This document shows positions 1 through 64,000 of a stretch of DNA of 64,000 nucleotides, in pieces. The stretch's first letter is position 1. Each line of letters opens with the position of its first letter. The translations under genes were made by a program, and so were the position numbers. The stretch covers positions 130,087 to 194,086 of the forward strand of contig JAWKHU010000038.1 in the NCBI GenBank assembly GCA_041394685.1, in the 5' to 3' direction. Under the pieces are notes generated by a model that saw nothing but the letters and a program-made list of their open reading frames with translations, did not search any database and was not told the DNA's origin. The stretch comes from Vicinamibacterales bacterium. GTDB taxonomy: Bacteria > Acidobacteriota > Vicinamibacteria > Vicinamibacterales > UBA2999.

Positions 1-1501
1 GGCGCAGCTCGAGAGCCGCGCACGACCGATCGTCCTCGTGCGCCGCCGCGAAGGGTCCGGTGTCTCGCCGCACGTGGCGCCGGGACAGGATCACCTCGGC
101 GTGATGCTGCCCTACTCGCCGCTCCATCACCTGCTGGTCACCGACGGGCCGTGGGTCCTGACGTCCGGCAATCGTTCGGACGAGCCCATCGCGCGCGACA
201 ACGACGAGGCTCGCACCCGCCTTGCGTCCCTTGCGGACGCGTTCCTGTTTCACGATCGCGACATCCACGCGGTGTGCGACGACTCGGTCGTGCGCGTGGC
301 TCGCGGCGCGCCACTTCCCATCAGGCGTTCGCGCGGCTTCGCTCCGTTTCCGGTCAGGCTGCCCTTCGAGGTGCCGCCGGTGCTCGCGGTCGGCGGGGAG
401 CTCAAGGCCACCTTCTGCGTGGCTGCCGGCCACGACGCCTACCTGAGCCAGCACATCGGCGACATGGAAACCGTCGAAACCCTCACCGCGTTCGAGCGCG
501 CGGTGGACCATCTCCTGCGCCTTTTCGACATCGCGCCGTCGGTGGTGGCCGTGGACCACCATCCCGGCTACCTGTCGTCGCAGTGGGGTTCCGCGTGGGC
601 CGCCGCGCGCGGGCTTCCGGTCGTGCGCGTGCAGCACCACCACGCCCACCACGCCGCCATCCTGGCCGAACACGGGATCGCACTGGACCAGCAGGCACTG
701 GGCCTCATCTTCGATGGCACCGGCTACGGCCTCGACGGCACCGTCTGGGGCGGTGAGGCACTGGCCGGCGGGTACACCGGCATCGAGCGCGCGGCGCGCC
801 TCGGGCTGACGCCGCTGCCTGCCAGCGACGCGGACGTTCGCCACGGCTTCCGGCTCGCGCTGGCACACCTCGCTGCCGCGGGGGTCGAGTGGGACGACGA
901 CCTCCCCCCGGTCCGCGCGTGCGCACCCGCGGATCGCGCGGTGCTCGCCCGCCGCTTCGCGCAGGGCATCGGCATGGTGGGGTCCAGCAGCATGGGCCGG
1001 CTCTTCGACGCGGTCGCCTCGCTCTGCGGCGTCCGCCACGCGTCCGCGTACGAGGCACAGGCGGCCATCGAGCTGGAGGCGGCCGCGCGCGGCATCGCCG
1101 ATGACGATGCGGGCGTGCGCTACGGGTTCGCACGGGTCGCCCTTGGCGGTCCGGTCGAGTGGCTCGCCGCCCCGCTCATCCACGCCATCGTGGACGACGT
1201 GCGCGCCGGTGTCAGCATCGGACGGATCTCGGCTCGGTTTCACGACGCGGTCGCACGGCTCGGCCTGCAGATGGCGCGCGACGCCCGCGCCACGGAGGGA
1301 GTGGACATCGTCGGGCTGTCGGGGGGCGTGTTCCAGAACGTGCGGCTGCTCGATCGAACGGTGGCACTGCTCGAGGCCGACGGGTTCCGCGTGCTCACGC
1401 ACCGGCTCGTGCCACCCAACGACGGCGGGCTGTCGCTCGGGCAGGCGGTGTACGCGGCGCAATCGGTACGGCTGCCGGCCGCAGCGCCGCCGGCAGCCTA
1501 G
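1..1501 (+). CDS. hypF: [NiFe]-hydrogenase maturation carbamoyltransferase HypF, C-terminal part (5' end outside window)
   Basis: ORF 38..1501 stays open to the window edge. It has the YrdC-like motif TSGNRSDEPI followed by the Kae1/ASKHA-like C-terminal domain (VQHHHAH, GLSGGVFQN, NDGGLSLGQA). Confidence 0.85.
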   Translation, partial: AQLESRARPIVLVRRREGSGVSPHVAPGQDHLGVMLPYSPLHHLLVTDGPWVLTSGNRSDEPIARDNDEARTRLASLADAFLFHDRDIHAVCDDSVVRVARGAPLPIRRSRGFAPFPVRLPFEVPPVLAVGGELKATFCVAAGHDAYLSQHIGDMETVETLTAFERAVDHLLRLFDIAPSVVAVDHHPGYLSSQWGSAWAAARGLPVVRVQHHHAHHAAILAEHGIALDQQALGLIFDGTGYGLDGTVWGGEALAGGYTGIERAARLGLTPLPASDADVRHGFRLALAHLAAAGVEWDDDLPPVRACAPADRAVLARRFAQGIGMVGSSSMGRLFDAVASLCGVRHASAYEAQAAIELEAAARGIADDDAGVRYGFARVALGGPVEWLAAPLIHAIVDDVRAGVSIGRISARFHDAVARLGLQMARDARATEGVDIVGLSGGVFQNVRLLDRTVALLEADGFRVLTHRLVPPNDGGLSLGQAVYAAQSVRLPAAAPPAA

Positions 1502-3891
1502 TCGCCCCGCAACGCGTCAGCGGGCGCCACGCGGCTGGCGCGCGCCGCGGGCCAGGCACACGCCAGCGTGGCAATGGCGACGACCACGACGGTGACGCCG
1601 GCATAGGTGAGTGTGTCGGTCGGCGCCACGCCGTAGAGCAGGCCCGACAGGACGCGTCCCACTGCCAACGCGCCGACGAGCCCCGCGGCAACACCGACGA
1701 CGGCGGGCCGGAGGCCATACCAGAGCATGAGCGCCACCACCTCGCGGCGGCGTGCGCCGAGTGCCATGCGGACGCCAATCTCGCGGGACCGCTGCGTCAC
1801 TGCGTAGGCCACCACCCCGTAGATGCCCACTGCCGCCAGGGTGACCGCCAGCAGCGCGAAGACGCCGATGAGGAACAGGTAGAAGCGGGGACGCGCCAGC
1901 GCGGCCTCTTCGAGCGCCGACAGCGTGCCGGGGAAGACGAGGGGCAGGCGTGCGTCGCGGCGGCGGACGACATCGCGGGCGGACGCGAGCACCTGAGCCG
2001 CCGGCAGCTGGCTCTGGACGACGAAGGTGACGGCACGCGTGCCGGCCTGGGCGTGTGGGACGGCCAACTCGGGGTCGGACTCGGCCTGGAGCCGCTGGGA
2101 CCGCACGTTGGCGGCCACGCCGACGATCTCGATCGGGTCGGTCGTGCCGAGGCGGATGGATCGGCCAACGGGATCCTCTCCTGGAAAGAACGTGTCGGCC
2201 AGCATACGGCTCACGATGGCCACGCGTGGAGCGGCGTCCCGATCGGCAGCGGTGAACGCGCGGCCGGACTCGATGGGGATCCCCATGACGGCGAAGTACC
2301 TGGCATCGACCACGCGGTAGAGGGCGTTGGGCATCTGGCCCGGGTCGGGCATCGGCCGATCGGTGCGGGTGAAATTGAGCACGTTCTCCGAGGGGCCGAG
2401 CGGAAGGCCCGCAATCCGCGCCACGGCGGACACACCCGGCATGGCCGCGAACGCGGTGTCGAGTTCGTCGAAGGTCCGCACGACCTGATCGTCCGGGTAG
2501 CGTGCCTGTGGAAGGGCCAGCAGGAACGTCGTGAGCCCCTCGGCGCGCCATCCCGGATCGATCCGCTGCTGCGCCGCGAGGCTCCGCCACAGGAGGCCGG
2601 CGCCGAGCAGCAGGAGGATCGAGAGTGCCACTTCGATGGTGAGCAGACCCGCGCGGCCGCGTCCCGGCCCCGATACCTGCCCTCGGTGGCCGAGGACGGC
2701 AGCCAGGGGCACCCGCGACAGCCGCAGCGACGGGCCGAAGCCGAAGAGCATGGTGGTCAGCGCGACGAGACCGAGCGCGAACACGAACGCCGGACCGTCG
2801 AACGCGATCTCGTCCAGGCGCGGCAGGTCCGGCGGGGCCAGCCACCGCAGCACGTCCACGCCCCACGCCGCGACGATGAGGCCGGCCGCGCCGCCGCCGA
2901 GCGCCAGCACGAAGTTCTCGGTGAGGAGGTAGGACACGACACCGCGGCGACCCGCGCCGAGTGCGGTCCGCACCGCCAGCTCGTTCTGCCGCGCGGCGCC
3001 TCGCACGAGCACGAGGTTGGCCACGTTGGCACAGGCGATGAGGAGCACCATCGCGACGGCACCGAGCAGGACGAGCACCGCCAGCCGCACGTCGCCCACC
3101 GTCCGCTCGTGCAGGGTCGTGACGTCCACGGTGACGTTCGCGTTGGCGTTCGGATACTCCGCTTCGAGCGCGCCGGCGATCGCCGTCAGCTCCGCCCGTG
3201 CCTCGTCCACCGTGGTGCCGTCAACGAGCCGCGCGATGCCGTTGGTGTAGTCACACGCCCGGCCGCAGTTCTCGTCGTCGTTCGCGAGCGGCATCCAGAG
3301 CTGGGCGCCCTCGGGGAAGTCGAAGCCCCGCGGCGCCACGCCCACGATGGGCCTCGGGCGTCCGCTCACCTCCACGACCTGCGAGAGCACGTCGGCTCGG
3401 CCGCCGAGCCGTTCCTGCCAGAACGCGTAGCTGACGACGATCGCCTCGGGCCCTCCGGCGCGATCCTCGCCGGCCGTGAACTCGCGGCCGACGACCGGGG
3501 CCGAGCGGAAGACGTGGAAGAAGTCCGTCGTCACCACGGCGGCATCGACGACCTCGGCGTCGCCCAGGTTGGTGACGATGAAGCGCGAACGAGCCCAGAG
3601 GGCCATGGACTGGACGGAGTGCGCCTGCTGCTTCCAGTCCAGGTAGTTGAGGTGGGAGACCGACCCGCTGACGGCGCGCTCGCCGCTGCCCTTCGTCACC
3701 TGTCCGATTGTGATCAGCCGGCTCGAGTCCGGGTACGGCAACGGCTTGACCAGCACCACGTAGGCGACGCTGAACAGGGCGGTGGTGGCGCCCACGCCCA
3801 GTGCGAGCGTCAGCACGGCAACCAGGGTGAAGGCGCGGTTGCGCATCAGCGTCCGGATGGCGACCTTGAGGTCCTGGCGAAGGCGGTCCAT
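1498..3891 (-). CDS. ADOP-family duplicated MacB/FtsX-like ABC permease (orphan, no adjacent ATPase)
   Basis: 836-aa ORF; the likely start is MDRLRQDLKVAIRTLMRN at 3891. An N-terminal TM is followed by a MacB-type periplasmic domain and an FtsX 4-TM module, then a second copy of the module ending in AARASRVAPADALRGD. Confidence 0.85.
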   Translation of the reverse strand: MDRLRQDLKVAIRTLMRNRAFTLVAVLTLALGVGATTALFSVAYVVLVKPLPYPDSSRLITIGQVTKGSGERAVSGSVSHLNYLDWKQQAHSVQSMALWARSRFIVTNLGDAEVVDAAVVTTDFFHVFRSAPVVGREFTAGEDRAGGPEAIVVSYAFWQERLGGRADVLSQVVEVSGRPRPIVGVAPRGFDFPEGAQLWMPLANDDENCGRACDYTNGIARLVDGTTVDEARAELTAIAGALEAEYPNANANVTVDVTTLHERTVGDVRLAVLVLLGAVAMVLLIACANVANLVLVRGAARQNELAVRTALGAGRRGVVSYLLTENFVLALGGGAAGLIVAAWGVDVLRWLAPPDLPRLDEIAFDGPAFVFALGLVALTTMLFGFGPSLRLSRVPLAAVLGHRGQVSGPGRGRAGLLTIEVALSILLLLGAGLLWRSLAAQQRIDPGWRAEGLTTFLLALPQARYPDDQVVRTFDELDTAFAAMPGVSAVARIAGLPLGPSENVLNFTRTDRPMPDPGQMPNALYRVVDARYFAVMGIPIESGRAFTAADRDAAPRVAIVSRMLADTFFPGEDPVGRSIRLGTTDPIEIVGVAANVRSQRLQAESDPELAVPHAQAGTRAVTFVVQSQLPAAQVLASARDVVRRRDARLPLVFPGTLSALEEAALARPRFYLFLIGVFALLAVTLAAVGIYGVVAYAVTQRSREIGVRMALGARRREVVALMLWYGLRPAVVGVAAGLVGALAVGRVLSGLLYGVAPTDTLTYAGVTVVVVAIATLACAWPAARASRVAPADALRGD

Positions 3892-4011
3892 GAACGCCCT
3901 GGATGGCAAGCGGCGTGCCGCCTGCGTCCGCTGCAAATCGGTCCACATCGCGACGCGGCAGCGGCCGCCGTGCCGCGCGCGGGATTCCGACTGGCCGCGT
4001 GCGGACACCGC

Positions 4012-5597
4012 TCAGCGGCAGTTGGCCTGATAGCGGCCAACCGCCGCCTGCAGGGGCCCCACCATCGCGGGGCGCTCACGCTGGGCGCGCGCCAGGAGCT
4101 CGCCCAGCCAGCGCACCGCCTCGTCGCACCGGCCGAGACCCGCCAGCGCGGCCGCGACGACGGTGCCGTCGGCGAGGTCGTGCGTGGTGTCGTACACGCT
4201 CCGGCCGAGCGTGAGGGCCCGGGCATAGTCGCGGCGATCGACGAGCGGCCCGGTGGCCAGGACCGATGCGAGCCGCGCGGCGATGCGGCCCTGGACGCGT
4301 CGGCCGCATGACCGCGCTCGAGGGCGGCGAGGGCCTCGGTGTGCCGGCCGAGTGCGGTGAGCGCTTCGACCTCACCAAGCCGCGCGTCCTCGTCGGCGGC
4401 GTCGAGTGCCAGGGCCTGCGCGAAGACGGCGCGGGCCTCGTCGTAGCGGCCCACGCGGCCGAGCTCGCGACCGAGCAGGTGCAGCGCCTCCGCGTCGCCG
4501 GGCGCCAGTTCCGCGAGATGCGTCAGGTGCCGGATGGCAGTGTCGTGCTCCGCGGCCTCCGATCGGAGGGCGGCCGCGTTGAAGAGCGCGGTTCGATGGT
4601 CGGGGTCGGCGGCCAGGACCGCATCGAACTGCTCCAGTGCACCTGTGCGGTCGCCGATGCGGCCGAGCGCGGTGCCGAGATTGACCCGCGCGATGAGATT
4701 GTCGGGTTCGGTCGCAAGCGCCCTGCGGAAGGCGGCCGCGGCCTCGTCGACCCGGCCGGCCGCGAACGCCACGCGACCGCGGACGATCGCGAGGCGAACA
4801 CCGCGCATGGTGTCGTCGAGGGAGTCGCGCAGGGGATCGGCAACCTTGACCCCCACGCTGCCCTGCCGGTCGAGCTCGGCCCGCGCCTCGTCGAGCCGGC
4901 CCAGCCCTCGATACGCCATGCCGAGCACGTAGTGCACGCGCGTGGCCGCGGGCACCTGCTGCAGTACGCGCGAGAACGCGTCAACGGCGCGCGCGAAGTC
5001 GCCGCGCGCCATGGCGACCTGTCCCACGCCGAATCGAGCGGCCGCCAGCTCCGGCTCGAGCGCGAGTGCCGCGTCGTAGGCCGCCTGGGCCTCGTCTCTC
5101 TGGTCCAGCGACAGATGCAGGTCGCCGAGGCGAACGAGCAGCGGCGCGTAGTCGGGCCGAATCGCGCGCGCGGCCGCGAAAGCCGCTTGCGCCTTCGCCG
5201 TGTCGTTCCGTTCCTGATGGAGGCAGCCCTGCAGGGAGGGCCAGCGGAAGTCGGCGGGGGCGAGCGCGCGCGCCGTGGCGTAGCTGGCCTCGGCGGCCTC
5301 CGTGAGCGCGTACGCGTGATAGGCCTGGGCCAGGTCGCCATGCGCATCGGCGCGGGTGGACGCCGCCGCACCATCCCGTTCGAGTGCCGCGACGGACTCC
5401 GCCAGGGCGCGGATGTGCTCCGCGACAGCAGGCTCGAGCGCATCGAGGCCGGCCGGAGGGACGACCACCGGCAACTGCCGGGACACCCGCGGCCCGGCAT
5501 CGGCCAGCGGTGTGACCGCGGCGCCACCCAGCAGCACGATCAGCGCGCCGACGCCGAGAGTGCTGACGGCCGCACGCCGATAGCGGGGTCTGTCCAT
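4012..5597 (-). CDS. TPR-repeat protein with N-terminal membrane anchor (one frame break near 4290 as sequenced)
   Basis: N-terminal TM is GVGALIVLLGGAAV, followed by a long run of TPR-like A/L/Y/G-rich repeats. After ...ALERGHAAD the main ORF turns into RS-rich nonsense. A plausible C-terminus (VYDTTHDLADGTVVAAALAGLGRCDEAVRWLGELL...QANCR) sits in ORF 4012..4197. Confidence 0.7.
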
Positions 5598-5606
5598 GTG
5601 CGCGTC

Positions 5607-7457
5607 CTACCGCACGGCCGTTCCGGCGCCCTGCTGCAGGGTCGTATAGGCGCCTTCGCGCAGCCCCGTCCAACGCTCCGTCTCACCCGACGGCCACCGC
5701 ACCCGCACCTCGCGCACACCCGACGATTCCAGGCCCGCGAGCACGCGCGGGTCGTGCGCGGACAGGTAGCCGCCATCCGTGTGCACGCGACGCCGCAGGG
5801 CGCGCCCGTCCGAGCGCACGACGATGACCTCCGCTCCGAGCATGTCGCGGGCGGGCGTCCGTCCGGCCAGCCGCAGGCCCACCCAGCGGGACTGGCCTGG
5901 GGTGTCGTTGCGCAGCACCCGCGCCGGGCCGTTGCTGTTGAGCAGCACGATGTCGGTGTCGCCGTCGTTGTCGAGGTCGCCGAGCGCCATGCCGCGGCTC
6001 ACCTCCGCCACGCGGAACGCCGGGCCGGCCTCAGCGGACGCGTCACGAAAGCGGCCGCCCGTGTGGATGAAGAGCTGAGTGGGCTGCGCGAGCGGATAGG
6101 GATCGCGCGGGTCGGTGGTGAGGCGCAGCACGGCGCCGTTGGCGGCCACCAGGTCGAGCCACCCGTCGTTGTTCACATCGGCCCACAATGTCCCGAAGCC
6201 GGTGTAGCGCGTGCCGAGCCCAAGCCCGGCCTCCCGCGTCCGATCCTCGAACACCGTCTTGCCGAGGTTCACGTACAGCGTGTTGGTCTCGTCCATCAGG
6301 TGCGTGAGGAAGATGTCGGGCCGGCCGTCGCCATTGAAATCCCCGGAGTCCACGCCCATGCCGGCTTCCGCCTGCCCGTCCCGGTTGAGGGCCGTGCCGC
6401 TCAGCAGTGCCGCGTTCTCGAACGTGCCGTCGTGACGGTTCATCCAGAGCTGGTTCTCGTAGCCGTCGTTGGCCACGTAGAGGTCCAGCCAGCCATCGCC
6501 GTCGAAGTCGTCGGCCACCACGCCGAGGCCGGCGCCGAACGCGCGCGCGATGCCGGCCGACGCCGTGACGTCCTGAAAGGTCCCATCACCCTTGTTGCGA
6601 TAGAGGATGTCGGGCACCGGCGGAAAGGACTTCGGGCCGCAGTAGTCGCGGGCGCTCGTGGCGGCGTAGCAGGCAGGCGGTCGCGCGAGATCCACCTCGA
6701 CATAGTTGGTGACGAACAGGTCGAGCCAGCCGTCGCGGTCGTAGTCCACGAACGACGCGCTCGTGCCCCAGCGCCGATCGCCCGTCCCCGAACGCGCGGT
6801 GGCGTCCTCGAAGCGGCCGCCGCCACGGTTCATCCACAACTGGTTGGCGCCAAGGTTGGTGATGGCAGGTCCACGCGGCCGTCGTTGTCCACGTCGCCGG
6901 CGGCCACTCCCATCCCGTAGCCACGCGCCTCGATCCCGCTCGCCGCGGTCACGTCAGTGAAGGTCAGGCGGGCCGACCCAGGCGCGAGGTCGTTGCGGTA
7001 GAGCCGTCCGGACGGCGGCTGCGCGCCGGTCCACGGCGTCAGCGTCTTCGCCGCATCGTCGGACGGCCGCAAGGTCGTGCCCTGCACGAGGAAGAGATCG
7101 AGATCGCCGTCGTTGTCGAAGTCGAACAGCGCGGCGCCGGAGCCGACTATCTCGGGATAGAGGTAGTCGCCGGTGAGGCCGTTGTAGTGACGGAAACGGA
7201 TGCCGGCCGCAGAGGTGATGTCGGTAAAGGTGGCGGGGGCCGCAGATGGCGCAGATGACACAGAGGCCGCAGATTGCGCGGAACTCGCAGAAGCCGCAGA
7301 TGGCGCAGATGACGCAGAGGCCGCAGATTGCGCGGATGACACAGGGGACGCAGATGGCGCAGATGGCGCGAATGAGGCGAAGGGGTGGAGGGTGCGAGGG
7401 GGCCACGCCCGAAACGGCGAGCACGAGGGCGACGATTGGGAGGGGAGGGCGGTGCAT
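5607..7457 (-). CDS. CRTAC1-family FG-GAP/VCBS repeat protein with ASPIC/UnbV C-terminal domain (frame breaks near 6850 and near 7385-7420)
   Basis: Repeats include FDFDNDGDLDLF, GDVDNDGRVDL, VDYDRDGWLDLFVTNY, DDFDGDGWLDLYVANDG, GDFNGDGRPDIF and GDLDNDGDTDIV. The C-terminus is ...GAEVIVV..GGYLSAHDPRV..VRVRWPSG. The gene is split over ORFs 5607..6839 and 6830..7342. The signal peptide MHRPPLPIVALVLAVSG (ATG at 7457) is in a third frame. Confidence 0.75.
7242..7385. repeat. Tandem 9-mer array, 16 units (GCAGATGGC/GCAGATGAC/GCAGAGGCC family) with a 54-bp higher-order period
   Basis: Read directly: gcagatggc gcagatgac acagaggcc gcagattgc gcggaactc gcagaagcc, repeated, then decaying (gcgaatgag gcgaagggg). 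On the minus strand it translates as a Ser/Ala linker between the signal peptide and the mature CRTAC1 domain. Confidence 0.9.
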
Positions 7458-7497
7458 CGTGAGGCGGGACGCGTGCCGGGTGGTCCGGCGCGTCGCG

Positions 7498-8208
7498 TTA
7501 CGGTGGCGGGGGCCGGCGCGGCGGGGCGGCGCGGCCGTCCGGGGGTTCGTTTGACGGGGGCGGCGCGGGGCTGGGCGCGGTGGATGGCACACCGGGGCGT
7601 GCGCCTTCGGGGCGACCGTTGCTCAGGCTTTCGGGGCGGGGTTCGGACGACGCGGCCGACGGCGTGCGGTCGGCGGGCGTGGCGCCGCCATCACGACCGT
7701 TCGCACGATTCTCCTTGTCTTCCGCAGAATCGGCGGCGGCGTCTGGCAGGTTGGTGACGAGGCTGTCTGGTTCGAACGCAGCATTCTCCGCGGCACCGAC
7801 GATCCGCTCGAGTACGGACGCCGGCGTCGTGCCCGCCGGCACGTCACCCTTGGCCAGCACCAGGATCAGATCGATATCCGATGCGCCGCCGGCGCCCGAG
7901 CGCCGGCGGGCGACGTAGCCGGCCGCGTCGCCGAAGATGGCGGCCAGCGCTTCGGCTTCGGGGACGGCGTGCAGCCGCATCGACAGGGTGCGTGCGCCCA
8001 GCAGGTCGGCATTGATCACGGTGGTGCCGCCGGCGCGGGACCATTCCTGCAGCACGCGCGTCGCCGGGATGTCGTCGGCCACCAGTGTCACGCGGCCGGC
8101 GTCGAACGACACGGCGAGCTGGCGGGCGTCGGCGCCCATCGACCATCCGGCCAGGATCGCCAGGGCAAACCCCACCAGTCGCCACGCCGGCGTGCTGCGC
8201 CGCTTCAT
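7498..8208 (-). CDS. Hypothetical secreted protein with Pro-rich C-terminal tail
   Basis: Likely start is MKRRSTPAWRLVGFALAILAGWSMGADA (signal peptide). A structured N-domain is followed by a low-complexity P/S/A tail. GC3-rich codon usage. No family recognised. Confidence 0.5.
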   Translation of the reverse strand: MKRRSTPAWRLVGFALAILAGWSMGADARQLAVSFDAGRVTLVADDIPATRVLQEWSRAGGTTVINADLLGARTLSMRLHAVPEAEALAAIFGDAAGYVARRRSGAGGASDIDLILVLAKGDVPAGTTPASVLERIVGAAENAAFEPDSLVTNLPDAAADSAEDKENRANGRDGGATPADRTPSAASSEPRPESLSNGRPEGARPGVPSTAPSPAPPPSNEPPDGRAAPPRRPPPP

Positions 8209-8224
8209 CCCGACGATTGTACCG

Positions 8225-9604
8225 CTACCGGTCCGCGGCCGCGGCCGGGCGGCCCGCCTCTTCGTGCAGCGGCATGCCACCCTGACACGTGGCCGCGTGC
8301 GCAGCGCGCTCCGCGACAAACCGCGCCAGCAGGTCGTTGCCGAGCTGGTTCAGATGGCAGCAGTCGTCGGCGTACACCGGCCTCGATTCCGTGTCGAACA
8401 GGTCCACCGCACTGGTGATGTCCACGCCCCTGGCGGCCAGCGCGGGCAGGCGTGCGAGCAGCCGCGGATACCCGGCGCGTGCGGCGTCGGCGTAGGGCGA
8501 CGCCGGATTGATCGCGACGCGGCGCTCCTCGTCACTGAACGGCTTGTGGGAGACGTACTGATTGGGCTGGATGACCTGCGCGGAGGGCACGCCTTCCGCG
8601 CAGAGCAGGTCGCGCACCTCGGCGGCCGCGCGTGCCCACAGCGAGACGGCGGCGTCCAGGTGGTCCGGGTCGTCCGCCGTGGCTCCGCGGCGCCAGGGCT
8701 CGAGGCGCAGGACGCCGTCCTGCGCACCGACATATTCGACCAGGGCGCGATTGGCCGCGGCGGCACTGCGTGCGGCCGCGTCGCGGCGCAGCCGGGCGAG
8801 AGCCAGACAGCGGCGGCTCGCGTCCGCGCCATCTGCGACTCGAAATCGCGATGCGCGCTGCCCGTCGCGCCGGGCGCGCACCACGAGTTCCAGCCGGTCG
8901 ATCAGCACGGCCTGCGCGTCGAGCAGGACTTCAGCGGCAGCAGCACCTGCGCTGGGGACGGACGGATCGATACCGCTCTGCACGTTGCCGGAGGCCAGCA
9001 CCACGTCGTTGAAGCCGTCCACCGTGACGGCGAGGATGCGCTGGCGCGCGCGCGCAGAGATAGGCGAGCACCGCCAGCGTCTGCGGCTGCTTGAACGCCC
9101 CTGCACGCCAGGTTGAGGATCTCGATGGGGCGCCCGCGCGGCGCCAGCTCAGCCGTGCAGCGAGCGCGGGTTCTCCTGGAGCATAGCCCACTGCGCCACC
9201 GACCCGCCGAGCACGGCGACGACAAACGTCTGCGCACCGGGCGCCGTCAGGTAGTCGGCCGTCGCGAAGAAGCCGAGGTTGTTGGCCCGTCGTGATGCCC
9301 ACTCCGGCGTCGCACCGTCGGTCGTCATGGCGTCGAGGCGCGAGCGGCCACCGCCTCCGCCACCGACTGCCCCGGCCGGCGGATGAAGCCGAGCACCGGA
9401 TGGAGCACCAGGCCCGGAGACGTCTCGGCGTCGGTCGCCTCACCGGCAACCGCGGCCAACGCGCCTGCCTGGCGCGCATCAAGACCCCGCCGTCGGGCCG
9501 CGCATACGCCCGAGGACGCCCGCCGCCTCGCACAGCAGCGCGATCGCAACCAGATTGACGGCGACACGACAGCCGCGACGCGAGGCACGCCTCACTGTTC
9601 TCAT
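8225..9604 (-). pseudogene. SGNH/GDSL-like hydrolase or acyltransferase-like membrane-anchored protein, fragmented over at least 4 frames as sequenced
   Basis: The largest piece (8225..9106) ends with a block-V-like DDCCHLNQLGNDLLA motif. Upstream pieces in other frames are NNLGFFATADYLTAPGAQTFVVAVLGGSVAQWAMLQENP, ELAPRGRPIEILNLA and the N-terminal TM VAVNLVAIALLCEAAGVLG. Confidence 0.4.
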
Positions 9605-10282
9605 GGGCAGCACACGCGGTGCGGTATACAGTCTGGAACCGCGTGTCCGACCACCAGAATACGGCCGACCGCCCGTGGCGCGCACGTCGGAGGCATGGGA
9701 CACCATCGGGCGGCTGCAGTTCGACTTCCTCGTGTCCCGAGGGCCTCAGGCCCGTCGCCGGCTGCTCGACGTGGTGCGGGTGCCTGCGGGGAGGCGTGCA
9801 CTTCGTCTCCTACCTCGCCGACGGCCACTACTTCGGCATGGACCGCAGCGAGGCACTGCTGGACGCGGGACGCGAGCACGAGCTGGCCGCCGAACGGCCG
9901 ATCGCCGCGTGACGCTGCTCTGCCGCGACGACTTCGCCTTCGGCGAGTTCGGCACGCTTCGACATGGCGCTGGCCCAGTCCGTCTTCACGCACCTTCGGA
10001 ACTCCATCCTTCGCTGTCTCGGAGATGCGGGCGGTGCTCGACGTGGACGGCCTCTTCTTCGCCACCTGGTTCGAGGACGCGGACGCTCGCACAAGACGAC
10101 GAGCATCACGCACGACCCGGGCGGCGTGACCACGTTCCCGGATCGGGATCCCTACCACTACGAGTTCTCCGTCTTCGAGGACCTCGCCCGCCGCGCCGGG
10201 CTCATCGTCGCGGACCTCGGCGCCTGGAACCACCCGCGCGCGCAACGGCTGATGGTGTTCCGGCGCCCGGAACTCCCGCTGA
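9603..10282 (+). CDS. Class I SAM-dependent methyltransferase (several frame breaks as sequenced; boundaries approximate)
   Basis: Pieces are SEAWDTIGRLQFDFLVSRG, GGVHFVSYLADGHYFGMDRSEALLDAGRE, FDMALAQSVFTHL and HDPGGVTTFPDRDPYHYEFSVFEDLARRAGL..AWNHPRAQRLMVFRRP. Confidence 0.55.
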
Positions 10283-11275
10283 TGCACGGCCCGTCGGCTC
10301 CCGCCCTCTCCGTCGTCGTTGTCGTGTTCGACATGGCGCGCGAGGCGCCGCGGACGCTCTTCACGCTGTCGCCGGCGTATCAGGGCCTGCCCGCCGACAC
10401 CTACGAGGTCATCGTCGTGGACAACGGCTCGTCGCCGCCGCTCGGGCGCGAGACCGCGGAGGCCGTCGCGGCAACGTGCGGTGCACGTGTACGTGGACGA
10501 CGCGGCACCGTCGCCTGCAGCCGCGCTGAACCTGGAAGCGTGCTGAACGCGCGGAGGGACTGATCAGGTTCATGGTGGACGGCGCGCGCATGCTGTCGCC
10601 GGGCGTTCTCGGCTACGCGCATCAGGCGGCCCGTGCCTATCGACGGCCGGTCGTGAGCACGCTGGGCTTTCACCTGGGCCACGAGCCCCAGGTGACCGCC
10701 ATGACAAGGGGCTACGACCAGGCCGTCGAGGACACCTTGCTCGACACCGTGGACTGGCGCGGCAACGGCTACGAGCTCTTCCGGATCTCGACGCCGGCAT
10801 CTCGTCCGGCCACGGCTGGTGGGGACCGCTCGCCGAGAGCAACTGCGTGTTCGTGACCCGCGACACCTTCGAGGCCCTCGGTGGCTTCGACGAGCGGTTC
10901 GACATGCCAGGCGGCGGGCTGGTGAACCTCGACTTCTACCGCCGCGCCTGCGAAGCTCCTGGGACCGAGCTGGTGGTCCTCCTCGGCGAGGGCTGCTTTC
11001 ACCAGTTCCACGGCGGCGCCATGACAGGACAGCGCATGGAAGACGTCGCCGCACGGTTCGCCACCCAGGACGCGCAGTACCGCGAGCTGCGTAGTGAACC
11101 GTACCGGCTGCCGCTGGTCCGCTGCGACTACATCGGTCACGCCCCGCCGGCGGCGCACGCCTCGCTGGCGGACGGCGTGGCCAGGTTCGAGGCGTTCCGG
11201 ACCGCCTCACCCGAAGACGCGCGGGCGTACGCCGCCGGGGCCACTTCCGCCCAACCGGCCGCAGCCGGCCACGGC
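10282..11275 (+). CDS. Family 2 glycosyltransferase (frame breaks near 10540 and 10850; may be fused to the following sulfotransferase)
   Basis: Pieces are LSVVVVVFDMAREAPRTLFTLSPAYQGLPADTYEVIVVDNGSSPPL, a mid piece GVLGYAHQAARAYRRPVVSTLGFHLG, then FVTRDTFEALGGFDERFDMPGGGLVNLDFYRRA (a DxD/ED-type GT2 core). Confidence 0.6.
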
Positions 11276-12004
11276 TCCTCAGCGCCAGGTCATCGTCGTC
11301 GGCATGCATCGCAGCGGCACGAGCATGCTGACCGGAAGCCTGCAGCAGGCGGGGCTGGTGCTCGGCGAGGTCGTCACCGAGGCCCCGCACAACGCCAAGG
11401 GCAACCGCGAGTATCCCGCCATCCTGCACATGCAGGAGGAGCTGCTCGTCGCGAGCGGTGGCTCGTGGGACCGGCCGCCAGCGGAGGTGCGCTGGGGAGT
11501 CGCGGCACCGCGCCGTGCGCGACCTCTTCATCGCGCGCTTCCGGACGAGCCGCTCTGGGGTTCAGGATCCGCGCACGCTGCTGACGCTCGAGGGGTGGCT
11601 CAGGCGCTGCCGTCCGCGGAGTTCGCCGGCATCTTCCGCCATCCGGCCCTGGTGGCGCGCTCCCTGCGCCGCCGCACTGGGCTCGACATGGACACGGGCC
11701 TCGAGCTCTGGCGCGTCTACAACACGCGGCTACTCGAGCTGCACCGCCGCCATGCGTTCCCGCTCATGGAGTTCACGACGACGCCGCGGAAGTTCGGCGG
11801 CAGATGGCGACGATGATCGCGCGGCTGGAGCTGCCGAACCGGCAGGCGCCGTCGTTCTTCGAGGACCGGTTGCGGACACGTCCCGCCGACGAGGCGCCGT
11901 TGCCGGACGCGGTGTCGAGGCTGTACGCGGAGCTGCGGGAGCGAGCGGGTACGCCCCGGCCGGCGCCCGATGAGCAGCCGGCCGGGAGTCGAACGGACGG
12001 TTAG
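11276..12004 (+). CDS. Sulfotransferase-family protein (frame breaks near 11520 and 11810; start uncertain)
   Basis: The 5'-PSB-type motif VIVVGMHRSGTSMLTGSL is followed by GNREYPAILHMQEELL, then FRHPALVARSLRRRTG..LELWRVYNTRLLELHRRHAFPLMEF. It is paralogous to the N-domain of 13859..15312. Confidence 0.55.
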
Positions 12005-13641
12005 CGCTGCGGCAGGCTGCGCTCGAGCGCCTCGAGCCGCATCTTCAGCGCGTCGAACTGCTGCTGCTGCTCGGTGAGCTGCCGCTGCAACTGCTCGATG
12101 TAGATGTGGGCCTTCTCCAGCTCGTTGAGCATGCCGGCGGCCTTGCGCCCGATGTTCCACGGCGCGTCCTCGGGTGTCGGCCCGACGGCCGGCAGGTAGC
12201 CGTTGCCCCACATCTCGGCCGCGTGATCCTCGATCGTGGGCATCGCGTAGTCCGGGTGGAACACACGGTCGCAGCCGTCCACGCCGCCGCCGCCGCCGTT
12301 GCCGTCGCTGCAGTTGCCACCGACGACCAGGTTGCCGCGGAGCGTGAGGTTGCCGCCGGTGTCCAGCGTGGCTTCCGTTGCGCCCGTGCCGCTCTTCGAG
12401 AACACGAGGGCCTCGCCGGCCGCTCGCATGCTCACGTTCCAGAAGCTGCTGTTGTTGCCGGCATCGAGCTGGAAGGCCACGTCCCCGTCGGAGTTCGCCA
12501 GCTTGAGGGCCGCGTTGCCGGTGCCGATGTTGCTCGCCGTGCCACGCACGTCGATCGGCGCTTGCGGGGTCGTCAGACCGAACCCGACGCGCCCCGTGGC
12601 GGAGATGTCCACGGCGCTCGTCGGCGCGCCCGGACGGACGCGGAACGGATAACGGTCACCGGCGGTGGAGTCGCGGACGAAGAAGTTGGCCTCGTTCCCG
12701 CCGATGTCCCATCGCTGCGCCGCAAAGCCGCCGGAGTTGTTCTGCTCCAGGCGCAGGGCGGGCGTGTTGCTGGTGTTGAAGTGGGCATCCAGCGCCGGCG
12801 AACTGGTGCGGAAACCGACGCGACCGGTGCTGTCCACGTACAGCGAACTGGTCGGGGAGTTGGCCTCCACGAGGAAGGGCGTCCGGCCGGCCGTCGAGTC
12901 CTCGACGGCGAAGTAGTTGGCGCCTCCGTTGGTCGTGTCGTTGATCACGATGCGCCAGTCGTTGGCCGGGAAGGTGCCGGTGGACGTGTCGTCGAAATGG
13001 ATGCGGAGGTTGTTCTCCCTCAGGCGGATCGAATCGGAGCCGAAGTTCTCCGGCACCACGCAGTCGACGCCCACGCAGGCAGCGTTGTAGACGTATAGGT
13101 TGTCGTTCGCGGTGAGGCTCGGCGAGTCGGTGCCGGCCAACGACGGCGGCACGCCGTCACCATCCGGGGCGGGAAGCGCCGTCTTCTCGTCGCTGCCCGG
13201 CTTCGGATACCGGCCGTTGAGCACGAACGCGTCGAGCGGCAGGCCGCCTACCGTCTCGGCATCGGCCGCCTTGAGCGCGTACGGCACGCTGGCCCAGAAG
13301 GAACGAGGGCCCTCGGGCGCGCCGTCCACCGAGATGCCCAGCCATCGAGCCTCGCCCTTGGTGAAGAGGTCCGAGGGCAGGCCCTCGGGCTGGGTGGCGC
13401 CGAGCAGGGTCGAGTACTGCCCGTTGGCGTCGAGCGCCAGCGCCTGGGTCTCACTCCAGATGGGGGCGCCGCCTTCCTTCTCGCTGTAGATCGCGAAGGT
13501 GATGGTGACGCCGCCAGCCAGCAGGTTGCCGCCGGCATCGCGGGCCACGCCCGAGGCGGGCACGACACGCGGAGGCGCCTGAGCAGACGTGGACTGCAGC
13601 CCCAGCAGCCCGATTCCGATGGCGATCAACAAGCCCTTCAT
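12001..13641 (-). CDS. Secreted tail-fibre-like repeat protein with C-terminal coiled coil
   Basis: Intact 546-aa ORF with a GGGAGGA RBS and signal peptide MKGLLIAIGIGLLGLQSTSAQA. It has repeated STGRVGFRTSSPA / ATGRVGFGLTTPQAPIDV beta-strand units typical of tail-fibre-domain proteins. The C-terminus is FHPDYAMPTIEDHAAEMWGNGYLPAV...LEKAHIYIEQLQRQL. Confidence 0.75.
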   Translation of the reverse strand: MKGLLIAIGIGLLGLQSTSAQAPPRVVPASGVARDAGGNLLAGGVTITFAIYSEKEGGAPIWSETQALALDANGQYSTLLGATQPEGLPSDLFTKGEARWLGISVDGAPEGPRSFWASVPYALKAADAETVGGLPLDAFVLNGRYPKPGSDEKTALPAPDGDGVPPSLAGTDSPSLTANDNLYVYNAACVGVDCVVPENFGSDSIRLRENNLRIHFDDTSTGTFPANDWRIVINDTTNGGANYFAVEDSTAGRTPFLVEANSPTSSLYVDSTGRVGFRTSSPALDAHFNTSNTPALRLEQNNSGGFAAQRWDIGGNEANFFVRDSTAGDRYPFRVRPGAPTSAVDISATGRVGFGLTTPQAPIDVRGTASNIGTGNAALKLANSDGDVAFQLDAGNNSSFWNVSMRAAGEALVFSKSGTGATEATLDTGGNLTLRGNLVVGGNCSDGNGGGGGVDGCDRVFHPDYAMPTIEDHAAEMWGNGYLPAVGPTPEDAPWNIGRKAAGMLNELEKAHIYIEQLQRQLTEQQQQFDALKMRLEALERSLPQR

Positions 13642-13858
13642 GCCAGACGTCCTCCCTCACCCGGACCGCGCACGTCCGTGCGCCGCCAGGTCACCCATCG
13701 CACCCGCGGACGAACGACCGTGATGGACGCCCGGACGGGTGCTGCTTCGGTCAGTATCGGCCATTCTCCGAGGAACTGTAGAGCTGTCGCGCGCCCGGCC
13801 GTTCATCGTGTGCAAACGCGGGGAACCGCGGGCGACACTACCAAGAGACGGGATTAAC

Positions 13859-15312
13859 ATGAGCGCGATGGCCGGCAATGCCCAGGGGCCGGAGTCCAGC
13901 CGCGCGCCGCTGACGGCACCCGTGTCGTCCACCGTGATCTGCGTGGTGGGCATGCACCGCAGCGGCACCTCGGTGGCCTCCCGCCTGTTGAACCTCGTCG
14001 GCGTGTTTCTCGGCGACCAGCGGTCGATGATGCGGCCCGCGGGCGACAATCCCACCGGGTTCTGGGAGCACGAGCCGATCATGGTCGTCAACGACCAGGT
14101 GCTCGAGCGATTCGGCGGGCGATGGGATGCGCCGCCCAGCCGGGCGCAGGATCCCGGGCTCGACGACCTGAAGCACCAGGCCCGCGAGCTCCTCGCCCGC
14201 GACTTCCACGCGGCTGCCCTGTGGGGCTTCAAGGATCCACGGACCGCCATCACCCTGCCGTTCTGGCAGGAGGTCATCGGGCCGATGCGCTACGTGGTCT
14301 GCCTCCGGAGCCCGGCCGCCGTCGTCGCATCGCTGGCCCGGCGCGACCGAATGCCCTCGGAGACCGCGGAACGCCTCTGGTTGCAGCACGTCCGCGGCTG
14401 CCTCGCCTACACGCGCCACCAGCCGCGCATGTTCCTCTACTACGACGACGTGCTCGACGACTGGAAGACGGAGCTCGGCCGGCTCGCCGCATTCGCCGGC
14501 GTACCCGACCGCGCCGACGACCCGCGCGTGCAGCGTGCCGTCAGCGGCTTCCTCGACCGCGAACTGGCGCACCACGATGGGTCCGCCGTGCTGCTGGCGG
14601 CAGACCGGCGCCTCTCGATGGCCACGACGGGCCTGTACCTGACCATTCGCGGGCTGGCGCCCCGCCACGCGCCCTCACCCACGGCCACGATCGACCACGC
14701 CGAGAGAGGCAGCGATCCCGACGACCTGCTGGACCTGCTGGCGACGCGCGCGCTCGACACCTTCGACGACGCCAGGGCGACCGCGGCCGACCGCGCGCGT
14801 CTGGCCGCGCAGGCGGACGCCCTGCAGGACGCGCTCCGCCAGATGCGGACGCGCACGGCGGAGCTGGATACGCGCCTCGCACGGCTCCAGGCGGACCGTG
14901 ACGCGATCGCAACCGAAGCCGGAGAGTGGCGGACCACGGCCGCGGCCGCGCAGGAGGCCGCCGCACGCCTCGAGGCCGAACGCGACCGCACGGCGGAGCA
15001 GTTGGCCGAGGCACACGCGTCGGCCGCCCGCCTCAGGGCGGAGCATGATGCGTTGATGGCGCGTGCGCGCAGCCTGGAGGACGGCCTTGCCGCGCTCGGC
15101 ACGTCCCTCGACGCCGTGACGACCGACCGTGACGGCCTGGCCGCGGCCCTGGTCCGAGCGGACGCCGAGTTGACCGAGATTCAGTCCAGCCGGGCGTGGA
15201 CGGCCGTCACCGCCGCGCGCACGGCCGTCGTCCGGCTCCTGCCGCGGGATCCCGACGGCGGCGGCAATACGACCGCGCCGTCGCGCGCCTGCCGGGACGT
15301 CCGCGGGCCTGA
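13859..15312 (+). CDS. Sulfotransferase domain fused to a long Ala/Arg-rich coiled-coil domain (frame break near 15235)
   Basis: N-domain motifs are VICVVGMHRSGTSVASRLL, FKDPRTAITLPFW and CLRSPAAVVASLARRD, followed by about 200 aa of heptad-like A/R/E/L sequence. The natural end ...GSRRRRQYDRAVARLPGRPRA-TGA (15310..15312) is in another frame. The ORF-track extension to 16090 is antisense read-through. Confidence 0.7.
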
Positions 15313-15325
15313 CGCGCCCGGCGGC

Positions 15326-16746
15326 TCAGCGCACCATGCGGCGGATGACGCCGTCGCCCTTGTTGATCATGAGGATCTGATCGTCGAGCGCCGCGTTCAG
15401 CCGCAGGTCGGCGCGCGTGGCTGGCGTCTTGCCCTGCGCCGCGTTGGTCTCCTGAATCACCTGCAGGAACGTCCGGTCGCCGGCAGGCGTGCGCACGAGG
15501 ACGCGCCGAATGGGATCCTGGCCGCCTTCGGGCAAGTCGTCGGCGCTCACGTAGAACATCTCGCCGCTCGGGTTGTCGGTGAAGAGGACGCGGTTGGCGA
15601 CCTGCGGAATGGCCGTCCCGCGGTAGATCACCAGGCCGCATGCCGCCGACTGCGGCTGCAGCAGAGGGTCGAGCTGCCCGTACTCCGCGAACGGGAACGT
15701 CACCGCCGGATCGCCGCGGCGTCCCTCGGCCTCCACCGCCTGCCGGCCGACGAACTGTACGAGCCCTCCCAGACGTTCCAACCGAGGTTGCCGCCCTTCG
15801 GCACCAGCGTCACCTTCTCGACGATGTTCTGGCCGATGTCGGCGAGGAAGAGGTTTCGCGTCTTCGCGTCCCACGCGAAGCGCTGGCGTTGCGGATGCCG
15901 TAGGCATAGATTTCGGGAGGGCCCCGGCGCGGGCGACGAAGGGATTGTCCGACGGGATGCCGCACTGCGTCGCATGCCCGTTGGTCCCGAGCGGGTCGAT
16001 GCGGAACATCTTGCCGAACGCCGAGCCGAGGTTCTGCGCCATGTTGAACGGATCGCCGCCACTGCCGCCGTCGGCGATGGTGATGAGTAGGAGGCCCGCC
16101 TCGGTGCTTCCCGCCGCGGCCGTGGGATCGAACGCGAGGTGGCCGGCGTTGTGGTTGGCGAAGGGCTGCCGGATGCGGAAGAGCACGCGCGGCGGTCCGC
16201 CGTCGTAGGTGGCCGCGGACGGATCCTTCGCCGTCCACTCGAGGAGGACCGTGTCGTGGGTGGGCTTGTCGCCGCCGGCAGGCAGGAAGTCCGGTTCCGG
16301 CGTCATGTTCGACGTGTCGGTGAACGTGTAGAACCTGCCGTAGCCCGGAGCGCCGGCGCGCCCGAACTGCGGATGGAACGTGAAGCTCTGGAACCCGCGT
16401 TCGCGACCCGACGATTGCACGGGATGCCCCCACGCAGACGCGTTGGTGTCCACATATAGCGCCACCGAGGCGCCGTCGTAGCTGACGCTGTAGAGCGGTC
16501 CGCGCATGTCGTTGACGAAGAGGCGCCGGGTCGTAGTCTCGTCCACCAGGTTCATCATGCGCGCCGCGACACCGTCGATGTCGGGCAGCCGGGCGAACTC
16601 CGACACGCCGACGCGAATGACGTCCCGATCGGTCGCGATCGGTCCGGGGAACGGATCGTTGGTCTGCCCTGGCGCAGCGTGCCGGGCGCACGGACGAACG
16701 CGGCGGCGAGGAGCGCGGACAGGAGCCGGGTGAGTGCGATGGGCAT
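15326..16746 (-). pseudogene. PQQ-dependent sugar (glucose/sorbosone) dehydrogenase, secreted; four frame breaks as sequenced
   Basis: The signal peptide MPIALTRLLSALLAAAFVRA is in ORF 16555..16746. The body is in 15326..17077 (NDMRGPLYSV, FHPQF, RIRQPFANHNAGHLAFDP, ADGGSGGDPFNMAQN). The central part is in two other frames (EIYAYGIRNA; RFAWDAKTRNLFLADIGQNIVEKVTLVPKGGNLGWNVWEG). Confidence 0.7.
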
Positions 16747-16761
16747 GGGGGAGTTTAGTCT

Positions 16762-16844
16762 GGGGCGTGGGGCGGGGGCGTGGGGCGTGGGGCGTGGGAC
16801 CTGGGGCTTGGGGCTTGGGGCTTGGGGCTTGGGGCCTGGGACTT
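16762..16844 (+). repeat. Tandem G-rich 7-mer array (GGGGCGT then GGGGCTT), 12 G-tracts
   Basis: Read directly: GGGGCGT GGGGC GGGGGCGT GGGGCGT GGGGCGT GGGACCT GGGGCTT x4 GGGGCCT GGGACTT. It lies in the 161-bp divergent spacer between the dehydrogenase start (16746, minus) and the propeller-gene start (16908, plus). Confidence 0.9.
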
Positions 16845-16907
16845 GAGCTAAGCTCGGCGCTGGTTCGTCCGGGCGCGCGCCCCCCTCGCCTGCCTCTGGA
16901 GGTCCAC

Positions 16908-19889
16908 ATGTCTTGCCTTCTCCGGCGCCTGGCCGGCATCGTCTGGATGCTGGCGCTCGTTCCCCACCCGGCCCTCGCGCAGTACGCCGAGACCGCGCGA
17001 ACGCTGCCGGTCGCCGACGGGCTCGTGTACACCGGCACCCAGATCGGGTCGCGCCTCTTCATCGGCGGGACGTTCACGCACGTCGCGCCGCCAACCGGCG
17101 GCGCCGCGGTGTTCGACGACGCCGATCAGCCCGTTCCGGGTAACTGGCCCGTCATCGGCGGCACCATCTCGCGCATCATCCCGGACACACTCGGCGGGTG
17201 GGTGGCCGTGGGTTCGTTCACCACGGTGAACGGGCAGCCGCACGCGGGGCTCGTGCACGTGACGGGCGCCGGCGAGGTGGACCCGCGGTTCCGCATCGTG
17301 GCCGATGGAGGCATCTCGTCCGTGGCGCTGGCGCACGGACGCCTCTACCTTGCCGGGCCCTTCACCACCGTGAACGGCGCTCCGCGCCGCGGCCTGGCCG
17401 CGCTCGACGCCTCGTCGGGTGCGCTGTTGGCGTGGGGACAGGCCTTCCAGGCCTTCGACATCAGCTTCGTCGCCGCGCTGGTGACCTCGTCCACCGGCGT
17501 CTACGTGAGCCTGACGGGTGCGCCGGGCGGCGGAACCTGGGGGCTCGCGGCCAGTGACGGCCACGTGCTCTTCCACCTGCCCATCATCTACGGGGCCCTT
17601 GCGCCCACCTCGACGCGTCTCTACGCCGCCGGCTACGTCCCCGCCGTGCAGCAGAATCGCGTCGTCGTCCTCGATCCGCAGACGGGCGCCGTCGATCCCT
17701 CGTGGGTGTCGCCCGTCCGGTTCCAGACCATCAGTACTACCAGCGGCGACCGCACGTTCTTCTCCCGCATGATCCTCGACGGCGACACGCTCTACGTGGC
17801 GGGGGCGTTTCGGACCGCCGGGGCGAGCCGGCAACACCTGATGGCGCTGAGCGCGTCGAGCGGCGCGCTGCTGCCCTGGCAGCCGGACGCCGCGTTCAAT
17901 CCGAGCAACGGGGTGCGCGACATCGTCCTGCTGCCGTCGCAGGTCATCGCCGTACACGAGAGCATCGGGTTCCCGGGACCGCTGCACGACGTCACGACAT
18001 TCGATCGGGTGAGCGCCGCCGCGACCCCTCGGCTCCTGCCCGTCTTCGGCAACGTCGCCACCGTCGCCCCGGTGGCCGCCGGAGTCGTGGTCGGCGGCAG
18101 CTTCGGCGGGTTCGGCGGAGAGGCGCGCGCCCAGCTCGCGGCCATCGACCTGGACACCGGCCTGCTCGACGCGTGGGCCCAACCGGCCGGCTCGCCGGCC
18201 AGCGTGATCGTGCTCGCCACGGATGGCGCCGCGCTCTTCGCGTGCCGCGTCCGGGACGTGGGCGGCCTGCCGCAGCCGACGATCGACAAGCTCGATGCCG
18301 ACGACGGCCACGTCGTGGCATCGCTCGACCTCGGTGGGCCGCTGGCGACGGCGCTGCTGCAGATGCGGGCCGCGGGCGGCCGCCTCTACGTCTGGGGGCT
18401 CTTCGACAGCCTGGGCGGACAGAGCCGCACCGGGCTGGCGGCCATCGACATCGCGACGTGGACGGTCCTGCCCTGGGCGCCCGCCACGGACAACCGGGTC
18501 TTCGATCTCGACGTGGTGGGCAACACCGTCTACCTGGCAGGCCACTTCTCCACCATCGACGCCACGCCGCGGCCGGGCCTGGCCGCGATCGACGCAACGA
18601 CCGGCGCGCTCCTGCCGTGGAACCCCGACGCCGACACGGCGCGGTTCTCCGGCGTTCGCGTCCGTGCCGGCCGTGTCCTCGTGAGCGGGGACTTCCGCCG
18701 AATCTCGGCCGTGCGCCGACGAGGGTTTGCCGCGCTGGACCCGGTGACGGCGGACGCCGACGCGTGGAATCCCGACTCGCCACCAGGATTCCCACAGGGG
18801 ATCAACGGCTTCGCGCTGGATGCCGCAGGCATCCTCTACGCGATGGGCGGGTTCTCCACGATCGTCGGCGGTCAACCCTCGGTCGGGCTCTTCGCCCTGT
18901 CGTCCGAGACCGGCCTCCGGCTGCCATGGCAGCCGCCCGGTCCCCTCTCGCTGAGCCGCGCGTCGGCGCTCCCGAGCTGTCTGCTTCTCGTCAGCGTCTC
19001 CCGGGTCGAGACGCCAATCCTGAACAGCTACGCCTGCCTGCCACCGCTGCCGCCGCCCACGAACGTATCCGCCAGCCTCTCGGGCGCGACGGCAACGCTG
19101 TCGTGGACGCCACCAGCGGCGGATGTGACCGGGTACCGCATCGAGGTCGGGCGCGGCGCCGGGCAGCGCGACCTGGCCACCGTGGCCGTGGATGCGGGCA
19201 CGACATCCGCATCGGGCTCCCTGCCGGCCGGTTCGTACGTCGCACGCATCCGCGCGGTGCACGGCGAGGTCGCCAGCATGCCCTCACCCGACGTGAGCTT
19301 CGCGGTCGCGCCGCCGGATGTACCGGGCATCCCGCTGGATCTCTCCGTGGCCACCGAGGGTCAGCGCGTGCGGTTCTCGTGGCGCCCGCCGACGGTCGGC
19401 ACGCCCGCCGGGTACCTCCTGGAAGTCGGCGTGGCTCCGGGCCGCGCGGACTTCGCGTCGCTCACGCTCCCGCCGACGTCCACGTTCGAGGTGCCCACCG
19501 CACCAACCGGCATCTACTGGGCGCGTCTCCGCGCGATCAACGCAGCCGGCGCCAGCGGGCCGTCGAACGAAGTCGTGATCAACGTCGACGGCAGCGCCGC
19601 GCCCTGCTCGCTACCCCCACTCGCACCCGCCGGCCTGGCGGCCAGTGTCACCGCGCGCGTCGTCACCCTCACCTGGATACCGGCCACGACGGGCGCCGTC
19701 TCCAACGCGCAGCGCATCGTTGTCGGGTCGGCCTCGGGACTGGACAATCTCGGCGTGTTCGAAGTGGCGGGTCCGGCCACGACGTTCAGCGCACCGGCGC
19801 CGCCGGGCACGCACTTCGTTCGCGTCTACGGGTTCAACGCGTGCGGCGCAAGCCCGTTCAGCAACGAAGTGCAGGTGGTCGTCCCGTGA
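16908..19889 (+). CDS. Secreted beta-propeller repeat protein (DUF5122/delta-60-like repeats) with three C-terminal FN3 domains
   Basis: Intact ORF with likely start MSCLLRRLAGIVWMLALVPHPALAQ after a TGGAGG RBS. About 12 repeats of the pattern G.V.ALA..G.LY.GG.F..V.G..R.GLAA.D..TGALL.W. Three FN3 modules have the W..P...Y..EVG...G and G.Y.ARIRA.N..G.S.PS..V signatures. Confidence 0.8.
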   Translation: MSCLLRRLAGIVWMLALVPHPALAQYAETARTLPVADGLVYTGTQIGSRLFIGGTFTHVAPPTGGAAVFDDADQPVPGNWPVIGGTISRIIPDTLGGWVAVGSFTTVNGQPHAGLVHVTGAGEVDPRFRIVADGGISSVALAHGRLYLAGPFTTVNGAPRRGLAALDASSGALLAWGQAFQAFDISFVAALVTSSTGVYVSLTGAPGGGTWGLAASDGHVLFHLPIIYGALAPTSTRLYAAGYVPAVQQNRVVVLDPQTGAVDPSWVSPVRFQTISTTSGDRTFFSRMILDGDTLYVAGAFRTAGASRQHLMALSASSGALLPWQPDAAFNPSNGVRDIVLLPSQVIAVHESIGFPGPLHDVTTFDRVSAAATPRLLPVFGNVATVAPVAAGVVVGGSFGGFGGEARAQLAAIDLDTGLLDAWAQPAGSPASVIVLATDGAALFACRVRDVGGLPQPTIDKLDADDGHVVASLDLGGPLATALLQMRAAGGRLYVWGLFDSLGGQSRTGLAAIDIATWTVLPWAPATDNRVFDLDVVGNTVYLAGHFSTIDATPRPGLAAIDATTGALLPWNPDADTARFSGVRVRAGRVLVSGDFRRISAVRRRGFAALDPVTADADAWNPDSPPGFPQGINGFALDAAGILYAMGGFSTIVGGQPSVGLFALSSETGLRLPWQPPGPLSLSRASALPSCLLLVSVSRVETPILNSYACLPPLPPPTNVSASLSGATATLSWTPPAADVTGYRIEVGRGAGQRDLATVAVDAGTTSASGSLPAGSYVARIRAVHGEVASMPSPDVSFAVAPPDVPGIPLDLSVATEGQRVRFSWRPPTVGTPAGYLLEVGVAPGRADFASLTLPPTSTFEVPTAPTGIYWARLRAINAAGASGPSNEVVINVDGSAAPCSLPPLAPAGLAASVTARVVTLTWIPATTGAVSNAQRIVVGSASGLDNLGVFEVAGPATTFSAPAPPGTHFVRVYGFNACGASPFSNEVQVVVP

Positions 19890-20020
19890 CACGAAGGGCA
19901 CGAAGGGGAGAACACGAAGGGGGGCACGGAGGACACGAAGAGCACGAAGGGGACGAAGGGCACGGAGGGCACGGAGAGCACAGGGGGCGCGGAGGGCGCG
20001 GAGGGCTCGAGGGGATCGAG
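19890..20020 (+). repeat. Tandem purine-rich 9-mer array (CACGAAGGG family), about 14 units, decaying 3'-ward
   Basis: It starts on the nucleotide after the TGA stop (19887..19889): cacgaaggg cacgaaggg ... cacggagga cacgaagag cacgaaggg gacgaaggg cacggaggg cacggagag cacaggggg cgcggaggg cgcggaggg ctcgagggg atcgagcgt. Confidence 0.9.
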
Positions 20021-20040
20021 CGTGGAGAACGTTCGCGTGT

Positions 20041-20367
20041 CTACGGGGCGGGGGCGATGGAGTCTACGACGAGCGTGGCGCCCGAGGCGTCCAGCGAACC
20101 TGTGACCACGACGCGGACGCCCGCGTAGGCGGCGGGGGCGTCCTGGTCGGAGAGTTGGTACACCCGGTCATCCGTCACCAGGACGTACGCGGCGTCGTGC
20201 TCGTCGTGACAGGCTTTCGTGCAGGCGGCATCGGTCGGGCCCATGCGCATGCCCGCGTGCGAGGTCTCGCACATGGCGTCGGAGATGATCCCCGTGAAGG
20301 TCCGCGACTGGACCGGGGCGGCTCCGAGGGAACACAGGGCGACGATACCGACGAGCGCAACTCTCAT
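20041..20367 (-). CDS. Small secreted Cys/His-containing protein, function unknown
   Basis: Likely start is MRVALVGIVALCSLGAAPVQS (signal peptide). The mature part is FTGIISDAMCETSHAGMRMGPTDAACTKACHDEHDAAYVLV.... Confidence 0.5.
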   Translation of the reverse strand: MRVALVGIVALCSLGAAPVQSRTFTGIISDAMCETSHAGMRMGPTDAACTKACHDEHDAAYVLVTDDRVYQLSDQDAPAAYAGVRVVVTGSLDASGATLVVDSIAPAP

Positions 20368-20428
20368 GCAGCCTCCGCGCGGGACGGCGGAGCATACCAT
20401 GGCCCCGCCGTCCCCCTGGCGCGGATGC

Positions 20429-20935
20429 TTAGCGGCAGTCGCCGAGGACCTTGACGTCCTTGACGTCGATGCGTCGCGCGACGATGTCGAACTCGCGATC
20501 GTCGTCACCGCGAGCGCTGCCGGACAACCACGTGTTCGGCACGCGGATCTTCTCCTCCTCGCCGTCGAGGTCCAGTTCGATCTCGGTGTAGTCGCCGTCG
20601 CGATCGATCTCCACCTCGCCCGTCTCGAAGTCCTTCAGCTCGCCCTTGAGCTCGACGCGCCGGCCGACGTGCGCCGCCAGGCTGTCGTCGTCGTCAATCC
20701 AGTAGAAGACACGGGACGAGGCCGCGGGGACCGGCATGCCGGCCGCCGCCAGCATGATGTCCCTGCGCGTCCACGCCAGTGTGCGTGACGCGTCGGGTGT
20801 GCCAGCGGCCTCCTGCAGGACGCAGCCGCTGATGGTGATGTCATCGTCGTCCACGGTGATCGACGGCTGTGCGGCCGCCGGCGCGGCGAGCATTGCCAGG
20901 AGCGGGAGCGCGAATCCGAAGTGCAGTGCCCTCAT
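20429..20935 (-). CDS. Secreted acidic hypothetical protein
   Basis: 168-aa ORF with signal peptide MRALHFGFALPLLAMLAAPAAAQ, Asp/Glu-rich beta-like segments and GC3-rich codons. No family recognised. Confidence 0.55.
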   Translation of the reverse strand: MRALHFGFALPLLAMLAAPAAAQPSITVDDDDITISGCVLQEAAGTPDASRTLAWTRRDIMLAAAGMPVPAASSRVFYWIDDDDSLAAHVGRRVELKGELKDFETGEVEIDRDGDYTEIELDLDGEEEKIRVPNTWLSGSARGDDDREFDIVARRIDVKDVKVLGDCR

Positions 20936-20948
20936 GTGAGTCCTCCTG

Positions 20949-21191
20949 CTACGCTTTCAGGTCGTCTGGACCGTGCGCACGACGGTTCGCATCGCGTTCA
21001 CGCCACGCGCCCTTCTCGGGCGCGGCCGGCTCGTCGTTGGCGTTGTCCGTCAGGCTGCGATTCGGGTCGACCGACGCCGACTCGTCAATCGCGGCGTCGT
21101 CGATGTCGATGGGCTTGTCGGTACGTTCCGTTGCCGCATCTGGCGAGCCGCCGTTCGATGTTGTCCGCTCCGATGGGATATGCCGTTCCAT
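20949..21191 (-). CDS. Small acidic hypothetical protein (weak call)
   Basis: MERHIPSERTT...DIDDAAIDESASVDPN.... Third positions are mostly G/C in this frame, and it ends 14 nt upstream of the next same-strand gene. Confidence 0.35.
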   Translation of the reverse strand: MERHIPSERTTSNGGSPDAATERTDKPIDIDDAAIDESASVDPNRSLTDNANDEPAAPEKGAWRERDANRRAHGPDDLKA

Positions 21192-21322
21192 GGCTGATCC
21201 GGGAGCAAGTCCGGTGCCGCCCCTCCCCACCGATGAGCTGTCGCGACGACCGTATGGACGCGGTGCTGACGCGGCGTGATAATGAGCCGCTCTTCATCCG
21301 GCGCGAGTACAGGAGGACGGCA

Positions 21323-23260
21323 ATGCGACGAACGCGAGCGTTGGCGACGTGTGCGGCGGTGGCGGCCTGGGCAACCGTGCTGGCGGCGTCGCAAGCCGGC
21401 CCATCGTCCAGCCGCCTGACGCTGGACCTGTACTGGGAGTACGAAACGGTGTCCGATCCGCGGCTGTCGCCGGACGGATCCGAGATTCTCTACACCCGCC
21501 AGTGGATCGACAAGCTGAACGACAAGCGCGAGTCGTCGCTGTGGATCATGAACGCGGACGGGTCGAAGAACCGCTTCCTGGTTCGCGGCAGCAACGCGCG
21601 CTGGTCACCGACCGGCGATCGCATCCTCTACACGGGACAGGGCGAGCCGAAGGGCACGCAGGTGTTCGTCCGATACATGGACGCGGAAGGCGCGACGACA
21701 CAGGTGACCCGTGTCGAGAAAGCCCCGGCCAGCGTCACCTGGTCCCCTGACGGCCAGTCGATCGCCTTCACGATGAAGGTCGAGAAGAAGAACACCTGGC
21801 CCATCGCGATGACGAAGGCGCCGGACGGCGCCAAGTGGACGGAGGCCCCGCGTATCGTCGAGCGGCTGGACTACCGCCAGGACCGCGAGGGCTTCACCGA
21901 CGATGGGTACCGGCACGTGTTCGTCGTGCCGGCCACGGGCGGCACCGCCCGCCAGCTCACCGACGGCGACTGGGACCACAACGGCGTGGAGTGGACGCCC
22001 GACAACGCCACGATTCTCTTCACTTCGCTGCGCGTCCCCGACGCGGACTACCAGTGGCGCGAGAGCGAGATCTACGCCGTATCCGTCGCCACCGGCACGA
22101 TCGCGCAACTGACGCGACGGAAGGGGCCCGACAGCAACCCGAAGGTGTCCCCGGACGGAAAGCGGGTGGCCTACACCGGCAACGACTGGTCAACGGACAC
22201 GTGGCGCGACACGAAGCTCTACGTGATGAACATCGACGGCAGCGGCGCGCAGCTGGTGTCGGGCGACTGGGATCGCTCACCGCAGAACATCGAGTGGAAG
22301 TCCGACGGCACCGGCCTGTATTTCAGCGCGCAGGACCAGGGCACGCAGAACCTCTACCTGCTGCCGCTGGCAGGGTCGCGGGCCGACGAGGTCCAGCCGG
22401 TGACCACGGGGACGCACATGCTGGCGGCCTCGACCTTCGCCAAGGGCAAGGCCGTGGGCGTCCGCAGCTCGTTCCAGGTGCCGCCGGACATCGTCACGTG
22501 GGACCTGGCGGCGCCGGAGCGCGTCACGCAGCTCACGCACGTGAACGACGACATCCTCGCCGGGCGCACGCTCGGGGAGGTGCACGAGATGTGGTACACC
22601 TCGCCGGATGGCGTGAAGGTGCAGGGCTGGTACATCACGCCGCCGGACTTCGACCCCTCGAAGAAGTACCCGATGCAGCTGCACATCCACGGCGGGCCGC
22701 ACGGGATGTACAACGTCGGCTTCAACTACGGCTGGCAGGAGATGGCGGCCAACGGCTACGTCATCCTCTACACCAACCCGCGCGGCAGCACCGGCTACGG
22801 CAGCGCGTTCGGCAACATGGTCATGCGCGCCTATCCGAGCAAGGACTACGACGACCTGATGGCAGGCGTCGACACCCTGATCGGCAAGGGCTTCGTGGAC
22901 ACGCAGAACATGTTCGTCACCGGATGCAGCGGAGGCGGCGTGCTGACGGCGTGGGTCGTCGGCAAGACCGATCGGTTTGCCGCCGCGTCGGCCAACTGCC
23001 CCGTCACCGACTGGCTGAGCTTCGTCGGCACCACCGACAGCGCCAGCTGGTACTACAACTTCGACAAGCTGCCCTGGGAGGATCCGTCCGAGCACCTGCG
23101 CCGCTCGCCGCTCACCTACGTGGGACAGGTCAAGACGCCGACGATGCTGATGACGGGCGTGCAGGACCTGCGGACGCCCATGCCGCAGACCGAGCAGTTC
23201 TACAGCGCGCTCAAGCTGCTGAAGGTGCCCACGGCGATGATCCGCTTCAACAACGAGTGA
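21323..23260 (+). CDS. S9 family serine peptidase (prolyl oligopeptidase/acylaminoacyl-peptidase type) ending at an in-frame TGA; homology continues to 23374
   Basis: AGGAGGA RBS and a signal peptide, then a beta-propeller N-domain (WSPDG repeats). The catalytic Ser is in GCSGGG and the Asp in GVQDLRTP. The ORF stops at ...RFNNE-TGA, and the same frame continues HGTTTTPSNFVRTQLYLRYWFDRH to a TGA at 23372..23374. Confidence 0.8.
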   Translation: MRRTRALATCAAVAAWATVLAASQAGPSSSRLTLDLYWEYETVSDPRLSPDGSEILYTRQWIDKLNDKRESSLWIMNADGSKNRFLVRGSNARWSPTGDRILYTGQGEPKGTQVFVRYMDAEGATTQVTRVEKAPASVTWSPDGQSIAFTMKVEKKNTWPIAMTKAPDGAKWTEAPRIVERLDYRQDREGFTDDGYRHVFVVPATGGTARQLTDGDWDHNGVEWTPDNATILFTSLRVPDADYQWRESEIYAVSVATGTIAQLTRRKGPDSNPKVSPDGKRVAYTGNDWSTDTWRDTKLYVMNIDGSGAQLVSGDWDRSPQNIEWKSDGTGLYFSAQDQGTQNLYLLPLAGSRADEVQPVTTGTHMLAASTFAKGKAVGVRSSFQVPPDIVTWDLAAPERVTQLTHVNDDILAGRTLGEVHEMWYTSPDGVKVQGWYITPPDFDPSKKYPMQLHIHGGPHGMYNVGFNYGWQEMAANGYVILYTNPRGSTGYGSAFGNMVMRAYPSKDYDDLMAGVDTLIGKGFVDTQNMFVTGCSGGGVLTAWVVGKTDRFAAASANCPVTDWLSFVGTTDSASWYYNFDKLPWEDPSEHLRRSPLTYVGQVKTPTMLMTGVQDLRTPMPQTEQFYSALKLLKVPTAMIRFNNE

Positions 23261-23380
23261 CACGGCACGACGACGACCCCGTCGAACTTCGTACGCACGC
23301 AGTTGTACCTGCGCTACTGGTTCGACCGGCACGCGCGCGGGCGCGAGGCCGCAACGTCCGGCCAGCCTCGCTGAGGCCGA

Positions 23381-24022
23381 TCAGTCGCGCGGAATCCCCT
23401 CGCGGTCCAGTGCCGCGGCAAAGGCGTCGAAGGTCGCCTCGGCCGCGCGCACGACCCGCACCTGCTCGGAGGGCGTGGCCGAGAGGCCGAAGTGTTCGAG
23501 CGCGGCGATGAAGCGGAACCAGGCCCCACCGGCCTTGCCGTCGTGCAGCCGCAGGTACGACACGTGCTCGGGCCCCAGGCCCAGGCCCCCAGTGACCGCC
23601 CGCGCGATGATCTCGCCCCCGAGGTGCGAGCCCTGAATCACGTAGGCGGCACCGAACGCGTCGGCGTCGTCGGTAATCTCCGGGACGTCGGGCGCCGGTG
23701 GCGCGGGTTCGGCCTCGAGGGCCGCCAGGTTCTGCAGCAGGCGCACGGCGCGCTCGCCCGCCGAGCGTGCGACGAACACGTAGCCCAGCTCCGCGGCCAG
23801 CGGCGGCTCCAGCGGCAGGACCACCGCGCTGGTGGCCCGGACGAACCTCCGGTACCGATCCAGCGTCAGGACGTCGGGATCGATGAGCCCGAGCCGTCGG
23901 TCCAGCGCACGGTGGCGGGACGAGGTCGCGTTCCGGAGCGATTGGAGCAGCCGTGCATGGCCCGCCAGCGGCGGGAGGGCGGTTTCGAGGCCGGTCATAC
24001 GAGGTCGCTTTGCACGGGTCAT
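23381..24022 (-). CDS. Heme oxygenase-like protein (BphO-type biliverdin-producing family)
   Basis: LLQSLRNATSSRHRALDRRL (proximal-His helix), AYVIQGSHLGG and WFRFIAALE. The start is either 24022 or 23998. Confidence 0.6.
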   Translation of the reverse strand: MTRAKRPRMTGLETALPPLAGHARLLQSLRNATSSRHRALDRRLGLIDPDVLTLDRYRRFVRATSAVVLPLEPPLAAELGYVFVARSAGERAVRLLQNLAALEAEPAPPAPDVPEITDDADAFGAAYVIQGSHLGGEIIARAVTGGLGLGPEHVSYLRLHDGKAGGAWFRFIAALEHFGLSATPSEQVRVVRAAEATFDAFAAALDREGIPRD

Positions 24023-24187
24023 GCCGCCGGTTTCCGCGGTTCCGGCGCCCGGTCGAACGCCGGCCGAGGTAACGCGTTGGCCCGAATGGGAGGCACCCTG
24101 CCCACACACAGCAGAGGCCGGCCCATGGCCGGGCTGGTTGTCGAGCGCCGGCGGCCCGGCGCCCGACACGTCCCGTGAGGAAAGGGC

Positions 24188-25831
24188 TCAGGGCAACCGC
24201 GCCTGCAGGGTCCGGCTGAAGACCGACAGGCCGTCGATATCCCGCAGGTCCACGGTGAGGTCGCCGCTGTGAGCGTTGATGTTCACCTCGCCGAAGAACT
24301 GGAGCCCGGCGTAGGGCGACAGGTTGGACTGCCCCGGCGGCGGCGCCTTGTAGAACACGACCTGCGGCCCGAACGTCCCGTCGAGCGTGTTGGGCCCGAA
24401 GCTGCCGGCATTGAGCGGGCCCGACACGAACTCCCAGAACCCGTCGAAGTACGGGAAGGCGGCACGGCCCGGATCGTAGTAGTGCGCGGCGCAGTAGTGC
24501 ACGTCGGCCGTCAGCCACACCACGTTGTGCACGCGCTTGTTCTTGAGGTACGCGAGCAGCTCGGCGAACTCCAGCTCGCGGCCCTTCGGCCCGCCGGGCT
24601 CGCCGTTGGCAATCGCTTCCCAGCGGGCCTCTCCGGACGGCGTCACGCCGTCACCCACGTTGAGACCGATGGGCATGTCGGCGGCCACCACCTTCCACGT
24701 GGCCCTCGAGTTCTTCAGCCCCGACTTGAGCCACTCCAGCTGCTCGCGGCCGAGGAACGCCGTCTGCTCGCTCGGGTACGGCTGCAGGTTCGCGGAGTTC
24801 GGGCCGCGGTAGGAGCGCATGTCGAGCACGAACAGGTCCAGGAGGGGACCGTAGCCGTAGCGGCGGTAGACACGCTGGCTCTCACGCACGTCGTACGACC
24901 ACATCGGCGCGTAGTCCAGGAACGCGCGCGCGCCACGGGCGATGAGCAGCGGCACGTTCTTCTCCGTGTATCGCGCATCGCCGGACAGATCCTTGGCGTC
25001 GGACCAGTTGTTGGTCACCTCGTGATCGTCCCACTGCCAGATCTGCGGCACTTCGGCGTTGAAGCGGCGGACGTTGGCGTCGAGCAGGTTGTACCGGTAC
25101 CGGCCGCGGAACTCGTCCAGCGTCTCGGCGACCTTCGACACCTCGGGCGTCACGAGGTTGGACCAGGGCTGCCCGCCCTCCGCGGTGGCCGACGAGGCGA
25201 TGGGTCCGTCGGCGTAGATGTTGTCCCCGCTGTGGACGAAGAAGTGGGGGTGCCGCAGGCGCATCGCCTCGTAGATCTTCATGCCGCCGAACGCCTCGTT
25301 GATGCCCCACCCCTGGCCCGCGGTGTCGCCGCCCCACACGAAGCGCAGGTCCGTGCCCTGGCGACCACGCCGGCCGCCCAGCTTGCGTTCGTTGTCCAGG
25401 CTGTCGGGAGGCACGATGAACCGGCCGGTGATCGGCTCGCTCAGCGCGCGGTCGTTCTCCAGGCCCTGGAACGCCACGCGGACGAACACCTCGGCGCCGG
25501 GCTCGAGCCCCGCAATCGCCTGCTTCGCCGTGAAGTCCGTGGTGTCGAGGGCGTGCGGGCCCACCATGCGACCGACCTGCGAGAACTGCTCGTCGTACGA
25601 CCACTCGACCAGCATGCGCGCCGGACGATCGCTGCGGCTCCAGACCACCACCGATCCATCGCCGGGATCTCCGAACTGCAGGCCCTGCAGTGCCTGCGGG
25701 CGCTCGGCCTGCGAGGCGATGATGGCGGGTGCTCCGCCGAGCGACCAGCGGGGGACGACGAGACCCGCGGCCGTGACGGCCGAGGTCTGCAGGAACCGAC
25801 GACGGGATGACGAGGGAACCGATTCGCTCAT
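24188..25831 (-). CDS. phoD: Alkaline phosphatase D family protein, Tat-exported
   Basis: Intact 547 aa. Tat signal is SSRRRFLQTSAVTAAG. PhoD motifs are FVHSGDNIYADG, WDDHEVTNNW and NVVWLTADVHYCAAH. Confidence 0.9.
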   Translation of the reverse strand: MSESVPSSSRRRFLQTSAVTAAGLVVPRWSLGGAPAIIASQAERPQALQGLQFGDPGDGSVVVWSRSDRPARMLVEWSYDEQFSQVGRMVGPHALDTTDFTAKQAIAGLEPGAEVFVRVAFQGLENDRALSEPITGRFIVPPDSLDNERKLGGRRGRQGTDLRFVWGGDTAGQGWGINEAFGGMKIYEAMRLRHPHFFVHSGDNIYADGPIASSATAEGGQPWSNLVTPEVSKVAETLDEFRGRYRYNLLDANVRRFNAEVPQIWQWDDHEVTNNWSDAKDLSGDARYTEKNVPLLIARGARAFLDYAPMWSYDVRESQRVYRRYGYGPLLDLFVLDMRSYRGPNSANLQPYPSEQTAFLGREQLEWLKSGLKNSRATWKVVAADMPIGLNVGDGVTPSGEARWEAIANGEPGGPKGRELEFAELLAYLKNKRVHNVVWLTADVHYCAAHYYDPGRAAFPYFDGFWEFVSGPLNAGSFGPNTLDGTFGPQVVFYKAPPPGQSNLSPYAGLQFFGEVNINAHSGDLTVDLRDIDGLSVFSRTLQARLP

Positions 25832-26114
25832 GACACGCTCCTGGGCAACTCATGCAGGCGGCCGGCGGACGCCTGGCGCAGGTCGCGCGGCGATCACCGG
25901 CCTGGCGGAGCGGGACACGCGGGGGTCGTGACCGCGCCCGATTCAGGCAGAGCCGACTGTAGAAAGCGCGTGTAACGTCGGAGGGAGCGAACGCTCGATG
26001 GCCGCGTAAAACTTCGCGGCCGTGCAGCCGCGCGCGTGGCGCCCAGGACCGGGCGGATGGCGGCCCGGTCACGCAAGTGCGCGCGACCGGGCCGGACTCA
26101 GCGGACGAGCGGGC

Positions 26115-27461
26115 TCAGATCCCGCCCGTGCAGCAGAGCACCGTGTACGCGACGGCCTCGCTGCGCACGTCGCCGTGGTCCTTGATGGTGTCGTCGGCGT
26201 TGATGTTGTTCACGGTGCCCGGCGCGAAGCGGTAGGCCGTGCCCTTCGGCCCCATCTTCGCGTCGTGTCCAGCCGCCTCGAGGGTGTGCTGCGCACCGTT
26301 GCGGCCCATGCCGCCGTAGGGGTCGTTCTGATCGCCCAGGGCCGCCGCCACCTGTCGCGCGATGCGCGAGGCCAGCGGGTAGGCCACGCCCACCGCCTGG
26401 TCGTTCTTCGTGTGGGTGATGACGATGGGGCCGGAGACGCGGGCGTCGGCCAGGACCGTCCGGTAGAAGCCCGCCTTGCCCTTGCCGTAGTCGGCCGAGA
26501 GCGCGTTGTGCGAGAACGCCGCCTGCAGGAGCGAGATCGTGACGTTGCCCGTCTGCTTGGCCAGCGCCGAAGCCGCGGCGGTGACCAGCCGGCCGCCGAA
26601 GCTGTGGCCGACGAAGTGGATGCGCAGCTCGGGGTGGGCCTTGCGGCATCGCGTGACGAGCCTGGCGACACCGGTGCTGCCGACCAGGCCCGCACGCTCC
26701 TTCATCTGGTAGTAGGTGACGAAGTTGGCGATGCGGCGCGCGGCGGCGGTGGCGCTCTCGACCATGTCGCGGAAGCCGGCCGCCCCGCCAGCCGGCGGGC
26801 CGAACGACGTGGCGCCCCCACCCTTCGGCTTCGGCTTCGGCGCCGTCACGCCCGCCGCCAGTGCCGTGAACAGCTTCTCGGCGTCCGCCTTCAGGAACTC
26901 CGCGGAGCCATCGTCCACCTCGCGGGCGCCCTTGCTCTTCGGCATGGTCGTGCGGAGGGCGGCAACGAAGGCCTTGCGTGCCGCTGCCGACGTTTCGAGC
27001 CTGGGAACCGCCTTGATCGCCCGGTCGATGGCCTTGACGCGGGAGGCCGGCTGCTCCTTGCCGCCGAGGCGGACGGGGTCGCGCTTCATGGCCTGCAGCA
27101 CCGCAATGAGCGCCTTGTCGCTGGCCTTCGTCGCGCTGGCGGCCCCGCCGCCGGGAATGAGCTCCGCGTCGGTGAACTTCTTGCTGGGCCAGAAAACCTG
27201 GCAGACCGCGTAGGTGCGTCCCTCGAGGGCCTTGATGGCCGGCGGTGCACCCGCCTTGCCGCGCGCGTCGAGCAGCTTCGAGATGTTGCCGACCAGCTCG
27301 TCGTAGAGCGTGCGTGCGTCGGCGATGTCGTTGTTCCAGCCGTGCGAGGCGACGATCAGGTCGGTGACGCCGTCGAGACCGGCGACCAGCGCGTCTGCCT
27401 GGGCGGGCTTGAACACCTCGCCGTCCTTGGTGAACTCGACATCGAAACGGGCGAGCGCCAT
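26115..27461 (-). CDS. Atypical alpha/beta hydrolase, DUF900-like, with a large insertion and a low-complexity linker
   Basis: The start ATG at 27461 follows a GAGGAGG RBS that overlaps the stop of the upstream subtilase. Motifs are LIVASHGWNND, VFWPSKKF and the nucleophile elbow FVGHSFGG. The linker is APKPKPKGGGATSFGPPAGGAAG. No signal peptide. The 703-aa ORF-track extension upstream is spurious. Confidence 0.65.
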   Translation of the reverse strand: MALARFDVEFTKDGEVFKPAQADALVAGLDGVTDLIVASHGWNNDIADARTLYDELVGNISKLLDARGKAGAPPAIKALEGRTYAVCQVFWPSKKFTDAELIPGGGAASATKASDKALIAVLQAMKRDPVRLGGKEQPASRVKAIDRAIKAVPRLETSAAARKAFVAALRTTMPKSKGAREVDDGSAEFLKADAEKLFTALAAGVTAPKPKPKGGGATSFGPPAGGAAGFRDMVESATAAARRIANFVTYYQMKERAGLVGSTGVARLVTRCRKAHPELRIHFVGHSFGGRLVTAAASALAKQTGNVTISLLQAAFSHNALSADYGKGKAGFYRTVLADARVSGPIVITHTKNDQAVGVAYPLASRIARQVAAALGDQNDPYGGMGRNGAQHTLEAAGHDAKMGPKGTAYRFAPGTVNNINADDTIKDHGDVRSEAVAYTVLCCTGGI

Positions 27462-27475
27462 GGCTGCAGTCCTCC

Positions 27476-29308
27476 TCACACCGACTGGATGGCCCGGATC
27501 AGGTCCACCAGGCCGTTGCCTTCGAAATACCGTTCGCGCCCGAGCGGCGTCGCCGTCGTCGTGAACACGCGCTTCACGTCCTGCGGCTTGCCGATGAACT
27601 CGCGGCGGATGGAGAGGAACGCGGCGATGGCGCCCGAGACGTGCGGCGCGGCCATCGAGGTGCCGCTGTCCTCCATGTAGTAGGCGGTGCGCTTGCTGCG
27701 GCGGCCGTGGCGGCCCGCCGAGGCGAGTGCCTGCGCCAGCTTGCGGCCGGCGCCGCACGACGAGATGCGCTCGCCCGGCGCCACGAGATCGGGCTTGATG
27801 CGCCCGTCGCCCGTCGGCCCCTTCGACGAGAAGTACGACACGCCGTAGGTGTGGGGAGAATCGCGATGGGTCGAGCCGACGGTGATGGCCTCGTCGGCAT
27901 TGCCGGGGTCGTTGATGGTGTTCGAGAGCCCGACCTTGGTATCGCGCGCCCACGCGCCGACGGTGCCATAGCCGGTGTTGCCCGCGGCGGCCACCACCAC
28001 GACGCCCGACTGGACGAGACGGTTCACCTCGGCGCAGAGCGGGCTCTGCCCGCAGGCGAACATCTCCGCGTCGAACTCGTAGCCGACGCTCAGGTTCACG
28101 CCGTGGACGCGCAGCAGCTTCGGGTTGTCGTTGAGCCGTTCGCGGATGTAGGCGAGGGCGCGGATGACGTCGCTCGACCGGCCATCGCCGGATCCGTCGA
28201 GCACGCGCAGGCTGATCAGCTTGCACTGCGGCGCCACGCCGCGGAACCGGCTCGGGTCCTTGTGCGGGATTGCCTCGTACTTGCTGCGCTCGCTCTCGAT
28301 CTGGTCGGTGTCCGCCTGGTCGATGCGCAGCACGCGCTCCAGCGAACAGACGGCGGCGTCCTTGCCGTCGGGCGCGCGACCCGCGATGATCCCCGCCACG
28401 TGCGTGCCGTGGCCGAGGTCGTCCACCAGGGCGAGGGCGCGATGGCGATCCAGGAGCTGCTGCCGCTGCTTGCGATCCTTCTCCGCATCGCCCGTGCTCC
28501 GGAGGAGCGAGGGATCCGGCAGGGGCCCCTCACCCGACGGCCCCGGATCCGAGATGAAGTACCGGTGGAGGTCCCGCACCTCGGGGTCGCGCAGCGTGCC
28601 CCCGTCGGCGGGACCGAAGTGGGGGTGCGTGGCGTCGATGCCCGAGTCGATCACGGCCCAGACGATGCCGCGGCCGCCGGCCTCGTAGGACTTGAGCGCC
28701 GCGTCCGCCTTGATGGTGGGCATGGAGCGGTAGATGTGGCCCTTGACCGGGAAATCGGGCCACAGCTTGTAGACGGCGCGGAACATCATCGAGTCGTACT
28801 GCGGCGAGCCCTTGACCTGCGTGCTCTCACGGTTGGCCCTGGCCGCCGCCTCGGTCGCCCGCCGGTCGTCCGCCACCAGCAGCGTGCGCCACTCGTCCAC
28901 CCGGAGACGCCAGGTGAAGTAGGTCTTGGCCAGCGGGATGGGCTCGGGCGCGTCGGGCAATACCTGCTCGTGGAGCTCGAGCAATGCGCCGGACGCGCCC
29001 TCGAGCCCGCCCATGTGCTGCAGGTTGAGCTCGATGACGTAGGGCCCGCGGCGATCGTGCTCGCTCTCGAGGTTCCACGACTTCCGCTTCTCCGGGTCGT
29101 ACAACTCCGGCGGCGCGAACATCTTCGAGAACCGGACGGTCAGGTCGGTGGCGTCGGCGCGCGTGCGTTCGCGCGGCGCGGGCGGCCCCTGCATGGGCGG
29201 CTTGCCGGACGCGGACGTGGCGCGGCGGCGGGCGGTGGCGGACCGGCGGGTGCCTTTGGCGGCCGACCGGCTGCCCCGCGTGGTCGTCGTCTTCTTCTTC
29301 TTGGCCAT
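27476..29308 (-). CDS. Cytoplasmic S8 (subtilisin-family) serine peptidase with basic disordered N-tail and unknown ~200-aa N-domain
   Basis: Intact 610 aa. Catalytic triad motifs are VIDSGID, HGTHVAG and GTSMAAPHVSG. The N-terminus MAKKKKTTTTRGSRSAAKGTRRSATARRR is not a signal peptide. There is an unusually long Asp-to-His spacer. Confidence 0.85.
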   Translation of the reverse strand: MAKKKKTTTTRGSRSAAKGTRRSATARRRATSASGKPPMQGPPAPRERTRADATDLTVRFSKMFAPPELYDPEKRKSWNLESEHDRRGPYVIELNLQHMGGLEGASGALLELHEQVLPDAPEPIPLAKTYFTWRLRVDEWRTLLVADDRRATEAAARANRESTQVKGSPQYDSMMFRAVYKLWPDFPVKGHIYRSMPTIKADAALKSYEAGGRGIVWAVIDSGIDATHPHFGPADGGTLRDPEVRDLHRYFISDPGPSGEGPLPDPSLLRSTGDAEKDRKQRQQLLDRHRALALVDDLGHGTHVAGIIAGRAPDGKDAAVCSLERVLRIDQADTDQIESERSKYEAIPHKDPSRFRGVAPQCKLISLRVLDGSGDGRSSDVIRALAYIRERLNDNPKLLRVHGVNLSVGYEFDAEMFACGQSPLCAEVNRLVQSGVVVVAAAGNTGYGTVGAWARDTKVGLSNTINDPGNADEAITVGSTHRDSPHTYGVSYFSSKGPTGDGRIKPDLVAPGERISSCGAGRKLAQALASAGRHGRRSKRTAYYMEDSGTSMAAPHVSGAIAAFLSIRREFIGKPQDVKRVFTTTATPLGRERYFEGNGLVDLIRAIQSV

Positions 29309-29516
29309 AGGCGTGAGGGGGCGAGGGACACGGATTCTGCGTGAACCCTTCTGATGGTGTCAACCGAACGCGCCAACGTTACAGGAGCCGCGCGTGCGAT
29401 GCCATCGCAACCCGACGGCCTGGCGGGCCGGGCGCCGTCGTCGGCCCCCGTCCACGCACCTCCGGCGGATGTGCGAAGATGCCCGTCGCCACCTCGACCC
29501 ATCACGGACCACGACC

Positions 29517-31121
29517 ATGCGCCAACTCCTGACCCTCGCCGCCCTCGTGACCGCCTCCATCGCCCTGTCGGCGCAGACACCCGCGCGAACGACGACGCTG
29601 GCCGGGCTCGACCCCGCCACCATCGGCCGCATCCGGACCGAGGCCACGCGGAGCTCGCAGGCGGTGGATCACATCTGGTGGCTGTCGGAGGTGTACGGCC
29701 CGAGGCCCACCGGGTCGCCCGCCTTCCAGCAGGCGTCGGAGTGGGCGATGAAGCGCTTCTCCGACTGGGGACTGTCCAACGTGCACCAGGAGCGCTTCCC
29801 GTTCGGCCAGGGATGGACCATCGAACGGTTCTCCGCGCACCTGGTGGCGCCGCAGACGCAGGCCTTCATCGGCGCGCCGCGCTGGTACTCCCCGTCGACG
29901 GACGGTCCGGTGCTCGCCGACGTGGTCCACGTGGACGCTCGCAGCGAGGCCGACCTGGCGAAGTACGCCGGGCAGCTGCGCGGCAAGATCGCCGTGATGC
30001 AGCCGGCCCGGCGCGTCCGCCTGCTGGACGGCCGCATCGTGCTCCGCATGGGGGATCAGGAGTGGGACGAGGCGATGCGCACGCCGATCGAGCCCGCCTC
30101 GGGCGGAGGGCCCGGCCAGGCGTTCCGCAACGCGCAGGCCTTCCAGCAGGCCGTCCAGACGTTCCTCGTGGCGGAAGGCGCCGCCGTGCTGCTCGAGCGC
30201 GGGTCCGACAACGACGAGACGCCGGGCGGCAGCGACCTGCCGTGGATGCAGCAGCGTGTGGACGGTGGGACCGTGTTCCCGACCAATGGCGGCAGCCGCG
30301 ACCCGGATGCCCCGAAGCCTGTGCGCCGTCGGCCACGTTTCGCCGCAGCGCACCGGCAACTGCGACCGTGCGGCTTCGTCGATCGCGCCCGTGCGGATGG
30401 AAGTGAACATCCAGACCCGGTTCCATCCCGAGACGGACCCGGCCGGCAACGCCATCAACACGATCGCGGAGATCCCGGGCACCGACCGCCGAGTGTCGTG
30501 ATCCTCGGCGCCCACTTCGACAGCCATCCCTACGCGGGCGGCGCCACCGACAACGCGACGGGCTCCTCGGCCATGATGGAGGCGGTCCGGGCGTCATCCG
30601 TGCCCTCGGCCTGAAGCCGCGCCGCACGATTCGCGTCGCCCTGGGCCGCCGAGGAGCAGGGGCTGCTGGGATCGCGCGCCCATGCGCAGCGCCACTTCTA
30701 CGACCCGCAGACGGGGAGGTGAAGCCCGATCACGCGCGCGTGGCCGCGCATACTTCAACCTCGACAACGGCACGGCCGCATTCGCGGCGTGTGGGGGCAG
30801 GGCAACCTCGGCGCCATGCCCATCCTCGAGCAGTGGGGCGTCGGTGCAGGACCTCGGCTTCAAGGCGGTCAGCCCGAGGAGCGTGACCTCCACCGACCAC
30901 GTGCCGTTCGACGCGGCGGGCCTGCCCGGCTTCCAGTTCATCCAGGAACGGCTCGAGCATCAGGCGCGCACGCACCATCTGAACATGATAACCTTCGATC
31001 ACGTGCAGGCCGAGGACCTGTGCAGGGGCGCGGTGGCCGCCGTGTTCGCAGGGCATGCGGCCAACTGGCCGGAAAAGCTCCCGCGAAGGCGATGCCGGCG
31101 CGCACGGGCACCGGGCAGTAG
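29517..31121 (+). pseudogene. M28 family aminopeptidase, secreted; at least 4 frame breaks as sequenced
   Basis: Signal peptide is MRQLLTLAALVTASIALSAQ. Pieces in different frames are VRMEVNIQTRFHPETDPAGNAINTIAEIPGTD, VILGAHFDSHPYAGGATDNATGSSAMMEAVR, AYFNLDNGT, and SVTSTDHVPFDAAGLPGFQFIQERLEHQARTHH. Confidence 0.65.
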
Positions 31122-31136
31122 CACGACGCGCTCGCG

Positions 31137-31880
31137 TCAGGGACTCTTGCGCCCGCCCGGGTAGTGCACCTGCCGGTCGTGGTTGATGGGCGACGCCAGC
31201 AGACGCCGCCGGTCAGCCGCCCGGCGCGGGCAAGCCCAGCGCCTGACCATCAACGTCTGCTCGAAGCGCGTGGCGCCCTCGTCCTCGAGGAACAGCCGCT
31301 CGTTGCCCGCCCGGGGTGATGAGGAGGTGGCCAGTTGGAGTAGTGCACTTCGCCCAGCGCGTAGGACACGCCCGCGTGGCTGCGATGTGGCGGCGATTCG
31401 CGTGCCCGGCCCGTCGGGGAAGCGCAGGCGAGGCGCCGCGCCGGATCGAGATTTCAGCAGGGCCTCCGGCCCCGGTGGTCGCCGTAGAACTCCGTGTAGG
31501 AGAGCTTGAGGCAGTCGTCGAGGCGTGGTTTCGTTCTGGAGGATCTCGACCGCCGAGGCCAGCAGGCCCGGCACGCGGGTCGGGAAGCCGTTCCGGCAGA
31601 GGCCGGGCGCGTCCTGCAGGAGCATGTCGTCCTCGAAGAACGCCGCGATCTCCGCGTCGGTCTGCTGCGCAACGTGTGGCGCACCAGGCGCGGCCGCCCA
31701 TGATGCCCAGTTGCCGTCGCTCACGCGCGAACCTGTAGCGCGCCGCCAGCTCGCGGTTGGCCGTGTGCCGACTCGTCGGTCGAGCTGTCGAGCAGGATGC
31801 GGCGCGCCGCCTGCGACGAGCGCGGGCTCGACGGCCGACGCGCTCGAACCATCGCGCGAGCTGCGCCGGCGCGTCGGCGA
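31137..31880 (-). pseudogene. Hypothetical protein, fragmented over several frames (weak call)
   Basis: Coding-like pieces are ILADAPAQLARWFERVG, TANRELAARYRFAR, SDGNWASWAAAPGAPHVAQQTDAEIAAFFEDDMLLQDAPG, LDDCLKLSYTEFYGDH and the end ...PINHDRQVHYPGGRKSP. No family recognised. Confidence 0.3.
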
Positions 31881-31883
31881 GGA

Positions 31884-34690
31884 TTTACACCGCGAGATGT
31901 CCTGAGGCCGCCTCGACGGCCGGGGCCGGCGTCACCCGCGTGCCGCGCTTCACCCGGCACGTCCATGCCGCCGGCGCGAAAGCAGGTCCGCGGCCAACGG
32001 TCGAGCTCGTGCTCCCGGCCGACGGCCTCGAAGTCGCGGTCCGTGATCTCACACCAGTTCCACAGCCGGCCGCGCATCGTCTGCTCGAAGGTGTCGGTCG
32101 AGGCCGCGTAGTCGTGGGCCATGACCAGATCGCCGGTCTTCAGGTACGGCGCCAGGCGCGTCACGTCCCCGAGCTTGTCCGGGCCGTCGCACACGAGCAG
32201 CGTGATGCCGGGCCCCTGGATCTCGCGGGCGATCTCGGCGGCGGCAAATGGCTCGGCGACGTCCCGGCGACGCGCGTCCACATCCAGCGGCTCGAACAGC
32301 GCGCGCGCCGCCGTGTCGTGCACGCTGCGATCGACGGTGACGAACCGGGCGCCGGTGACGCGCGCGTACAGGTGGAAGAGCACGGTGAGACCGCCGACGC
32401 CCGTGCCCAGTTCCACGATCCGCGCCACGCGACGTCCCTCGTCCTCCAGCGTCCGCAGGAGGCGATCGATGGCGAGGATGGCGTGCCGGTTCTGCATCAT
32501 CGGCAGGCCGAAGAACGTGGTGTGGCCGCGCTCGACGTCGTCCGGGACCTCGATGGGGTCCGCCTGCGCGGTGCGCACGGGAAACGGCACGACCTCGACC
32601 GCGCGCCGTTCCGGCGCCTGGCGTCGCCCGGCTGCCCGGCCGGCGAGGAGATCCTGGAAGAACGGTCCCAGCAGGCCATCGCGCTCGACGAGGTAGTGCG
32701 CGTACCGCGACGGCTCCCGGTACGCGAGCACGGTGAACAGGCTCTCCTCGGTGCCCATGAGCCCGCGCGCCAGCGTGTCGCGCCGGAGCGCCTCGAACTG
32801 CGCCTCCACCGCCGGAATCTCCTCCACGCGTCCACCGAAGAAGCCGCCGCGAACCACGCGGTCCACCATGGACACGCCTGCCAGCGCCGCGAGCGCGGGA
32901 CGTGGGAAGCCGTGTATCTCGTCACCGTCCGGGTAGGGATACTCCACCCAGAGGAAGGGGCCCGCGGCGTCGGCCAGGCGGCCGGCCAGCGCCGGCGCCT
33001 CGAACACGGCGCCGGGCACCGTGTGCACGAGGCCGGCGTCCACCCAGAACAGGTGACTGGCGCCGAAGGCGTTCGCGCGCGCGGCCTCGGCCAGCCAGCG
33101 CATCTTCGAGAAGACGAGCGCGTTGTAGTGCGCCAGGGCGGCCTGCGGACTGTCGGCCAGCCAGCCGGCCTGCGCGAGCCAGTTCGCGTCGGCCCGAATG
33201 CGCTGGATGTCGGCAAAGCCGTCCCCGGCCTCGAGATCCTCGGGCCGGACGAGCTCGAGCCGCGTGTTGGAGGGGTGCCGGTGCCGCCACACCAGGGCTT
33301 CGAGCCGCGGTTCGGCGTACACCACCATGGGCAGCGGCGTCTCGAGCAGTTGCTCGAAGAGCGGCAGGTAGTGCGCCTCGAAGGACCGGCCGAAGCCGCC
33401 GCCGAGGGCCTCGCGGCCCAGGTCCACGAGCGCGGTCACCAGGGTGACGGGCGGGTGGAGCGGCAGCACCGGCCCGTCGATGCGCTCGAGCCAGCCGCGT
33501 GTGTCGCTGACCGGCCACACCGTCCAGCTCGCCGGCGTGCGGTCGGTCTCGAAGGCACAGCGGATGACGGCGTGCGCGCCCGCATCCGCCAGCAGCGCGC
33601 GCACGCCCTCGCGGTCCACGTCCTGCCGCACGATCTCCAGGCCGTGCGCGTCGTGTACGCCGACGTACCAGAAGTGATAGTCGTGCACGTCGGCCGGCAG
33701 CCGGCGCTTCTCGATGGCCAGGTCGAGCGCGTAGCCGCGGATGCGGTCGGCCCAGCCCTCGTCCGCCGGCGGGTTCGGCGGCTCGAAGCCCGCGCGGGTG
33801 TACTCCTGCGCGCGACGCCGCGAGATGCTGACGCCCGCATACGCCTCGTACTCGTCGAACGTCCGCGCGACACCCAGCCCCAACCGCCCCGGCTCCGGCT
33901 GCGCCAGGAAGGCGGCCACCTTGTCGAGGCTGGCCCGATCGCGCGCGTGCCACGCCATCTCCACCTCGGGACCGCCGTCGTGGTCGGTCCAGTGCTTGTG
34001 CGGACGATAGGCGCGCGTGTACTCGTGCCAGACGATGACGTGGCGGGGGTGGAAGAGGTCGTAGCCGTGCGTGAAGGCGCGCACGGCCAGGGTGATCTCC
34101 TCACCCGTGAAGTAGAGGTCCGGGTCGTACGGCACGTCCTCGACGAAGCGGCCGGGGGCGAACAGGAAGTGCGCCGAGAGGAAGCGGGCGCGGGCCGGGC
34201 GAGACAATCGCTGCCAGTCGCGCAGCTCGCCGGGCCGGAAGAGGATGATGCCCTCGCTGGTGAACCGATCGAAGTTCATCTGCATGGGGACGTGCTCGCG
34301 CGCGTCCTCGTGCTCGGGATCGAACGGTGTCGCGGAGGTGGTCAGGATGGGCCGATCGGACGGGCACGATCGAGCTCGTCGATCGCCAGCTCGTCCCACC
34401 CGTCCGCGAAGCGGTGGTGCGAGTCCAGCTGCAGGTAGTAGTCCTCGCCCGCGTAGCGACCCATGATCTCGGCGCGCGCCCAGCACGCGCCGCGGCTGGC
34501 CTGCCAGGGACGTCGATGATGCGGAACCGGCCGTCCGCCGTCCACGGCAGGGGCGCCTCGTCGGCGCCGTGCTGCCAGCAGACGCCGAAGCGCAGGCGCT
34601 CGGGATGCCGGGCGCGCGCGTGCAATCCTCCACCGTCGGCACGAGCTGCGGGTCGCGATACGCCGCAATCGAGACGAAGATGGTCCGCAC
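31884..34690 (-). pseudogene. Three-domain enzyme: GlcNAc-transferase-like (PF11397-type) + HtrL/YibB-like + CmcI/class I methyltransferase-like; at least 3 N-terminal frame breaks; 3' end uncertain (31884 TAA or 31721 TGA)
   Basis: A GTG start follows a GAGGAGG RBS that overlaps the upstream stop. The N-domain pieces are IFVSIAAYRDPQLVPTVEDC, RLRFGVCWQHG and YYLQLDSHHRFADGWD, spread over three frames. The middle domain has VTLVTALVDLGRE...HLFWVDAGLVH. The C-terminal domain has IVELGTGVGGLTVLFHLYA...LLVCDGPDK. Confidence 0.6.
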
Positions 34691-34698
34691 CGTCCTCC

Positions 34699-36624
34699 TC
34701 AGAAGACGTCCACGCGCATGTCGGCCGTCGCCGGACCGATGCCCGCCACGTTCATCGCCCGCACGCGCACGTAGTAGGTGCCCGGAGGCGCGTTGGCGGC
34801 CACCAGCGACTCCTGCGGCGTCATCATCGTGCCCACGTCCGTGAGACCGATCTGCGATCCCACCTCGACGATGTAGTTGTCAACGGGACCGCCGGCCGAT
34901 GGTGCCTGCCACGCAAGCGTGACGGTGCGGCCCGTCAGCAGGTGTGTGAGGCCGTCGGGCGCGCCCGGCGGGGCCACGCTGGTGGACAGGGTGACGGCGA
35001 CGTCGTTGGAGGGCGCACCGGTACCGCAGGCGTTGAGCCCGCGCACGCGCAGGTAATAGGTCCCCGGAGGGCCCGTCGCCACCAGCGCCGGCAGGCCACC
35101 GATGTTGCGGCGGCCGTGCTCGACGCCGCCCGGCGTGGCTCCCACTTCGAGCAGGTAGGCAGTGGCTCCAGGCGCGGCGCCCAGTGCGAGCGACATCTGC
35201 AGGCCGTCCACCGTGGCCGCCAGCGGTCCGGGCGCCTGCGGCTCCGACATGCACCCGGTAGCGCCCAGCGTCACCAGCAGCTCGCTCGATGGCGGGCCGA
35301 GCCCGTATGCGTTTCGTCCCCGCACGCGCACGTAGTAGGTGCCGGCCGGCGCGTCGGCGTCGAAGGTGGTCGCCGCTCCCGCCGTGGCCTGGACCAGCAG
35401 GTTGCTTGCTCCAGCCACCGACCCCGCCTCGATGATGTAGTCGGCCGGAAGGCCGCCGGTGGTCGGCGGCAGCCACGACAGCCGCACGCGGAACGTCGTT
35501 GCGGTTGGCGAGTCGCCCATGCGGGCGATGCGCCCCTGCGCAGGCTGGAGCTGGTCGAACCCGAACGTGCGAATCGCGAAGCCCCAGGCCGCGTCTGCAC
35601 CAGGCGCGGTCACCGCCGCATCGCCTTGCTGACCCGCGACGGCATAGGACAACAGGAGGGGCGCACCGGGCACGCGCGAGAAGGTGGGTGACGGCGTCGG
35701 CGTAGGTATTGGAGTCGCCGACGGCGTCGGCGTCGGTACGGGAGTCGCCGACGGCGTCGGTGTCGGCACCGGGCTGGCCGATGGCGTCGGTGTCGGCACC
35801 GGACTCGCCGATGGCGTCGGCGTCGGCACCGGACTCGCCGATGGCGTCGGCGTCGGCACCGGACTCGCCGATGGCGTGGGGGTCGGCACCGGACTCGCGG
35901 AGGGCGTCGGTGTAGGCACCGGGCTCGCTGACGGCGTCGGCGTCGGCGTGACGTCGAAGTGATTGAACACGAGCGCGGGGCCCGCCTGCCCACCGTTCTC
36001 GCGGGAGGCCAGGAACATGCCGCCGTCGCCGCTGGTGGTCGTCCGGCGGATCCGGAACGTCGTGGCGCCGCCGTTGACCAGGGCGGTGACGTCGAAGCTC
36101 AGCTCTCCCGGGCCGGTGTAGCCGCCCTCGGCGCCCGGGGGCGTCCCGGCCGCCGTGTTGTTGAAGGTCGCGTCTCCCTCCGTCTGCGTCGTCGAACACG
36201 CTTCGGCCGTGATTGTCTCGAACGTGGGCGTGAAGTCGATGACCACCTGCGTCACCAGCGTGACCTCGTCGGCCGGGCCGTAGGTGGACAGCAGGGTCGA
36301 GACGGCGGTGGGGTCGAAGATCACCAGCGCATCGGCGCTGTCGGCGCCCTGCACCTCCACCGTCAGCTGCCCGTCGGTGCCGAAGTTGGTATCGGGCTGG
36401 TCCGACCGCAGCGTGGTGTCGCCGGCCACGTCGATCTGCCGCAGGACGGCGTGCGCGGCCGTCACGCCGAAGAGCGGCCCCAGGGCCGCACCGCCGACGA
36501 TGCGACTGAGGTAGCTGACGCCGCCAGAGGCGGTGAAGCCGGTGCCGCCGACGAGCCGCTGCACGAAGCCGCGACGGGACAGCGGATAGCGAGGCCGGGG
36601 ATCGCCGGGGCCGGATGTCTCCAT
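34699..36624 (-). CDS. Tat-exported DNRLRE-domain protein with Pro/Thr/Ser decapeptide linker and three FN3 domains
   Basis: Intact 641 aa. Twin-arginine motif is [17 protein letters not shown]-like motif is [21 protein letters not shown]. There are nine [10 protein letters not shown] repeats. Three FN3 modules carry [13 protein letters not shown] signatures. Confidence 0.8.
35683..35949 (-). repeat. In-frame 30-bp tandem repeat x9 encoding (TPTPSA[ST]P[VI]P)n linker
   Basis: Read directly. Several units differ only by synonymous changes (gcgagt versus gccagc for Ala-Ser) while the peptide stays identical. Confidence 0.9.
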
Positions 36625-36772
36625 GGTCGGGCGTATTATCGGACGCCGCGCGGACGGACGGCAGGGCCTCGGCGCGCGCGCCGGAGAATTCAGTGCAAGC
36701 CACTTCGGACGCCGCCCGACGGCCCGCCGTCGATCATCCCTTGCGTCGAGGCCGGGGTTCGCAGTGCGCTCT

Positions 36773-36930
36773 GTGACCGTGACGTTCGTCGTTCATCACG
36801 CGCATCGGGCCCATCACCACCGTTCCACGAACGGCCCGGCCGGACTGCGCGCGTAACACGACGAAGACATTCACGACGATTCGTTTCACGCGAAGGCCCG
36901 CTGGGAAACCAGCGGGCCTTTGTCGTTTCT
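36773..36930 (+). promoter_or_regulatory. Candidate his-operon leader: His-rich leader ORF (GTG 36773 or 36779 to TAA 36854..36856) plus terminator = putative attenuator
   Basis: The codons read GTG ACC GTG ACG TTC GTC GTT CAT CAC GCG CAT CGG GCC CAT CAC CAC CGT ... TAA, giving (M)[26 protein letters not shown] with 6 His in 9 codons. A small hairpin CCGTTC-CAC-GAACGG (36820..36834) follows, then the terminator. It lies 22 nt upstream of the hisI ATG. Confidence 0.6.
36893..36930 (+). terminator. Intrinsic terminator hairpin upstream of hisI
   Basis: A 12-bp stem AAGGCCCGCTGG / CCAGCGGGCCTT with a GAAA tetraloop, followed by TTGTCGTTTCT. Confidence 0.7.
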
Positions 36931-36951
36931 GGCCGGCAACCGGGAGTGGTT

Positions 36952-37312
36952 ATGGATTTCAGCAAGCTGGACGGGCTCATCCCCGCCGTCGTGCAGGACC
37001 GCACGAGCGGCGAGGTGTTGATGGTGGGTTTCATGAACGACGAGGCCTGGGCGATCACGCAGCGCACCGGGTACGTCACCTTCTTCAGCCGCACGCGCAA
37101 CACGCTCTGGACCAAGGGCGAGACCTCTGGCAACCGCCTGGCGGTAGCGGCAGATCTGGACCGACTGCGACGACGACACGGTGCTGGTGAAGGTGGACCG
37201 GGAAGGCGACGGAAACGTGTGCCACACCGGGCAGCGCTCGTGCTTCTACACGGAAGTGCCGCTGACCGGCGGCGGGCAGCCGGCGGCGGGCGCGGCGGGA
37301 GCAGCCCGATGA
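36952..37312 (+). CDS. hisI: Phosphoribosyl-AMP cyclohydrolase, monofunctional (one frame break near 37150)
   Basis: GGGAG RBS. The N-terminal part is [61 protein letters not shown]. In the next frame it continues [29 protein letters not shown]. The stop TGA overlaps the hisG ATG (ATGA). Confidence 0.8.
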
Positions 37313-38194
37313 AGCTGCGGCTCGGCATTCCCAAGGGCTCGCTCGAGCAGGCCACCGTCCAGCTCTTCCAGCGGGCGGGCTTCCAGGTGCTGGTCTCGTC
37401 GCGCTCCTACTTCCCCTCCATCGACGACCCCGAGATCGAGTGCATGCTGATCCGCGCGCAGGAGATGGCCCGCTACGTGGCCGACGGCATCCTCGACGCG
37501 GGCCTCACCGGCTTCGACTGGATTCGCGAGCACGAGATCGGCCACCCCGAGCAACCACCGCTGGTGCCGTCGCCGACCTCATCTACTCGAAACAGAGCTT
37601 CGGCAAGGTGCGCTGGGTGCTGGCCGCGCCGGAGGCTCCCCGTTCCAGACGGCAAAGGACTTCGAGGGCAAGCGCATCGCGACCGAGCTGGTGCGCGTGA
37701 CACGCGACTACTTCCAGCGCCACGGCGTGAACGTGGACGTCGAGTTCTCGTGGGGCGCCACCGAGGTCAAGCCGCCCGTGCTGGCCGACGCCATCGTCGA
37801 GGCCACCGAAACCGGGTCCACCCTGCGGGCCAACCGGCTCCGCATCCTGGACACGATCCTGGAGTCCAACACCCAGCTGATTGCCAACGACACAGCCATG
37901 GCCGACGACTGGAAGCGGACGAAGATCGAGAACCTCGCACTGCTGCTCAAGGCCGCGATAGAGGCACAGGGCCGCGTGGGGCTGATGCTCAACGTGCCGA
38001 AGGCGAGCCTCGACGAGGTGCTGGGCCTGCTGCCCGCCCTGCAGCGGCCCACGGTGAGCGCGCTCAGCGACCCCGAGTGGGTGGCCGTCAACACCATCCT
38101 GGAAGAGAAGACCGCGCGCGACCTGATCCCCAAGCTGAAGGCCGCCGGCGGACAAGGCATCGTGGAGTATCCGCTGACGAAGATCGTCATGTAG
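37309..38194 (+). CDS. hisG: ATP phosphoribosyltransferase, long form (two single-base frame breaks near 37540 and 37640)
   Basis: The protein is [20 protein letters not shown]...[15 protein letters not shown], then [22 protein letters not shown], then [25 protein letters not shown]...GLMLNVPK...EYPLTKIVM. The length of 886 nt equals 888 minus 2. Confidence 0.8.
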
Positions 38195-38250
38195 GAATTC
38201 AGAAGTCAGAATTCAGAATTCAGAAGTCAGAACGGAGAAGGCGGAGCACA
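38195..38250 (+). repeat. Tandem 7-mer array filling the hisG-hisD spacer (GAATTCA/GAAGTCA family, 8 units)
   Basis: GAATTCA GAAGTCA GAATTCA GAATTCA GAAGTCA GAACGGA GAAGGCG GAGCACA, running from the base after the hisG TAG to the A of the hisD ATG. The decayed 3' units supply the hisD RBS (GGAGAAGG). Confidence 0.9.
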
Positions 38251-39551
38251 TGATCCGGGTCGTTCCTTCCACCAATCGCAGGGCCGTGACGGCGCTGCTG
38301 TCCTCCACGCGGGTGCGCGACCGTGTCACCGACCGCAAGGCGGCCGCGATCGTCGAGCGCGTGCGCGCGGGCGGAGACCAGGCGTTGCGTGCCTGCGTGC
38401 GGGAGTTCGACGGCGTGTCCGGACCGCTGGAGATTCCGCGGGCACGCTGGGCGGAGGAGGCCGCGTCGGTTCCCGACGCCGTGCGTGAGGCCATTCGCAC
38501 GGCCGCCCGCCACATCCACCGGGTGGCCCGCGCGCAGGTGCCGCGCGGGTGGCGCGTGCGCGTCGAGCGCGGCGTCACCGTGGAGCAGCGCGTGGTGCCG
38601 CTGTCGCGCGTGGGCTGCTATGTCCCGGCCGGCCGGTATCCGCTGCCGTCGTCGCTGCTGATGACGGCGCTGCCCGCCAGGGCGGCCGGTGTGCCCGAGG
38701 TGATCGTGGCGTGCCCGCGGCCGGACGCCACCGTGTTCGCCGCGGCCATCGAAGCCGGCGTGGACCGCGTCTTTCGGATGGGCGGCGCCCACGCGATTGC
38801 GGCCCTGGCCTACGGCACGCGGAGCGTGCCGCGGGTGGACAAGATCGTGGGGCCGGGCAATCGCTGGGTCTCGGCGGCCAAGTCGCTCGTCACCGCGGAC
38901 TGCGCCATCGACTTCTATGCGGGCCCGACCGAGATCCTCGTGCTCGCGTCGAAGACCCCGCCGGCGTGGGTGGCAGCCGATCTCATTGCCCAGGCCGAGC
39001 ACGATCCGGACGCCCGGGCCGTGTGCGTCACCACGAGCCAGGCGTACGCCAACCGGATCGCGGCCGAAGTGGCCGCCCAGCTCCCCGCCACCGGGCCCGC
39101 GGCCACCTCGCTGGCGCGCCACGGCGGCATCATCGTCGCGCGCTCCCAGCGGGAGGCCGTGGATCTCGCCAACCAGGCGGCTTCCGAGCACCTGGTCGTG
39201 GAGAGCGACGCCGTCGCGGAGCAGATCGTGAACGCGGGCGCGATATTCGTGGGGAGCTGGACCGCCCAGGTGGCGGGCGACTACGCCATCGGCTCGAACC
39301 ACGTGCTGCCGACGGCCGGCGCGGGACGCTACCGCGGCGGGCTGAACGCCGCGGACTTCGTGAAGCTGATCTCCGTGCAGCGCGCCACGGAGCGGGGCCT
39401 GCGGGCCATTGCCGGCGCCGTGACGACGCTGGCGCGAGCCGAGGGCCTGGAGGGACACGCTCGGTCCATCGACGTGCGCATGGGGACCGGCACGCCGCCA
39501 CGAGCCGCACGCGGGGCGCGCGCGACAGCAGGGACGGAGACGACGCGATGA
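38250..39551 (+). CDS. hisD: Histidinol dehydrogenase
   Basis: Intact 433 aa with motifs [27 protein letters not shown] and EGLEGHARS. Confidence 0.9.
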
Positions 39552-40625
39552 CGAGGATACAGGGAGTGCCCGACCTGGGACCTGGGCTCAGGCTGCACCT
39601 GAACGAGAACACCGGCGGCTGTTCGCCGCGCGTGGTGGAGGCCGTCCGCGGATTCACCGCGGAGCGCCTGGCGCTGTGCCCGGACTTCACCGACGCCGTC
39701 ATGGAAACGGCCGCCTTCCTCGGGGTGGACGCCGACCGCCTGGTGCTCACCAACGGGTTGGACGAGGGCATCCTGCTCGCGTCGATCGCCTACACGGTGC
39801 CGCGCGCGCCGGAAGCACTCGTCGAGCTCGGCGCCCCGCTCGTGGTGCTGTCGGGTGTGCCGGAGGTCGTCGTGGCGCTGCCGACCTTCGAGCCGTACTG
39901 CACGCAGCCAGGGGCATGGGGGCGCGCGTCGTCTCGGTGCCCGCCGCGCCCGACTACGCGTTTCCACTCGAGGGCATGCTGCGGGCCATCACGCCGAACA
40001 CGCGGCTCGTCTACGTGAACTCTCCGAACAACCCCACCGGCCAGGTGGTCCCCGCCGACGCCATTCGCGCGGTGGCGGCCGCGGCCGGCCACGCTCTGGT
40101 GTTCGTGGACGAGGCGTAGCCCACGACTTCGCCGGCGAGAACTTCCTCGCCGAGGCGGCCGCGTTCCCCAACGTGCTGATCGGACGGACGTTCTCGAAGG
40201 CGTTCGGCCTGGCGGGCATGCGCGTCGGGGTGATGGCGGCGTCGCCGGCCGTGCTGGAGCCCATCCGGCGCGTCATGCCGCTCTTCAACCTGAACGTGGT
40301 CGCCGTGGCGGCGCTGCGGGCGGCGTTGGCCGATCCCGACTACCGGGCGTGGTATCTCGAGCAGGCCGCGGCGTCGAAGGCCCTCGTCTACGAGACGTGC
40401 GAGCGCCTCGGTCTTCGCTGCTGGCCGAGCGCGGCCAACTTCGTCCTGATCGATGGCGGCGACCGGGCAAGAGCGCTCGTCGCCGGCCTGATCGCGCGCG
40501 GCGTGTTCGTTCGCGACCGCACCGCCGATCCCTCGTGCCCGAACTGCTTCCGGCTGACGGCCGGCGTGGTCGAGCACACCCGGCGTGCCGTGGAGGCACT
40601 GGAGGCCGTATGCGCCGCGGCGTGA
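39548..40625 (+). CDS. hisC: Histidinol-phosphate aminotransferase (two single-base frame breaks near 39900 and 40115)
   Basis: ATGA overlap with hisD. Pieces are [25 protein letters not shown], and in a third frame [15 protein letters not shown] (the PLP-Lys motif). The length of 1078 nt equals 1080 minus 2. Confidence 0.8.
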
Positions 40626-41197
40626 CCGACCGCCGCACGGCGGAAACCCAGATTCGTGTCTCTATCTCGCTGGACGGGACGGGACGCTTCGACAACCGCA
40701 CGGGCATCCGCTTCCTGGACCACATGCTGGATCTCGTGGCACGGCACGGCGGTTTCGACCTGTCGGTGCGGGCGACCGGGGACCTGGACGTGGACCAGCA
40801 CCACACCGTCGAGGACGCGGGGATTGCCCTGGGCGAGGCGGTCTCGAAGGCGCTGGGCACGCGGCGCGGCATCAACCGGGCCGGCTACTTCGTCATGCCG
40901 ATGGACGAAACGCTGGCCGTGGCCGCCATCGACCTGAGCGGCCGGCCGCACACCGTCGTGGACACGCGCGTACGGGTCCGCCTGGTTGGGGACCTGCAGA
41001 CGGAGCTGGTGTACGACTTCTTCGAGGGCTTCGCGATGGGCGCGCGTGCCAACGTGCACCTGAAGGTGCTGTATGGCCGCTCGAACCATCACAAGATCGA
41101 GGCCTGCTTCAAGGCCTTCGGCCGCGCACTGCGCGTGGCCTGCGCGAAGGACAAGCGGCTGGCGAAGATGCTGCCCAGCACGAAAGGGCTGCTGTGA
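40610..41197 (+). CDS. hisB: Imidazoleglycerol-phosphate dehydratase
   Basis: Intact 195 aa: [49 protein letters not shown] and [16 protein letters not shown]. Confidence 0.9.
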
Positions 41198-41829
41198 TTG
41201 CACTGGTCGACTACGGCGCCGGCAACCTTACCTCGGTGCGCAAGGCGCTCGGCGCCATCGGTGCGTCGTTCTGGACGCCCGCGGCGCCGTCGGAGATTGC
41301 CGATGCGGCAGCGGTGGTCGTACCCGGGGTCGGGCACTTCAGCGCCACAGCGGCGCTGGACGAACCGTGGCGCGACGCGATTCGACGCGCACTTGCCGGC
41401 GGACGCCCGCTGCTCGGCATCTGCGTCGGCCTGCAGTGGCTGTTCGACGGCTCCACCGAGGCGCCAGACGTCCCCGGTCTTGGCGTGGTCGCGGGCACGT
41501 GCCGCCACCTGGGCGACCGGGACCCGGACGCGCGGACGGATGCCGGCGCCGACGGACTGAAGATTCCGCACGTCGGCTGGAACGACCTCACGTTCCCTCG
41601 CCCCACGCGCCTGTTCGACGGCCTCGCCGATGGCACGCAGGTGTACTTCACGCACTCGTTCGCGGCGCCCGTGGTGGCCGCGACCGCGGCCGTCACCACT
41701 TACGGCGTCGCGTTCAGCGCCGCCGTCGAGGACGGCCTGGTGTCCGGCGTGCAGTTCCACCCCGAGAAGTCCGGCGACGCGGGGCTTCGCATCCTGCGCA
41801 ACTGGGCCGCTGATACGGGCCGCAGATGA
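41194..41829 (+). CDS. hisH: Imidazole glycerol phosphate synthase, glutamine amidotransferase subunit
   Basis: The GTG start overlaps the hisB stop (GTGA). Motifs are [33 protein letters not shown] and VQFHPEKSG. The stop TGA (41827..41829) lies inside the first repeat unit. Confidence 0.85.
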
Positions 41830-42149
41830 CGCAGATAGCGCAGATGGCGCAGGGGCCGCAGATGACGCAGATGGCGCAGGGGCCGCAGATGGCGCAGATG
41901 ACGCAGAGGAGGCAGAGGAGGCAGAGGCGGCAGAGGCGGCAGAGGAACCTCGGGAGGGGACTCGAGGCGGCCAGGACCTCTCTGTCGGCTCCACATGCAT
42001 TGATGACGATGACGCCTACGCCCTCACCCTCTGGTCTTGATCCGTGGCATCCGTGGCATTCGCGCCCTCTGCGCTATCTGCGTCATCTGCGGCCTCCGCG
42101 CCCTCTGCGGCCTCTGTGCCATCTGCGGCCTCTGCGCCATCTGCGGCTC
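41822..42149. repeat. Inverted-arm tandem 9-mer element filling the hisH-hisF spacer (14 units, ~92-nt core, 12 inverted units)
   Basis: The left arm at 41822..41947 is GCAGATGAC GCAGATAGC GCAGATGGC GCAGGGGCC ... GCAGAGGCG GCAGAGGAA. The right arm at 42042..42149 is CCGTGGCAT CCGTGGCAT TCGCGCCCT CTGCGCTAT CTGCGTCAT CTGCGGCCT ... CTGCGCCAT CTGCGGCTC, the reverse-complement family. It is the same family as 7242..7385. Confidence 0.9.
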
Positions 42150-42163
42150 CAGGGATCGCGCTG

Positions 42164-42928
42164 ATGCTGTCCAAGCGCATCATTGCCTGTCTCGACGTCC
42201 GCGACGGTCTCGTCGTCAAGGGCATCAACTTCGAGGGGCTCCGCGAGGCGGGCGATCCGGCTGCCCTCGCGCGACGCTACAACGTCGAGGGCATCGACGA
42301 GATCGTGATCCTCGACGTGACGGCCACCATCGAGGCCCGCCAGGCGCGGGCGCACACCATTGCGGCCGTCGCTGGGGAGATCTTCCTGCCGCTCTGTGTC
42401 GGCGGCGGCATCCGCACCGAAGACGACGCCGCGGCGGCGGTCGAGGCGGGGGCCGACAAGGTGAGCCTCAATACTGCGGCGCTGCAGAACCCGGCGCTGA
42501 TCACGACGCTGGCGCGGCGCTACGGCAGCCAGGCGGTCATCGTCGCCGTGGACGCCAAGCGCCAGGACGGCCGGTTTGCCGTCTACGCGCGGAGCGGACA
42601 GGCCGAGACGCCGAAGGACGCCGTGGACTGGGCGCGGGAGGCGACCGATCGCGGCGCCGGAGAGATTCTGCTGACCTCGATCGACAAGGACGGTACGCGC
42701 AGCGGGTTCGACTGCGAGATGACGGCGGCGGTGTCGTCGGCGGTCAACATCCCGGTCATCGCCTCCGGCGGCGCCGGCAGCTTCGCGCACTTCGCCGAGG
42801 TGTTCACCGACGGCCGCGCGGACGCGGCGCTGGCGGCGTCCATCTTCCACTTCAACGAGCACAGCGTCGAGGCACTGAAGCAGTTCCTCCACGCGCGCCA
42901 CATCCCCGTACGGTTGCCCCCATGCTGA
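42164..42928 (+). CDS. hisF: Imidazole glycerol phosphate synthase, cyclase subunit
   Basis: MLSKRIIACLDVRDGLVVKGINFEGLREAGDP..., motifs GGGIRT and ASGGAG. The ORF-track start at 42044 is read-through of the repeat. Confidence 0.9.
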   Translation: MLSKRIIACLDVRDGLVVKGINFEGLREAGDPAALARRYNVEGIDEIVILDVTATIEARQARAHTIAAVAGEIFLPLCVGGGIRTEDDAAAAVEAGADKVSLNTAALQNPALITTLARRYGSQAVIVAVDAKRQDGRFAVYARSGQAETPKDAVDWAREATDRGAGEILLTSIDKDGTRSGFDCEMTAAVSSAVNIPVIASGGAGSFAHFAEVFTDGRADAALAASIFHFNEHSVEALKQFLHARHIPVRLPPC

Positions 42929-43644
42929 TTCCGTCCATCGACCTCCAGAACGGCCGCGTCGTGCAGCTCGTGCAGGGCGAGACGCTGGCCATTGCGAGCG
43001 ATGACATCGATGCCTGGATCGCGAAGTTCTCGCGCTTCCCGAAGGTGCAGCTCATCGATCTCGACGCCGCGATGTCCCGCGGCAACAACGATGCACTCGT
43101 GCGGCGGATCGCGGCCGTCCTGCCCTGCCGCGTCGGCGGCGGCGTGCGCACGGTGGGCCGCGCCGAGGAACTGCTGGCGGCGGGCGCGCAGGCGGTCATT
43201 GCCGGGTCGGGCCTCTTCCGCGGACCGGGCCAGTGGGGCGATGCGTCCGGCGGGGCGCCGCCGCCTGCCGCGGTGGTCAACCACGAGTTCGCCGAGGCGC
43301 TCGCCACCACCGTGGGTGCCGATCGCGTGATCGCCGCGGTGGACGCGCGCGGCGGCCGCGTGGTCATTCATGGGTGGAAGACGGCGCTTCCATTGAGCCC
43401 GGTGGACGCGGTGCAGCTACTGGACCGCCACTGCGGCGAGTTCCTCTACACGCACGTGGACAAGGAAGGGCTGATGCAGGGCACCGACATGGACGCCATC
43501 CGCGCGGTGCGCGACGCGACGAGCCGCCGCGTCACCGCGGCCGGGGGCATCACCACGCAGGAGGAAATCGCCGCCCTCGACGCCCTCGGCGTCGACGCGG
43601 TCGTCGGGATGGCGATCTATACGGGCACATTGGCGGTCGATTGA
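42922..43644 (+). CDS. hisA: HisA-type ProFAR isomerase (HisA/HisF family TIM barrel)
   Basis: The start overlaps the hisF end. Sequence is MLIPSIDLQNGRVVQLVQGE, then LIDLDAA, GGGVRT, YTHVDKEGLMQG and AAGGITT. 240 aa. Confidence 0.8.
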   Translation: MLIPSIDLQNGRVVQLVQGETLAIASDDIDAWIAKFSRFPKVQLIDLDAAMSRGNNDALVRRIAAVLPCRVGGGVRTVGRAEELLAAGAQAVIAGSGLFRGPGQWGDASGGAPPPAAVVNHEFAEALATTVGADRVIAAVDARGGRVVIHGWKTALPLSPVDAVQLLDRHCGEFLYTHVDKEGLMQGTDMDAIRAVRDATSRRVTAAGGITTQEEIAALDALGVDAVVGMAIYTGTLAVD

Positions 43645-43646
43645 CT

Positions 43647-43681
43647 TTCTTAATTCTGAATTCTGAATTCTGAATTCAGAA
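43647..43681. repeat. Tandem 7-mer array, inverse orientation (TTCTGAA family, 5 units) ending in a 14-bp perfect palindrome
   Basis: TTCTTAA TTCTGAA TTCTGAA TTCTGAA TTCAGAA, starting 2 nt after the hisA TGA. The palindrome TTCTGAATTCAGAA is at 43668..43681. It lies between convergent genes. Confidence 0.9.
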
Positions 43682-44250
43682 GCGCCCCTGACCGCCTCGC
43701 TGAGCGTATCGAGCAGCACCTGATCGCGGGCTTCGGCACGGTCACCGGGCTGCGCGCCCCACGTTTCGTCCAGCGCCGTCATGGTCCTCGCGACGCATCC
43801 CGCGTCGCAGGGCGCCAGCCCCCGCTGCGTGCTGAGCGAAGAGGCCCGGGCGGAAAGGGCGGCGAACCAACGGTCGAACAGCGACGTCTCGTATTCGGCG
43901 GAGCGGTTGCCCGGCTCCCACTTCAGGAGCCGATCCATGGCCTGGACGACCTGCGGGTCCACGGGCTTGCGCTTGCTGAGCGTGACCGAGAACACGGTCG
44001 TCGGCTGGCCGGTGAACGGCGAGTTGGGCGCGCCGCCGCCGACCTGGGTGTCCACGGGCGCCTCGACGCGCTGCTTGACGTCCTCGAGCAGCGGGATGAT
44101 GGCGCGCGCGGCGTCGGTACGTGCAGCCAGCGTTGCGGTATCCACCTCGATCGGCGTCGGTTGCTGGGCCCGGGCGCGGGTGGCCAGGGGCGCTGCTGCC
44201 AGGGCGATGAACGCCGCGATCGTGATGGTCGAGACGGATGGCTGCCTCAT
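43655..44250 (-). CDS. Hypothetical secreted protein (3' end uncertain)
   Basis: The start is MRQPSVSTITIAAFIALAAAPLATRARAQQ (signal peptide). The ORF formally runs to 43417 through the 7-mer array and 228 nt antisense into hisA, which looks non-coding. The true stop is probably at or just after the repeat. Confidence 0.45.
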
Positions 44251-44342
44251 GCGTGAGCTCCTGACTTCCACTACACCATGATTTGGCAGGCCGGGGAAGA
44301 GAGACGGATCGAGGAGACGAGGCCCGCGGGTAGAATCCGCGG

Positions 44343-45089
44343 GTGGCCGTCGGCTACCGCCCGCTCCTGCAGACACAGCGCGACCTCTACGCCCTTCCGC
44401 GAGACCTGTCGCGGTTCCGCGCCTACCTTGCCACGCTGCGCGATGAGGCGACCGGCGAGATGGCGCTCCCGCTGTCGGCGATGAACCCCATGGGCAAGGA
44501 CCACGTGCCCGCGCTGCTGGACGCGTATCTCGCGCTCGGGGCCGACGACATCGGCGCCCGCGCCGCCGCGGAGGCCGGCGCTGTATCCGCCAGCGAACCC
44601 GGAGCGGTGGAGGCCACCCTGGTCGTCTCCGACGACCTGCACGGCGGCTGGACGAATCGGTGGGCCAGCGAGTTCGGCCATCGATTCGAGTGCCAGGCCA
44701 TGATCACGCGCGGATGGGCAGTGGGCATCCTGTGGACGTCCGAGCCGGCATCGGCCGACGCGGCCCGTCGGGCGGTGCTGACCGCCATCCACCGGTTCGC
44801 CTACGTCCGCGCCCACGGGACGCCGACGACGCTGCGGGACATGCTCGCGCAGGAGGGCCACGTGATGGCACTCGGAGAGGACGCCACTCCCCGTCTCGAC
44901 GCCGAGGACCTGGCCTACACACGCGAGGTGATTGGCCCCCACCTCGACGCCACGGATCGCGCCACGCAGATGGCGTGCTGCTTCGGCGACGCCTGCGCCC
45001 GCGCACTGGGTTACGACCCCATGGGGCTGTCGGACCGCGCGGGCTTCGCGCTGGCCCTGGCCGACTACGCCGCGGTCCGATCGCGATAG
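44343..45089 (+). CDS. Conserved-looking hypothetical protein
   Basis: Intact 248-aa ORF with GC3-rich codon usage and a balanced composition. No family recognised. Confidence 0.55.
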   Translation: MAVGYRPLLQTQRDLYALPRDLSRFRAYLATLRDEATGEMALPLSAMNPMGKDHVPALLDAYLALGADDIGARAAAEAGAVSASEPGAVEATLVVSDDLHGGWTNRWASEFGHRFECQAMITRGWAVGILWTSEPASADAARRAVLTAIHRFAYVRAHGTPTTLRDMLAQEGHVMALGEDATPRLDAEDLAYTREVIGPHLDATDRATQMACCFGDACARALGYDPMGLSDRAGFALALADYAAVRSR

Positions 45090-45127
45090 GCCGCGTTTTT
45101 CCTCGCCCGGAGCTGGAGGCTGACCTC

Positions 45128-47566
45128 ATGCACGCCGATCTCATCGCCGCCCTGCGATCGCTCTCCGGTTCGAAGACCTACTCGCTGGTCGCGCTGCTCG
45201 TGCTGGCGCTGGGCATCGGCTCCGCCACCGCCATCTTCTCCGTCGTGGACGCCGTCGTCATCCGCGCGCTGCCGTTCGACGAACACGACCGGCTCGTCGC
45301 CGTCGGCGAGCGCCACCCCCCGCGCCCGGGCGCGGAGCCCGCGTCGGATCCGCTGGCCCTCGACAGCGCCTCGCCGCAGAACTACCTCGACTGGGCCGAA
45401 CGCCAGGAGGTCTTCGAGTCCGTCGCGGCGCTCACGCGTGGAAGCGCGGTCCTCCAGGAGCCGGGAGCGGCACCCGAGGACGTGCCGGTGCTCCGCACGA
45501 CGGCTGGCTTCTTCGACGTCCTCGGCGTCTCGCTGGCGATCGGTCAGCCCTACGCGGCGGACAACGAAATCGACGGGCGCCATCGCGTCGTCGTCCTCAG
45601 CGACGGGTTCTGGCGTCAGCGCTTCGGCGGCGATCCCGCGGTCGTCGGCCGCACGCTTCCCCTCGACGGCGACAGGTTCGAGATCCTGGGCGTGACACCG
45701 CCCGGGTTCGCGTACCCGCTCGCATCGGGCCGGCCCACCGATCTGTACCTGCCCTACGTCGTCCCCGAGAGCGAGCGCATCCGCAGGCCAGGCTGGGTCA
45801 GCGTCTATCTCCAGACCATTGCCCGGCTCCGGCCCGGCGTGTCGATCACCCAGGCGCAGGCGCAGATGGATACCATCGCCGCCTCACTCACGGCGGAGCA
45901 CCCGGACTGGAACAAGGACTCCTTCGTCGGCGTGCGGCCGCTGCACGATCACATCGTCGGCGCGTCCACGCAGTCGTGGATGACGATGCTCCTGGCGGCC
46001 TCGGGCGTGCTGCTGGCCATCGTGTGTGTGAACGTGGCCATGCTGCAGCTGGCGCGAGCGTCAACCCGCACGCGCGATCTCGGGGTGCGGGCGGCGCTCG
46101 GTGCGGGCCGTGGGCGGCTGATCCGCCAGGTGCTGGTCGAGAACCTGATCCTCGCGCTTGCCGGGGCCGCCCTTGGCGCGCTGATCGCCTGGTGGGGCGT
46201 GTGGATCCTCAAGGCGGCCATGCCGGCCAGTGTGCCGCGCGTCAGCGCGATTGCGCTGAACCTGCGCGTGCTGGCCGTGACCGGCCTCACGTCCGTGCTG
46301 GCTGGCGTCGCCTTCGGCCTCGGCCCGGCCCTGCGCCTGTCGAGGCCGAACCTCGTGACGGTCCTGAAGAGCGGGGCTCGAGGCACGGCCGGACGGGAGC
46401 ATCATCGTACGCACGGCATCTTGATCGTGGCCGAGGTCGCGCTCGCGGTGGTGCTGCTCGTCGGCGCCGCGCTGTTCGCCGCGAGCTTTGCCCGCGTGGT
46501 GCGCATCGAGCCGGGATTCGACACGAGCCAGGTGCTCACCGCCCAGATCTACCCTCAGGACATCCTGCCGGGCCAGCCGCCGCCGGACATGCGGGCACAG
46601 TTGATGGAACTGGCGGACCGCGCCTCGACGGAACCCGGTGTCGTCGGCGCTGCCGTCGTCAACGGCGGCATCCCGCTCGGCGCCGGCATGTGGACGACGA
46701 CGCTGCGCGTGCCCGGACATGTCGTGGACGGGCCGTCCACGGTCAGCGTGCGCGTCGTCACCGCCGCCTATCACGACGTGCTGCGGATTCCACTCCGGAG
46801 CGGCCGCCTCTTCAGCGACGACGACCGCGAGGGCGCGCCGAGGGCGCTCATCATCAACGAGTCCGCCGCGCGCATGTTCTTTCCGTCGGAGTCGCCGCTC
46901 GGACGCACCGCCACCTTCTCCGATCAGCCATGGACGATCGTCGGCGTGGTCGGTGACATCCACCAGACCGACCTCGAGATCGACCCGCGGCCCGAGATCT
47001 ACGTGCCGCTCGCGCAGTTCGGCCAGGGCACGGGCGAACTGCTGATCCGGACCGCCGGCGACCCATTGGCCGTGCTGCCACGCATGCGGACCGTCGTGTC
47101 GCAGGTGCTGCCGGGCGTTCCGCTGCGGAACGTGCGCACCCTCGACCAGCTGCTGGCGGGCCGCCTGGCGCAGCGCAGCCTGAGCATGATGCTGTTCAGC
47201 CTCTTCGGCGTGCTGGGGCTGGTGATCTCGGCCGTGGGCATCTACGGGATGCTGGCGCAGGTCGTCACCGATCGCACGCGGGAGATCGGCGTGCGCATGG
47301 CACTCGGGGCGTCGCGAGGGTCGGTGGTCCTCATGGTGACGCGGCGGGCTGGGGCACTGGTGGCGCTGGGGCTGGCGGCGGGCAGCGCGCTGGCCTGGTC
47401 CGCGGCCGACGGCGCGCAGCCCTTCCTCTACGACCTGGAGGCCACCGACGCCAAGGCGTTTGCCGTCTCCCTCGGGATCCTGGCGATGGCCGCCGTCGCG
47501 GCGTCGGCCATCCCGGCCCGTCGCGCGGCCAGCGTGGACCCGGCGGAGGCGCTGCGGGCCGAGTGA
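45128..47566 (+). CDS. ADOP-family duplicated MacB/FtsX-like ABC permease (second copy, orphan)
   Basis: GGAGG RBS. The start is MHADLIAALRSLSGSKTYSLVALLVLALGIGSATAIFSVVDAVV. Two FtsX modules are present, and the C-terminus is IPARRAASVDPAEALRAE. It is a paralogue of 1498..3891. Confidence 0.85.
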   Translation: MHADLIAALRSLSGSKTYSLVALLVLALGIGSATAIFSVVDAVVIRALPFDEHDRLVAVGERHPPRPGAEPASDPLALDSASPQNYLDWAERQEVFESVAALTRGSAVLQEPGAAPEDVPVLRTTAGFFDVLGVSLAIGQPYAADNEIDGRHRVVVLSDGFWRQRFGGDPAVVGRTLPLDGDRFEILGVTPPGFAYPLASGRPTDLYLPYVVPESERIRRPGWVSVYLQTIARLRPGVSITQAQAQMDTIAASLTAEHPDWNKDSFVGVRPLHDHIVGASTQSWMTMLLAASGVLLAIVCVNVAMLQLARASTRTRDLGVRAALGAGRGRLIRQVLVENLILALAGAALGALIAWWGVWILKAAMPASVPRVSAIALNLRVLAVTGLTSVLAGVAFGLGPALRLSRPNLVTVLKSGARGTAGREHHRTHGILIVAEVALAVVLLVGAALFAASFARVVRIEPGFDTSQVLTAQIYPQDILPGQPPPDMRAQLMELADRASTEPGVVGAAVVNGGIPLGAGMWTTTLRVPGHVVDGPSTVSVRVVTAAYHDVLRIPLRSGRLFSDDDREGAPRALIINESAARMFFPSESPLGRTATFSDQPWTIVGVVGDIHQTDLEIDPRPEIYVPLAQFGQGTGELLIRTAGDPLAVLPRMRTVVSQVLPGVPLRNVRTLDQLLAGRLAQRSLSMMLFSLFGVLGLVISAVGIYGMLAQVVTDRTREIGVRMALGASRGSVVLMVTRRAGALVALGLAAGSALAWSAADGAQPFLYDLEATDAKAFAVSLGILAMAAVAASAIPARRAASVDPAEALRAE

Positions 47567-47573
47567 TCGGCGA

Positions 47574-48854
47574 TCAGGCCGCGCGCTCGAGCACGTTCCC
47601 GCCGTAGCGCTCGACCCAGAGGCTGCCGATCAGCGCGAGCAGGCCGCAGGCCATCATCACGTAGGCGGGAGACACCGGCGTGCCCGTCCGCCCGATGAGC
47701 GTCGTCGCGACGAGCGGCGCGGTCCCGCTGAAGAGCGTGAAGCTCACGTTGAACGCCAGCGCCACGCCCGTGAAGCGGATGCGGGTGGGGAAGAGGTCGG
47801 TCAGCAGCACCGCGAACGATCCGTTGGTCAGCCCGGCGATCAGGCCGGCAGCCACGCACAGCAACGTCAGATCGATCGACCGGTCCGCGAGCGCGGCGTA
47901 GAAGGGCCACGCGAACGCGATCAGGAGCGCCACACCCGTCCGGAGCAGGTAGCGGGGCGCCACGCGGTCGGCCAGCCAGCCCACCGACAGGATGCCCGCC
48001 GCCGACGCCAGCACGCCCACCGTCTGGGAAAACACCGCCTGGCGCGGGTCGTAGGAGAGCACCGCCGTCAAGTACGCGGGCAGGTGCGAGAAGAACAGCC
48101 CGTTGAACGCGCCGGTGCCGGCCAGCAGCGCGCACCCGACGAGGACCTGCGCCGTGTGCGTGCGCAGCAGTTCACGGAAGGGTTGTCGCGACGCCAGGCT
48201 CTTCATCCGCTCGAACTCCGGCGACTCCTCGAGCGACCGCCGCAGCACGAAGCTCAGCACGCCCCCGAGCCCGCCCAGCACGAACGCGATGCGCCAGCCG
48301 TAGAGCGGCACCATCGCCGGGTCCAGGAAGGTCCGCACCGACAAACTCACCCCCGTGGCCACGGCCACCCCCATCGTCACGCACGCGAAGACCACGCCGC
48401 AGACGAAGGGGGCGATGCGCGGCGCGGTTTCGACGACGTAGGTGAGCGCGCCGGGCAGCTCGCCGCCGAGACAGAAGCCCTGGATGATGCGGAGCAGCAC
48501 CATGAGCAGGCTCGCCGCCACTCCCCACTGCGCGAAGGACGGCACGAGCCCCATGCCGAGCGTCGCGCCCGACATCACGAACACCGACCAGAGGAACACC
48601 GTCCGGCGTCCGTAGCGGTCGCCGTAGTGGGCCAGCACCACGCCGCCGATCGGACGCGCGAAGTAGCCGACCGCAAAGGTCCCGAACGACGCCATCAGCG
48701 AGGCCAGCGGGTCGGCGGCCGGAAACACCGCGTCGGCGATGTCCTTGGCGAAGATGCCGAAGATGACGAAATCGTAGAACTCCAGCGTGCCGCCCAGGCT
48801 GGCGAGCAGGACGATGCGCCAGCCGGCGGCGGTGATGCGGTCGGTCGGGGACAT
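47574..48854 (-). CDS. MFS transporter, metabolite:H+ symporter (ProP/KgtP-like) family
   Basis: The start is MSPTDRITAAGWRIVLLASLGGTLEFYDF. Motif GDRYGRR is present, with 12 predicted TM segments. Confidence 0.85.
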   Translation of the reverse strand: MSPTDRITAAGWRIVLLASLGGTLEFYDFVIFGIFAKDIADAVFPAADPLASLMASFGTFAVGYFARPIGGVVLAHYGDRYGRRTVFLWSVFVMSGATLGMGLVPSFAQWGVAASLLMVLLRIIQGFCLGGELPGALTYVVETAPRIAPFVCGVVFACVTMGVAVATGVSLSVRTFLDPAMVPLYGWRIAFVLGGLGGVLSFVLRRSLEESPEFERMKSLASRQPFRELLRTHTAQVLVGCALLAGTGAFNGLFFSHLPAYLTAVLSYDPRQAVFSQTVGVLASAAGILSVGWLADRVAPRYLLRTGVALLIAFAWPFYAALADRSIDLTLLCVAAGLIAGLTNGSFAVLLTDLFPTRIRFTGVALAFNVSFTLFSGTAPLVATTLIGRTGTPVSPAYVMMACGLLALIGSLWVERYGGNVLERAA

Positions 48855-48889
48855 GCAGCGAGGATTGTAACGGCTGGCCGCGCGGGGCG

Positions 48890-49828
48890 TTACCGCATCT
48901 TTGCCAGCGCGGCGAGGATCGCGCGGGCGGCCGCGGCGCCCGCTGCCGTCGGCGACGCGTCCATCGACAGCGCCGCGTGGAGGCTGCGCATCACCTGGCG
49001 CGCGTTCTCGACGCGGACGAACTGCGCCGGCTGCACCATGGGCCCGCGAGCCCACAGCTCTTCGTAGTCGCCGAGCCAGCGGGCGAGCCACGCGTCAAGG
49101 GCGGGCGGATCGACTTCCCCCCGGCGCACCGTGGCGTGCAGCGCGAGCGCCATGCGGTCGTTCTCGCCCCACGTGAACACGGCATCCGCCTGGTGGATCT
49201 TGCCCGAGACGGCATCGAGCAGGCGAACGCCGCTGCCGGCTGCCAGCTTCGGGCTGCGTGCGAGGAACTTGAGCAGATCCGCGGTGTGGGCGACGCTGTG
49301 CATCCACCCGTGCTCCGCGTCGAATCCTCGCAGGTCGCGCTCGCGGGCGAAGTAGTCGAGCGCACGGTCAAGGAGGGCCTGCACCTCGCGCGGGTCGAAC
49401 ACCGGCCGCGTCAGGTCGGCGGCCGCCGCCACCGACAGGCACAGGGCCGAGAAGCTGCGGAGATAGATCGTGTCCGTGCCGGCCTCGCCGAGACCGACGT
49501 CGAGGTTGCGGCTCCACATCGCGACGACCTGCCGGACCTCGTCCGGGGAGAGCCGGCGATCGCGCAGCAGCCAGCGCTCGGCGGCGCCGTAGGCCACGTC
49601 GTCGCGGAGGACCGGGTCGGGGGAGCCGAGCAGCGCGTTCATCTCCGTGAGGAGTTCGACGGCCGTGCTCCCGGCCGGCACCTCGAACCCACCGCCGGCG
49701 AGCGCGACCCAGAACGCCCGATCGTGGGCGGCCGCCGGCTGCGCGCCGGCGCGTCCGGCAAGTCCCAGGATGGCCCCGAGCAGGAGCACTGCTGCGCGCA
49801 CGACCACACGATGCCTCGAGGACCCCAT
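48890..49828 (-). CDS. DUF2785-like secreted protein
   Basis: The start is MGSSRHRVVVRAAVLLLGAILGLAGRAGA. The body is helical repeat, with LGSPDPVLRDDVAYGAAERWL and GWMHSVAHTADLLKFLA. The 722-aa ORF-track extension is spurious. Confidence 0.6.
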   Translation of the reverse strand: MGSSRHRVVVRAAVLLLGAILGLAGRAGAQPAAAHDRAFWVALAGGGFEVPAGSTAVELLTEMNALLGSPDPVLRDDVAYGAAERWLLRDRRLSPDEVRQVVAMWSRNLDVGLGEAGTDTIYLRSFSALCLSVAAAADLTRPVFDPREVQALLDRALDYFARERDLRGFDAEHGWMHSVAHTADLLKFLARSPKLAAGSGVRLLDAVSGKIHQADAVFTWGENDRMALALHATVRRGEVDPPALDAWLARWLGDYEELWARGPMVQPAQFVRVENARQVMRSLHAALSMDASPTAAGAAAARAILAALAKMR

Positions 49829-49867
49829 GGACCGACGGCGATGATAGCGCGTCGGGGCGGGGCTATC

Positions 49868-50833
49868 ATGCCGCCCATGCGCGTGCTCCGACTCAGCCTG
49901 CTCATCGCCCTCGTGGCCGCCATCCCGGGCCTGGCGGCCCAGCCGTCCGGCACCCTGACGATCACGCTGCTCGGCACGGGAAACCCGAGGCCCAACCTCG
50001 ATCGCTTCGGCCCCTCCATCCTGGTCGAGGCCGGGGACGTGCGCCTGCTGTTCGATGCGGGGCGAGGCAGCGCCCAGCGCCTCTTCGAGATCGGGGCGCG
50101 CGACTCGCTCGTGGGCGTTGACGCGGTGTTCTTCACTCACCTGCACTCCGATCACGTGGTGGGCCTGCCCGATCTGTGGCTCACCAGCTGGGTCTTCGGG
50201 CGGAGCCGGGCACTCGAGGTCGCCGGTCCGCCGGGCACGGCGGAGATGGCCGGACACCTCGAACAGGCCTACGCGTGGGACATCGACATGCGGTCGAAGG
50301 ACGAAGGGTTTCCGCGCGAGGGCGTGCGGCTCGCTGCCCGCAACGTCCAGCCAGGCGCCGTGTTCGAGAAGTCGGGCGTGAGGGTGACGGCGTTCGCCGT
50401 CGATCACGGCGGCGTCACGACACCCGCCTATGGCTACCGCGTGGACTATCGGGGACGCTCGGCCGTCTTCAGCGGCGACACGCGCTCCTTCGAGCCCATC
50501 GTGGAGCACGCCAGGGGCGTGGACGTGCTCGTGCACGAAGTGATCAGTCCGGAGGTGGAGATGCGCCGCGCGCAGGTGCCGGACCCGAAGGCGCTCGAGC
50601 GCATCCTCGCCCACCACACCTCTCCCGAGCAGGTGGGTGCCCTCCTGAGCCGCATCCGGCCGCGGCTGGCCGTGTACTCGCACATCGTGCCGTCTCCGGC
50701 GACGGCCGAGGATCTGGTGGCCCCGACACGCCGGACCTACGACGGTCCCCTGGCAGTGGGCTACGACCTCATGACGATCGTGATCGGCGACACAATCGAC
50801 GTGTATCCGCGGCGCACGCTGAGCGACAAGTAG
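49868..50833 (+). CDS. MBL-fold metallo-hydrolase (RNase Z/BN-like), secreted
   Basis: A signal peptide is followed by LLGTGNPRPN, the zinc motif FFTHLHSDHVVGL, and the later HEV and H residues. Confidence 0.8.
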   Translation: MPPMRVLRLSLLIALVAAIPGLAAQPSGTLTITLLGTGNPRPNLDRFGPSILVEAGDVRLLFDAGRGSAQRLFEIGARDSLVGVDAVFFTHLHSDHVVGLPDLWLTSWVFGRSRALEVAGPPGTAEMAGHLEQAYAWDIDMRSKDEGFPREGVRLAARNVQPGAVFEKSGVRVTAFAVDHGGVTTPAYGYRVDYRGRSAVFSGDTRSFEPIVEHARGVDVLVHEVISPEVEMRRAQVPDPKALERILAHHTSPEQVGALLSRIRPRLAVYSHIVPSPATAEDLVAPTRRTYDGPLAVGYDLMTIVIGDTIDVYPRRTLSDK

Positions 50834-50855
50834 GGCGCCCGCATAGAATGCGGCC

Positions 50856-51338
50856 ATGGCCGCATCCGCCGATTCGATCCGCGAGCACCTGGTCCGCGCG
50901 CTGGAATGGAAGGAAGCGCACGCGAGCTTCGAGCAGGCGGTCGAGGGACTGCCCGCCGACCGCCGTGGCGCACGCGCGCCGGGGTTCGAGCACTCGCCGT
51001 GGCAACTCGTCGAGCACCTGCGCATCGCGCAGGACGATCTCCTGGATTTCTGCGTCAACCCGCACTACACCCACGACCGGCAGTGGCCCGACGACTACTG
51101 GCCCCGCCATCCCGAGCCACCCAGCGAGGTCGCGTGGACCGACAGCCTTGCCGCATTCGCGGCCGCGCGCGAGCGGCTCGTCGGCGTGGTGCGCACGGCC
51201 CCGGACCTCTCGGCGCTGGTGCCGACCGGCAGCGGTCAGCAGACCATCCTGCGCGCGGTGCTCCTCGTGCTCGATCACAACGCCTACCACGTCGGCCAGA
51301 TCGTGGCGGTGCGTCGGGCGTTGGGCCTCTGGGGCTGA
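50856..51338 (+). CDS. DinB-family protein
   Basis: 160 aa. It has the four-helix DinB pattern with conserved His residues (SPWQLVEHLRIAQDD, LDHNAYHVGQIVAVRR). Confidence 0.75.
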   Translation: MAASADSIREHLVRALEWKEAHASFEQAVEGLPADRRGARAPGFEHSPWQLVEHLRIAQDDLLDFCVNPHYTHDRQWPDDYWPRHPEPPSEVAWTDSLAAFAAARERLVGVVRTAPDLSALVPTGSGQQTILRAVLLVLDHNAYHVGQIVAVRRALGLWG

Positions 51339-51377
51339 CGGGCGCCACGAGCGGCGCGGGAGAAGGACGCCGCCGGC

Positions 51378-51608
51378 CTAGAGGAAGCCGAGCAGGCTGG
51401 CCAGGGCGCGCCCCACGGCCTTCACCAGCGCTTCGGCCACCGGCATGAGGCTGTTCTCGGCGGCCACGTCAGCCGCCACACCGGGATCCGTCACGAGCAG
51501 CCAGGTGCCTGCCGCCGCGACGGGAGCCAGGCACGCCGCGATCAGGCCGACGGTCGTGAGCGCGGCCAGGGTGCGGGAGCGGCGGAGAGGCTGGGTGGGA
51601 CGATCCAT
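51378..51608 (-). CDS. Small membrane protein (weak call)
   Basis: MDRPTQPLRRSRTLAALTTVGLIAACLAPVAAAGTWLLV... contains one TM. No homology recognised. Confidence 0.35.
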   Translation of the reverse strand: MDRPTQPLRRSRTLAALTTVGLIAACLAPVAAAGTWLLVTDPGVAADVAAENSLMPVAEALVKAVGRALASLLGFL

Positions 51609-51881
51609 CGGTAGCGGTCCTACCAGCTTAGAGCGAGCATCGTGCCAAATGGTTGGGAGCGGCCCAACGCGCTCTGCCACAACGGCTTAGCGGATTTCTG
51701 GTCAGTCGCAGGCGCACGGCCAATGTCCGTTTCCGGGACTGTGCCGTCTGGCCCGGGGCAGGTCCCGCCGGCCGGGTGGACATCCAGAAAGCCCCCGCCC
51801 GCGATGTCGAGAAGCGCCCGGCGGCTCCGACTCCACCACACACACCCCGAGCGGACAGCTCGGGCATTCCAGGAGACCCCG

Positions 51882-52286
51882 ATGAAGTACATGCTGATGA
51901 TGCACGTCCCCGGCCAGGGCCCCTACGCCATCATGTCGTGGCCGAAGGAAGACATCCAGGCGCACATCGCGTTCATGATCGATCTCAACCGGCGTCTGAG
52001 TGCCAGCGGCGAGCTGGTCGGCGCCGAAGGCCTGGCCTTCCCCGATCAGGCACGCATCGTCAGGGCCGGGGACGGCGGCGAGCCGGTGACCGACGGCGTG
52101 TTTCCCGAGACCAAGGAGTTCCTGGTGGGCTACTGGATCGTGGACGTCGAGTCGCCGGAGCGTGCGTACGCGATTGCGGCCGAGGCCTCGTCGGCACCCG
52201 GCCAGGGCGGCGCGCCCCTGCGCATGCCGATCGAGGTGCGGCAGGTGATGGCCGGGCCGCCGTCGGACGAGACGCCGGGCGCATGA
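51882..52286 (+). CDS. YCII-related / DGPF-domain protein
   Basis: MKYMLMMH..., with the DGPF-like motif DGVFPETKEFLVGYWIVDV. ATGA overlap with the sigma factor gene. Confidence 0.8.
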   Translation: MKYMLMMHVPGQGPYAIMSWPKEDIQAHIAFMIDLNRRLSASGELVGAEGLAFPDQARIVRAGDGGEPVTDGVFPETKEFLVGYWIVDVESPERAYAIAAEASSAPGQGGAPLRMPIEVRQVMAGPPSDETPGA

Positions 52287-53545
52287 CCCCGCGGCTGGAC
52301 GAGGACGGCCAGCGCCTGCTGCGCGAGCTGGCGCCACGGGTGCTCGCCATCCTCGTCCGGCGGTATCGCGACTTTTCGGGCTGCGAGGATGCGGCGCAGG
52401 AAGCCCTGATCGCCGCCGCCCGGCAGTGGCCGTCGGAAGGCAGGCCCGACCATCCGCTGGCCTGGCTCGTACGCGTGGCCACCCGGCGCCTCACCGACCA
52501 GATCCGCGCGGACGCGGCGCGGCGGCATCGCGAACACCTCGTCGTCAGCCTGGTACCGGCCGAATCGCAGATTGCGCTGGCCGCCGACGCGGGGGGCCGC
52601 GACGAGCGGGACGAGACGCTGGACCTGTACTTCATGTGCTGCCACCCGGCGCTGACGCCGGCGTCTCAAGTGGCGCTGACGCTGCGTGCCGTGGGCGGGC
52701 TCACGACGGCCGAGATCGCGCGGGCGTTCTACGTGCCCGAGTCCACGATGGCGCAGCGCTTGAGCCGGGCGAAGCAGGCCATCCGTGCGGCCGGCCGCGC
52801 CTTCGAGCCGCTCGAGTCGGCGGGCCGCGATGCCCGATTGCCGCGCGTGCTCCAGATCCTCTACCTGATCTTCAGCGAGGGATACGCTTCCAGCTCGGGC
52901 TCGACGGTCTATCGCGTGGACCTGTCGGCGGAAGCCATCCGGGTGGTGCGGCTCCTGCTGACCCTCGTACCGGACCATGCGGAGGTGGAAGGCCTGCTGG
53001 CGCTGATGCTGCTGACCGATGCCAGGCGCGCGGCCCGGATCGGCGCGCTCGGCGAGCTCGTGCCTCTCGACGCCCAGGACCGATCGCAGTGGCATGGCCT
53101 CGCCATCGCCGAAGGCACGGCGCTGCTCTGCGCGGCGTTCGGGCGAGGGGCCCCGGGCCCGTATCAGGTGCAGGCCGCCATCGCCGCCCTGCACGACGAG
53201 GCGCCGTCGTTCGACGCCACGGACTGGCCGCAGATCGTCGCGCTCTACGACGTGCTGATCGGCATGCAGGACTCGCCCGGCGCGCGCCTCAGCCGCGCCA
53301 TTGCCTTCGCCATGGTGCACGGTCCGCGCGCAGGACTCGCCGCGCTGGAGGACCTGGAAGCGGATCCCCGCCTGCACGGGTCCGCTCGCGTGGAGGGCGC
53401 GCGAGCCCACCTGCTGGAGCGCGCCGGAGAGACCGCCGCGGCCGTGGACGCCTATCGCCGGGCCGCCCGAGGCACGACGAGCACCGCGGAACGCGACTAC
53501 CTCCTGCTCCACGCGGCGGAGCTCGCCGGCCGGCTCGGCCGCTGA
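52283..53545 (+). CDS. ECF sigma factor with C-terminal TPR-like extension (ECF42-type)
   Basis: Sigma2 region is EDAAQEALIAAARQWP. Sigma4 region is LTTAEIARAFYVPESTMAQRLSRAK. A ~200-aa helical-repeat C-terminal extension follows. No anti-sigma gene is adjacent. Confidence 0.8.
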   Translation: MTPRLDEDGQRLLRELAPRVLAILVRRYRDFSGCEDAAQEALIAAARQWPSEGRPDHPLAWLVRVATRRLTDQIRADAARRHREHLVVSLVPAESQIALAADAGGRDERDETLDLYFMCCHPALTPASQVALTLRAVGGLTTAEIARAFYVPESTMAQRLSRAKQAIRAAGRAFEPLESAGRDARLPRVLQILYLIFSEGYASSSGSTVYRVDLSAEAIRVVRLLLTLVPDHAEVEGLLALMLLTDARRAARIGALGELVPLDAQDRSQWHGLAIAEGTALLCAAFGRGAPGPYQVQAAIAALHDEAPSFDATDWPQIVALYDVLIGMQDSPGARLSRAIAFAMVHGPRAGLAALEDLEADPRLHGSARVEGARAHLLERAGETAAAVDAYRRAARGTTSTAERDYLLLHAAELAGRLGR

Positions 53546-53637
53546 TGGCGCTGGACAGCCACGCGCTTCTCGCCAGAGACTAGTCGGTGCGCGCCACTCA
53601 CGGTGCCGCACCAATGGCCCTCTCAGCGGAGACACCC

Positions 53638-54516
53638 ATGGCCGACGACACCCGCCCGTCAGAATCCCCGGACTACTCCCGTCGCGACTTCGTCGGCATG
53701 TCGGTCGCCGCGGGCCTGGCCGCCGCCACCGGTAATCTCCACGCGCAATCCGGCGTCGTCGAGACCATGGTGGACGTGAAGACGGCCGATGGTACCTGCG
53801 ATGCCGCGTTCATCCACCCTGCGAGCGGCGCCCACCCGGCCGTGATCATCTGGCCCGACGCGTTCGGGCTGCGCGCGTCGATGCGCGACATGGGCAAGCG
53901 CCTGGCTGCGGCGGGCTACACGGTGCTCGTACCCAACCCGTACTACCGCGCGACCAAGGCGCCTGGCATCCAGATGGAAGGCTTCAGCTTCCAGAACCAG
54001 GACAACATGGCGGCGCTGCGGAAGCTGATGGGCGGCATCGGCGCGTCCGGGGCCGCGGAGAAGGACGCGGCGGCCTTCGTGGCGTTCCTCGACGCGCAGC
54101 CGCAGGTGGACAAGGCCAGGAAGATCGGGACCCAGGGCTACTGCATGGGCGGTCCGCTGGTGTTCCGGACCATGGCGGCCGTACCCGGTCGGCTCGGCGC
54201 GGGCGGGTCGTTCCACGGCGGTGGGCTGGTGACGCAGGCGCCCGACAGCCCGCACACCCTCATCCCGAAGATGAAGGGCCGGCTCTACGTCGCGGTGGCC
54301 TCCAACGACGATGCACGGCAGCCGGACGCGAAGGATACGCTGAAGGCGGCGTTTGCGGCGGCGAAGGTGCCGGCGGAGGTGGAGGTGTACCAGAGCCTGC
54401 ACGGCTGGTGCGTGCCCGACATGCCGGCCGAGGCCGGCAAGCCCATCTACAACGAGCCCGAGGCCGAGAAGGCCTGGGCCAAGCTCCTGGCGCTCTACAA
54501 GAGCGCCCTGGTGTAA
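53638..54516 (+). CDS. Dienelactone hydrolase family protein, Tat-exported
   Basis: Tat motif is SRRDFVGMSVAAGLAAA. Family motifs are IIWPDAFG, the nucleophile GYCMGG, and HGW near the C-terminus. Confidence 0.8.
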   Translation: MADDTRPSESPDYSRRDFVGMSVAAGLAAATGNLHAQSGVVETMVDVKTADGTCDAAFIHPASGAHPAVIIWPDAFGLRASMRDMGKRLAAAGYTVLVPNPYYRATKAPGIQMEGFSFQNQDNMAALRKLMGGIGASGAAEKDAAAFVAFLDAQPQVDKARKIGTQGYCMGGPLVFRTMAAVPGRLGAGGSFHGGGLVTQAPDSPHTLIPKMKGRLYVAVASNDDARQPDAKDTLKAAFAAAKVPAEVEVYQSLHGWCVPDMPAEAGKPIYNEPEAEKAWAKLLALYKSALV

Positions 54517-54564
54517 GACCGAACGAGTACGCGCCACGGCGCATTCATCAACGGAGTCCCTGCT

Positions 54565-55101
54565 ATGAAGAGTGTTCTGATGCGGTCCTGCGGTGCGGTG
54601 GTTGGCGCCGCGGTGCTGGTGTGGTCGATGTCGGGTGCGGCCAGTGCGCAGATGGGGGGCGGCAAGGCCGAACTCAAGGATGCGAAGGGGGCAACGGTCG
54701 GCACGGCCACCCTCACCGACACGCCCAACGGCGTGCTCATCCACCTGATGTTGACGAGCGGGCCGGCCGGCACGCACGCCTTCCACGTCCACGCCGTCGG
54801 CAAGTGCGAGGCCCCGGGCTTCACCTCCGCGGGCGGCCACTTCAACCCGGCGGGCGTCCCCCACGGGATCGAGGTGAAGGGCGGCGGCCACGCGGGTGAC
54901 CTGCCCAACATCCACGTCCCCGCCGACGGGAAGCTCGACGTCGAGATCCTGGCGCGCGGCACGACCCTGTCGGGCGGCAGCAACGCCATCATGGATGCCG
55001 ATGGCGGCGCGCTGGTGATTCATGCCACCGGCGACGACTACAAGACCGACCCCTCCGGCGCGGCCGGCGATCGCCTCGCCTGCGGCGTCGTCATGAAGTA
55101 G
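54565..55101 (+). CDS. sodC: Periplasmic Cu/Zn superoxide dismutase
   Basis: A signal peptide is followed by HAFHVHAVGKC, GGHFNP, HAGDLPN and DPSGAAGDRLACGVV. Confidence 0.9.
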   Translation: MKSVLMRSCGAVVGAAVLVWSMSGAASAQMGGGKAELKDAKGATVGTATLTDTPNGVLIHLMLTSGPAGTHAFHVHAVGKCEAPGFTSAGGHFNPAGVPHGIEVKGGGHAGDLPNIHVPADGKLDVEILARGTTLSGGSNAIMDADGGALVIHATGDDYKTDPSGAAGDRLACGVVMK

Positions 55102-55122
55102 CGCGCGGTCGAACCACGGCGA

Positions 55123-55144
55123 GCCGGGACGTCCTTGTCCCGGC
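55123..55144 (+). terminator. GC hairpin after sodC (no U-tract; weak terminator candidate)
   Basis: GCCGGGAC-gtcctt-GTCCCGGC, 22 nt downstream of the sodC stop. Confidence 0.3.
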
Positions 55145-55223
55145 CGCCAACTCCCTACCCAGAGCAAAGCCGGCTCGGAACCCGTATTCGACACGGGACT
55201 TGACGTCAGGGAACTGCAGGCTG

Positions 55224-55261
55224 TATTGTCGCGTATAGCTAATTAGCCGGTCGCGACAATA
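55224..55261 (+). promoter_or_regulatory. Nested palindromes abutting the ArsR-family gene start: candidate autoregulatory operator
   Basis: TATTGTCGCG (55224..55233) and CGCGACAATA (55252..55261) form a perfect 10-bp inverted repeat. They flank an inner palindrome GCTAATTAGC. The region is an AT-rich island ending 1 nt before the ATG at 55263. Confidence 0.6.
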
Positions 55262-55262
55262 C

Positions 55263-55610
55263 ATGACAGACCAACTGAGCCTGACCTTCGCCGCGCTTGC
55301 CGATCCCACCCGGCGCGGCATCCTCGCCCGCCTGGCGGACGGCGACGCCACCGTGAACGAGCTCGCCGAGCCCTTCGACCTCACGCTCCCCACCGTGTCC
55401 AAGCACCTCAAGGTGCTGCAACGGGCCGGACTGGTGACGCAGACGCGCAAGGCCCAGTGGCGGCCCTGCCACCTGGAGCCGGCCCCGCTCAAGGACGTGG
55501 CCGACTGGGTGGACCGCTACCGCCGCATGTGGGACAGCCGCTTCGAACAGCTCGACGCCTTCCTCGTCGAGCTCGCACGAAAGGAGACCAACGATGAACG
55601 CCAGCGCTAG
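55263..55610 (+). CDS. ArsR/SmtB-family transcriptional regulator
   Basis: FAALADPTRRGILARLADGDATVNELAEPFDLTLPTVSKHLKVLQRAGLV is a winged helix-turn-helix. Confidence 0.85.
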   Translation: MTDQLSLTFAALADPTRRGILARLADGDATVNELAEPFDLTLPTVSKHLKVLQRAGLVTQTRKAQWRPCHLEPAPLKDVADWVDRYRRMWDSRFEQLDAFLVELARKETNDERQR

Positions 55611-56115
55611 TCAGCAGAGCGATACGCGCCACGTGGGCGCGATGTCCATCAGGGTGCGGTCCGACCTCGAGATCGAGATGCGCCGCACGTTTGCCTTCCC
55701 CCGCCGCCTCGTCTTCGAGGCGCACAGCAAGCCGGAGTACATCAGTCGCTGGTGGGGACCGCGCGGCAGCGAACTCATCAGCTGCGACATGGACTTTCGC
55801 CCGGGCGGCGCGTGGCGCTTCGTGGTCGGGAAGCCCGGCGGGCAGCAGTACGCGTTCCGCGGCGAGTACAAGGAAGTCGTCCCGCCCGAGCGCCTCGTCT
55901 ACACCTTCGAGTTCGAGGGCATGCCCGGATCGATCACCGTGGACGCGATCACCTTCACCGAGCACGAGGGGCACACCACGCTCACCTGCGTCAGCCGGAT
56001 GGACTCGATCGAAGCCCGCGACGCCATGCTGGCCTCCGGCATGGAGAAAGGCGCGGCCGAAACCTACGACCGGCTGGAGGAAATGCTCGGGGGGATCTCG
56101 GGGAATTCAGAATGA
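55594..56115 (+). CDS. SRPBCC / Aha1-domain protein
   Basis: It overlaps the arsR-like gene by 17 nt. Sequence pieces are FAFPRRLVFEAHSKPEYISRWWGP, GGAWRFV and YKEVVPPERLVYTFEFEG. Confidence 0.8.
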   Translation: MNASASQQSDTRHVGAMSIRVRSDLEIEMRRTFAFPRRLVFEAHSKPEYISRWWGPRGSELISCDMDFRPGGAWRFVVGKPGGQQYAFRGEYKEVVPPERLVYTFEFEGMPGSITVDAITFTEHEGHTTLTCVSRMDSIEARDAMLASGMEKGAAETYDRLEEMLGGISGNSE

Positions 56116-56216
56116 AGAAGTCAGAATTCAGAAGGGCCGTTGGCCGACCTCGGCTTTGTGCCTTTTGCCTTCTGCCTTCTTGATTTCGGCATTCTGCATT
56201 CTGAATTCTGAATTCC
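56103..56216. repeat. Inverted-arm tandem 7-mer element (GAATTCA/GAAGTCA family)
   Basis: The left arm is GAATTCA GAATGAA GAAGTCA GAATTCA GAAGG (56103..56135) and contains the SRPBCC stop codon. After a ~25-nt core comes the right arm CCTTTTG CCTTCTG CCTTCTT GATTTCG GCATTCT GCATTCT GAATTCT GAATTCC (56161..56216). The outer ends GGGAATTC...GAATTCCC are complementary. Confidence 0.9.
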
Positions 56217-56233
56217 CAGCAGGAGCACACGCG

Positions 56234-56734
56234 ATGCAGATGACCGAATTCTTCCTGACCACGTTCGACCGCGAAGTCGAGCGCAGCCGGCATGCACTTC
56301 AACAATTTCCCTCGGGCAAGCGCGACTGGAAGCCGCACGACAAGTCCATGCCGTTCGGCTACCTCTCGGACATCGTGGCCACGATCCCGTCGTGGTTCGC
56401 GATGATGATCACCCGGGACGAGCTCGACATCGCGCCGAAGGACGGCCAGTCCTCCGGCCGCCGCCGAGCCAGACCGCGGATGAGTTCGTGGCCGCGCTGG
56501 ACACGGCGGCCGCGGAGGCGCGGGCCGCGATCCGGCACGACCGACGCCCACCGGCCACCACGTGGCGGCTGCTGGCGGGCGACGTCGCGGCCGAGCAGCC
56601 CCGCTACGAGATGATCCAGACACCTTCGGCCACTGGGCACATCATCGCGGTCAGATGACGGTTACCTGCGGCTGCTCGGGGCCACGGTGCCCGCCATCTA
56701 CGGTCCCTCGGCCGACGACCGCCGCTTCGCCTGA
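56234..56734 (+). pseudogene. DinB-family protein, about 3 frame breaks as sequenced
   Basis: The sequence is MQMTEFFLTTFDREVERSRHALQQFPSGKRDWKPH...IPSWFAMMITRDELD, then in other frames ADEFVAALDTAAAEARAAI, and DTFGHWAHHRGQMTV...PAIYGPSADDRRFA-TGA (56732..56734). Confidence 0.55.
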
Positions 56735-56786
56735 TCTTCCGCCCGGTGCGCCTCGGCTACACTCTCCCCCAACAGCCGGAGGCCCG

Positions 56787-57926
56787 ATGACCGAGTCACG
56801 ACGTCCCATCAGCCGCCGCCGCTTCGGCGCCACCGTTGGCGCCGGAGCGGGCGCCCTCCTCGCCGCGTCCCGCCCGGGCGCCGCGCAGTCCTCGCAGGCG
56901 GACGGCTCCGTCTACACCCGCGGCATCGTCATCGACGCGCTGGCGAACCCGGGGTCGATGAACGTGTCGTGGCCACCCCGGGGACCGCTCTCGCCCACCC
57001 AGCGCGAAGCCATCCGCTCGTCGGGCATCACCGCCATCAACGTCACCGTCAGCGCCGACGACTTCGAGACGACGACGCGCAACATCGCCCTGCCACAGGG
57101 CGAGGCCGACCGCTATCCCGACCTGCTGTCGGTCGTGCGGCGCCACGCGGACATCGCCCGCGCGAAGGCCGACGGCACCCTCGGGTTGATCCTGGGATTC
57201 CAGAACACCGAGATGCTCGGCCGCGACCTGTCACGCGTGGACGTCTTCTACCGGCTCGGCATCCGCATCATCCAGCTCACCTACAACGATCGCAACCTGC
57301 TGGGCGACGGCTGCCTCGAACCCGGCAACGCCGGCCTCAGCCGCTACGGCCACGAGGTGGTTGAGCGGATGAACAGCCTCGGCATCGCGGTGGACCTGAG
57401 CCACTGCGGCACCCGGACGACGGCCGACGGGATCGCGGCCTCGACGAAGCCTCCGCTCATCACCCACAGCGGCTGCCGCGAGGTCTACCGACACCCGCGG
57501 AGCAAGGAAGACCGGGAGCTGAAGGCGATGGCCGACAAGGGCGGCGTGGTGGGCATCTACTTCATGCCCTTCATCGGGCCCGGGCCAGGGGCGCCATCCG
57601 TCGAGATGCTGATGCGCCAGATCGATCACGCCATCTCGGTGTGCGGCGAGGACCACGTCGGCATCGGCAGCGACCTCAGCACCGCGCCGATCGAGGAGAC
57701 GCCGGAATACCTGGCCGAGGCGCGGCGCTTCGTGGACGGCCGCAAGGCGCGCGGGATCTCGGCCCCGGACGAGGACCGGCCGCTCTTCATCGCCGAGCTC
57801 AATCACTCGCGCCGCATCGAGGGCGTCGCGCGCGGCCTGCAGCAGCGCAAATACGCCCCGGCGGTGATCGAGAAGATCATCGGCGGCAACTTCCACCGCG
57901 TGTTCAAGGAGATCTGGACACTCTGA
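56787..57926 (+). CDS. M19 family membrane dipeptidase, Tat-exported
   Basis: Tat motif is SRRRFGATVGAGAGALL. Family motifs are IIQLTYNDRNLLGDG, VDLSHCG, ITHSGCREV and GIGSDL. Confidence 0.85.
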   Translation: MTESRRPISRRRFGATVGAGAGALLAASRPGAAQSSQADGSVYTRGIVIDALANPGSMNVSWPPRGPLSPTQREAIRSSGITAINVTVSADDFETTTRNIALPQGEADRYPDLLSVVRRHADIARAKADGTLGLILGFQNTEMLGRDLSRVDVFYRLGIRIIQLTYNDRNLLGDGCLEPGNAGLSRYGHEVVERMNSLGIAVDLSHCGTRTTADGIAASTKPPLITHSGCREVYRHPRSKEDRELKAMADKGGVVGIYFMPFIGPGPGAPSVEMLMRQIDHAISVCGEDHVGIGSDLSTAPIEETPEYLAEARRFVDGRKARGISAPDEDRPLFIAELNHSRRIEGVARGLQQRKYAPAVIEKIIGGNFHRVFKEIWTL

Positions 57927-57956
57927 GCGCCCGGTGCTCCGGACGGCCCCCGGACG

Positions 57957-60272
57957 TCAGTCCTTCGGCGTGCCGAGCGCCTCGCGAATCGTGCCGAGGA
58001 GCACGGCCGGCGTGAACGGCTTCTGCACGAACGCCAGCGTCGCGTCGCGGACGCCCTCGGCCAGGCGCTGGTCGTTGGTGAAGCTCGACATGTAGACCAC
58101 GCGGAGCCCCGGCAGGCTGGCGACGAGCCGATCCGCCAGCTCGTGACCGCCCATGTCCGGCATCTGCATGTCGGTCAGCACCAGATGGATGCGCTCCCGG
58201 TAGCTGGCGGCCAGCCCGATGGCCTGCGGCCCGCTCCCGGCCTCGAGGACGGTGTACCCGTGCCGCCGCAGGATCTCCCCGACCACGGCGCGGACGTCCT
58301 GCTGATCGTCCACCACGAGGATGGTCTCGGTGCCGCCGCCGGCCTCGGTGGTCGGCACCAGGTTGGGGCGGCGAAGCTCCGGGAGATTCGTCACGGGGAA
58401 CGACACCCTGAAGGTCGAGCCGACGCCGACCGTGCTCTCCACCTGGATGGCGCCCTGGTTCTGCTTGACGATGCCGTAGACGGTCGCGAGGCCGAGCCCC
58501 GTGCCCTTGCCCGTGCCCTTCGTCGTGAAGAAGGGCTCGAACACCCGCTTCATCGTTTCCTCGTCCATCCCGGTGCCGGTGTCCGAGACGACCAGCATCA
58601 CGTGCGGCGTCTCGGCCTGCGGGGTGTCGGCGCCTTCGGGCGCGACGTTGAGGGTTTCGATGGTGAGCCGGCCGCCGCCGGGCATGGCGTCGCGCGCGTT
58701 GAGGATCAGGTTCATCACGACCTGCTCCATCTGGCCCGCGTCGGCGCGGATGCGCCCGAGCGAGTCCGCCAGGCGCACGTCGAGCGCGATCGACTTGCCG
58801 AGCGCGCGGCGCAGCAGGTTCTGGACGCTGCGGACGGCGTCGTTGAGGTCCACGTCCTGCGGCTGGAGGATCTGCCGCCGGCTGAAGGCCAGGAGCTGGC
58901 GCGTCAGCGTCTCGGCGGTGCGGGCGGCCTGGCGGATCTGATCGACGTCCGGATGCGAGGGATGATCCGCACCGAGATCCTCGAGCAGCAGATCGCTGAA
59001 GCCGAGGATGGCCGACAGCAGGTTGTTGAAGTCGTGGGCGATGCCACCGGCGAGCCGGCCGATCGCTTCCATCTTCTGTGACTGCTGCAGTTCCTCGTCG
59101 CTGCGGCGTGTCTCGGTGATGTCCTCGGCCAGGGCCACCATGCGCTGCACCTGCCCGTTCTGCGATCGCACCGGGAACGCCCGTGTCCGGATCCAGCACC
59201 AGCTGCGATCCGGCCGCTCGATGCGGAAGACGTCCACCGTCGGTTCGCCAGCGGCGATGCGGATCTGGTTGTCGAGGACGCCCTGCCGGTCGTCGGGGTG
59301 AATGGTGTGGAACCAGAGGGTCTGGTCGTCGAACGCCTCCTGCGTCGGGCGGCCCCAGATCTGTTCCCACGCGCCGCTCAGGTAGATGGGGCGGAACGAC
59401 GGCAGTTCCGTGATGATGAAGGCCTCGTTGATGTGATCGGCGAGGAGGCGGAAGCGCTCCTCGCTGACCCGCAGGTCGGCCTCCATCTGCTTGCGGGCGG
59501 TGATGTCCACCACCGTCTCGAGCACTGCCGGCTCGTCGTCCCACACGACGGGCGAGGTGATGCAGTCGAGCCAGATGCGGGTGCCGTCGTGCCGGATGCA
59601 CCGGACCTCGAACCTGACGGCATCGGGCGTGCCCCTGGACCTCGCCTCGACGAACTGCTCGAGGCGGGCGCGATCGTCGGGGTCGATGAAGGTCCAGATG
59701 CTCGTGCCCTCGAGCGCGTCGGCGCCGGGCGCGCCCAGCATCCGCGCGAACGCGGGATTGGCAAAACGGATGGTGCCGCCGGCATGAATCAGGATGCCCT
59801 GGATGGAGCCTTCCACCAGGCTGCGGTACCGGCGCTCGCTCAGGCCGAGCTGTGCGGTCACCGCGTAGCGCTCGACGGCGTAGCGCAGCGACTGGTACAG
59901 CGCGCGGCCGTCCACCTGGCCCTTGACGAGATAGTCCTGCGCTCCCTCGCGGACGGCGCTGGCGGCCACCTGTTCGTCGGCGAGTCCCGTCAACACGACG
60001 ATCGGGACGCGCGACGCACCGGCGCGGGCCCGTACGAAGGTCTCCAGCCCCTGGCTGTCCGGCAGGCTCAGGTCGAGAAGGATCGCGTTGAAGTTCTGCG
60101 TCTCGAGAAAGGTGAGCGCCTCGCGAAGCTTCGTCGCGTGCGTCACCGCGATCTCGTCGTCGTGCTCCTCCCGCAGGTACTCGCGCACGAGACGCGCGTC
60201 CGCCGGGTTGTCCTCGACGAGGAGGATGGAGAAGTCCACCCCAGCCGCGCGCTGGAGCTGCTGGGGCGTCAT
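57957..60272 (-). CDS. Hybrid sensor histidine kinase: REC - 3x PAS - HisKA - HATPase - REC
   Basis: Intact 771 aa. The N-terminal REC is ILLVEDNPADARL..LDLSLPD. HisKA is GGIAHDFNNLL. HATPase is DTGTGMD..GLGLATVYG. The C-terminal REC is ILVVDDQQD..TDMQMPDMGG. ATGA overlap with the upstream RR gene. Confidence 0.85.
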   Translation of the reverse strand: MTPQQLQRAAGVDFSILLVEDNPADARLVREYLREEHDDEIAVTHATKLREALTFLETQNFNAILLDLSLPDSQGLETFVRARAGASRVPIVVLTGLADEQVAASAVREGAQDYLVKGQVDGRALYQSLRYAVERYAVTAQLGLSERRYRSLVEGSIQGILIHAGGTIRFANPAFARMLGAPGADALEGTSIWTFIDPDDRARLEQFVEARSRGTPDAVRFEVRCIRHDGTRIWLDCITSPVVWDDEPAVLETVVDITARKQMEADLRVSEERFRLLADHINEAFIITELPSFRPIYLSGAWEQIWGRPTQEAFDDQTLWFHTIHPDDRQGVLDNQIRIAAGEPTVDVFRIERPDRSWCWIRTRAFPVRSQNGQVQRMVALAEDITETRRSDEELQQSQKMEAIGRLAGGIAHDFNNLLSAILGFSDLLLEDLGADHPSHPDVDQIRQAARTAETLTRQLLAFSRRQILQPQDVDLNDAVRSVQNLLRRALGKSIALDVRLADSLGRIRADAGQMEQVVMNLILNARDAMPGGGRLTIETLNVAPEGADTPQAETPHVMLVVSDTGTGMDEETMKRVFEPFFTTKGTGKGTGLGLATVYGIVKQNQGAIQVESTVGVGSTFRVSFPVTNLPELRRPNLVPTTEAGGGTETILVVDDQQDVRAVVGEILRRHGYTVLEAGSGPQAIGLAASYRERIHLVLTDMQMPDMGGHELADRLVASLPGLRVVYMSSFTNDQRLAEGVRDATLAFVQKPFTPAVLLGTIREALGTPKD

Positions 60273-60709
60273 GAATAGGGTCTCAGCAGCCGGGCGTTGC
60301 TCAGCCAGAACTGCTCGATGGCGTGGACGGACGCGAAGAACTGGTCCAGGTCCACGGGTTTGGTGATGACGGCGTTGGCGCCGACCCGGTAGCTGCGGAA
60401 GATGTCGGCCTCCGCGCGCGAGGTGGTGAGCACGACCACGGGGATGTGGCGGAGCATGTCGTCGGTCTTGATGGCCTCCAGCACCTCCCGGCCATCCATT
60501 TTCGGGAGGTTGAGGTCGAGCAGGATCAGGTCAGGCATCGGGTCCGGGTTGTCCACGGCCCTGAGCACGCGCATCGCCTCCTGGCCGTCCCTCGCCACGC
60601 GCAGGCGGCTCTGGACGCTGCTCTGGCGCAGCGCCTCGACTGTGAGCCGGACGTCGGCGGGGTTGTCCTCGACGAGCAGGATCTCGATGGGCGCGGTGGC
60701 GGTCTGCAT
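60269..60709 (-). CDS. Stand-alone receiver-domain response regulator (Rcp-like)
   Basis: The start is MQTATAPIEILLVEDNPADVRL, followed by LLDLNLPKMDG, VVVLTTS and ITKP. Confidence 0.85.
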   Translation of the reverse strand: MQTATAPIEILLVEDNPADVRLTVEALRQSSVQSRLRVARDGQEAMRVLRAVDNPDPMPDLILLDLNLPKMDGREVLEAIKTDDMLRHIPVVVLTTSRAEADIFRSYRVGANAVITKPVDLDQFFASVHAIEQFWLSNARLLRPYS

Positions 60710-60716
60710 GACGGTC

Positions 60717-62179
<1,463 letters not shown>

Positions 62180-62321
62180 CGACTAATCTCGACTTATATA
62201 CCGCTCTTTCGCCCTGAGATCACCCCGTCGTCAGCGGATATCTGCATCCATTTGCGCACTCTCTCGTCCCCGGACAGGAAATCCGGGTCGGCGCGTCCAA
62301 TCTCATGTAGAAATCAGGCAC

Positions 62322-63482
62322 GTGACCGCAGATACCACCCCACCGCGAGCCCTGATCGTCGACGACGACGAGCAGGTGCTGTTCGTGCACCAGCGGGTGC
62401 TGAAGATGGGCGGGTTCGACGTCGAGACCGCCGCCAGCGGCAACGCGGCGATGGACGCCCTGCGCCGCACCCAGTTCGACGTGGTCCTCAGCGACATCGA
62501 CATGCCGGGCATGGACGGCATCCGGCTCCTGGAGCAGGTCCGGTCGCACGACGTCGATGTCCCCGTGATCCTCATCACCGGTGCGCCCACGCTCGAGACA
62601 GCGGTGCAGGCGCTCGACCGCGGCGCGCTGCGCTACTTGTCCAAACCGACGCCGCTGCCCGAGCTCCTGAAGGTGGCGCGCGACGCCGTCCGGCTCCATC
62701 GCATCGCCAAGGCCAAGCGCGAGGCGCTGGCGCTCCTCGACGGCGCCGGTCACTTCGCCGGAGACCACGCCGGCCTCAAGGTCAGCTTCGAACGGGCCAT
62801 GGACACCATGCGCATGGCCTACCAGCCGATCGTCTCGTGGTCGAAGCGATCCGTCGTGGCCTACGAAGCCCTGCTGCGATCGTCCGAGCCCAACCTGCCG
62901 TCGCCCGCGGCCGTCCTCGACGCGGCCGAGCGGCTGGACCGCGTCCACGCCCTGGGCCGGCGCCTCCGCAGCCTGGCGGTGTCGTCGATCGACCGCCTGC
63001 CGCACTCGGCGACGCTCTTCCTCAACATCCACCCTCACGACCTGCTGGACGAGGAGTTGCACAACCCGCGCGGCGAGATCGCGCGCGCGGCCGAGCGCGT
63101 CACGCTCGAGGTGACCGAGCGTGCGTCGCTCGAGACCGTCGAGGACGTCCGCACGCGGCTGGCCTCCATCCGCCAGCGCGGCTTCCGCCTGGCCCTGGAC
63201 GACTTCGGCGCCGGCTTCGGCGGGCTGACCAGCTTCGCCCTGCTGGAGCCGGAGGTCGTCAAGATCGACAACCGCCTGGTCCGCGGCATCGAGCGCGAGC
63301 CCGTCAAGTGGAACCTCGTGAAGACGATGACGAACATGTGCAACGAGCTCGGCATCACCGTCATCGCCGAGGGCATCGAGACCGTCGCGGAGCGCGACGA
63401 GATCGCGCGCGCGGGCTGCGACCTCATGCAGGGCTACCTCTTCGCCGCGCCGTCCGAGACCTTCGGGACGGTCGCGTTCTAG
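62322..63482 (+). CDS. Response regulator with EAL (c-di-GMP phosphodiesterase) output domain
   Basis: GTG start. The REC domain is ALIVDDDEQVL..LSDIDMPGMDG. The EAL domain has YEALLR, LFLNIHP, LEVTE, ALDDFGAG and QGYLF. Confidence 0.85.
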   Translation: MTADTTPPRALIVDDDEQVLFVHQRVLKMGGFDVETAASGNAAMDALRRTQFDVVLSDIDMPGMDGIRLLEQVRSHDVDVPVILITGAPTLETAVQALDRGALRYLSKPTPLPELLKVARDAVRLHRIAKAKREALALLDGAGHFAGDHAGLKVSFERAMDTMRMAYQPIVSWSKRSVVAYEALLRSSEPNLPSPAAVLDAAERLDRVHALGRRLRSLAVSSIDRLPHSATLFLNIHPHDLLDEELHNPRGEIARAAERVTLEVTERASLETVEDVRTRLASIRQRGFRLALDDFGAGFGGLTSFALLEPEVVKIDNRLVRGIEREPVKWNLVKTMTNMCNELGITVIAEGIETVAERDEIARAGCDLMQGYLFAAPSETFGTVAF

Positions 63483-63484
63483 CG

Positions 63485-64000
63485 TCAGAGAAAATAGAAG
63501 GTCATCGCGAGGATCGTGTAGATCGCCAGCAGCTGCACGCCCTCGAACCAGTGCGTGCGCCCATCCAGCACGAGGTAGGACACGGCCATCACCGACAGCA
63601 TGACGGCCGACACCTCGAGGACGGTGAACTCGAGCCCGAGCGGGTGGCCGATGAGGTGGCCCGCGATCACCAGCACCGGCGCCACGAAGAGCGCAATCTG
63701 CATCGCCGACCCCATGGCGATGCCCAGAGCCAGGTCCATCTTGCCCTTGCGGGCGACGAGGATCGCGGTGGAGTGCTCGGCGGCGTTCCCCACCACCGCA
63801 ATCACGATCACGCCCATGAAGACCTTGCCGAGCCCCAGCTCGGTGCCCGCCTCGTCAACGGCCCCGACGAGGAACTCGCTCACCAGCCCGACGGCCGACG
63901 CCGCGCCCAGTAGCGTGACGAGGCTCCGCGCCATCGACCAGGGCGGCTCACCGCTCTCCCCTGCCGCCTCGCCCTCCTGCGCGTCCGCGTCCTCGCTTGC
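63485..64000 (-). CDS. CaCA-family Ca2+/cation:H+ antiporter, C-terminal half (5' end outside window)
   Basis: The alpha-2 repeat is [18 protein letters not shown]. An acidic loop ([15 protein letters not shown]) lies at the window edge. The ORF stays open to position 64000. Confidence 0.8.

What the first reader, a model, noticed from the sequence alone, without database searches (positions are those of the whole stretch)
23246..23374. In-frame TGA at a conserved Trp position, just before the catalytic His of the S9 peptidase
The ORF ends ...AMIRFNNE-TGA-CAC GGC ACG.... In the same frame it continues HGTTTTPSNFVRTQLYLRYWFDRH to a second TGA at 23372.
- S9 peptidases typically read E-W/G-H-G at this point, with the His being the triad residue. 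The stop therefore removes the catalytic His.
- A single TGG to TGA change explains it.
- Options are a sequencing substitution, a recent nonsense mutation, or low-level read-through.
Basis: partly seen in the sequence, partly recalled or inferred. Interest (0 to 1): 0.4.

Follow-up and report, generated by a model that had tools for sequence, protein, structure and literature searches.

The report
Premature stop in S9 peptidase gene
One base turns a conserved tryptophan codon into a stop just before the catalytic histidine of an otherwise intact soil-bacterium peptidase gene; this is either a base error in an error-prone draft assembly or a very young knockout, not special decoding, so it is ordinary.

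Summary
The S9 peptidase gene (window 21323-23374, + strand) has an in-frame TGA at 23258-23260 (codon 646). It then runs on in frame for 37 conserved codons to a second TGA at 23372-23374. The next codon, 23261-23263, encodes the catalytic His647.

- **Conservation:** 111 of 114 close homologues have Trp at codon 646 and 3 have Ala. Seven of eight relatives' genes read TGG there. No orthologue has a stop.
- **No decay:** dN/dS is the same on both sides of the stop, and conserved columns look normal.
- **Recoding is not supported:**
  - The genome has RF2, and TGA terminates this gene and hisD.
  - The genome does use selenocysteine. Its formate dehydrogenase has a textbook SECIS hairpin, but the peptidase site has none and homologues have Trp, not Cys.
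- **The assembly is demonstrably error-prone:**
  - hisC, hisG, hisI and selA are split across reading frames.
  - Two tRNAs have impossible 6-nt anticodon loops.
  - Internal duplicate contigs differ by indels and by transition-rich substitutions.

If the stop is real, UGA-C is a weak terminator and read-through would insert the wild-type Trp.

This scan has noted similar TGA-at-Trp cases in other genomes and also judged them ordinary.

The parts
21323..23260 (+). S9 peptidase ORF as it reads under the standard code: 645 codons plus the premature TGA. It has a predicted N-terminal signal-like segment, a beta-propeller and most of the alpha/beta-hydrolase domain.
   Evidence: Translation. Pfam DPPIV_N/PD40 and Peptidase_S9. 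This truncated product is the only form on record, in the genome's own NCBI entry. The signal peptide is inferred from the sequence MRRTRALATCAAVAAWATVLAASQAG and was not tested.
22928..22930 (+). AGC codon of the nucleophile Ser536, in the motif G-C-S-G-G-G.
   Evidence: Read. Ser is invariant in 114 homologues.
23165..23167 (+). GAC codon of the triad Asp615.
   Evidence: Read. Asp is invariant in 114 homologues.
23258..23260 (+). In-frame TGA at codon 646, followed by C (UGA-C context).
   Evidence: Homologues have Trp in 111 of 114 and Ala in 3. Relatives have TGG in 7 of 8.
23261..23263 (+). CAC codon of the catalytic His647, translated only if the TGA is passed.
   Evidence: It aligns with the His of the His block of PDB 8wt1. 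His is invariant in 114 homologues.
23261..23374 (+). Conserved in-frame continuation: 37 codons and the natural TGA terminator at 23372-23374. The terminator lies 6 nt from the convergent heme-oxygenase-like gene's stop at 23381-23383.
   Evidence: - Residues 647-668 are identical to several orthologues.
- dN/dS downstream is 0.10-0.15 against 0.16-0.19 upstream.
- Homologue lengths of 678-690 aa match this end.
- The neighbouring gene was identified by Pfam.

Best explanation
Under the ordinary bacterial code, a single G-to-A difference at the third base of the Trp646 codon (TGG in relatives, TGA here) creates a premature stop. The gene is otherwise intact and selectively maintained, and encodes an exported S9 serine peptidase. 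As assembled, the product lacks the catalytic His647 and the last helix, and would be inactive.

My leading reading is that the base is an uncorrected consensus error of an error-prone, long-read-type metagenome assembly, and that the organism has a normal TGG codon and a working enzyme.

- **Shown:** the stop itself, its position at a conserved Trp, the intactness of the rest of the gene, and the poor quality of the assembly.
- **Inferred:** that this particular base is one of the assembly's errors.
For: **The gene shows no other sign of decay.**
- It has no frameshift and no second stop.
- It deviates at 5 of 335 highly conserved columns (median 2 among homologues, range 0-11; rank 98 of 115).
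- Purifying selection is equal before and after the stop.

**The assembly contains errors that cannot be biological.**
- hisC, hisG and hisI in this window are split over reading frames.
- selA is broken by a short out-of-frame stretch.
- A tRNA-Gly and a tRNA-Ser have 6-nt anticodon loops.
- An M28 peptidase 7 kb away matches only Pfam profile positions 9-46 of 193.

**Substitution-type errors occur too.**
- In 82.7 kb of internal duplicate contigs there are 1333 gap columns, 807 clustered mismatches and 279 isolated mismatches.
- Only 54% of the isolated mismatches lie at third codon positions, so about half behave like random errors.
- Transitions (A/G 89, C/T 93) are the largest class.

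**Published support:** G-to-A and A-to-G are the characteristic nanopore substitution errors and can exceed 50% of reads near methylation motifs (bioRxiv 10.64898/2026.01.14.699587).

**Uniqueness:** No other assembly carries TGA at this site.
Against: - The stop lies in a stretch of about 12 kb (window about 16.9-29.3 kb) with no frame break by my codon-position GC scan. Its neighbours are intact there (PhoD, heme-oxygenase-like, a 1051-aa fn3/DUF5122 gene). The assembly's errors are patchy, so an isolated error is less expected here.
- My rough estimate of isolated nonsense errors (order 10 per genome) is no larger than the number of real young nonsense alleles a free-living bacterium may carry.
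- The gene is accessory. Clear orthologues exist in only about 7-8 of 19 same-genus genomes, and several near-complete ones lack it, so real loss is plausible.
- I do not know the sequencing platform. Long-read origin is inferred from the error pattern.
- No reads could be examined.
Confidence: 0.5

Rival explanations
1. The stop is a real, recent nonsense mutation (TGG to TGA) carried by most of the sampled population. The peptidase gene is a very young pseudogene or a strong hypomorph. Termination at UGA-C is inefficient and the near-cognate Trp-tRNA would insert the wild-type residue, so a small fraction of ribosomes would make a fully normal enzyme. This is passive leakiness, not a programmed device.
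For: - The local 12 kb is free of frame breaks and its neighbouring genes are intact.
- G:C to A:T transitions are the commonest cause of bacterial nonsense pseudogenes (PMC9122581).
- The gene is dispensable in the genus. It is absent from several near-complete relatives, and the genome has about 19 S9-type matches.
- At least five other clean-looking in-frame stops occur in genes with paralogues.
- In-frame stops under purifying selection, and weakly expressed 'pseudo-pseudogenes', are documented (PMC7918605; PMC9122581).
Against: - Nothing distinguishes it from a base error.
- There is no second lesion, no relaxed selection and no second assembly with the same allele.
- The assembly is demonstrably unreliable at the single-base level.
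- Read-through level in this phylum is unknown.
Confidence: 0.4
2. The UGA encodes selenocysteine, and the enzyme is a selenoprotein with Sec next to the catalytic His.
For: - The organism does use Sec. It has a tRNA-Sec with an 8-bp acceptor stem and a long variable arm.
- selA scores above its cut-off.
- A formate dehydrogenase has TGA at the classical Sec position.
- That formate dehydrogenase TGA is followed by a strong hairpin with a GGUCU apical loop.
Against: - Homologues have Trp (111) or Ala (3) at this column, never Cys.
- The downstream RNA forms only a weak hairpin with an ACCC loop and no G. It folds at -16.5 kcal/mol against -29.8 for the formate dehydrogenase control, and the fold z-score is 0.04.
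- Rfam finds nothing.
- No orthologue in metagenomes carries TGA here.
- selB was not found above its cut-off in the 75%-complete genome.
Confidence: 0.02
3. The organism reads UGA as tryptophan, either through a table-4-like reassignment or through a special tRNA-Trp that decodes UGA efficiently.
For: - The residue expected at the site is Trp.
- tRNA-Trp(CCA) variants with a 4-bp anticodon stem that read UGA exist in some bacteria (PMC13092985).
- The real tRNA-Trp gene of this genome is not in the assembly, so its form is unknown.
Against: - RF2 (prfB) is present well above its cut-off.
- TGA is the natural terminator of this very gene at the position where homologues end.
- hisD matches its profile at positions 2-393 of 393 with no internal stop, and its frame ends at a TGA.
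- Most genes in the window also end at TGA.
- The genome is 70.8% G+C.
- No other in-frame TGA aligned to Trp survived the filtered genome-wide paralogue scan.
- The only TCA-anticodon tRNA is tRNA-Sec.
Confidence: 0.01

Closest known systems
S9 (prolyl oligopeptidase family) serine peptidases of the acylaminoacyl-peptidase / dipeptidyl-aminopeptidase type. The nearest solved structure is PDB 8wt1 ('S9 family peptidase'). The nearest sequences are Vicinamibacterales/Acidobacteriota 'S9 family peptidase' proteins (P0003-P0122).
   Same: - Same architecture: N-terminal beta-propeller plus C-terminal alpha/beta-hydrolase domain.
- Has the GxSxGG nucleophile motif.
- Ser-Asp-His in the usual order.
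- Has the WFD(R/K) C-terminal helix.
- 81-90% identity to uncultured Vicinamibacterales proteins over the searched C-terminal region (residues 400-683).
   Different: The triad His and the last 37 residues lie behind an in-frame TGA. The standard-code product is a 645-residue protein without the catalytic His.
Young nonsense pseudogenes and 'pseudo-pseudogenes' with low-level stop-codon read-through in bacteria (Salmonella proteogenomics, PMC9122581; in-frame stops under purifying selection, PMC7918605).
   Same: - A single transition-type nonsense codon in an otherwise intact gene.
- UGA-C context, which the literature describes as a weak terminator.
- Near-cognate tRNA-Trp would restore the native residue (PMC5289835).
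   Different: There is no evidence here that the allele exists in the organism, that it is conserved in any lineage, or that it is read through. In the Salmonella study, read-through involved mainly UAG.
Residual consensus errors of long-read (nanopore-type) metagenome assemblies, including the G-to-A / A-to-G substitution bias (bioRxiv 10.64898/2026.01.14.699587).
   Same: - The same genome shows indel-split essential genes and damaged tRNAs.
- Its duplicate contigs show transition-rich isolated mismatches.
- The change here is G-to-A.
   Different: The sequencing platform is not known to me. The site lies in a locally clean stretch. No methylation motif was identified.
Bacterial selenoprotein genes (UGA plus a SECIS hairpin), for example formate dehydrogenase alpha subunit.
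   Same: An in-frame UGA followed by His, in a genome that has tRNA-Sec, selA and a genuine Sec-type formate dehydrogenase.
   Different: There is no SECIS-like hairpin. Homologues have Trp, not Cys. No orthologue has UGA at the site.

Membership tests
Peptidase family S9 (Pfam PF00326 plus propeller) | Sequence match to the S9 catalytic domain above the curated threshold, with an N-terminal beta-propeller. | tested here: met
   PF00326 at 151 bits (cut-off 22.6), and DPPIV_N and PD40 above their cut-offs. PDB 8wt1 at E 3.5e-90.
Peptidase family S9 (Pfam PF00326 plus propeller) | Nucleophile Ser in GxSxGG and the acid Asp. | tested here: met
   G534-C-S536-G-G-G and D615. Both are invariant in 114 homologues.
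Peptidase family S9 (Pfam PF00326 plus propeller) | Catalytic His present in the translated product. | tested here: not met
   The His647 codon (23261-23263) lies one codon after the in-frame TGA. The standard-code product ends at residue 645. The feature is met only if the TGA is an error or is read through.
Bacterial selenoprotein | Sec-insertion machinery in the genome. | tested here: inconclusive
   tRNA-Sec and selA are present, and a Sec-type formate dehydrogenase is present. selB was not found above its cut-off in a 75%-complete genome.
Bacterial selenoprotein | SECIS hairpin just 3' of the UGA, with a G-containing apical loop. | tested here: not met
   Only a weak hairpin with an ACCC loop; fold z-score 0.04. 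No Rfam match. The formate dehydrogenase control in the same genome has the GGUCU-loop hairpin.
Bacterial selenoprotein | Cys or Sec at the aligned position in homologues. | tested here: not met
   Trp in 111, Ala in 3, Cys in none.
UGA-to-Trp reassigned genetic code (table 4 / 25-like) | Loss of release factor 2. | tested here: not met
   prfB at 502 bits, above its cut-off of 370.
UGA-to-Trp reassigned genetic code (table 4 / 25-like) | TGA not used as a terminator, with many in-frame TGAs at Trp positions. | tested here: not met
   TGA ends this gene where homologues end. It also ends hisD and most window genes. No other Trp-aligned TGA survived the filtered paralogue scan.
UGA-to-Trp reassigned genetic code (table 4 / 25-like) | A tRNA-Trp able to read UGA (UCA anticodon, or CCA with a 4-bp anticodon stem). 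| tested here: inconclusive
   The only ARAGORN 'tRNA-Trp(cca)' is a false call inside a coding sequence. No genuine tRNA-Trp gene is in the assembly. The only TCA anticodon is tRNA-Sec.
Assembly (consensus) error | Independent proof that the same assembly carries single-base errors, including in essential genes. | tested here: met
   hisC, hisG and hisI split across frames. selA is split. tRNA-Gly and tRNA-Ser have 6-nt anticodon loops. Error spectrum from duplicate contigs.
Assembly (consensus) error | Reads disagree with the assembled base. | not testable with these tools
Nonsense pseudogene | Further decay or relaxed selection in the gene. | tested here: not met
   No further lesion. 5 of 335 conserved columns deviate, which is within the range of homologues. 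dN/dS is about 0.1-0.2 on both sides of the stop. This is compatible only with a very young event.

The most novel reading that the evidence does not exclude
The TGA is a real allele maintained in the population, and the weak UGA-C terminator is read by Trp-tRNA at a few percent. The cell would then make a small amount of exactly wild-type peptidase. That would make the stop an expression-throttling 'pseudo-pseudogene' rather than a dead gene.
Probability: 0.08. Interest if true: 0.3.

Novelty: already known. Interest (0 to 1): 0.1.

Why it matters
It matters mainly as an annotation and quality note. The deposited 645-residue protein lacks its catalytic His and should not be taken as evidence for an unusual S9 variant, a selenoprotein or an altered code. 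If reads confirmed the stop, it would be one more example of a very young nonsense allele in an accessory exported peptidase. It would be of the forgiving kind, where leakage restores the native Trp. That is a known phenomenon of modest interest.

Tried and rejected
- **Collection scans:**
  - A codon-biased pattern with TGA at this site found 0 hits in metagenome contigs.
  - A strain-specific pattern with N at the variable base found 0 hits in metagenome contigs and 0 in genome contigs.
  - So no second assembly of this population is available.
- **Exact look-ups:** The read-through protein is not in the 15-billion-protein collection. The truncated one occurs only in the genome's own record.
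- **Selenocysteine:** rejected.
- **Code reassignment:** rejected.
- **First genome-wide paralogue scan:** It gave 191 'in-frame stops', but many were alignments of non-coding frames of GC-rich paralogous DNA.
  - After filtering on codon-position GC and amino-acid composition, 27 remain.
  - Most of those are short garbled stretches, and about 6 look like clean single stops.
  - I use these numbers only as rough guides.
- **ARAGORN's tRNA-Trp(cca) on contig 65:** It is a false positive inside a hydrolase-like coding sequence. My early note 'tRNA-Trp CCA only' is withdrawn.
- **rpoB:** It gave no match in this 75%-complete genome, so it could not serve as a quality probe.
- **The 'TAG inside' an S9 paralogue on contig 69:** It lies upstream of that gene's start. 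The paralogue is intact.
- **Methylation motif:** I did not find a way to tie the site to one.

Full report
**What is there**

The + strand of window 21323-23374 carries one long frame. It starts with ATG and a signal-like N-terminus, then runs 645 codons to ...AMIRFNNE. It hits TGA at 23258-23260 and continues in the same frame (HGTTTTPSNFVRTQLYLRYWFDRH...) to a second TGA at 23372-23374.

Read through, the 683-residue product is a complete S9 peptidase.
- Pfam Peptidase_S9 scores 151 bits over residues 471-671, which is across the stop. DPPIV_N and PD40 propeller repeats lie in front.
- The solved S9 peptidase 8wt1 aligns to residues 41-673 at E 3.5e-90.

The triad is Ser536 (GCSGGG, codon 22928-22930), Asp615 (23165-23167) and His647 (23261-23263). 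His647 is the codon directly after the TGA.

**Conservation at the site**

A search with residues 400-683 returned thousands of homologues. The best 120 are 81-90% identical over that region and come mostly from soil metagenomes. The named ones are Vicinamibacterales/Acidobacteriota S9 peptidases.
- In an alignment of 114 full-length homologues, Ser536, Asp615 and His647 are invariant. Column 646 is Trp in 111 and Ala in 3.
- In the species-representative genomes of the same family and order, 19 orthologous or near-orthologous loci have no internal stop.
- At DNA level the codon is TGG in 7 of 8 loci read and GCT in one.

It is not a family-wide rule: 8wt1 has Asn there and an own-genome paralogue has Gly.

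**State of the rest of the gene**
- There is no frameshift and no second stop.
- The read-through protein departs from the consensus at 5 of 335 columns that are at least 95% conserved. The median among homologues is 2 and the range is 0-11.
- Against the five nearest relatives, dN/dS is 0.16-0.23 upstream of the stop and 0.10-0.15 for the 26 alignable codons downstream.
- Residues 647-668 are identical to several orthologues.

The stop is therefore either not real or very young.

**Is it recoding?**

Changed code: no.
- RF2 is present at 502 bits.
- TGA terminates this same gene where its homologues end. It also terminates hisD and most genes of the window.
- The genome has 70.8% G+C.
- The filtered genome-wide scan found no other in-frame TGA aligned to Trp.

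Selenocysteine: no, although the organism does use it.
- It has a typical tRNA-Sec and selA.
- It has a formate dehydrogenase with TGA at the classical ...NRT-U-HAPSVAGL position.
- That formate dehydrogenase TGA is followed by a strong hairpin with a GGUCU apical loop, -29.8 kcal/mol over 63 nt.
- The peptidase site has only a weak hairpin with an ACCC loop (-16.5 kcal/mol), and the region folds no better than shuffled sequence (z 0.04).
- Rfam finds nothing there.
- Homologues never have Cys at this column.
- A scan of the metagenome collection for TGA in this codon context found nothing.

tRNA-Trp: the one ARAGORN call is a false positive inside a coding sequence, and the true gene is missing from this 75%-complete assembly. 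The idea of a 4-bp anticodon-stem tRNA that reads UGA (PMC13092985) could not be tested directly. It is made very unlikely by the normal use of TGA as a stop.

**Quality of the assembly**

I checked it and it holds.
- hisC is spread over at least two frames: Pfam profile positions 106-187 in one frame and 201-361 in another.
- hisG lacks its first 51 profile positions in frame, and hisI its first 43.
- An M28 peptidase about 7 kb downstream of the site keeps only positions 9-46 of 193.
- Elsewhere in the genome, selA is interrupted by a short out-of-frame piece.
- A tRNA-Gly and a tRNA-Ser have 6-nt anticodon loops.

These are essential genes, so the defects are errors and not biology.

Twenty-eight small contigs duplicate parts of larger ones at 95.5-99.8% identity. 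Over 82.7 kb they differ by 1333 gap columns, 807 clustered mismatches and 279 isolated mismatches.
- Of the isolated mismatches in clearly coding DNA, 54% are at third positions. That is about midway between random error (33%) and true variation (about 75%), so roughly half are error-like.
- A/G and C/T transitions make up 65% of them.

Isolated, transition-type base errors therefore do occur in this assembly, at roughly one per ten indels. Scaled from the density of frame breaks, that is a few hundred per genome and on the order of ten accidental stop codons. This estimate is rough.

A recent preprint reports G-to-A and A-to-G as the typical nanopore substitution error, sometimes above 50% of reads near methylation motifs. 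The platform of this assembly is not known to me.

**Weighing error against a real mutation**

For error:
- the demonstrated unreliability of the assembly;
- the G-to-A type of the change;
- the complete lack of any other lesion.

For a real allele:
- The stop lies in a stretch of about 12 kb with no frame break and intact neighbours, whereas the errors are patchy.
- The gene is accessory. Clear orthologues exist in only about 7-8 of 19 same-genus genomes, and several near-complete ones lack it.
- Young single-lesion nonsense alleles are common in bacteria.

I could not obtain reads. I also found no second assembly of the population. My odds are about 0.5 for error, 0.4 for a real recent nonsense allele, and under 0.05 for any recoding.

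**If it is real, how would it work?**

The standard product would lack His647 and the C-terminal helix and should be inactive. This follows from what is established for the Ser-Asp-His mechanism of alpha/beta-hydrolase-fold S9 peptidases.

The stop is UGA followed by C. According to the literature summarised in PMC5289835:
- +4C weakens termination, especially at UGA;
- UGA is misread by tRNA-Trp in E. coli and B. subtilis.

Any leaked product would carry Trp and so be identical to the ancestral enzyme. That is passive leakiness giving at best a hypomorph. Nothing here suggests a programmed element.

**Comparison and verdict**

The gene is an ordinary member of a large Vicinamibacterales S9 peptidase group. 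The TGA is an ordinary premature stop of a well-known kind, or an artefact. This scan has flagged the same pattern (TGA at a conserved Trp in an otherwise intact gene) in several other genomes, and the follow-ups there also judged it ordinary. I did not check those. Interest is low.

Noticed in passing
G000 contig C54, minus strand, TGA at reverse-strand offset 16695 (outside the window): A formate-dehydrogenase-type molybdopterin enzyme has TGA at the classical selenocysteine position (...NRT-U-HAPSVAGL). A strong SECIS hairpin with a GGUCU apical loop follows it. So this Vicinamibacterales bacterium is a genuine selenocysteine user.
   Followed up: partly
G000 contig C57, complement 17327-17422; contig C34 194674-195969 (outside the window): There is a tRNA-Sec with an 8-bp acceptor stem and a long variable arm. 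selA is interrupted by a roughly 60-nt out-of-frame piece, which is an assembly indel pair. selB was not found above its cut-off.
   Followed up: partly
window 37148-38191 and 39424-40622: hisI, hisG and hisC are each split across reading frames. hisD (38343-39479) and hisB are intact. These are assembly indel errors in essential genes.
   Followed up: yes
G000 contig C92 8213-8286 and contig C33 40918-41006 (outside the window): A tRNA-Gly and a tRNA-Ser are well folded but have 6-nt anticodon loops (two-base 'anticodons' cc and ga). This is probably a one-base homopolymer deletion in the assembly.
   Followed up: partly
G000 contig C65, complement 60045-60123 (outside the window): ARAGORN's only tRNA-Trp(cca) call is a false positive inside a hydrolase-like coding sequence. 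No genuine tRNA-Trp gene is in the 75%-complete assembly.
   Followed up: yes
G000, 28 contig pairs, e.g. C94 within C48, C100 within C42, C130 within C38 21377-22788: Small contigs duplicate parts of larger contigs at 95.5-99.8% identity (82.7 kb in all). They differ mostly by indels and garbled patches, and look like unmerged low-coverage or strain-variant copies.
   Followed up: partly
window 29355-30611 and downstream to about 31.7 kb: An M28 peptidase gene keeps only Pfam profile positions 9-46 of 193 in its frame. The following 1 kb has no consistent coding frame, so it is probably an error patch.
   Followed up: partly
window 23381-24187 (-) and 24188-25831 (-): A heme-oxygenase-like gene (weak Pfam PF01126 match) lies directly downstream of a PhoD-like phosphatase in the same frame. 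It is convergent with the peptidase, with only 6 nt between the two stop codons.
   Followed up: partly
G000 contig C38 about 9613 (TAG), C59 about 40188 minus (TAG), C46 about 25343 minus (TAG), C39 about 1025 minus (TAA), C44 about 99220 minus (TAG): These are other clean-looking single in-frame stops in genes that have intact paralogues: an amidase, an aldo-keto reductase at its conserved Tyr, and others. They are the same kind of defect as the one studied. Offsets are 0-based on the named strand.
   Followed up: no

Follow-up and report, generated by a model that had tools for sequence, protein, structure and literature searches.

A co-conserved subtilase and alpha/beta hydrolase gene pair in a Vicinamibacterales bacterium, a candidate protease-activated effector module

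Introduction

In the stretch of 64,000 nucleotides from a Vicinamibacterales bacterium that was analysed here (the window), an S8 subtilase gene stands directly before the gene of an alpha/beta serine hydrolase, which raises the question of whether the two form one functional unit and what this unit does. The pairing of an S8 subtilase with an alpha/beta hydrolase was not found described in the literature searched.

Organization of the operon

The two intact minus-strand genes form a single operon, with the S8 subtilase (29308-27476) followed by the hydrolase (27461-26115), and the coordinates 26115-29308 given by the first-pass annotation were exact. The features of the operon are as follows.

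27476..29308, minus strand, S8 subtilase gene, 610 aa plus stop, intact (ORF and Pfam match)
26115..27461, minus strand, alpha/beta serine hydrolase gene, 448 aa plus stop, intact (ORF; model pTM 0.86)
27471..27478, minus strand, subtilase stop TGA (27476-27478) and hydrolase RBS GAGGAGG (27471-27477) (direct reading)
29334..29363, minus strand, sigma-70-like promoter TTGACA-18-CAGAAT (consensus match only)
26061..26094, minus strand, strong GC hairpin, 14-bp stem and 6-nt loop (folding against shuffles)

The stop/RBS junction was read directly as gtgTGAggaggactgcagccATG. GAGGAGG shares the last two bases of the subtilase stop codon, the overlap that had been claimed, and the hydrolase ATG is located 14 nt past this stop, with a 9-nt spacer between RBS and ATG. 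Among related loci, the stop-to-start spacer was 3-78 nt in 75 of 77. The promoter-like site lies 26 nt 5' of the subtilase ATG inside the 85-bp divergent intergenic region, where one such site was observed against 0.1 expected from shuffles. The GC hairpin, which probably marks the operon end, begins 21 nt past the hydrolase stop, lacks a U-tract and has a folding energy of -36.5 kcal/mol (z -4.4), equalled by 0/200 shuffles.

Conservation and inheritance of the pair

Among 80 species representatives, a subtilase homologue adjoins the hydrolase in all 78 testable loci, directly upstream in 77 and in reversed order in one, so the co-conservation that was to be checked across genomes was found. 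These loci span Acidobacteriota, Actinomycetota, Pseudomonadota, Planctomycetota, Verrucomicrobiota, Cyanobacteriota, Bacteroidota and Gemmatimonadota, that is, at least 8 phyla. As each testable related locus shows this pair again, the pairing is not due to chance. The two proteins also co-evolve: their pairwise-identity matrices are correlated (r=0.875), with 0/999 permutations as high, and natural hydrolase-S8 fusion proteins were found (P0364, P0424 and P0463).

Every related hydrolase locus examined was beside a protease gene, a protease remnant or, in one case, a STAND-WD40 gene, which speaks against a housekeeping esterase with broad independent distribution. The partner protease is of the S8 type, except in a distant clade, where it is C25/CHAT. 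This second clade of the hydrolase family comprises >2,300 proteins and is homologous end to end to the S8-paired clade (hhalign 100%, E 8.7e-44, 399 columns). Its members adjoin C25-like and/or CHAT proteases, in most cases with nSTAND1-WD40 NLR-like genes alongside. Outside the family, the closest subtilases, with 35-39% identity over the catalytic domain, are partnered with MBL-fold hydrolases.

A third conserved gene or small ORF was not found with the pair in the 78 loci. This bears on a possible RiPP maturation pair, in which the subtilase would cleave a leader peptide and the hydrolase would be a macrocyclase or esterase. Enzymes of both kinds, S8 proteases and alpha/beta-fold, occur in RiPP pathways, there is a faint match to the PatA/PatG model, and one Rhodococcus plasmid carries a LanC-family gene 2.3 kb downstream. 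This reading is nevertheless extremely improbable, given that neither a precursor-peptide ORF nor a biosynthetic gene is conserved with the pair in the 78 loci and that the flanks of the window offer no space for a precursor ORF.

Mobility and genomic context

The pair is a self-contained, horizontally mobile two-gene module. The copy in the window shares 67% identity with a Rhizobium copy, yet only 37-50% with copies in other Acidobacteria, and the pair was observed on large plasmids, within an IS3-flanked island (23 contigs) and in an IS66-flanked context. No copy was found in IMG/VR viral contigs.

The flanks in the window are housekeeping genes (PhoD, M28, S9 and heme oxygenase), in agreement with the earlier view that they are no defence island, and most other genomic contexts of the pair are housekeeping as well. 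The 136 nearest-neighbour genes match 130 different Pfam families, and few match PADLOC models. Defence-like neighbours among the 136 were SIR2_2 (three), TIR_2 (three) and FRG (two). In one locus (L100), a TIR_2-TPR gene and a SLATT gene follow the pair after 8 nt, and SIR2_2 and FRG genes neighbour it in L081 and L101-L104. Association with defence islands is thus only partial.

These neighbourhoods could also fit an accessory physiological module, namely an intracellular protease and esterase that would serve, for instance, the turnover of a storage or stress-related polymer or lipoprotein, the scavenging of nutrients or remodelling during development, with the hydrolase insert as a substrate-binding cap. 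Metabolic or housekeeping surroundings predominate, as in the window and in Nocardia, the Rhizobium pRL11 copy lies between an acetamidase/ABC-transporter cluster and thiMED, defence-like neighbours are a minority, and the hosts are for the most part large-genome taxa of soil and water. However, the pair is patchily distributed, out of step with taxonomy, IS-flanked and plasmid-borne, and a conserved metabolic partner gene is absent. In addition, the sister hydrolases are found inside CHAT/STAND/WD40 conflict systems and the sister subtilases, with their MBL-fold hydrolases, beside patatin, TIR and cyclase genes. A physiological role of this kind is considered quite unlikely.

The subtilase

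The regions and catalytic residues of the subtilase are listed below.

29138..29308, minus strand, basic disordered N-terminal tail, residues 1-57 (pLDDT, conservation)
28739..29137, minus strand, conserved N-domain, residues ~58-190, beta-alpha-beta-beta-alpha-beta-beta (model and Foldseek)
27479..28726, minus strand, catalytic domain, residues ~195-610 (alignment of 71 sequences)
28646-28648, minus strand, catalytic residue D221 (alignment)
28409-28411, minus strand, catalytic residue H300 (alignment)
27977-27979, minus strand, catalytic residue N444 (alignment)
27656-27658, minus strand, catalytic residue S551 (alignment)

The protein begins with MAKKKKTTTTRGSRS, and residues 1-57 have a pLDDT of ~30 and a conservation of ~0, which bears out the strongly basic, disordered tail noted earlier. 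Tails of >=25 aa are present in 42 of 110 homologues, with K+R at 26% and D+E at 9%.

The N-domain, which had been left unassigned, is modelled at pLDDT 85-96 and occupies the position of a propeptide. The best Foldseek matches were unprocessed pro-subtilases aligned over their whole length, and residue 195 aligned with residue 7 of mature subtilisin Carlsberg, which places the pro/mature junction near residues 188-194. No I9 propeptide match was obtained at the sequence level. Because the structure model (pTM 0.67) is poor in the C-terminal half, the domain was called propeptide-like from fold-search ranking and position.

Pfam Peptidase_S8 matched residues 212-592 (E 7e-46). The four catalytic residues are kept across the 71 aligned sequences (D221 in 70, plus one alignment gap). 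Variable inserts are found at residues 231-290, 311-350 and 521-541, and over residues 400-610 the per-block conservation is ~0.7-0.99 except in the variable 451-460 and 521-540. Asp221 and His300 are 79 residues apart, compared with 32 in subtilisin BPN', so the insert between them is indeed unusually long.

No signal or TM segment was found in the subtilase or in the hydrolase (maximum Kyte-Doolittle 19-residue windows 1.38 and 1.16), and the absence of signal peptides reported by the first-pass annotation holds for both cytoplasmic proteins. Propeptide-bearing S8 subtilases are normally secreted, which would suit non-classical export of the pair, with an extracellular role in inter-bacterial toxicity or degradation and the N-domain as an ordinary secretion-linked propeptide. 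Among the weak Pfam resemblances is the T6SS Tle3 lipase effector, and two loci have a Tle1-like fragment or a DUF2235 gene in the vicinity. Export is very unlikely given that both proteins lack such segments, secretion-system genes are not conserved nearby, the module is common to monoderm and diderm phyla, and the mycosin model reached 96 bits where its cut-off is 279.

The hydrolase, its insert and its loops

The features of the hydrolase are as follows.

27330-27344, minus strand, HGWNN motif, residues 40-44 (alignment)
27129..27164, minus strand, loop 1, residues 100-111, ELIPGGGAASAT (predicted disordered)
26841..27128, minus strand, helical insert, residues ~112-207 (structure model)
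26766..26840, minus strand, loop 2, residues 208-232, PKPKPKGGGATSFGPPAGGAAGFRD, Gly/Ala-rich linker (pLDDT 35-38)
26601-26603, minus strand, S287 (alignment)
26400-26402, minus strand, D354 (alignment)
26175-26177, minus strand, H429 (alignment)

HGWN and the S/D/H triad are invariant in 71/71 sequences, and the other landmarks claimed for the protein were likewise found (VFWPSKKF 89-96, GHSFGG 285-290 and KPKPKGGG 209-216). The motif order HG-x-N ... WPS ... GHS-x-G is common to DUF900 (PF05990) and Lipase_3 (PF01764). The resemblance is sub-threshold: DUF900 scored 17.3 bits, and with the insert deleted in silico the sequence aligned to DUF900 profile positions 20-127 at 20.2 bits against a gathering cut-off of 20.5, while Lipase_3 gave 21.3 against 22. 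The label 'DUF900-like' thus describes a likeness and not membership. Unlike those families, the hydrolase family has a specific DPYGGMGRNGAQ motif and an insert of ~135 aa (residues ~100-235), rather than the ~230 aa first estimated. Residues 237-275 form a long helix in the structure model, which is taken to be the core helix before the nucleophile strand. Foldseek found no similar PDB structure at E < 0.06.

The helical insert is placed after strand beta4 and ahead of the helix that leads up to the nucleophile strand, with helices at 115-201 (pLDDT 72-97); its region is homologous in the caspase-paired clade, and it is a candidate inhibitory 'middle fragment'. Both flanking loops are predicted to be disordered in a model built on a shallow alignment of 27 sequences. 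Loop 1 (pLDDT 43) has a block conservation of 0.80, on par with the catalytic motifs (P103 64/71, G104 68/71, G105 67/71 and A107 70/71), and is a candidate protease recognition or cleavage site. Its motif differs between the clades, that of the S8-paired clade being missing from the caspase-paired one. Loop 2, a candidate second cleavage site, has a block conservation of just 0.51 across all 71 hydrolases; its GGAAG motif is kept in the closer homologues, where in 27 sequences G225, A227 and G229 are invariant and G226 and A228 nearly so, and is missing in the Rhizobium plasmid variants. Alternatively, these conserved Gly-rich loops may belong to the active site or to an interface.

Comparison with known systems

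IetAS, attributed to Gao et al. in 2020, is reportedly a two-gene defence system of the ATPase IetA and the S8 subtilase IetS. The present pair shares the two-gene form and an intracellular S8 subtilase, but the analogy drawn in the first-pass annotation was not borne out: an ATPase partner is absent, and the IetS/IteS models match the generic catalytic core only (PADLOC IetS E 2e-14; NCBIfam IteS 37 bits against a cut-off of 900).

Caspase-alpha/beta-hydrolase pairing was first seen computationally by Kaur et al. 2020 (PMC7159879). By experiment, the caspase-associated hydrolase was shown to be a zymogen that is lethal after double cleavage: LcCaspase of Lysobacter capsici cleaves LcHydrolase at R73|G and R117|G, and co-expression of the N and C fragments is lethal to E. 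coli (Evans et al., bioRxiv 2025; PMC12642450). As in the present pair, a protease gene stands beside a cytoplasmic alpha/beta hydrolase that most closely resembles lipases, and both hydrolases carry a two-site-flanked internal segment N-terminal of the nucleophile part, LcHydrolase being likened by description and not by sequence. The caspase-like C25/CHAT proteases and STAND-WD40 sensors of the distant clade extend this likeness. The present pair differs in that its protease is of the serine S8 subtilase type, carries a propeptide-like domain and is not a cysteine caspase, the hydrolase has a helical internal segment of ~120 aa compared with 44 aa, the candidate sites are Gly/Ala-rich rather than R|G, LcHydrolase is ~150 residues shorter, and the pair has no recognisable sensor domain and no sensor gene.

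In the MBL-paired modules, the subtilase gene is directly upstream of the MBL-fold gene, in the same two-gene layout, and the modules occur on plasmids near patatin, TIR or cyclase genes. Evans et al. 2025 place such modules in 'MBL clade 3'; the general logic, a protease coupled with a latent hydrolytic effector, is that proposed for the present pair, and this S8 subtilase-MBL type is reported to be a protease-activated nuclease zymogen (PMC12642450). Its effector is a metallo-beta-lactamase nuclease instead of an alpha/beta serine hydrolase, and no similarity between its subtilase N-terminal region and the present N-domain was detectable.

In the gasdermin-protease systems known from bacteria and fungi (for example HET-Q1/HET-Q2; PMC8851545), one effector family is served alternately by S8 subtilases or CHAT proteases, which are cytoplasmic and without signal peptide like the present subtilase and sometimes lie within NLR-like proteins. 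Activation is by proteolysis, a single cut removing a C-terminal peptide. Gasdermin is a pore former whereas the present effector is an enzyme, and HET-Q2 has no propeptide, unlike the present subtilase with its propeptide-like domain.

The coupling could also be reversed or mutual, the hydrolase maturing, regulating or neutralising a subtilase toxin (toxin-antitoxin or addiction), for instance as an antitoxin-like partner or through assistance in removing or holding the propeptide, or both enzymes striking a shared target in sequence. Translational coupling, plasmid location and inheritance as a unit suit addiction modules, caspase-like proteases without effector can themselves give defence (PMC12642450), and conservation in the C-terminal subtilase half exceeds even that of the hydrolase; the fusion proteins indicate physical association and not direction. 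Such a coupling is unlikely. The Ser-Asp-His triad and oxyanion motif, invariant in 71/71, would be superfluous for a mere inhibitor, pairing of the hydrolase family with proteases of unrelated fold is simpler if the hydrolase is the common output, and hydrolase fragments alone were lethal in the one studied case (PMC12642450).

Proposed mechanism

A protease-activated death effector is the best reading of the pair because of the sister clade, the MBL-paired relatives and the lethal double-cut zymogen (PMC12642450). The protease-activated hydrolase effector proposed by the first-pass annotation was supported in every computational check named there, namely co-conservation, distribution of the hydrolase and export signals. 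We consider it rather probable that the pair is a protease-activated cell-killing switch, anti-phage or serving conflict, in which the coupling would run from protease to hydrolase.

The first product would be a cytoplasmic subtilase that, carrying the N-terminal propeptide-like domain, is probably latent. The second would be a divergent lipase/esterase-like serine hydrolase kept inactive by its ~120-residue helical insert. Upon a trigger, which may be phage infection or another insult, the active subtilase would cleave the hydrolase in the flexible loops flanking the insert, at residues ~103-109 in the conserved PGG(G/A)A loop and at residues ~215-230 in Gly/Ala-rich loop 2. The resulting N- and C-terminal fragments would remain associated as the catalytic core, which would degrade an essential ester- or amide-containing substrate, possibly a membrane lipid, and the outcome for the host may be cell death or arrest, following the logic of abortive infection.

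Organization of the Gene Pair

The S8 subtilase gene and the alpha/beta hydrolase gene were read directly as two open reading frames on the minus strand, which exactly fill the interval 26115-29308 that the first-pass annotation had described as a two-gene unit. All of the sequence landmarks quoted there were found in the two proteins, and a database protein identical to the hydrolase comes from a Vicinamibacterales (Acidobacteriota) MAG. The G+C content of the window is about 71%, and that of the pair is the same as in its surroundings.

Features of the gene pair and of its damaged neighbors in the window
29308..27476, minus strand: S8 subtilase ORF, 610 aa, intact (direct ORF reading)
27461..26115, minus strand: hydrolase ORF, 448 aa, intact (direct ORF reading)
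29363-29334, minus strand: sigma-70-like promoter TTGACA-18-CAGAAT in the 85-bp divergent intergenic region (1 site vs. 0.1 expected)
26094-26061, minus strand: GC hairpin with a 14-bp stem beyond the hydrolase gene (-36.5 kcal/mol, z -4.4)
29394-30614 and 30682-31164, plus strand: frame-broken M28 peptidase gene, two ORFs (Pfam)
20921-23260, plus strand: S9 peptidase ORF, ending at profile position 184 of 213

The junction between the two genes reads gtgTGAggaggactgcagccATG, and the subtilase stop codon overlaps the GAGGAGG ribosome-binding site as had been proposed, with the hydrolase ATG 14 nt past the stop. The flanking genes are housekeeping genes (PhoD, the frame-broken M28 peptidase, heme oxygenase, S9 peptidase and glycosyltransferase) and the window copy is without defense neighbors, in agreement with the earlier remark that the flanks do not look like a defense island. 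The M28 peptidase matches its Pfam profile over no more than positions 9-46 of 193, in the last part of the first ORF; this broken gene and the shortened S9 ORF bear out the picture of an intact pair amid damaged neighbors.

Conservation and Distribution of the Pair

More than 3,500 hydrolase homologs of about 445 aa were detected, and the hydrolase profile search gave 2,558 clusters at 50% identity, 759 of them at E ≤ 1e-30. A locus scan with one genome per GTDB species resulted in 80 loci from Acidobacteriota, Actinomycetota, Alpha-, Beta- and Gammaproteobacteria, Planctomycetota, Verrucomicrobiota, Cyanobacteriota (including Melainabacteria), Bacteroidota and Gemmatimonadota, at least eight phyla in total. 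In 77 of the 80 loci, a subtilase homolog (43-81% identity) directly precedes the hydrolase gene in the same orientation; in one (L036) it is directly downstream, and in the remaining two the hydrolase is at a contig edge. The comparison across genomes suggested with the first-pass annotation thus found the subtilase adjacent in all 78 testable loci. The stop-to-start spacers were 3-78 nt in 75 of 77 loci, and the pairwise identities of the two proteins were correlated (r = 0.875, a value reached in 0 of 999 permutations), indicating that the two genes are linked and that their products co-evolve. Apparent fusions of an N-terminal hydrolase to a C-terminal S8 domain (979-1065 aa) were found in three independent cluster representatives (P0364, P0424 and P0463). 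In another representative, P0495, the family domain appears to be joined to a true DUF900 domain (E 1.5e-47).

No third conserved gene was found when ORFs of at least 90 aa were clustered over the 80 loci, the best other cluster being present in 9/80 loci, mostly of related Gemmatimonadaceae. Within 1.2 kb of the pair, the only conserved small ORFs (25-130 aa) were N-terminal parts of divergent subtilases, which is evidence against a precursor peptide or a small antitoxin. Two other explanations of the linkage, a pair for RiPP maturation and a toxin-antitoxin-like module with reverse or mutual regulation, fit the data less well than a protease-effector module.

The pair is not distributed in line with taxonomy: the copy in the window shares 67% identity with one from Rhizobium laguerreae vs. 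37-50% with copies in other Acidobacteria. The pair is carried by large plasmids of Rhodococcus, Burkholderia and Rhizobium, and that of R. laguerreae is in an IS66 context. An IS3-flanked island of about 17 kb with the pair (L101-L104), present on 23 contigs from several samples, also encodes two FRG proteins, a 1,010-aa SIR2_2 protein, a ParB-N6/N4 methyltransferase, a small terminase (Terminase_4), an RNase_T and a SpoIIE-like phosphatase, and looks like a mobile defense island or satellite-like element. In a scan of IMG/VR viral contigs, no relative of the pair was found.

Two or three paralogous copies of the hydrolase or the pair were observed in some genomes or plasmids, such as L005 and L006 in the same MAG (DASZOV01) and three places on pRHL1 of Rhodococcus jostii RHA1. 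On pNit of Rhodococcus rhodochrous (L086, 6583-8335), a 30%-identical hydrolase homolog is preceded by no more than an unannotated C-terminal piece of a subtilase (54% identity over residues 496-610), and the module seems to be in decay there. The G+C content of L012, L020 and L065 was about 62-63% in Nocardioides and Rubrivivax and 37% in Adhaeribacter, where the neighboring genes had a GC3 of 0.20; these values seem to be below those of the host genera, which would be consistent with recent acquisition.

The defense context of the pair is mixed. The 136 nearest-neighbor genes matched 130 different Pfam families and were mostly housekeeping, with SIR2_2 (3), TIR_2 (3) and FRG (2) among them as raw counts, and the few PADLOC matches were to mad3, PDC-S15 and TIR-TM. 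Several loci had clear defense neighbors with SIR2_2, TIR, SLATT and FRG. At L100 (one MAG, 11355-13588), TIR_2-TPR and DUF4231/SLATT genes begin 8 nt past the hydrolase stop and are possibly co-transcribed with the pair. An accessory physiological role of the pair fits the data less well than a protease-effector module.

The Subtilase Resembles a Cytoplasmic Pro-Subtilase

The subtilase matched Pfam Peptidase S8 (PF00082) at residues 212-592 with 157 bits (gathering threshold 21.8, E 7e-46). D221, H300, N444 and S551 are kept in all 71 aligned members, with one alignment gap at D221, and the triad in D-H-S order with the oxyanion Asn places the protein in Peptidase S8 as a catalytically competent enzyme. 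The per-block conservation of residues 400-610 was about 0.7-0.99 across phyla, except for the variable segments 451-460 and 521-540. Other variable parts are the basic tail (1-57) and the inserts at 231-290, 311-350 and 521-541; basic tails of at least 25 aa occurred in 42 of 110 close homologs with 26% K+R, the tail sequence itself being unconserved.

Residues of about 58-190 were modeled as a beta-alpha-beta-beta-alpha-beta-beta domain with pLDDT 85-96, and this order of secondary structure fits an I9-type propeptide. In the Pfam and PDB profile searches, this N-domain matched neither the I9 propeptide (PF05922) nor any other sequence, and it did not resemble the N-terminal part of one MBL-paired subtilase. 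The best Foldseek matches to the whole model, whose C-terminal half is poor (pTM 0.67), were unprocessed pro-forms (ProN-Tk-SP, pro-subtilisin E, pro-Tk-subtilisin, PCSK9 and SUB1), which aligned over nearly their whole length and outranked mature subtilisins. In the alignment, S195 corresponds to residue 7 of mature subtilisin Carlsberg. These pro-form matches and the position of S195 put the N-domain in the place of the I9 propeptide, with the junction near residues 188-194, and at the level of fold and position the protein can be read as a putative cytoplasmic pro-subtilase.

Scanning for hydrophobic segments that could form a signal peptide or cross a membrane gave none in the subtilase or the hydrolase, bearing out the first-pass annotation and indicating that both proteins are cytoplasmic. 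They were accordingly rejected as exported enzymes, and a role that depends on export of both proteins fits less well than an intracellular module.

Neighboring classes of subtilases were also considered. The parallel with ietAS drawn in the first-pass annotation fails as membership, since the IetS-type model gave 36.9 bits against a cut-off of 900 and no ATPase neighbor is conserved. A T7SS mycosin was likewise rejected, the equivalog model (TIGR03921) giving 96.4 bits against 278.75 and the surroundings showing no conserved secretion genes. The PADLOC 'subtilase' model PDLC03014 (E 4e-50) captured the generic catalytic core only, no better than Pfam S8, and was given no weight as a sign of membership.

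The Hydrolase Carries a Helical Insert between Two Loops

All Pfam matches of the hydrolase (Lipase_3, DUF900 and Tle3) were below threshold and located around GHSFGG. Membership in Lipase class 3 (PF01764) was rejected at 21.3 bits against a threshold of 22, the match covering only the nucleophile-elbow residues 263-305. DUF900 (PF05990) gave 17.3 bits (gathering threshold 20.5), and in-silico deletion of residues 100-235 raised this to 20.2 over profile positions 20-127; the earlier label DUF900-like therefore holds as a borderline resemblance without the insert and not as membership, both scores being below 20.5.

The AlphaFold model (pTM 0.86) showed an alpha/beta-hydrolase core in which HGWNN follows strand 34-40, the nucleophile S287 follows strand 280-286, D354 follows strand 346-350 and H429 follows strand 417-421. 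HGWN, S287, D354 and H429 were invariant in 71/71 sequences, indicating a catalytically competent hydrolase. Between strand beta4 (84-90, VFWPSKKF) and the long helix 237-275, the model places a helical insert (115-201) flanked by two low-confidence loops, 103-111 (loop 1) and 208-231 (loop 2). The block conservation of loop 1 (LIPGGGAASA) was 0.80 vs. 0.88 for GHSFGG, on par with the catalytic motifs, and P103, G104, G105 and A107 were present in 64-70 of 71 sequences. In loop 2, the GGAAG motif was invariant or almost so in 27 closer homologs and absent from the Rhizobium plasmid variants, the block conservation over all 71 being 0.51. Foldseek of the model against PDB gave nothing below E 0.06, with generic lipase and esterase folds only.

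The most conserved stretch of the hydrolase was residues 361-392 (26286-26381, minus strand; YPLASRIA...DPYGGMGRNGAQ), with block conservation of 0.73-0.94. It was modeled at low confidence (pLDDT 51-64), has no counterpart in known lipase families and may be an element binding substrate or partner.

Both Partners Are Related to Protease-Effector Systems

Distant hydrolase homologs (23-26% identity) keep HGW, WPS, MKxRAG, GHSFG, D354 and H429. They make up a second clade, which numbers more than 2,300 proteins, most of them of filamentous cyanobacteria. Profile-profile comparison linked the two clades with a probability of 100% (E 8.7e-44), the 399 aligned columns taking in the insert. In the loci examined, the second clade adjoins clan-CD proteases, mostly together with NLR-like genes. 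These contexts included a directly adjacent C25-like peptidase (Pfam C25, 33 bits vs. 23), CHAT-nSTAND1-WD40 giants in Scytonema, Coleofasciculus, Nostoc and Planktothrix, a CHAT/SIR2 gene with an nSTAND1-WD40 gene in a gammaproteobacterial MAG, an nSTAND1-WD40 gene alone at L094, four-gene CHAT operons in Gemmobacter and Bradyrhizobium, and a C25 pair in Sinorhizobium.

The loop motifs differ by clade: the S8-paired proteins have PGG(G/A)A in loop 1 and, in closer homologs, GGAAG in loop 2, and the caspase-paired clade has a VSF-type motif in both loops ((S/A)VSF and EPVSFG, at columns of about 120-128 and 222-232 of its alignment A6). These clade-specific motifs may mark a pair of protease sites in each clade, or else two strands pairing with each other at the insert's base.

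The subtilases nearest to the family from outside (35-39% identity) lie directly upstream of MBL-fold hydrolase genes, and such S8-MBL pairs were found on plasmids of Miltoncostaea, Paroceanicella, Sinorhizobium meliloti and Methylorubrum, beside patatin or cyclase-E2-TIR genes. On pCMU01 of Methylorubrum extorquens CM4 (L105, 734-7409), adenylate/guanylate cyclase, E2-domain and TIR genes are directly upstream of the S8 and MBL-like genes, the latter with a Lactamase_B score of 18.4 bits, below threshold; this locus may be a larger signaling-plus-protease conflict cluster.

Taken with the second clade, the S8-paired family shows that one effector family was captured independently by serine and cysteine proteases, which supports modular protease/effector exchange in conflict systems. 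Gasdermins likewise alternate between S8 and CHAT proteases as partners (PMC8851545).

Discussion

The most economical reading of the pair is a protease-effector module, in which the protease converts a hydrolase zymogen into a lethal enzyme. The latent cytoplasmic pro-subtilase would become active and act on the hydrolase, cutting at putative sites in both flanking loops and excising the helical insert, and the zymogen would thereby become a serine hydrolase whose attack on its substrate kills the cell, probably in an immune role.

The closest precedent is the caspase-associated alpha/beta hydrolase of Evans et al. (bioRxiv 2025, PMC12642450), which is cut at two R|G sites. The cuts free a middle fragment of 4.7 kDa, and E. 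coli is killed by the N and C fragments in combination. As in that module, the hydrolase gene here is conserved beside a protease gene (78/78 loci), and a clade homologous to the present hydrolase pairs with caspase-like proteases and STAND/WD40 genes as described there. The anatomy of the present hydrolase, with two predicted disordered loops around the helical insert, appears compatible with the double cleavage of LcHydrolase, the hydrolase of the Lysobacter capsici module. In contrast, the protease of Evans et al. is caspase-like with R|G sites, whereas here it is an S8 serine protease and the loops carry PGG(G/A)A and GGAAG. A computational study had reported in 2020 that the caspase is always accompanied by an alpha/beta hydrolase (Kaur et al., PMC7159879), the pairing that the second hydrolase clade displays beside caspase-like proteases. 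Caspase-paired alpha/beta-hydrolase zymogens are already described, and so are S8-MBL modules, a class mentioned in the same 2025 preprint (PMC12642450). In the searchable literature, no S8-alpha/beta-hydrolase module, propeptide-like domain of it or large helical insert was found described.

There is no sensor domain in the pair; the candidates for a part that responds to the trigger are all in the subtilase, namely its propeptide-like domain, variable surface inserts and basic tail. It is also conceivable, though we consider it unlikely, that the pair is a sensor-less two-tier zymogen cascade, in which the cytoplasmic pro-subtilase would itself do the sensing. Its propeptide-like domain, perhaps with the variable surface inserts or the basic tail, would be a guard or decoy displaced or degraded by an invader or stress, the freed protease would excise the 120-residue helical lid, and the pro-lipase-like hydrolase would lyse the cell. 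If true, this would be a bacterial death cascade from pro-protease to pro-enzyme, and its principle of sensing would be new and unlike that of the NTPase-sensor systems reported to date.

The gating of death effectors by proteases is emerging as a dominant theme in bacterial immunity and parallels caspase and gasdermin pathways, and the family would add to such effectors a widespread sensor-less module of an S8 subtilase and an alpha/beta-hydrolase effector in at least eight phyla. This widespread, compact and directly testable two-gene system offers a way of finding the substrate of such hydrolases. It would also allow testing whether activation by removal of an internal lid is common to different protease classes, and is a route to how a propeptide-bearing cytoplasmic subtilase stays latent and is then triggered.

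Follow-up and report, generated by a model that had tools for sequence, protein, structure and literature searches.

The locus lies in a 64-kb stretch of DNA from a soil bacterium (the window) and comprises two adjacent genes, both on the minus strand: one for a 641-residue repeat protein with an RR-type N-terminus, here called the partner, and one for a large multi-domain enzyme (Table 1). The pair is real and conserved, and the enzyme exceeds what a preliminary description of the DNA had given of it.

Table 1. Coordinates of the features at the partner/enzyme locus (window positions)
Feature	Position	Strand	Details
Partner gene, 641-aa ORF	34699..36624	-	RR-type signal, DNRLRE/CBM96 domain, Pro/Thr/Ser linker, three FN3 domains
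N-terminal signal region, aa 1-59	36448..36624	-	S-R-R-G-F-V at aa 16-21; A-H-A at aa 57-59
DNRLRE/CBM96-type domain, aa 66-220	35965..36429	-	PF24517 and NF033679 matches
Pro/Thr/Ser linker, proposed glycosylation target, aa 228-307	35690..35947	-	30-nt repeat, 8.6 copies (Tandem Repeats Finder)
Poorly aligning stretch of partner gene	35545..35700	-	No alignment to orthologues; depressed GC3
Three FN3 domains, ~aa 366-641	34702..35529	-	Pfam fn3 E = 5.5e-14; three units visible in alignment
Gene junction	34688..34701	-	TTC TGA GGAGGACG GTG, read from sequence
Multi-domain enzyme, complete gene	31137..34690	-	~1,185 aa reconstructed; at least 16 frameshifts and 2 in-frame stops
Domain 1, PF11397 (GT60-like) GT-A glycosyltransferase	33821..34681	-	DxH motif LQLDSHHRF; three frame breaks inside
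Domain 2, small beta-rich	33470..33739	-	AF2 strands at P0004 residues 329-418
Domain 3, HtrL/YibB (WlaTC)-like	32624..33448	-	PF09612 match
Domain 4, class-I SAM methyltransferase fold	31940..32536 (approximate)	-	IVELGTGVGG motif
Domain 5, C-terminal GT2-like GT-A glycosyltransferase	31137..31885	-	YNAP...LLDNSTD...FFEDDML; heavily frameshifted

The domain composition first proposed for the partner, a DNRLRE domain, a Pro/Thr linker and three FN3 domains, was borne out by Pfam and NCBIfam matches and by alignment. PF24517 (Pfam) scored 31.1 bits against a cut-off of 26, NF033679 (NCBIfam, DNRLRE) reached 34.0 bits, exactly its cut-off of 34, and each of the three FN3-like units terminates in GTYY[VL]RVR..N..G.GP. 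The linker is the sole genuine PT-rich coding stretch in the window; proline makes up 39% of it (of 90 aa, 35 are P, 21 T and 15 S), and its repeat unit, TPTPSA[ST]P[VI]P, is present by motif count in 8 full copies and one partial copy, where nine repeats had been reported. Across the poorly aligning stretch of the gene, GC3 drops to 0.73-0.77, and frameshift-aware alignment did not account for it; the stretch may contain compensating indel errors, or the FN3 start may be partly duplicated here.

Reading the junction directly confirmed that the partner stop codon (34701-34699) lies within the ribosome-binding site of the enzyme GTG (34690): it overlaps GAGGAGGA, a Shine-Dalgarno-like run 8 nt ahead of that GTG, with GGAGGA at 34698-34693. 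Orthologous pairs also have short intergenic gaps (0-18 nt) but lack such a Shine-Dalgarno sequence, and the stop-in-RBS layout is specific to the window's lineage.

The enzyme had been described as a three-domain fusion of ~930 aa ending at 31884. Homologous coding continues, however, to 31137; frameshift-aware alignment to the relative P0002 spans 34699..31140, and the length reconstructed against relatives agrees with that of the full-length relatives P0002-P0029 (1,167-1,210 aa), which are 50-71% identical to the enzyme. The apparent stop at 31884 is an artefact of frame breaks. Three breaks had been noted near the N-terminus, and these were evident in both the GC3 frame plot and the frameshift-aware alignment (near 34620, 34510 and 34370), but the gene as a whole holds many more; at least 13 fall in 31990-31200, and the domain 5 region has at least 11 breaks and two stops. 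In its assembled form the gene could not yield the full enzyme, and the NCBI annotation gives only a truncated 892-aa product (P0001).

Such damage could mean that the enzyme gene is a true pseudogene here and the pair a decaying remnant, whatever its role elsewhere. The number of breaks, more extensive than first noted, is consistent with decay, as are their clustering at both gene ends rather than an even spread, the absence of a specific association with homopolymers, and the truncated annotation. Against this, the adjacent genes hisI and hisG, which are essential and biosynthetic, and a neighbouring M28 peptidase gene are broken likewise: the hisI reading frame breaks exactly at Pfam profile position 43/44, that of hisG breaks between profile positions 27 and 53, and the peptidase ends prematurely at profile position 46 of 193. 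The assembly as such thus carries indel noise, and assembly error is a likelier cause of the breaks than pseudogene formation. Moreover, correct-frame GC3 stays at 0.85-1.0 along the gene except near breaks, and identity to P0002 is 71% over a stitched 931 aa, with no sign of decay at the amino-acid level. We consider the breaks most probably to be sequencing or assembly indels, and a true pseudogene to be highly improbable.

Full-length relatives of ~1,190 aa consist of five folded parts: a PF11397/GT60-like glycosyltransferase, a small beta domain, an HtrL-like domain, a SAM methyltransferase and a GT2-like glycosyltransferase; the second and the fifth had been missed. The PF11397 assignment was upheld by strong matches to two frame fragments of the window (E = 2.6e-38 and 1.5e-15) and to the relative P0004 (4.7e-67), and the D-S-H of the DxH motif is invariant. 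Domain 2 always accompanies domain 1; the two together (P0004 residues 14-420) form an 'N-module', which is exactly the span of the short-form relatives, and domain 2 may serve in acceptor binding. When an AF2 model of a short-form N-module (pLDDT 90) was compared with the PDB, the top 50 matches were all polypeptide GalNAc-transferases (best E = 1.7e-11), with a sequence identity to GT27 enzymes of just 12-17%. On the basis of its family match and modelled fold, we propose domain 1 as the initiating polypeptide O-HexNAc transferase.

Domain 3 was confirmed as HtrL/YibB-like by PF09612 (26.3 bits on the window ORF and 34.2 bits on P0004, cut-off 24.1), and TIGR02192 scored 47.6 bits, far under its equivalog cut-off of 264.9; it is a putative second glycosyltransferase. 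A CmcI-like identity had been suggested for domain 4 but gained no support, there being no PF04989 match. Methyltransf_23/24 matches to this domain were sub-threshold, a family profile found PDB 1yb2 at E = 0.02, and the closest named match, by Foldseek, was the sugar O-methyltransferase MeT1 of M. hassiacum (6g80; E = 3.7e-6, TMt 0.53), making domain 4 a putative sugar O-methyltransferase. Domain 5 was recognized through PF00535 on P0004 (24.1 bits, cut-off 23.3), and its E-D-D is invariant. The enzyme has no 19-residue window above Kyte-Doolittle 1.5, and there is no room for a signal peptide because the first GT-A strand begins at residue 4-15; we propose that it is soluble and cytoplasmic. 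Literature searches found no characterised bacterial member of GT60/PF11397.

GT60 and GT27 are sister families, both involved in polypeptide Ser/Thr O-glycosylation, in which DxH replaces DxD; GT60 is confined to prokaryotes and protists (PMC7185993). Like the GT27 enzymes that initiate mucin-type O-glycosylation in eukaryotes, the N-module has a modelled GT-A fold, a metal-binding DxH instead of DxD, presumed acceptors in Pro/Thr/Ser-rich tandem repeats, and a second small domain after the catalytic one, here the beta-rich domain 2 and not evidently a ricin-type lectin. Unlike GT27, a Golgi type-II membrane protein, the enzyme is predicted to be cytoplasmic and soluble, its N-module is fused to three further enzymatic domains, and its activity is putative.

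The gene pair is kept in Vicinamibacterales/Acidobacteriota relatives while the flanking genes vary. A partner orthologue lies directly upstream of the enzyme gene on the same strand at L001/L002/L003, L004, L006, L048, L010, L011 and L053, with two such genes at L011; at L007 the partner is 4.7 kb distant. The orthologues of L001, L004 and L006, immediately 5' of the enzyme gene, are 47-48% identical to the window's partner. The association extends well beyond these relatives, and the same pairing was seen in six bacterial phyla and many phages. Among 119 non-redundant loci with N-module relatives, a PT-rich ORF of 30 aa or more terminated no further than 400 nt upstream at 29 of 101 genomic and metagenomic loci, whereas the far flanks of these loci predict ~1% (binomial P ~3e-33, a value that overstates independence because the loci are phylogenetically related). 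An independent set of viral contigs gave 22/75. The partners are otherwise unrelated, and include FN3/DNRLRE, small PT-only, Hint-domain, Rv2525c-like glycoside-hydrolase, tail-sheath-like and phage proteins, suggesting that the association tracks the composition of the partner and not its family. Counting against a general link, a PT-rich neighbour is present at just ~30-40% of N-module loci under the criteria used, and none stands beside the distant low-GC four-domain relatives L028, L050 and L051. The recurrent pairing nevertheless points to an undescribed sugar-coating of proteins inside the cell before export.

The same loci bear on a different relationship, in which the enzyme makes a methylated oligo- or polysaccharide, either free or linked to lipid, and the secreted CBM96/FN3 protein binds or organises this glycan outside the cell, the two sharing a pathway without being enzyme and substrate. 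Lipooligosaccharide and polysaccharide loci commonly encode HtrL/YibB-like, GT2-like and methyltransferase domains, and CBM96 modules bind carbohydrate. The full-length model is also similar to dual-GT polymerases such as chondroitin synthase and LARGE1, and L028 lies among apparent sugar-nucleotide genes, as judged by the N-terminal sequences of the ORFs only. No flippase, polymerase, initiating phosphoglycosyltransferase or exporter adjoins the pair in the window, L001 or L004, however, and what the neighbours conserve in different phyla and in phages is a Pro/Thr-rich stretch rather than a carbohydrate-binding domain; several partners consist solely of a signal plus PT repeats. The likeness of the N-module is specifically to transferases that act on polypeptides, and short-form enzymes adjoining small RR and PT genes carry a PqqD-like peptide-recognition domain. 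A shared glycan pathway is, on balance, unlikely.

We reasoned instead that the pair is a candidate two-gene protein-glycosylation module, a reading that we hold to be probable on comparative and model evidence. The N-terminal GT60/GT27-like domain, probably retaining, would attach HexNAc from a UDP-sugar to Thr/Ser of the TPTPSA[ST]P[VI]P repeats in the upstream-encoded protein, hydroxyproline being a less likely acceptor. The HtrL-like and C-terminal GT2-like domains would then extend the sugar, and the methyltransferase domain would O-methylate the glycan. The folded partner with its bulky glycosylated linker would leave by the Tat pathway using its twin-arginine signal, and outside the cell the glycosylated linker could hold the DNRLRE/CBM96 domain apart from the three FN3 domains as an extended spacer that resists proteases. 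Modification of the neighbour in the cytoplasm before Tat export had been suggested from the window by itself, and the conservation of the pair, the PT association and the GalNAc-transferase fold lend it good support.

Twin-arginine export is the part of this scheme on which the partner N-terminus bears directly. A canonical Tat signal begins with an S/T-R-R-x-F-[LVI] motif, continues with a weakly hydrophobic region and closes with an AxA site. The window's partner has this layout, its weakly hydrophobic part being rich in G/T/S, and its signal region is invariant across three partner orthologues; RR and AxA are separated by 38 residues, an unusually long distance that counts against a Tat reading. 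Pfam TAT_signal gave no match on the window's partner, so the Tat assignment proposed earlier stands at the level of the motif only; the L049 partner gave a weak match (E = 0.018). Non-homologous partners with an RR motif and PT repeats recur in Acidobacteriota, Myxococcota, Actinomycetota, Alphaproteobacteria, Bacteroidota and Verrucomicrobiota, and ~819 kb lying more than 1.5 kb from enzyme genes held no unrelated ORF that combined the two. Upstream partners without the motif had no signal whatever, and none was of Sec type; a cytoplasmic enzyme with an exported substrate, previously seen as a difficulty, is consistent with this pattern.

The RR N-terminus could also be an enzyme-recognition leader or a membrane anchor, in which case the enzyme would still modify the PT partner but the route of export and final location would differ. 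The missing TAT_signal match and the long RR-to-AxA stretch are compatible with such a role, as is the N-terminus of the small partners, which is unusually conserved across phyla (e.g. D..(D/H)P.RR.F(V/I).Y(L/I)V.(G/A).F.AP) and is matched by the PqqD-like, leader-binding domain of their short-form enzymes. That domain is absent from the window's enzyme, as judged by a Pfam search of window ORFs and P0004, and leader and Tat roles are not mutually exclusive; together with the canonical layout and its recurrence in six phyla, this leaves a non-Tat N-terminus quite unlikely. We know of no precedent for Tat export of a protein with a glycosylated, roughly 90-residue disordered linker.

The family match of domain 1 also bears on the acceptor. 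We take PF11397/GT60 to include the Skp1 hydroxyproline GlcNAc-transferase Gnt1 of Dictyostelium and Toxoplasma as well as the mucin Thr GlcNAc-transferase of Trypanosoma cruzi. Like Gnt1, the enzyme would glycosylate polypeptides in the cytoplasm, and the Gnt1 product is extended there by multi-domain transferases; here, the presumed substrate is not Skp1 but a secreted repeat protein encoded next door. Were the acceptor hydroxyproline rather than Thr/Ser, a prolyl 4-hydroxylase would act first and GT60 would then add GlcNAc, as in the eukaryotic Skp1 pathway. The proline content of the linker would suit this, and a 2OG-Fe(II) oxygenase (PF13640, E = 1e-6) adjoins a PT-rich partner in the Lewinellaceae locus L027. 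No such oxygenase adjoins the pair in the window, L001, L004, L006 or L011, unlike the Skp1 system no prolyl hydroxylase stands beside the window's pair, and the structural neighbours are Ser/Thr-directed GalNAc-transferases; we regard a hydroxyproline acceptor as very unlikely.

Dedicated cytoplasmic glycosylation is known for the serine-rich-repeat (SRR) adhesins, which are modified by GtfA/GtfB and further transferases and exported by accessory SecA2/Y2, for heptosylation of AIDA-I by Aah and of TibA by TibC, and for HMW1 with HMW1C. As in these systems, the substrate gene lies beside the transferase gene, and we propose that repeats are likewise modified in the cytoplasm before export, that a multi-domain enzyme extends the glycan and that the bulky glycosylated cargo takes a special export route. 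The enzymes of those systems differ, being GT-B GtfA/B, heptosyltransferases or GT41, as do the acceptor repeats, and their export runs through Sec, accessory Sec or two-partner secretion instead of relying on a twin-arginine signal. The mycobacteriophages Che8, Corndog and Myrna have glycosylated virions and encode glycosyltransferases and methyltransferases for this purpose; such enzyme sets act in the cytoplasm on structural proteins of the phage, a likeness to the scheme proposed here. The window's system differs in being chromosomal and in having a presumed substrate that bears an export signal, and relatives of its N-module are abundant in viral contigs beside PT-rich proteins.

The partner, a 641-aa protein encoded on the minus strand of the ~71% GC window, carries a DNRLRE/CBM96 domain (PF24517, 31.1 bits against a cut-off of 26, and 48.2 bits in its orthologue at locus L001; NF033679, DNRLRE, 34.0 bits, precisely the cut-off value of 34), a linker rich in proline and threonine (PT-rich) and three FN3 units. 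ORF, domain, repeat and junction readings showed the preliminary description of this protein and of its junction with the downstream enzyme gene to be essentially right. Nine linker repeats had been counted; the Pro/Thr/Ser repeat is present, but it comprises eight complete TPTPSA[ST]P[VI]P units plus an incomplete ninth. The arrangement in which the Shine-Dalgarno sequence overlaps the stop codon is confined to the window's lineage. A stretch at 35545-35700 (minus strand), situated after the linker and ahead of the FN3 units, was unalignable with orthologues and of low GC3; its start is similar to the opening of the orthologues' first FN3 unit, and it may represent a partial duplication or compensating indels. 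Frameshift-aware alignment of the partner gene gave no explanation for this stretch. A promoter and terminator scan of 30900-37100 found none, a scan which says little for a 72% GC acidobacterium.

Features of the gene pair, the enzyme and the loci carrying its relatives (window coordinates unless a protein, P, or locus, L, is named; RR, twin-arginine-type motif)
Feature	Location	Strand	Detail
Partner ORF, 641 aa	36624..34699	minus	ORF reading
Tandem repeat, 30-nt unit, 8.6 copies	35690-35947		encodes TPTPSA[ST]P[VI]P
Junction	TGA 34701-34699, then GGAGGACG, then GTG of enzyme at 34690	minus	sequence reading
Split hisI (PRA-CH) and hisG, truncated M28 peptidase	36950-37700 and 29394-31164	plus	
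Enzyme part 1	P0004 about 14-300		PF11397 GT-A domain
Enzyme part 2	P0004 329-418		beta domain
Enzyme part 3	P0004 426-700		HtrL/YibB-like domain
Enzyme part 4	P0004 730-928		predicted class-I SAM methyltransferase fold
Enzyme part 5	P0004 946-1199		GT2-like GT-A domain, invariant EDD
RR+PT neighbour	L012		Myxococcaceae
RR+PT neighbour	L015		Acidimicrobiaceae
RR+PT neighbour	L052		metagenome locus, grouped with L015
RR+PT neighbour	L016		Mycobacteriaceae
RR+PT neighbour	L018		Caulobacterales
RR+PT neighbours, seven tandem small genes	L030		alphaproteobacterium
RR+PT neighbour	L027		Lewinellaceae
RR+PT neighbour, 234 aa, nearly all PT repeats	L029		Verrucomicrobia
RR+PT neighbours	L005, L049, L074		L074 with Hint domain
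Signal-less PT-rich neighbour	L014		FN3-BNR protein
Signal-less PT-rich neighbours	L017, L022		Rv2525c-like glycoside-hydrolase proteins
Signal-less PT-rich neighbour	L013		tail-sheath-like protein
Charged-tail partners	L010:6424-7998, L053:184-1986, L015:9479-10240, L052:7482-8258, L016:11240-11758, L011:4721-6322		

The N-terminus of the partner (LSRRGFVQ ... AAHA) reads as an RR motif, a weakly hydrophobic region and an AxA site; these features are kept in its orthologues, and similar motifs occur on non-homologous partners. The TAT_signal model (PF10518), a very short one, fails to detect many true signals; it did not match the window partner even at E <= 10, and of nine N-termini searched eight gave no match and the ninth, the partner at L049, a weak one below the cut-off (E = 0.018). 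Of the earlier claim of Tat export, the RR and AxA features thus stand and are conserved, but the model itself is unmatched. This result, along with the conservation of the leader, D..DP.RR.F.Y.V, across phyla in the systems with short-form enzymes, would suit a leader or anchor in place of a Tat signal, a reading that is compatible with glycosylation itself and that we consider quite unlikely.

The enzyme ORF of the window is 100% identical to an NCBI protein (P0001) encoded on a 202-kb contig of a Vicinamibacterales (Acidobacteriota) MAG. With a stitched 931-aa reconstruction, 27 full-length relatives of 1,167-1,210 aa (50-71% identity) were retrieved, which span the entire query and reach ~260 aa beyond it. 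When the full-length reference P0002 was aligned to the window in a frameshift-aware manner, the coding sequence ran from 34690 to 31137; the end point proposed earlier, 31884, is an artefactual stop produced by the frame breaks. The three N-terminal breaks already described were seen again, near 34620, 34510 and 34370, and a GC3 frame plot repeated the frame switches at that end; none lies between 34370 and 31990, but at least 13 further breaks and two in-frame stops occur in 31990-31200. Among the neighbouring genes, the switch of frame in hisI falls at Pfam profile position 43/44 exactly, the break in hisG lies somewhere from profile position 27 to 53, and the match of the downstream M28 peptidase ends at profile position 46 of 193, while two other neighbours, the S8 peptidase and hisD, are intact; the errors are therefore patchy and extend well beyond the enzyme gene. 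Because adjacent housekeeping genes are broken in like manner, assembly indel noise is a much likelier cause of the breaks in the enzyme gene than decay, and that the gene is a true pseudogene is highly improbable. The break sites are not specifically homopolymeric, a test which says little against a homopolymer background of 0.82 runs per 25 nt.

Pfam, NCBIfam and the AlphaFold model of the full-length reference P0004 (mean pLDDT 83.6) divide the enzyme into five parts, in place of the three domains first described. The proposed PF11397-like GlcNAc-transferase domain was confirmed, with 132.8 and 58 bits in the window fragments and 227.4 bits in P0004 (cut-off 21); PF11397 we take to be GT60, which includes the Skp1 hydroxyproline GlcNAc-transferase. 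Residues D100-S101-H102 (LQLDSHHRF) are invariant across the 27 full-length relatives and are found in the window at about 34430. A DxH metal-binding motif in place of DxD is common to GT60 and GT27, and in the published GT-A phylogeny GT60 is restricted to prokaryotes and protists (PMC7185993). Residues 14-420 of P0004, the GT and beta domains, constitute a module (N-module) which is also found alone and in other fusions. As a full-length Foldseek search blends the domains and reports no coordinates on the query, its matches could not be assigned to domains; a separate model of the N-module, from the short-form member P0101 (AlphaFold, pLDDT 90), resolved this. The top 50 PDB matches of this model were all polypeptide GalNAc-transferases, namely human T1, T2, T4, T10 and T12, Drosophila PGANT9 and Toxoplasma GalNAc-T3, with E-values down to 1.7e-11; as modelled, the GT-A fold of the N-module is closest to the polypeptide-acting GT27 family.

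The likeness of part 3 to HtrL/YibB holds insofar as PF09612 passes its cut-off of 24.1 in the window (26.3 bits) and in P0004 (34.2 bits), covering only profile positions 3-155 of 267, but the equivalog level of TIGR02192 is far from reached (47.6 bits against 264.9); by these profiles, part 3 appears to be a domain related to HtrL/YibB and not an equivalent of YibB. The CmcI-like label for the methyltransferase was abandoned, as PF04989 gave no match at E <= 1 in the window enzyme or P0004, and only Methyltransf_23/24 appeared, under their cut-offs. Part 4 carries IVELGTGVGG, a glycine-rich SAM loop motif, and residues 737-928 of the P0004 AF2 model alternate between strand and helix; a PDB sequence search with the full-length family profile produced only weak methyltransferase matches (1yb2 at E = 0.02), and the best named structural neighbour in Foldseek was the sugar O-methyltransferase MeT1 (6g80, TMt 0.53). 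By motif and model, part 4 has the Rossmann-like fold of a class-I SAM-dependent methyltransferase. For part 5, readable in the window only once the frameshifts are corrected, the PF00535 match on P0004 is marginal (24.1 bits against a cut-off of 23.3), and E1037-D1038-D1039, an acidic DxD-type motif, is invariant in full-length relatives. The enzyme is cytoplasmic in nature and, as described previously, without an export signal; no transmembrane segment or signal peptide was found in it, the maximum 19-residue hydropathy being 1.2-1.5 and the first strand beginning at residue 4-15.

Conservation of the gene pair was borne out: at L001 (8022-13600), L002 and L003 (enzyme P0004), L004 (P0008), L006 and L048, the FN3 protein has an orthologue, with 47-48% identity to the window protein and the same RR-containing N-terminus, that stops 11-17 nt before the enzyme gene. 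The partners at L010, L011 and L053 are variants that keep this signal, contain a long region of Pro/Thr/Ser and end 0-8 nt before the enzyme, two such partner genes lying in tandem at L011. At L007 the partner is 4.7 kb upstream of the enzyme. Genes around the pair vary between loci, so the pair behaves as a two-gene module. Directly upstream of the L007 enzyme, in a Vicinamibacterales MAG, is a UDP-GlcNAc 2-epimerase gene (L007:6091-7089; PF02350, E = 2e-54), and the enzyme itself is a longer, 1,484-aa version (L007:7351-11805) with an additional C-terminal region of ~300 aa.

We propose that the first domain would add HexNAc to Thr/Ser of the linker repeats in the cytoplasm, that the HtrL-like and GT2-like domains would lengthen the glycan, and that the methyltransferase would cap it; the partner would then leave via Tat, a route taking folded, bulky cargo, and outside the cell its glycosylated linker may act as a protease-resistant spacer. 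Under this proposal, it is no paradox that the enzyme is cytoplasmic and its substrate exported, but the very purpose of the arrangement. We lean towards this core mechanism, for which the argument is wholly comparative and structural. The HtrL, GT2 and methyltransferase content of the enzyme could also serve to make a free or lipid-linked glycan, bound by the CBM96 protein, and a distant relative (L028) seemingly lies within a sugar-nucleotide cluster; flippase, polymerase and exporter genes are absent nearby, however, and what stays constant among the partners is their PT stretch and not a carbohydrate-binding domain. We consider this alternative unlikely.

The wider family comprises 2,361 clusters (50% identity, E <= 1e-30), with at least 573 matches in viral contigs; the loci gathered number 127 in genomes and metagenomes, of which 119 are non-redundant, and 80 in viral contigs. 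Distant relatives adjoin proteins that are non-homologous to the FN3 protein and carry an RR-type N-terminal motif and a long PT-rich region; no unrelated ORF with both was found in ~819 kb lying >1.5 kb from enzyme genes. Other relatives follow PT-rich proteins that are signal-less, among them many phage proteins. A PT-rich ORF ends <=400 nt upstream on the same strand in 29 of the 101 genome and metagenome loci with enough upstream flank and in 22 of 75 viral contigs, where the far flanks of those loci lead one to expect ~1% at that position (0.0525 PT-rich ORFs per kb in genomes and metagenomes, 0.060 per kb in viral contigs); the binomial P for the genome and metagenome set, ~3e-33, is overstated because the loci are related. 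Within 1.5 kb on either side, the counts are 46/112 and 33/75, respectively. The association of the enzyme family with its neighbours is compositional in nature, and partners bear an RR-type signal or none, a Sec-type signal occurring on 0 of the upstream partners.

N-module relatives of ~40% identity are very common on IMG/VR viral contigs (L128-L207) and are carried by low-GC freshwater and marine metagenome contigs (L075-L127); in both sets (L075-L207) large signal-less proteins with TPTPT-type repeats are often encoded immediately upstream of them. L136 and L090 apparently represent a single contig of 107,651 bp. Where phage partners matched phrog_15511, the match fell on low-complexity PT sequence and was discarded. 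In Azospirillum lipoferum, a phage-tail-sheath-like protein (L013:11064-13169; PF17482, E = 1.6e-10) with a PT-rich insertion is located 1.8 kb from the enzyme, and at L017, L019, L021, L031 and L065 a protein of ~1,100-1,450 aa that contains a PT-rich stretch ends <=6 nt from the enzyme start. The label "Baseplate J-like" for the large partners at L017, L019, L021 and L031 is unsupported by Pfam, which gave only an Rv2525c-like glycoside-hydrolase domain, in L017, the one examined among these loci. Proteins of contractile tails or related to lysis may be further targets of the system.

At their C-terminus, short-form enzymes beside small RR+PT genes possess a PqqD-like domain, which is the peptide-recognition element of RiPP-type leader-dependent modification and scores at or close to the Pfam cut-off of 23.4 (25.6 bits at L052, 25.2 at L018, 21.6 at L015 and L030); Pfam found it only in short-form relatives, and not in the window enzyme or P0004. 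The seven small genes at L030 (L030:9564-13700, Alphaproteobacteria MAG), downstream of a PqqD-bearing short-form enzyme, encode ~100-170 aa each; their leaders, MDSSSDEMDPRRRAFIRYLVAAGFSAPLISGGAQSAFA, are nearly identical and run into a Pro/Thr-rich tail that closes with PPSVSP, an arrangement which looks like a precursor-peptide array. Tentatively, and with rather less confidence than in the core mechanism, we suggest that in bacteria and phages a GT27-related cytoplasmic family of polypeptide glycosyltransferases may O-glycosylate Pro/Thr-rich repeats in a mucin-type-like manner; secreted substrates would use Tat because a glycosylated chain cannot pass Sec, the RR leader of the short-form systems would double as the element recognised by the PqqD-like domain, and the window enzyme would be the most elaborate member, placing a methylated oligosaccharide on its neighbour's linker.

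In the Lewinellaceae MAG locus L027, a 2OG-Fe(II) oxygenase gene (L027:5374-6000, minus strand; PF13640, E = 1e-6) adjoins the RR+PT partner, which is divergent from the enzyme gene and has a weak match to a type-IX secretion C-terminal tail. This suggests that some lineages might use a hydroxyproline route; such an oxygenase stands beside the partner in L027 only. That hydroxyproline is the glycan acceptor is very unlikely.

The general logic of a dedicated cytoplasmic glycosyltransferase gene beside a secreted repeat substrate is already known, and serine-rich-repeat adhesins (accessory Sec) and Aah/AIDA-I share it. Those systems employ GtfA/GtfB-type or heptosyltransferase enzymes and accessory Sec or type V export, whereas Pfam found no GtfA/GtfB-type GT-B or heptosyltransferase domains in the present enzyme, nor were such genes found around the pair; the likeness is in logic only. 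Not known before are the family to which the enzyme belongs, the type of acceptor, the presumed use of Tat and the occurrence in phages. The literature covered, which took in few subscription-journal papers, yielded nothing on PF11397/GT60 enzymes of bacteria, on proteins glycosylated in the cytoplasm and then exported by Tat, or on systems combining RRE, glycosyltransferase and Tat. Linkers rich in Pro and Thr occur widely in secreted proteins of bacteria and in phage proteins, and their glycosylation is understood mainly from actinobacterial Pmt-type (extracytoplasmic) systems. If the proposal is true, it would provide a bacterial and phage counterpart of mucin-type O-glycosylation, performed by relatives of the animal initiating enzymes, and would assign a function to a large family; we know of no earlier case of a cytoplasm-made glycoprotein exported by Tat, and this would be the first. 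The pair is a simple two-gene system, directly testable in E. coli, and could become a tool for placing defined O-glycans on engineered PT tags.

Several RR+PT partners end in strongly charged C-terminal tails rich in His, Asp, Arg and Lys, e.g. KKHHGDDDDDDHDHDRGRDHDRGGDHDRDKDHDRDK, for which metal binding is one possibility. Giant members of the family (P0121-P0127 and P0130; 1,088-2,461 aa) contain up to four N-module profile matches each, which suggests tandem transferase copies.

Follow-up and report, generated by a model that had tools for sequence, protein, structure and literature searches.

Acidobacteria are among the most abundant soil bacteria, and little is known about how they regulate their genes. 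In the 64,000-nucleotide stretch of Vicinamibacterales DNA analysed here (the window; 71% GC, phylum Acidobacteriota), the histidine biosynthesis operon is separated from its upstream neighbour by a 327-bp spacer that carries a short His-rich reading frame and a hairpin, which raises the question of whether this spacer adjusts transcription of the operon to the supply of histidine. A system of this type is well established in enterobacteria, where the his leader combines an ORF with His codons, a set of 1:2, 2:3 and 3:4 pairings and an intrinsic terminator, and where the translating ribosome senses charged tRNA-His (PMC3896937). Judged from sequence comparison and RNA modelling, the element in the window is very likely a histidine-responsive, ribosome-mediated transcription attenuator of hisIGDCBH…F that belongs to a family conserved across Vicinamibacterales. 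A preliminary description of the window had proposed a histidine attenuator in an apparently acidobacterial lineage; the lineage guess is correct, and comparative evidence supports the attenuator reading, with corrections, since the His ORF, the alternative pairings and the GC hairpin with its U-tract are found in all 79 orthologous leaders examined.

The operon extends from position 36952 onward in the order hisI-G-D-C-B-H-…-F, and all features given below lie on the plus strand unless stated otherwise. The hisI product matches Pfam PRA-CH (E = 1.1e-30) and is followed by matches to HisG, Histidinol_dh, aminotransferase, IGPD, GATase and His_biosynth; the operon directly 3' of the leader element is complete. 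The hisI ribosome-binding site and start codon (36942..36954; GGGAG at 36942-36946, ATG at 36952) follow the terminator immediately, as previously described. Upstream, the neighbouring gene runs divergently from a start at 36624 (minus strand), and the terminator therefore cannot belong to it.

The leader ORF (36779..36856) comprises 25 codons from GTG to TAA and contains six His codons out of nine at 36794..36820 (CAT CAC GCG CAT CGG GCC CAT CAC CAC), which constitute region 1 and the predicted site of ribosome stalling. The ORF and its six His in nine codons are thus present as first reported; the start is to be corrected, the conserved one being the second GTG (36779) and not that at 36773. 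The uninterrupted frame does extend from GTG 36773 to TAA 36854-36856, but the first GTG lies within the promoter discriminator region and is not conserved. A longer candidate, a 77-aa ORF beginning at ATG 36623, was rejected, there being no coding GC3 signal in 36630-36810 and relatives having stops just upstream of the leader start. A chance origin of the His run was addressed by scanning all six frames of the 64 kb, which hold only one nine-codon window with at least six His, and by 100 dinucleotide-preserving shuffles of the same sequence, none of which yielded such a run. Other His-rich windows (+626, +17153 and +63791) are not leaders.

Conservation was assessed in the best 80 HisI relatives, from Vicinamibacterales/Acidobacteriota MAGs, whose HisI proteins are 73-92% identical to that of the window; 79 of these loci have enough upstream DNA, and in all 79 a His-rich ORF with a hairpin precedes hisI. 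Searched with a covariance model of the family, each locus shows a single strong copy, at 56.8-140.4 bits; that of the window scores 132.8 bits, near the top. Aligning the upstream regions of related hisI genes, a check suggested in the preliminary description, showed both the ORF and its His codons to be retained. In the family alignment of 81 members, codons 7, 9, 12, 13 and 14 encode His in 68-79 of the leaders, each leader has 5-9 His codons, and every conserved His codon flips synonymously between CAC and CAT (at codon 9, 49 CAT and 30 CAC). Gaps in the His-codon stretch are mostly multiples of three, the start is conserved as ATG (39) or GTG (33), the stop codon lies directly 3' of region 2 in most leaders, and many relatives have an in-frame stop just 5' of the leader start. 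Outside the His codons the peptide varies in step with RNA base-pairing and is not kept as a protein; the conserved 'PAGLR' codons are accordingly ascribed to RNA pairing, because their amino-acid changes track compensatory base changes.

A conserved promoter abuts the ORF. The -35 box of the window is TTGCGT (36741..36746), where 72 of 78 relatives have TTGNNN, mostly TTGC.., and in the same proportion of relatives a -10 box of consensus TANNNT, spaced 17-19 nt (mode 18) from the -35 box, ends 9-11 nt 5' of the start codon. With a promoter held at this distance, a leader mRNA with no 5' UTR, or almost none, is predicted: the 9-nt gap from -10 box to start codon predicts a 5' UTR of 0-3 nt, a range that includes strict leaderlessness and does not by itself prove it. 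It had been remarked that no Shine-Dalgarno sequence precedes the leader GTG, and this holds family-wide, an SD-like 4-mer being found before six of 72 leaders vs 38 of 79 hisI starts. The window itself departs from the family at the -10 box, TGCGCT (36765..36770), which aligns with TAGCCT of the nearest relatives (L081 and L082, whose -35 box is also TTGCGT); it lacks the conserved A and is the sole sequence with G at position 2 (36766). The deviation may be an error of sequencing or may mark a weakened promoter. A scanner for simple consensus promoters and terminators called nothing between 36000 and 38000, because its criteria miss the GC-rich -10 boxes of this lineage as well as a terminator with a G-U-extended stem.

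The RNA downstream of the His codons is organized around one segment with two possible partners. Region 2 (36835..36854), which ends at the stop codon, would serve both as the 3' arm of helix 1:2 and as the 5' arm of the antiterminator. In helix 1:2 the 5' arm in region 1 (36797..36811) pairs with 36838-36853; 80.7-87.8% of its cells are paired across relatives, with CG<->UA compensation (one pair is CG in 53, UA in 13 and UG in 11). Enclosed by this helix is the small hairpin CCGUUC-CAC-GAACGG (36820..36834), already noticed at first inspection and possibly a pause hairpin, in which about 80% of cells are paired and covariation is strong (UA 34 and CG 25 at one pair, CG 44 and GC 21 at another). 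Taken together, the helices of the terminated state have 87.1% of cells paired vs at most 43.6% in slid controls, and 170 double-change cells vs 78 +/- 8 in shuffles, none of 500 shuffles reaching 170; the covariation also holds on an unfitted MAFFT alignment. The whole leader folds at -76.1 kcal/mol (z = -6.76). The outer helices of the window minimum-energy fold (GUGA/UCAC and GUUCGUCGU/ACGACGAAG) were discarded, as only 22-52% of their cells are paired in the family and they are not conserved.

The intrinsic terminator (36893..36928) begins 36 nt 3' of the leader stop. The GC stem of 12 bp, the GAAA loop and the T-rich tail that had been pointed out are all in place: the stem arms AAGGCCCGCTGG and CCAGCGGGCCTT occupy 36893-36904 and 36909-36920, and the tail reads TTTGTCGTTT at 36919-36928, or UUUGUCGUUU in the terminator as delimited above. 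The hairpin is predicted at -33.5 kcal/mol (z = -6.85), and one of its stem pairs is CG in 42 leaders and GC in 38. A GC hairpin followed by a U-tract is present in 80 of 80 leaders, with 8-9 U within the first 10 tail bases in 67; the U-tract of the window is interrupted, has 7 U in the first 10 tail bases and is weaker than those of relatives. On our reading, it is the G-U extension of the stem into this interrupted T-run that caused the scanner to miss the terminator.

An antiterminator had eluded derivation by eye. One can now be proposed, with moderate statistical support, in which the 3' end of the ORF pairs with the left arm of the terminator (36835-36854 with 36888-36905). Its 3' arm, region 3 (36888..36905), reads CACGCG, AAGGCCCGCUGG and G and overlaps the entire terminator left arm, so that the two structures would be mutually exclusive. 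Folding to search for exclusive helices, as had been advised, gives region 2 paired either with region 1 or with the terminator left arm, the latter in folds that mimic a stalled ribosome. In folds with the ribosome stalled and the terminator 3' arm still absent, region 2 of the window pairs with 14 of the 17 left-arm bases, and the same setup pairs at least 60% of left-arm bases in 62 of 80 leaders. In an alignment not fitted to the antiterminator helix, 79.6% of its cells are paired vs 24-52% in slid controls, a value reached by just six of 500 shuffles. Six loci with atypical terminators (L014, L017, L021, L024, L055 and L076) carry a matching region 2, with swap-test ranks of 0.00-0.08. 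Across loci the duplex is only moderately more stable than composition-matched shuffles (median z = -1.8; 42 of 80 loci at or below 5%), and that of the window, at -25.7 kcal/mol, is no better than shuffles (z = -0.83, 39/200). With both arms hardly varying, this helix shows weak covariation. The GGCCCG at 36833-36838, singled out earlier as a duplicate of the left terminator arm, does lie at the 5' end of region 2, with 36835-36838 inside the antiterminator arm; in the model, the partner of region 2 is region 1 or the left arm, and there is no competition for the right arm. When leaders are folded to equilibrium under a ribosome mask, the terminator persists in most of those examined, and the antiterminator is broadly seen only when the terminator 3' arm is withheld, mimicking ongoing transcription. 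Given this outcome at equilibrium, anti-termination would have to be kinetic.

These parts, their conservation and their covariation suggest a scheme in which the transcription start, stalling, termination and histidine response are all predicted steps. A sigma-70-type promoter (-35 at 36741, -10 at 36765) would place the transcript start no more than about 3 nt from GTG 36779, and the 25-codon ORF would be translated as a leaderless message without a Shine-Dalgarno sequence. When His-tRNA is plentiful, the ribosome would reach the TAA at 36854 and cover region 2 (36835-36854), the GC hairpin and U-tract (36893-36928) would form, and RNA polymerase would stop before hisI. When charged tRNA-His is scarce, the ribosome would stall on the six His codons (36794-36820) and keep region 1 from helix 1:2, leaving region 2 free to pair with 36888-36905, including the terminator left arm, before the right arm is made, so that polymerase would read through into hisI. 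In the absence of any translation, helices 1:2 and 3:4 would both form and the transcript would be terminated.

The most serious competing explanation accepts the attenuator family as real and takes the copy in the window to be inactive or decaying, with a crippled promoter and his pseudogenes behind it. Besides the aberrant -10 box, which stands in place of TANNNT (72 of 78 relatives; TAGCCT in the nearest ones), and the weaker U-tract, the genes themselves speak for it. Compared with three relatives, hisI loses its frame through a single inserted base at 37147, and further frame-breaking indels relative to relatives occur in hisG (-1 at 37569 and -1 at 37631) and hisC (-1 at 39898 and +2 at 40119). 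Against decay, the copy scores near the family top and shows no damage to the leader ORF, to either helix or to the terminator, and codon-position GC bias is strong in the his genes and persists on either side of every indel. The contexts of the indels also matter: those at 37569 and 39898 sit in short homopolymers and the insertions at 37147 and 40119 both fall within a repeated GTAGC context, which resembles systematic sequencing error, and many of the relatives are long-read MAGs. A GC3 frame-switch profile, computed for the general indel-proneness of the assembly, gave a signal too noisy to interpret. The window copy may be mis-sequenced or decaying, given its his-gene indels, and inactivity or decay in the sense just outlined is considered unlikely.

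Two other explanations concern what the element does in the whole family. The leader could sense histidine by stalling and act on translation or mRNA stability, for example by unmasking the hisI ribosome-binding site, as leaderless sORF attenuators of mycobacteria do with a ribosome-binding site (bioRxiv 10.1101/834739). A U-tract after the GC hairpin in every leader argues against this, as do the exclusion of the hisI ribosome-binding site from the hairpin and the distance from U-tract to hisI start, which ranges between 7 and 198 nt, the interval holding unrelated tandem repeats; such a variable distance fits termination and not masking of the ribosome-binding site, and control at translation or mRNA stability is judged very improbable. 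Even less credence is given to an independent small gene, encoding a His-rich and perhaps metal-binding peptide or a small RNA, with a constitutive terminator and the his promoter further downstream. The unit does have its own promoter and terminator, and the up to 198 nt between terminator and hisI in some relatives would offer space for another promoter; it is nevertheless strictly linked to hisI at 79 of 79 loci, its non-His peptide sequence follows RNA pairing and not protein conservation, and its region 2 can pair with region 1 as well as with the terminator left arm, a double complementarity that a plain small gene would not need. In several relatives just 7-30 nt separate the U-tract from hisI, leaving no room for a promoter there. 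Least probable of all is a switch that works without translation, a T-box-like element or riboswitch recognizing tRNA-His or histidine directly, with the His codons incidental or serving as specifier triplets. T-box-like leaders do occur in his operons of Firmicutes and, possibly, of Corynebacterium (PMC3896937). At the gathering score, however, neither the window nor 13 relatives match any Rfam family, the T-box among them; the 5-9 in-frame His codons vary synonymously in the third base, with indels that come in multiples of three, and translation is indicated by the conserved in-frame start and by the stop that closes region 2.

The attenuator reading places the element beside several described systems. 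Like hisL (Rfam His_leader, RF00514), it has a short His-rich ORF before the first his gene, overlapping pairings and an intrinsic terminator. Unlike hisL, in which seven His codons are consecutive (PMC3896937), it has six in nine, interrupted (HHAHRAHHH); its first gene is hisI and not hisG, its phylum is Acidobacteriota, and the window leader has no Shine-Dalgarno sequence and a promoter that abuts the ORF. Sequence or structure homology to hisL is not detectable: searching 36500-37100 against Rfam at E <= 10 returned no His_leader and no T-box, only terminator-shaped chance matches (sau-63, BcKCsr7 and the 3' hairpin of Thr_leader). On these comparisons the element appears non-homologous to hisL, yet of the classical leader-peptide attenuator class. 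The predicted leaderless leader peptides of Deinococcus deserti, with experimentally mapped 5' ends (PMC4007540), are similar in layout, the leader ORF lying at or 1 nt from the 5' end before amino-acid biosynthesis or tRNA-synthetase genes, with attenuation proposed; here the 5' end is deduced from promoter geometry, the phylum differs, the word 'Histidine' is absent from the main text of that paper, and the likeness considered is one of layout. Leaderless short ORFs of mycobacteria that encode polycysteine (bioRxiv 10.1101/834739) share the enrichment in codons for one amino acid, with stalling that reports its supply to the downstream operon; here the amino acid is His and not Cys, leaderlessness is predicted, and transcription termination is suggested by a conserved GC hairpin with U-tract whose distance from hisI varies. 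In Bacillus, His leader peptides upstream of hisZ and of hisS paralogues (PMC2965389) likewise combine a His-codon ORF and a premature terminator outside Proteobacteria and were also recognized by comparative analysis only; they differ from the present element in lineage and in the genes regulated, and are likened to it by description.

A survey from 2010 remarked that hardly any of the attenuators predicted in Acidobacteria had been given a function (PMC2965389). No published acidobacterial his leader was found in the literature searched, subscription-only papers (e.g. Lopatovskaya et al. 2010) lying outside that search. The element is very probably a classic ribosome-operated switch, of a well-known mechanism that was not found catalogued for Vicinamibacterales or Acidobacteria; the mechanism being classical, the gain is one of breadth and annotation and not of principle. 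It assigns the his operon of an entire order a clear mode of regulation, and the alignment and covariance model could seed a database family. In classical attenuation, the first ribosome must keep pace with RNA polymerase. A broader claim, held tentatively and at a little under even confidence, is that this is the first described family of amino-acid-sensing leader-peptide attenuators of Acidobacteriota, order-wide in Vicinamibacterales and independent of enterobacterial hisL, which operates on a leaderless message with a 5'-terminal GUG or AUG and achieves coupling through 70S ribosomes that load directly onto the emerging 5' end and not through a Shine-Dalgarno site. As a natural case that apparently combines textbook attenuation with leaderless translation, it could be used for testing transcription-translation coupling beyond model organisms. 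The covariance model also gives extra, weak matches, which come either from the palindromic terminator in reverse orientation or from a terminator unrelated to the element (L075, 214-301).

Upstream of hisI, the preliminary description reported a His-rich ORF, a small hairpin and a T-tailed stem, and all of these are present, with the hisI ATG, where it placed them. On the forward strand, the ORF reads from GTG 36773 or the in-frame GTG 36779 to the TAA at 36854–36856, the small hairpin (CCGTTC-CAC-GAACGG) lies at 36820–36834, and the terminator consists of a 12-bp stem (36893–36904 with 36909–36920), a GAAA loop and the tail TTTGTCGTTT; a GGGAG motif and the ATG (36952) of hisI, the PRA-CH (HisI) gene, follow. 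The His run CAT CAC GCG CAT CGG GCC CAT CAC CAC (36794–36820, +) has six His in nine codons, is the single nine-codon stretch with at least six among all frames of the 64 kb, and had no counterpart in 100 of 100 dinucleotide-preserving shuffles. Folding energies are -33.5 kcal/mol (z = -6.85) for the terminator hairpin and -76.1 kcal/mol (z = -6.76) for the whole leader. Genes for HisG, histidinol dehydrogenase, an aminotransferase, IGP dehydratase, a glutamine amidotransferase and a His_biosynth protein follow hisI in that order, and the opposite neighbour, encoding a secreted-looking CBM96/fn3 protein, starts at 36624 on the minus strand, which makes the 327-bp spacer a divergent promoter region. 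Another His-rich stretch, VQHHHAHH (626–652, +), lies within a long coding ORF (2..1501) and is not a leader; it may resemble the His motif conserved in HypF-type maturation proteins.

With the window HisI, repaired across its apparent frameshift, as query against one genome per species, 568 relatives were found; the best 80 of these were retrieved (73–92% HisI identity to the window), and by title almost all are Vicinamibacterales or unclassified Acidobacteria/Acidobacteriota MAGs, with a few otherwise labelled. A metagenome scan gave two extra relatives at 86–89% DNA identity. One of the 80 loci has only 27 nt of upstream DNA; each of the other 79 carries a short ORF with 5–7 His in nine codons, ending 68–261 nt upstream of hisI, typical peptides being MSFVHHAHRSHHHRSQNGTAGVCA, (M)FALHHVHHVHHHAAFGPAGLHV and MFSLLHHAHHHHGHPAVRQDCAR. 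Among 81 aligned leaders, codons 7, 9, 12, 13 and 14 are His in 68–79, CAC and CAT are freely interchanged at His codons (e.g. CAT 49 / CAC 30; CAC 44 / CAT 33), and length differences inside the His-codon stretch are mostly multiples of three. Such synonymous usage and changes in threes indicate that the leader is under selection for what is decoded, beyond RNA sequence alone. In a subgroup of the related loci (L023, L027, L028, L030, L031, L039, L040 and others), the tblastn match to HisI residue 1 begins at a CTG/CTC at locus position 3001, and an ATG lies two codons upstream of the CTG (…CGATGACA, then CTG), so that their HisI probably begins slightly upstream of the window HisI start.

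Upstream of the leader ORFs, 72 of 78 relatives share a complete promoter–start layout: TTGNNN (mostly TTGC..), a spacer of 17–19 nt (18 in 57 cases), TANNNT (TACGCT, TACCCT, TAGGCT, TAGCCT and others), and, after 9–11 nt (9 in 46 cases), an in-frame ATG (39 cases) or GTG (33). With the roughly 7 nt that usually separate a bacterial -10 box from its start site (7 ± 1 in Corynebacterium; PMC3896937), the transcript 5' end should fall 0–3 nt ahead of the start codon, in many cases on the G of a conserved GUC. Promoter geometry alone thus leads to the prediction that the message for the leader peptide is leaderless or nearly so. SD-like tetramers precede 6 of 72 leader starts versus 38 of 79 hisI starts, in keeping with the missing Shine-Dalgarno sequence noted initially. 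The window has a -35 box TTGCGT (36741–36746, +), and its -10 position reads TGCGCT (36765–36770, +), without the conserved A of the TANNNT box (TAGCCT in the nearest relatives) and with one base fewer before the start codon. The GTG at 36773, first proposed as the start, is not conserved and falls in the gap separating the -10 box from the start, which is instead placed at GTG 36779 (+).

Every leader is closed by a GC hairpin and a U-tract. The hairpin has the core CCCGC/GCGGG and a median energy of -21.7 kcal/mol, and U accounts for 8–9 of the first ten tail bases in 67 of the 80 leaders (7 in the window). Region 1, the His-codon segment (CACGCGCAUCGGGCC), pairs with region 2, the 3' end of the ORF (GGCCGGACUGCGCGCG), and the small hairpin is nested within this helix 1:2. 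On a plain MAFFT alignment, about 80% of cells are paired in helix 1:2, the inner hairpin and the terminator, and the outer helices seen in the minimum-energy fold of the window itself show no conservation. On the family covariance-model alignment, the three helices reach 87.1% paired cells against at most 43.6% with slid partners, and double-change cells number 170, a value attained by none of 500 shuffles (78 ± 8); the MAFFT figures are the fairer test because the latter alignment was fitted to the tested structure. Helix 1:2, for example, has one pair that reads CG 53 / UA 13 / UG 11; the inner hairpin has UA 34 / CG 25 and CG 44 / GC 21, and the terminator CG 42 / GC 38. A GCG to GUG change in region 1 (Ala to Val) is accompanied by CGC to CAC in region 2 (Arg to His), and predicted RNA pairing accounts for the conserved peptide end 'PAGLR[AV]'. 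The covariance model finds exactly one strong copy per locus (56.8–140.4 bits; window 132.8 bits, E = 2e-35). A weak match of 27.8 bits in the related locus L075 (214–301, +), some 2.6 kb ahead of hisI, was rejected as a second leader, being no more than a GC hairpin and T-run (GGCCCGCGACATAGTCGCGGGCTTTTTTGTTG), and indicates that the same intrinsic-terminator style is in use elsewhere in these genomes.

The antiterminator that the preliminary description could not derive emerged when each transcript was folded only as far as the terminator loop and barred from pairing between its 5' end and a point 12 nt beyond the last His codon, which imitates a stalled ribosome with the terminator 3' arm still unmade. 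In the window, 14 of 17 bases of the terminator left arm then pair with region 2 (36835–36854 with 36888–36905; -25.7 kcal/mol), and at least 60% of left-arm bases do so in 62 of 80 leaders. Counted on the model-based alignment, itself unfitted to this helix, 79.6% of cells are paired versus 24–52% for slid controls; among 500 shuffles, 6 attained the observed share of paired cells and 3 the observed number of pair types, and a separate count gave similar results. Covariation is thin because both arms are almost invariant, as expected if each arm has two partners to match. Co-variation is best supported by the leaders with atypical terminators (L014, L017, L021, L024, L055 and L076), in which the leader's own region 2 is predicted to bind its left arm better than 92–100% of the region 2 sequences of leaders whose terminators are of other types. 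The window antiterminator fold alone is no better than shuffles (z = -0.83), and the median across loci is z = -1.8 versus composition-matched shuffles. At equilibrium the terminator still prevails in most leaders shown, so that anti-termination must be kinetic, as in classical systems.

In the mechanism proposed, with ample His-tRNA the ribosome would run to the stop codon at the end of region 2 and cover that region, the terminator would form, and polymerase would halt before hisI. When His-tRNA is scarce, the ribosome would stall at the His codons and block helix 1:2, leaving region 2 to seize the terminator left arm and allow read-through; with no translation, helices 1:2 and 3:4 (the terminator) would both form and transcription would end. 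Anywhere from 7 to 198 nt separate the U-tract from hisI, in many cases filled by unrelated heptamer repeats, and this variability favours termination over masking of the hisI ribosome-binding site. The short tandem repeats, mostly heptamers, occur between terminator and hisI in many relatives (L004 2894–2985; L026 2911–2991; L002, L005, L006, L007, L012, L019, L038, L045, L046, L068), examples being (GTCGGGA)x6.7, (CCCAAGC)x5.9 and (CGAACCG/GCGAATA)x~10; their units vary between genomes, and the window has none.

The initial reading as a histidine attenuator is thus supported and sharpened, as a prediction from sequence and conservation. The regulatory logic is that of enterobacterial hisL, from which the acidobacterial leader differs in its interrupted His codons, its non-SD start and hisI as first gene. 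Rfam models, including His_leader and T-box, had no match in the window or 13 relatives, a relaxed search (E <= 10) gave nothing relevant, and by these comparisons the leader is outside the hisL family. His leader peptides have been predicted outside Proteobacteria, in Bacillus (PMC2965389); full-text searches of the openly readable literature turned up no account of an acidobacterial his leader. The leader would add a new and apparently independent representative to a classical type of regulator. Its predicted leaderless start is a twist already precedented elsewhere: in Deinococcus deserti fourteen leaderless leader peptides were predicted from mapped 5' ends (PMC4007540), and mycobacterial polycysteine leaderless ORFs act via unmasking of a ribosome-binding site (bioRxiv 10.1101/834739). 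The finding is solid and useful for annotation, and its surprise moderate, not high.

Compared with the relative L081, the window has one extra base in hisI (37147; also versus L001 and L082), one base missing at 37569 and one at 37631 in hisG, and, in hisC, one missing at 39898 and two extra at 40119; all five indels (1–2 nt) break the frame. They may reflect real gene decay, against which stand the codon-position GC bias retained on either side of each break and the GTAGC context of both insertions (GTAGCGG vs GTA-CGG; GTAGCCCAC vs GTA--CCAC). On these two grounds we lean towards sequencing or assembly error; two of the deletions lie at short homopolymers. The divergent neighbour (34699–36624, -), a protein of 641 aa with a twin-arginine-like signal, a CBM96 module and a C-terminal fibronectin type III domain, shares 180 nt in different frames with the next ORF (31721–34879), an overlap that may be one more frameshift.
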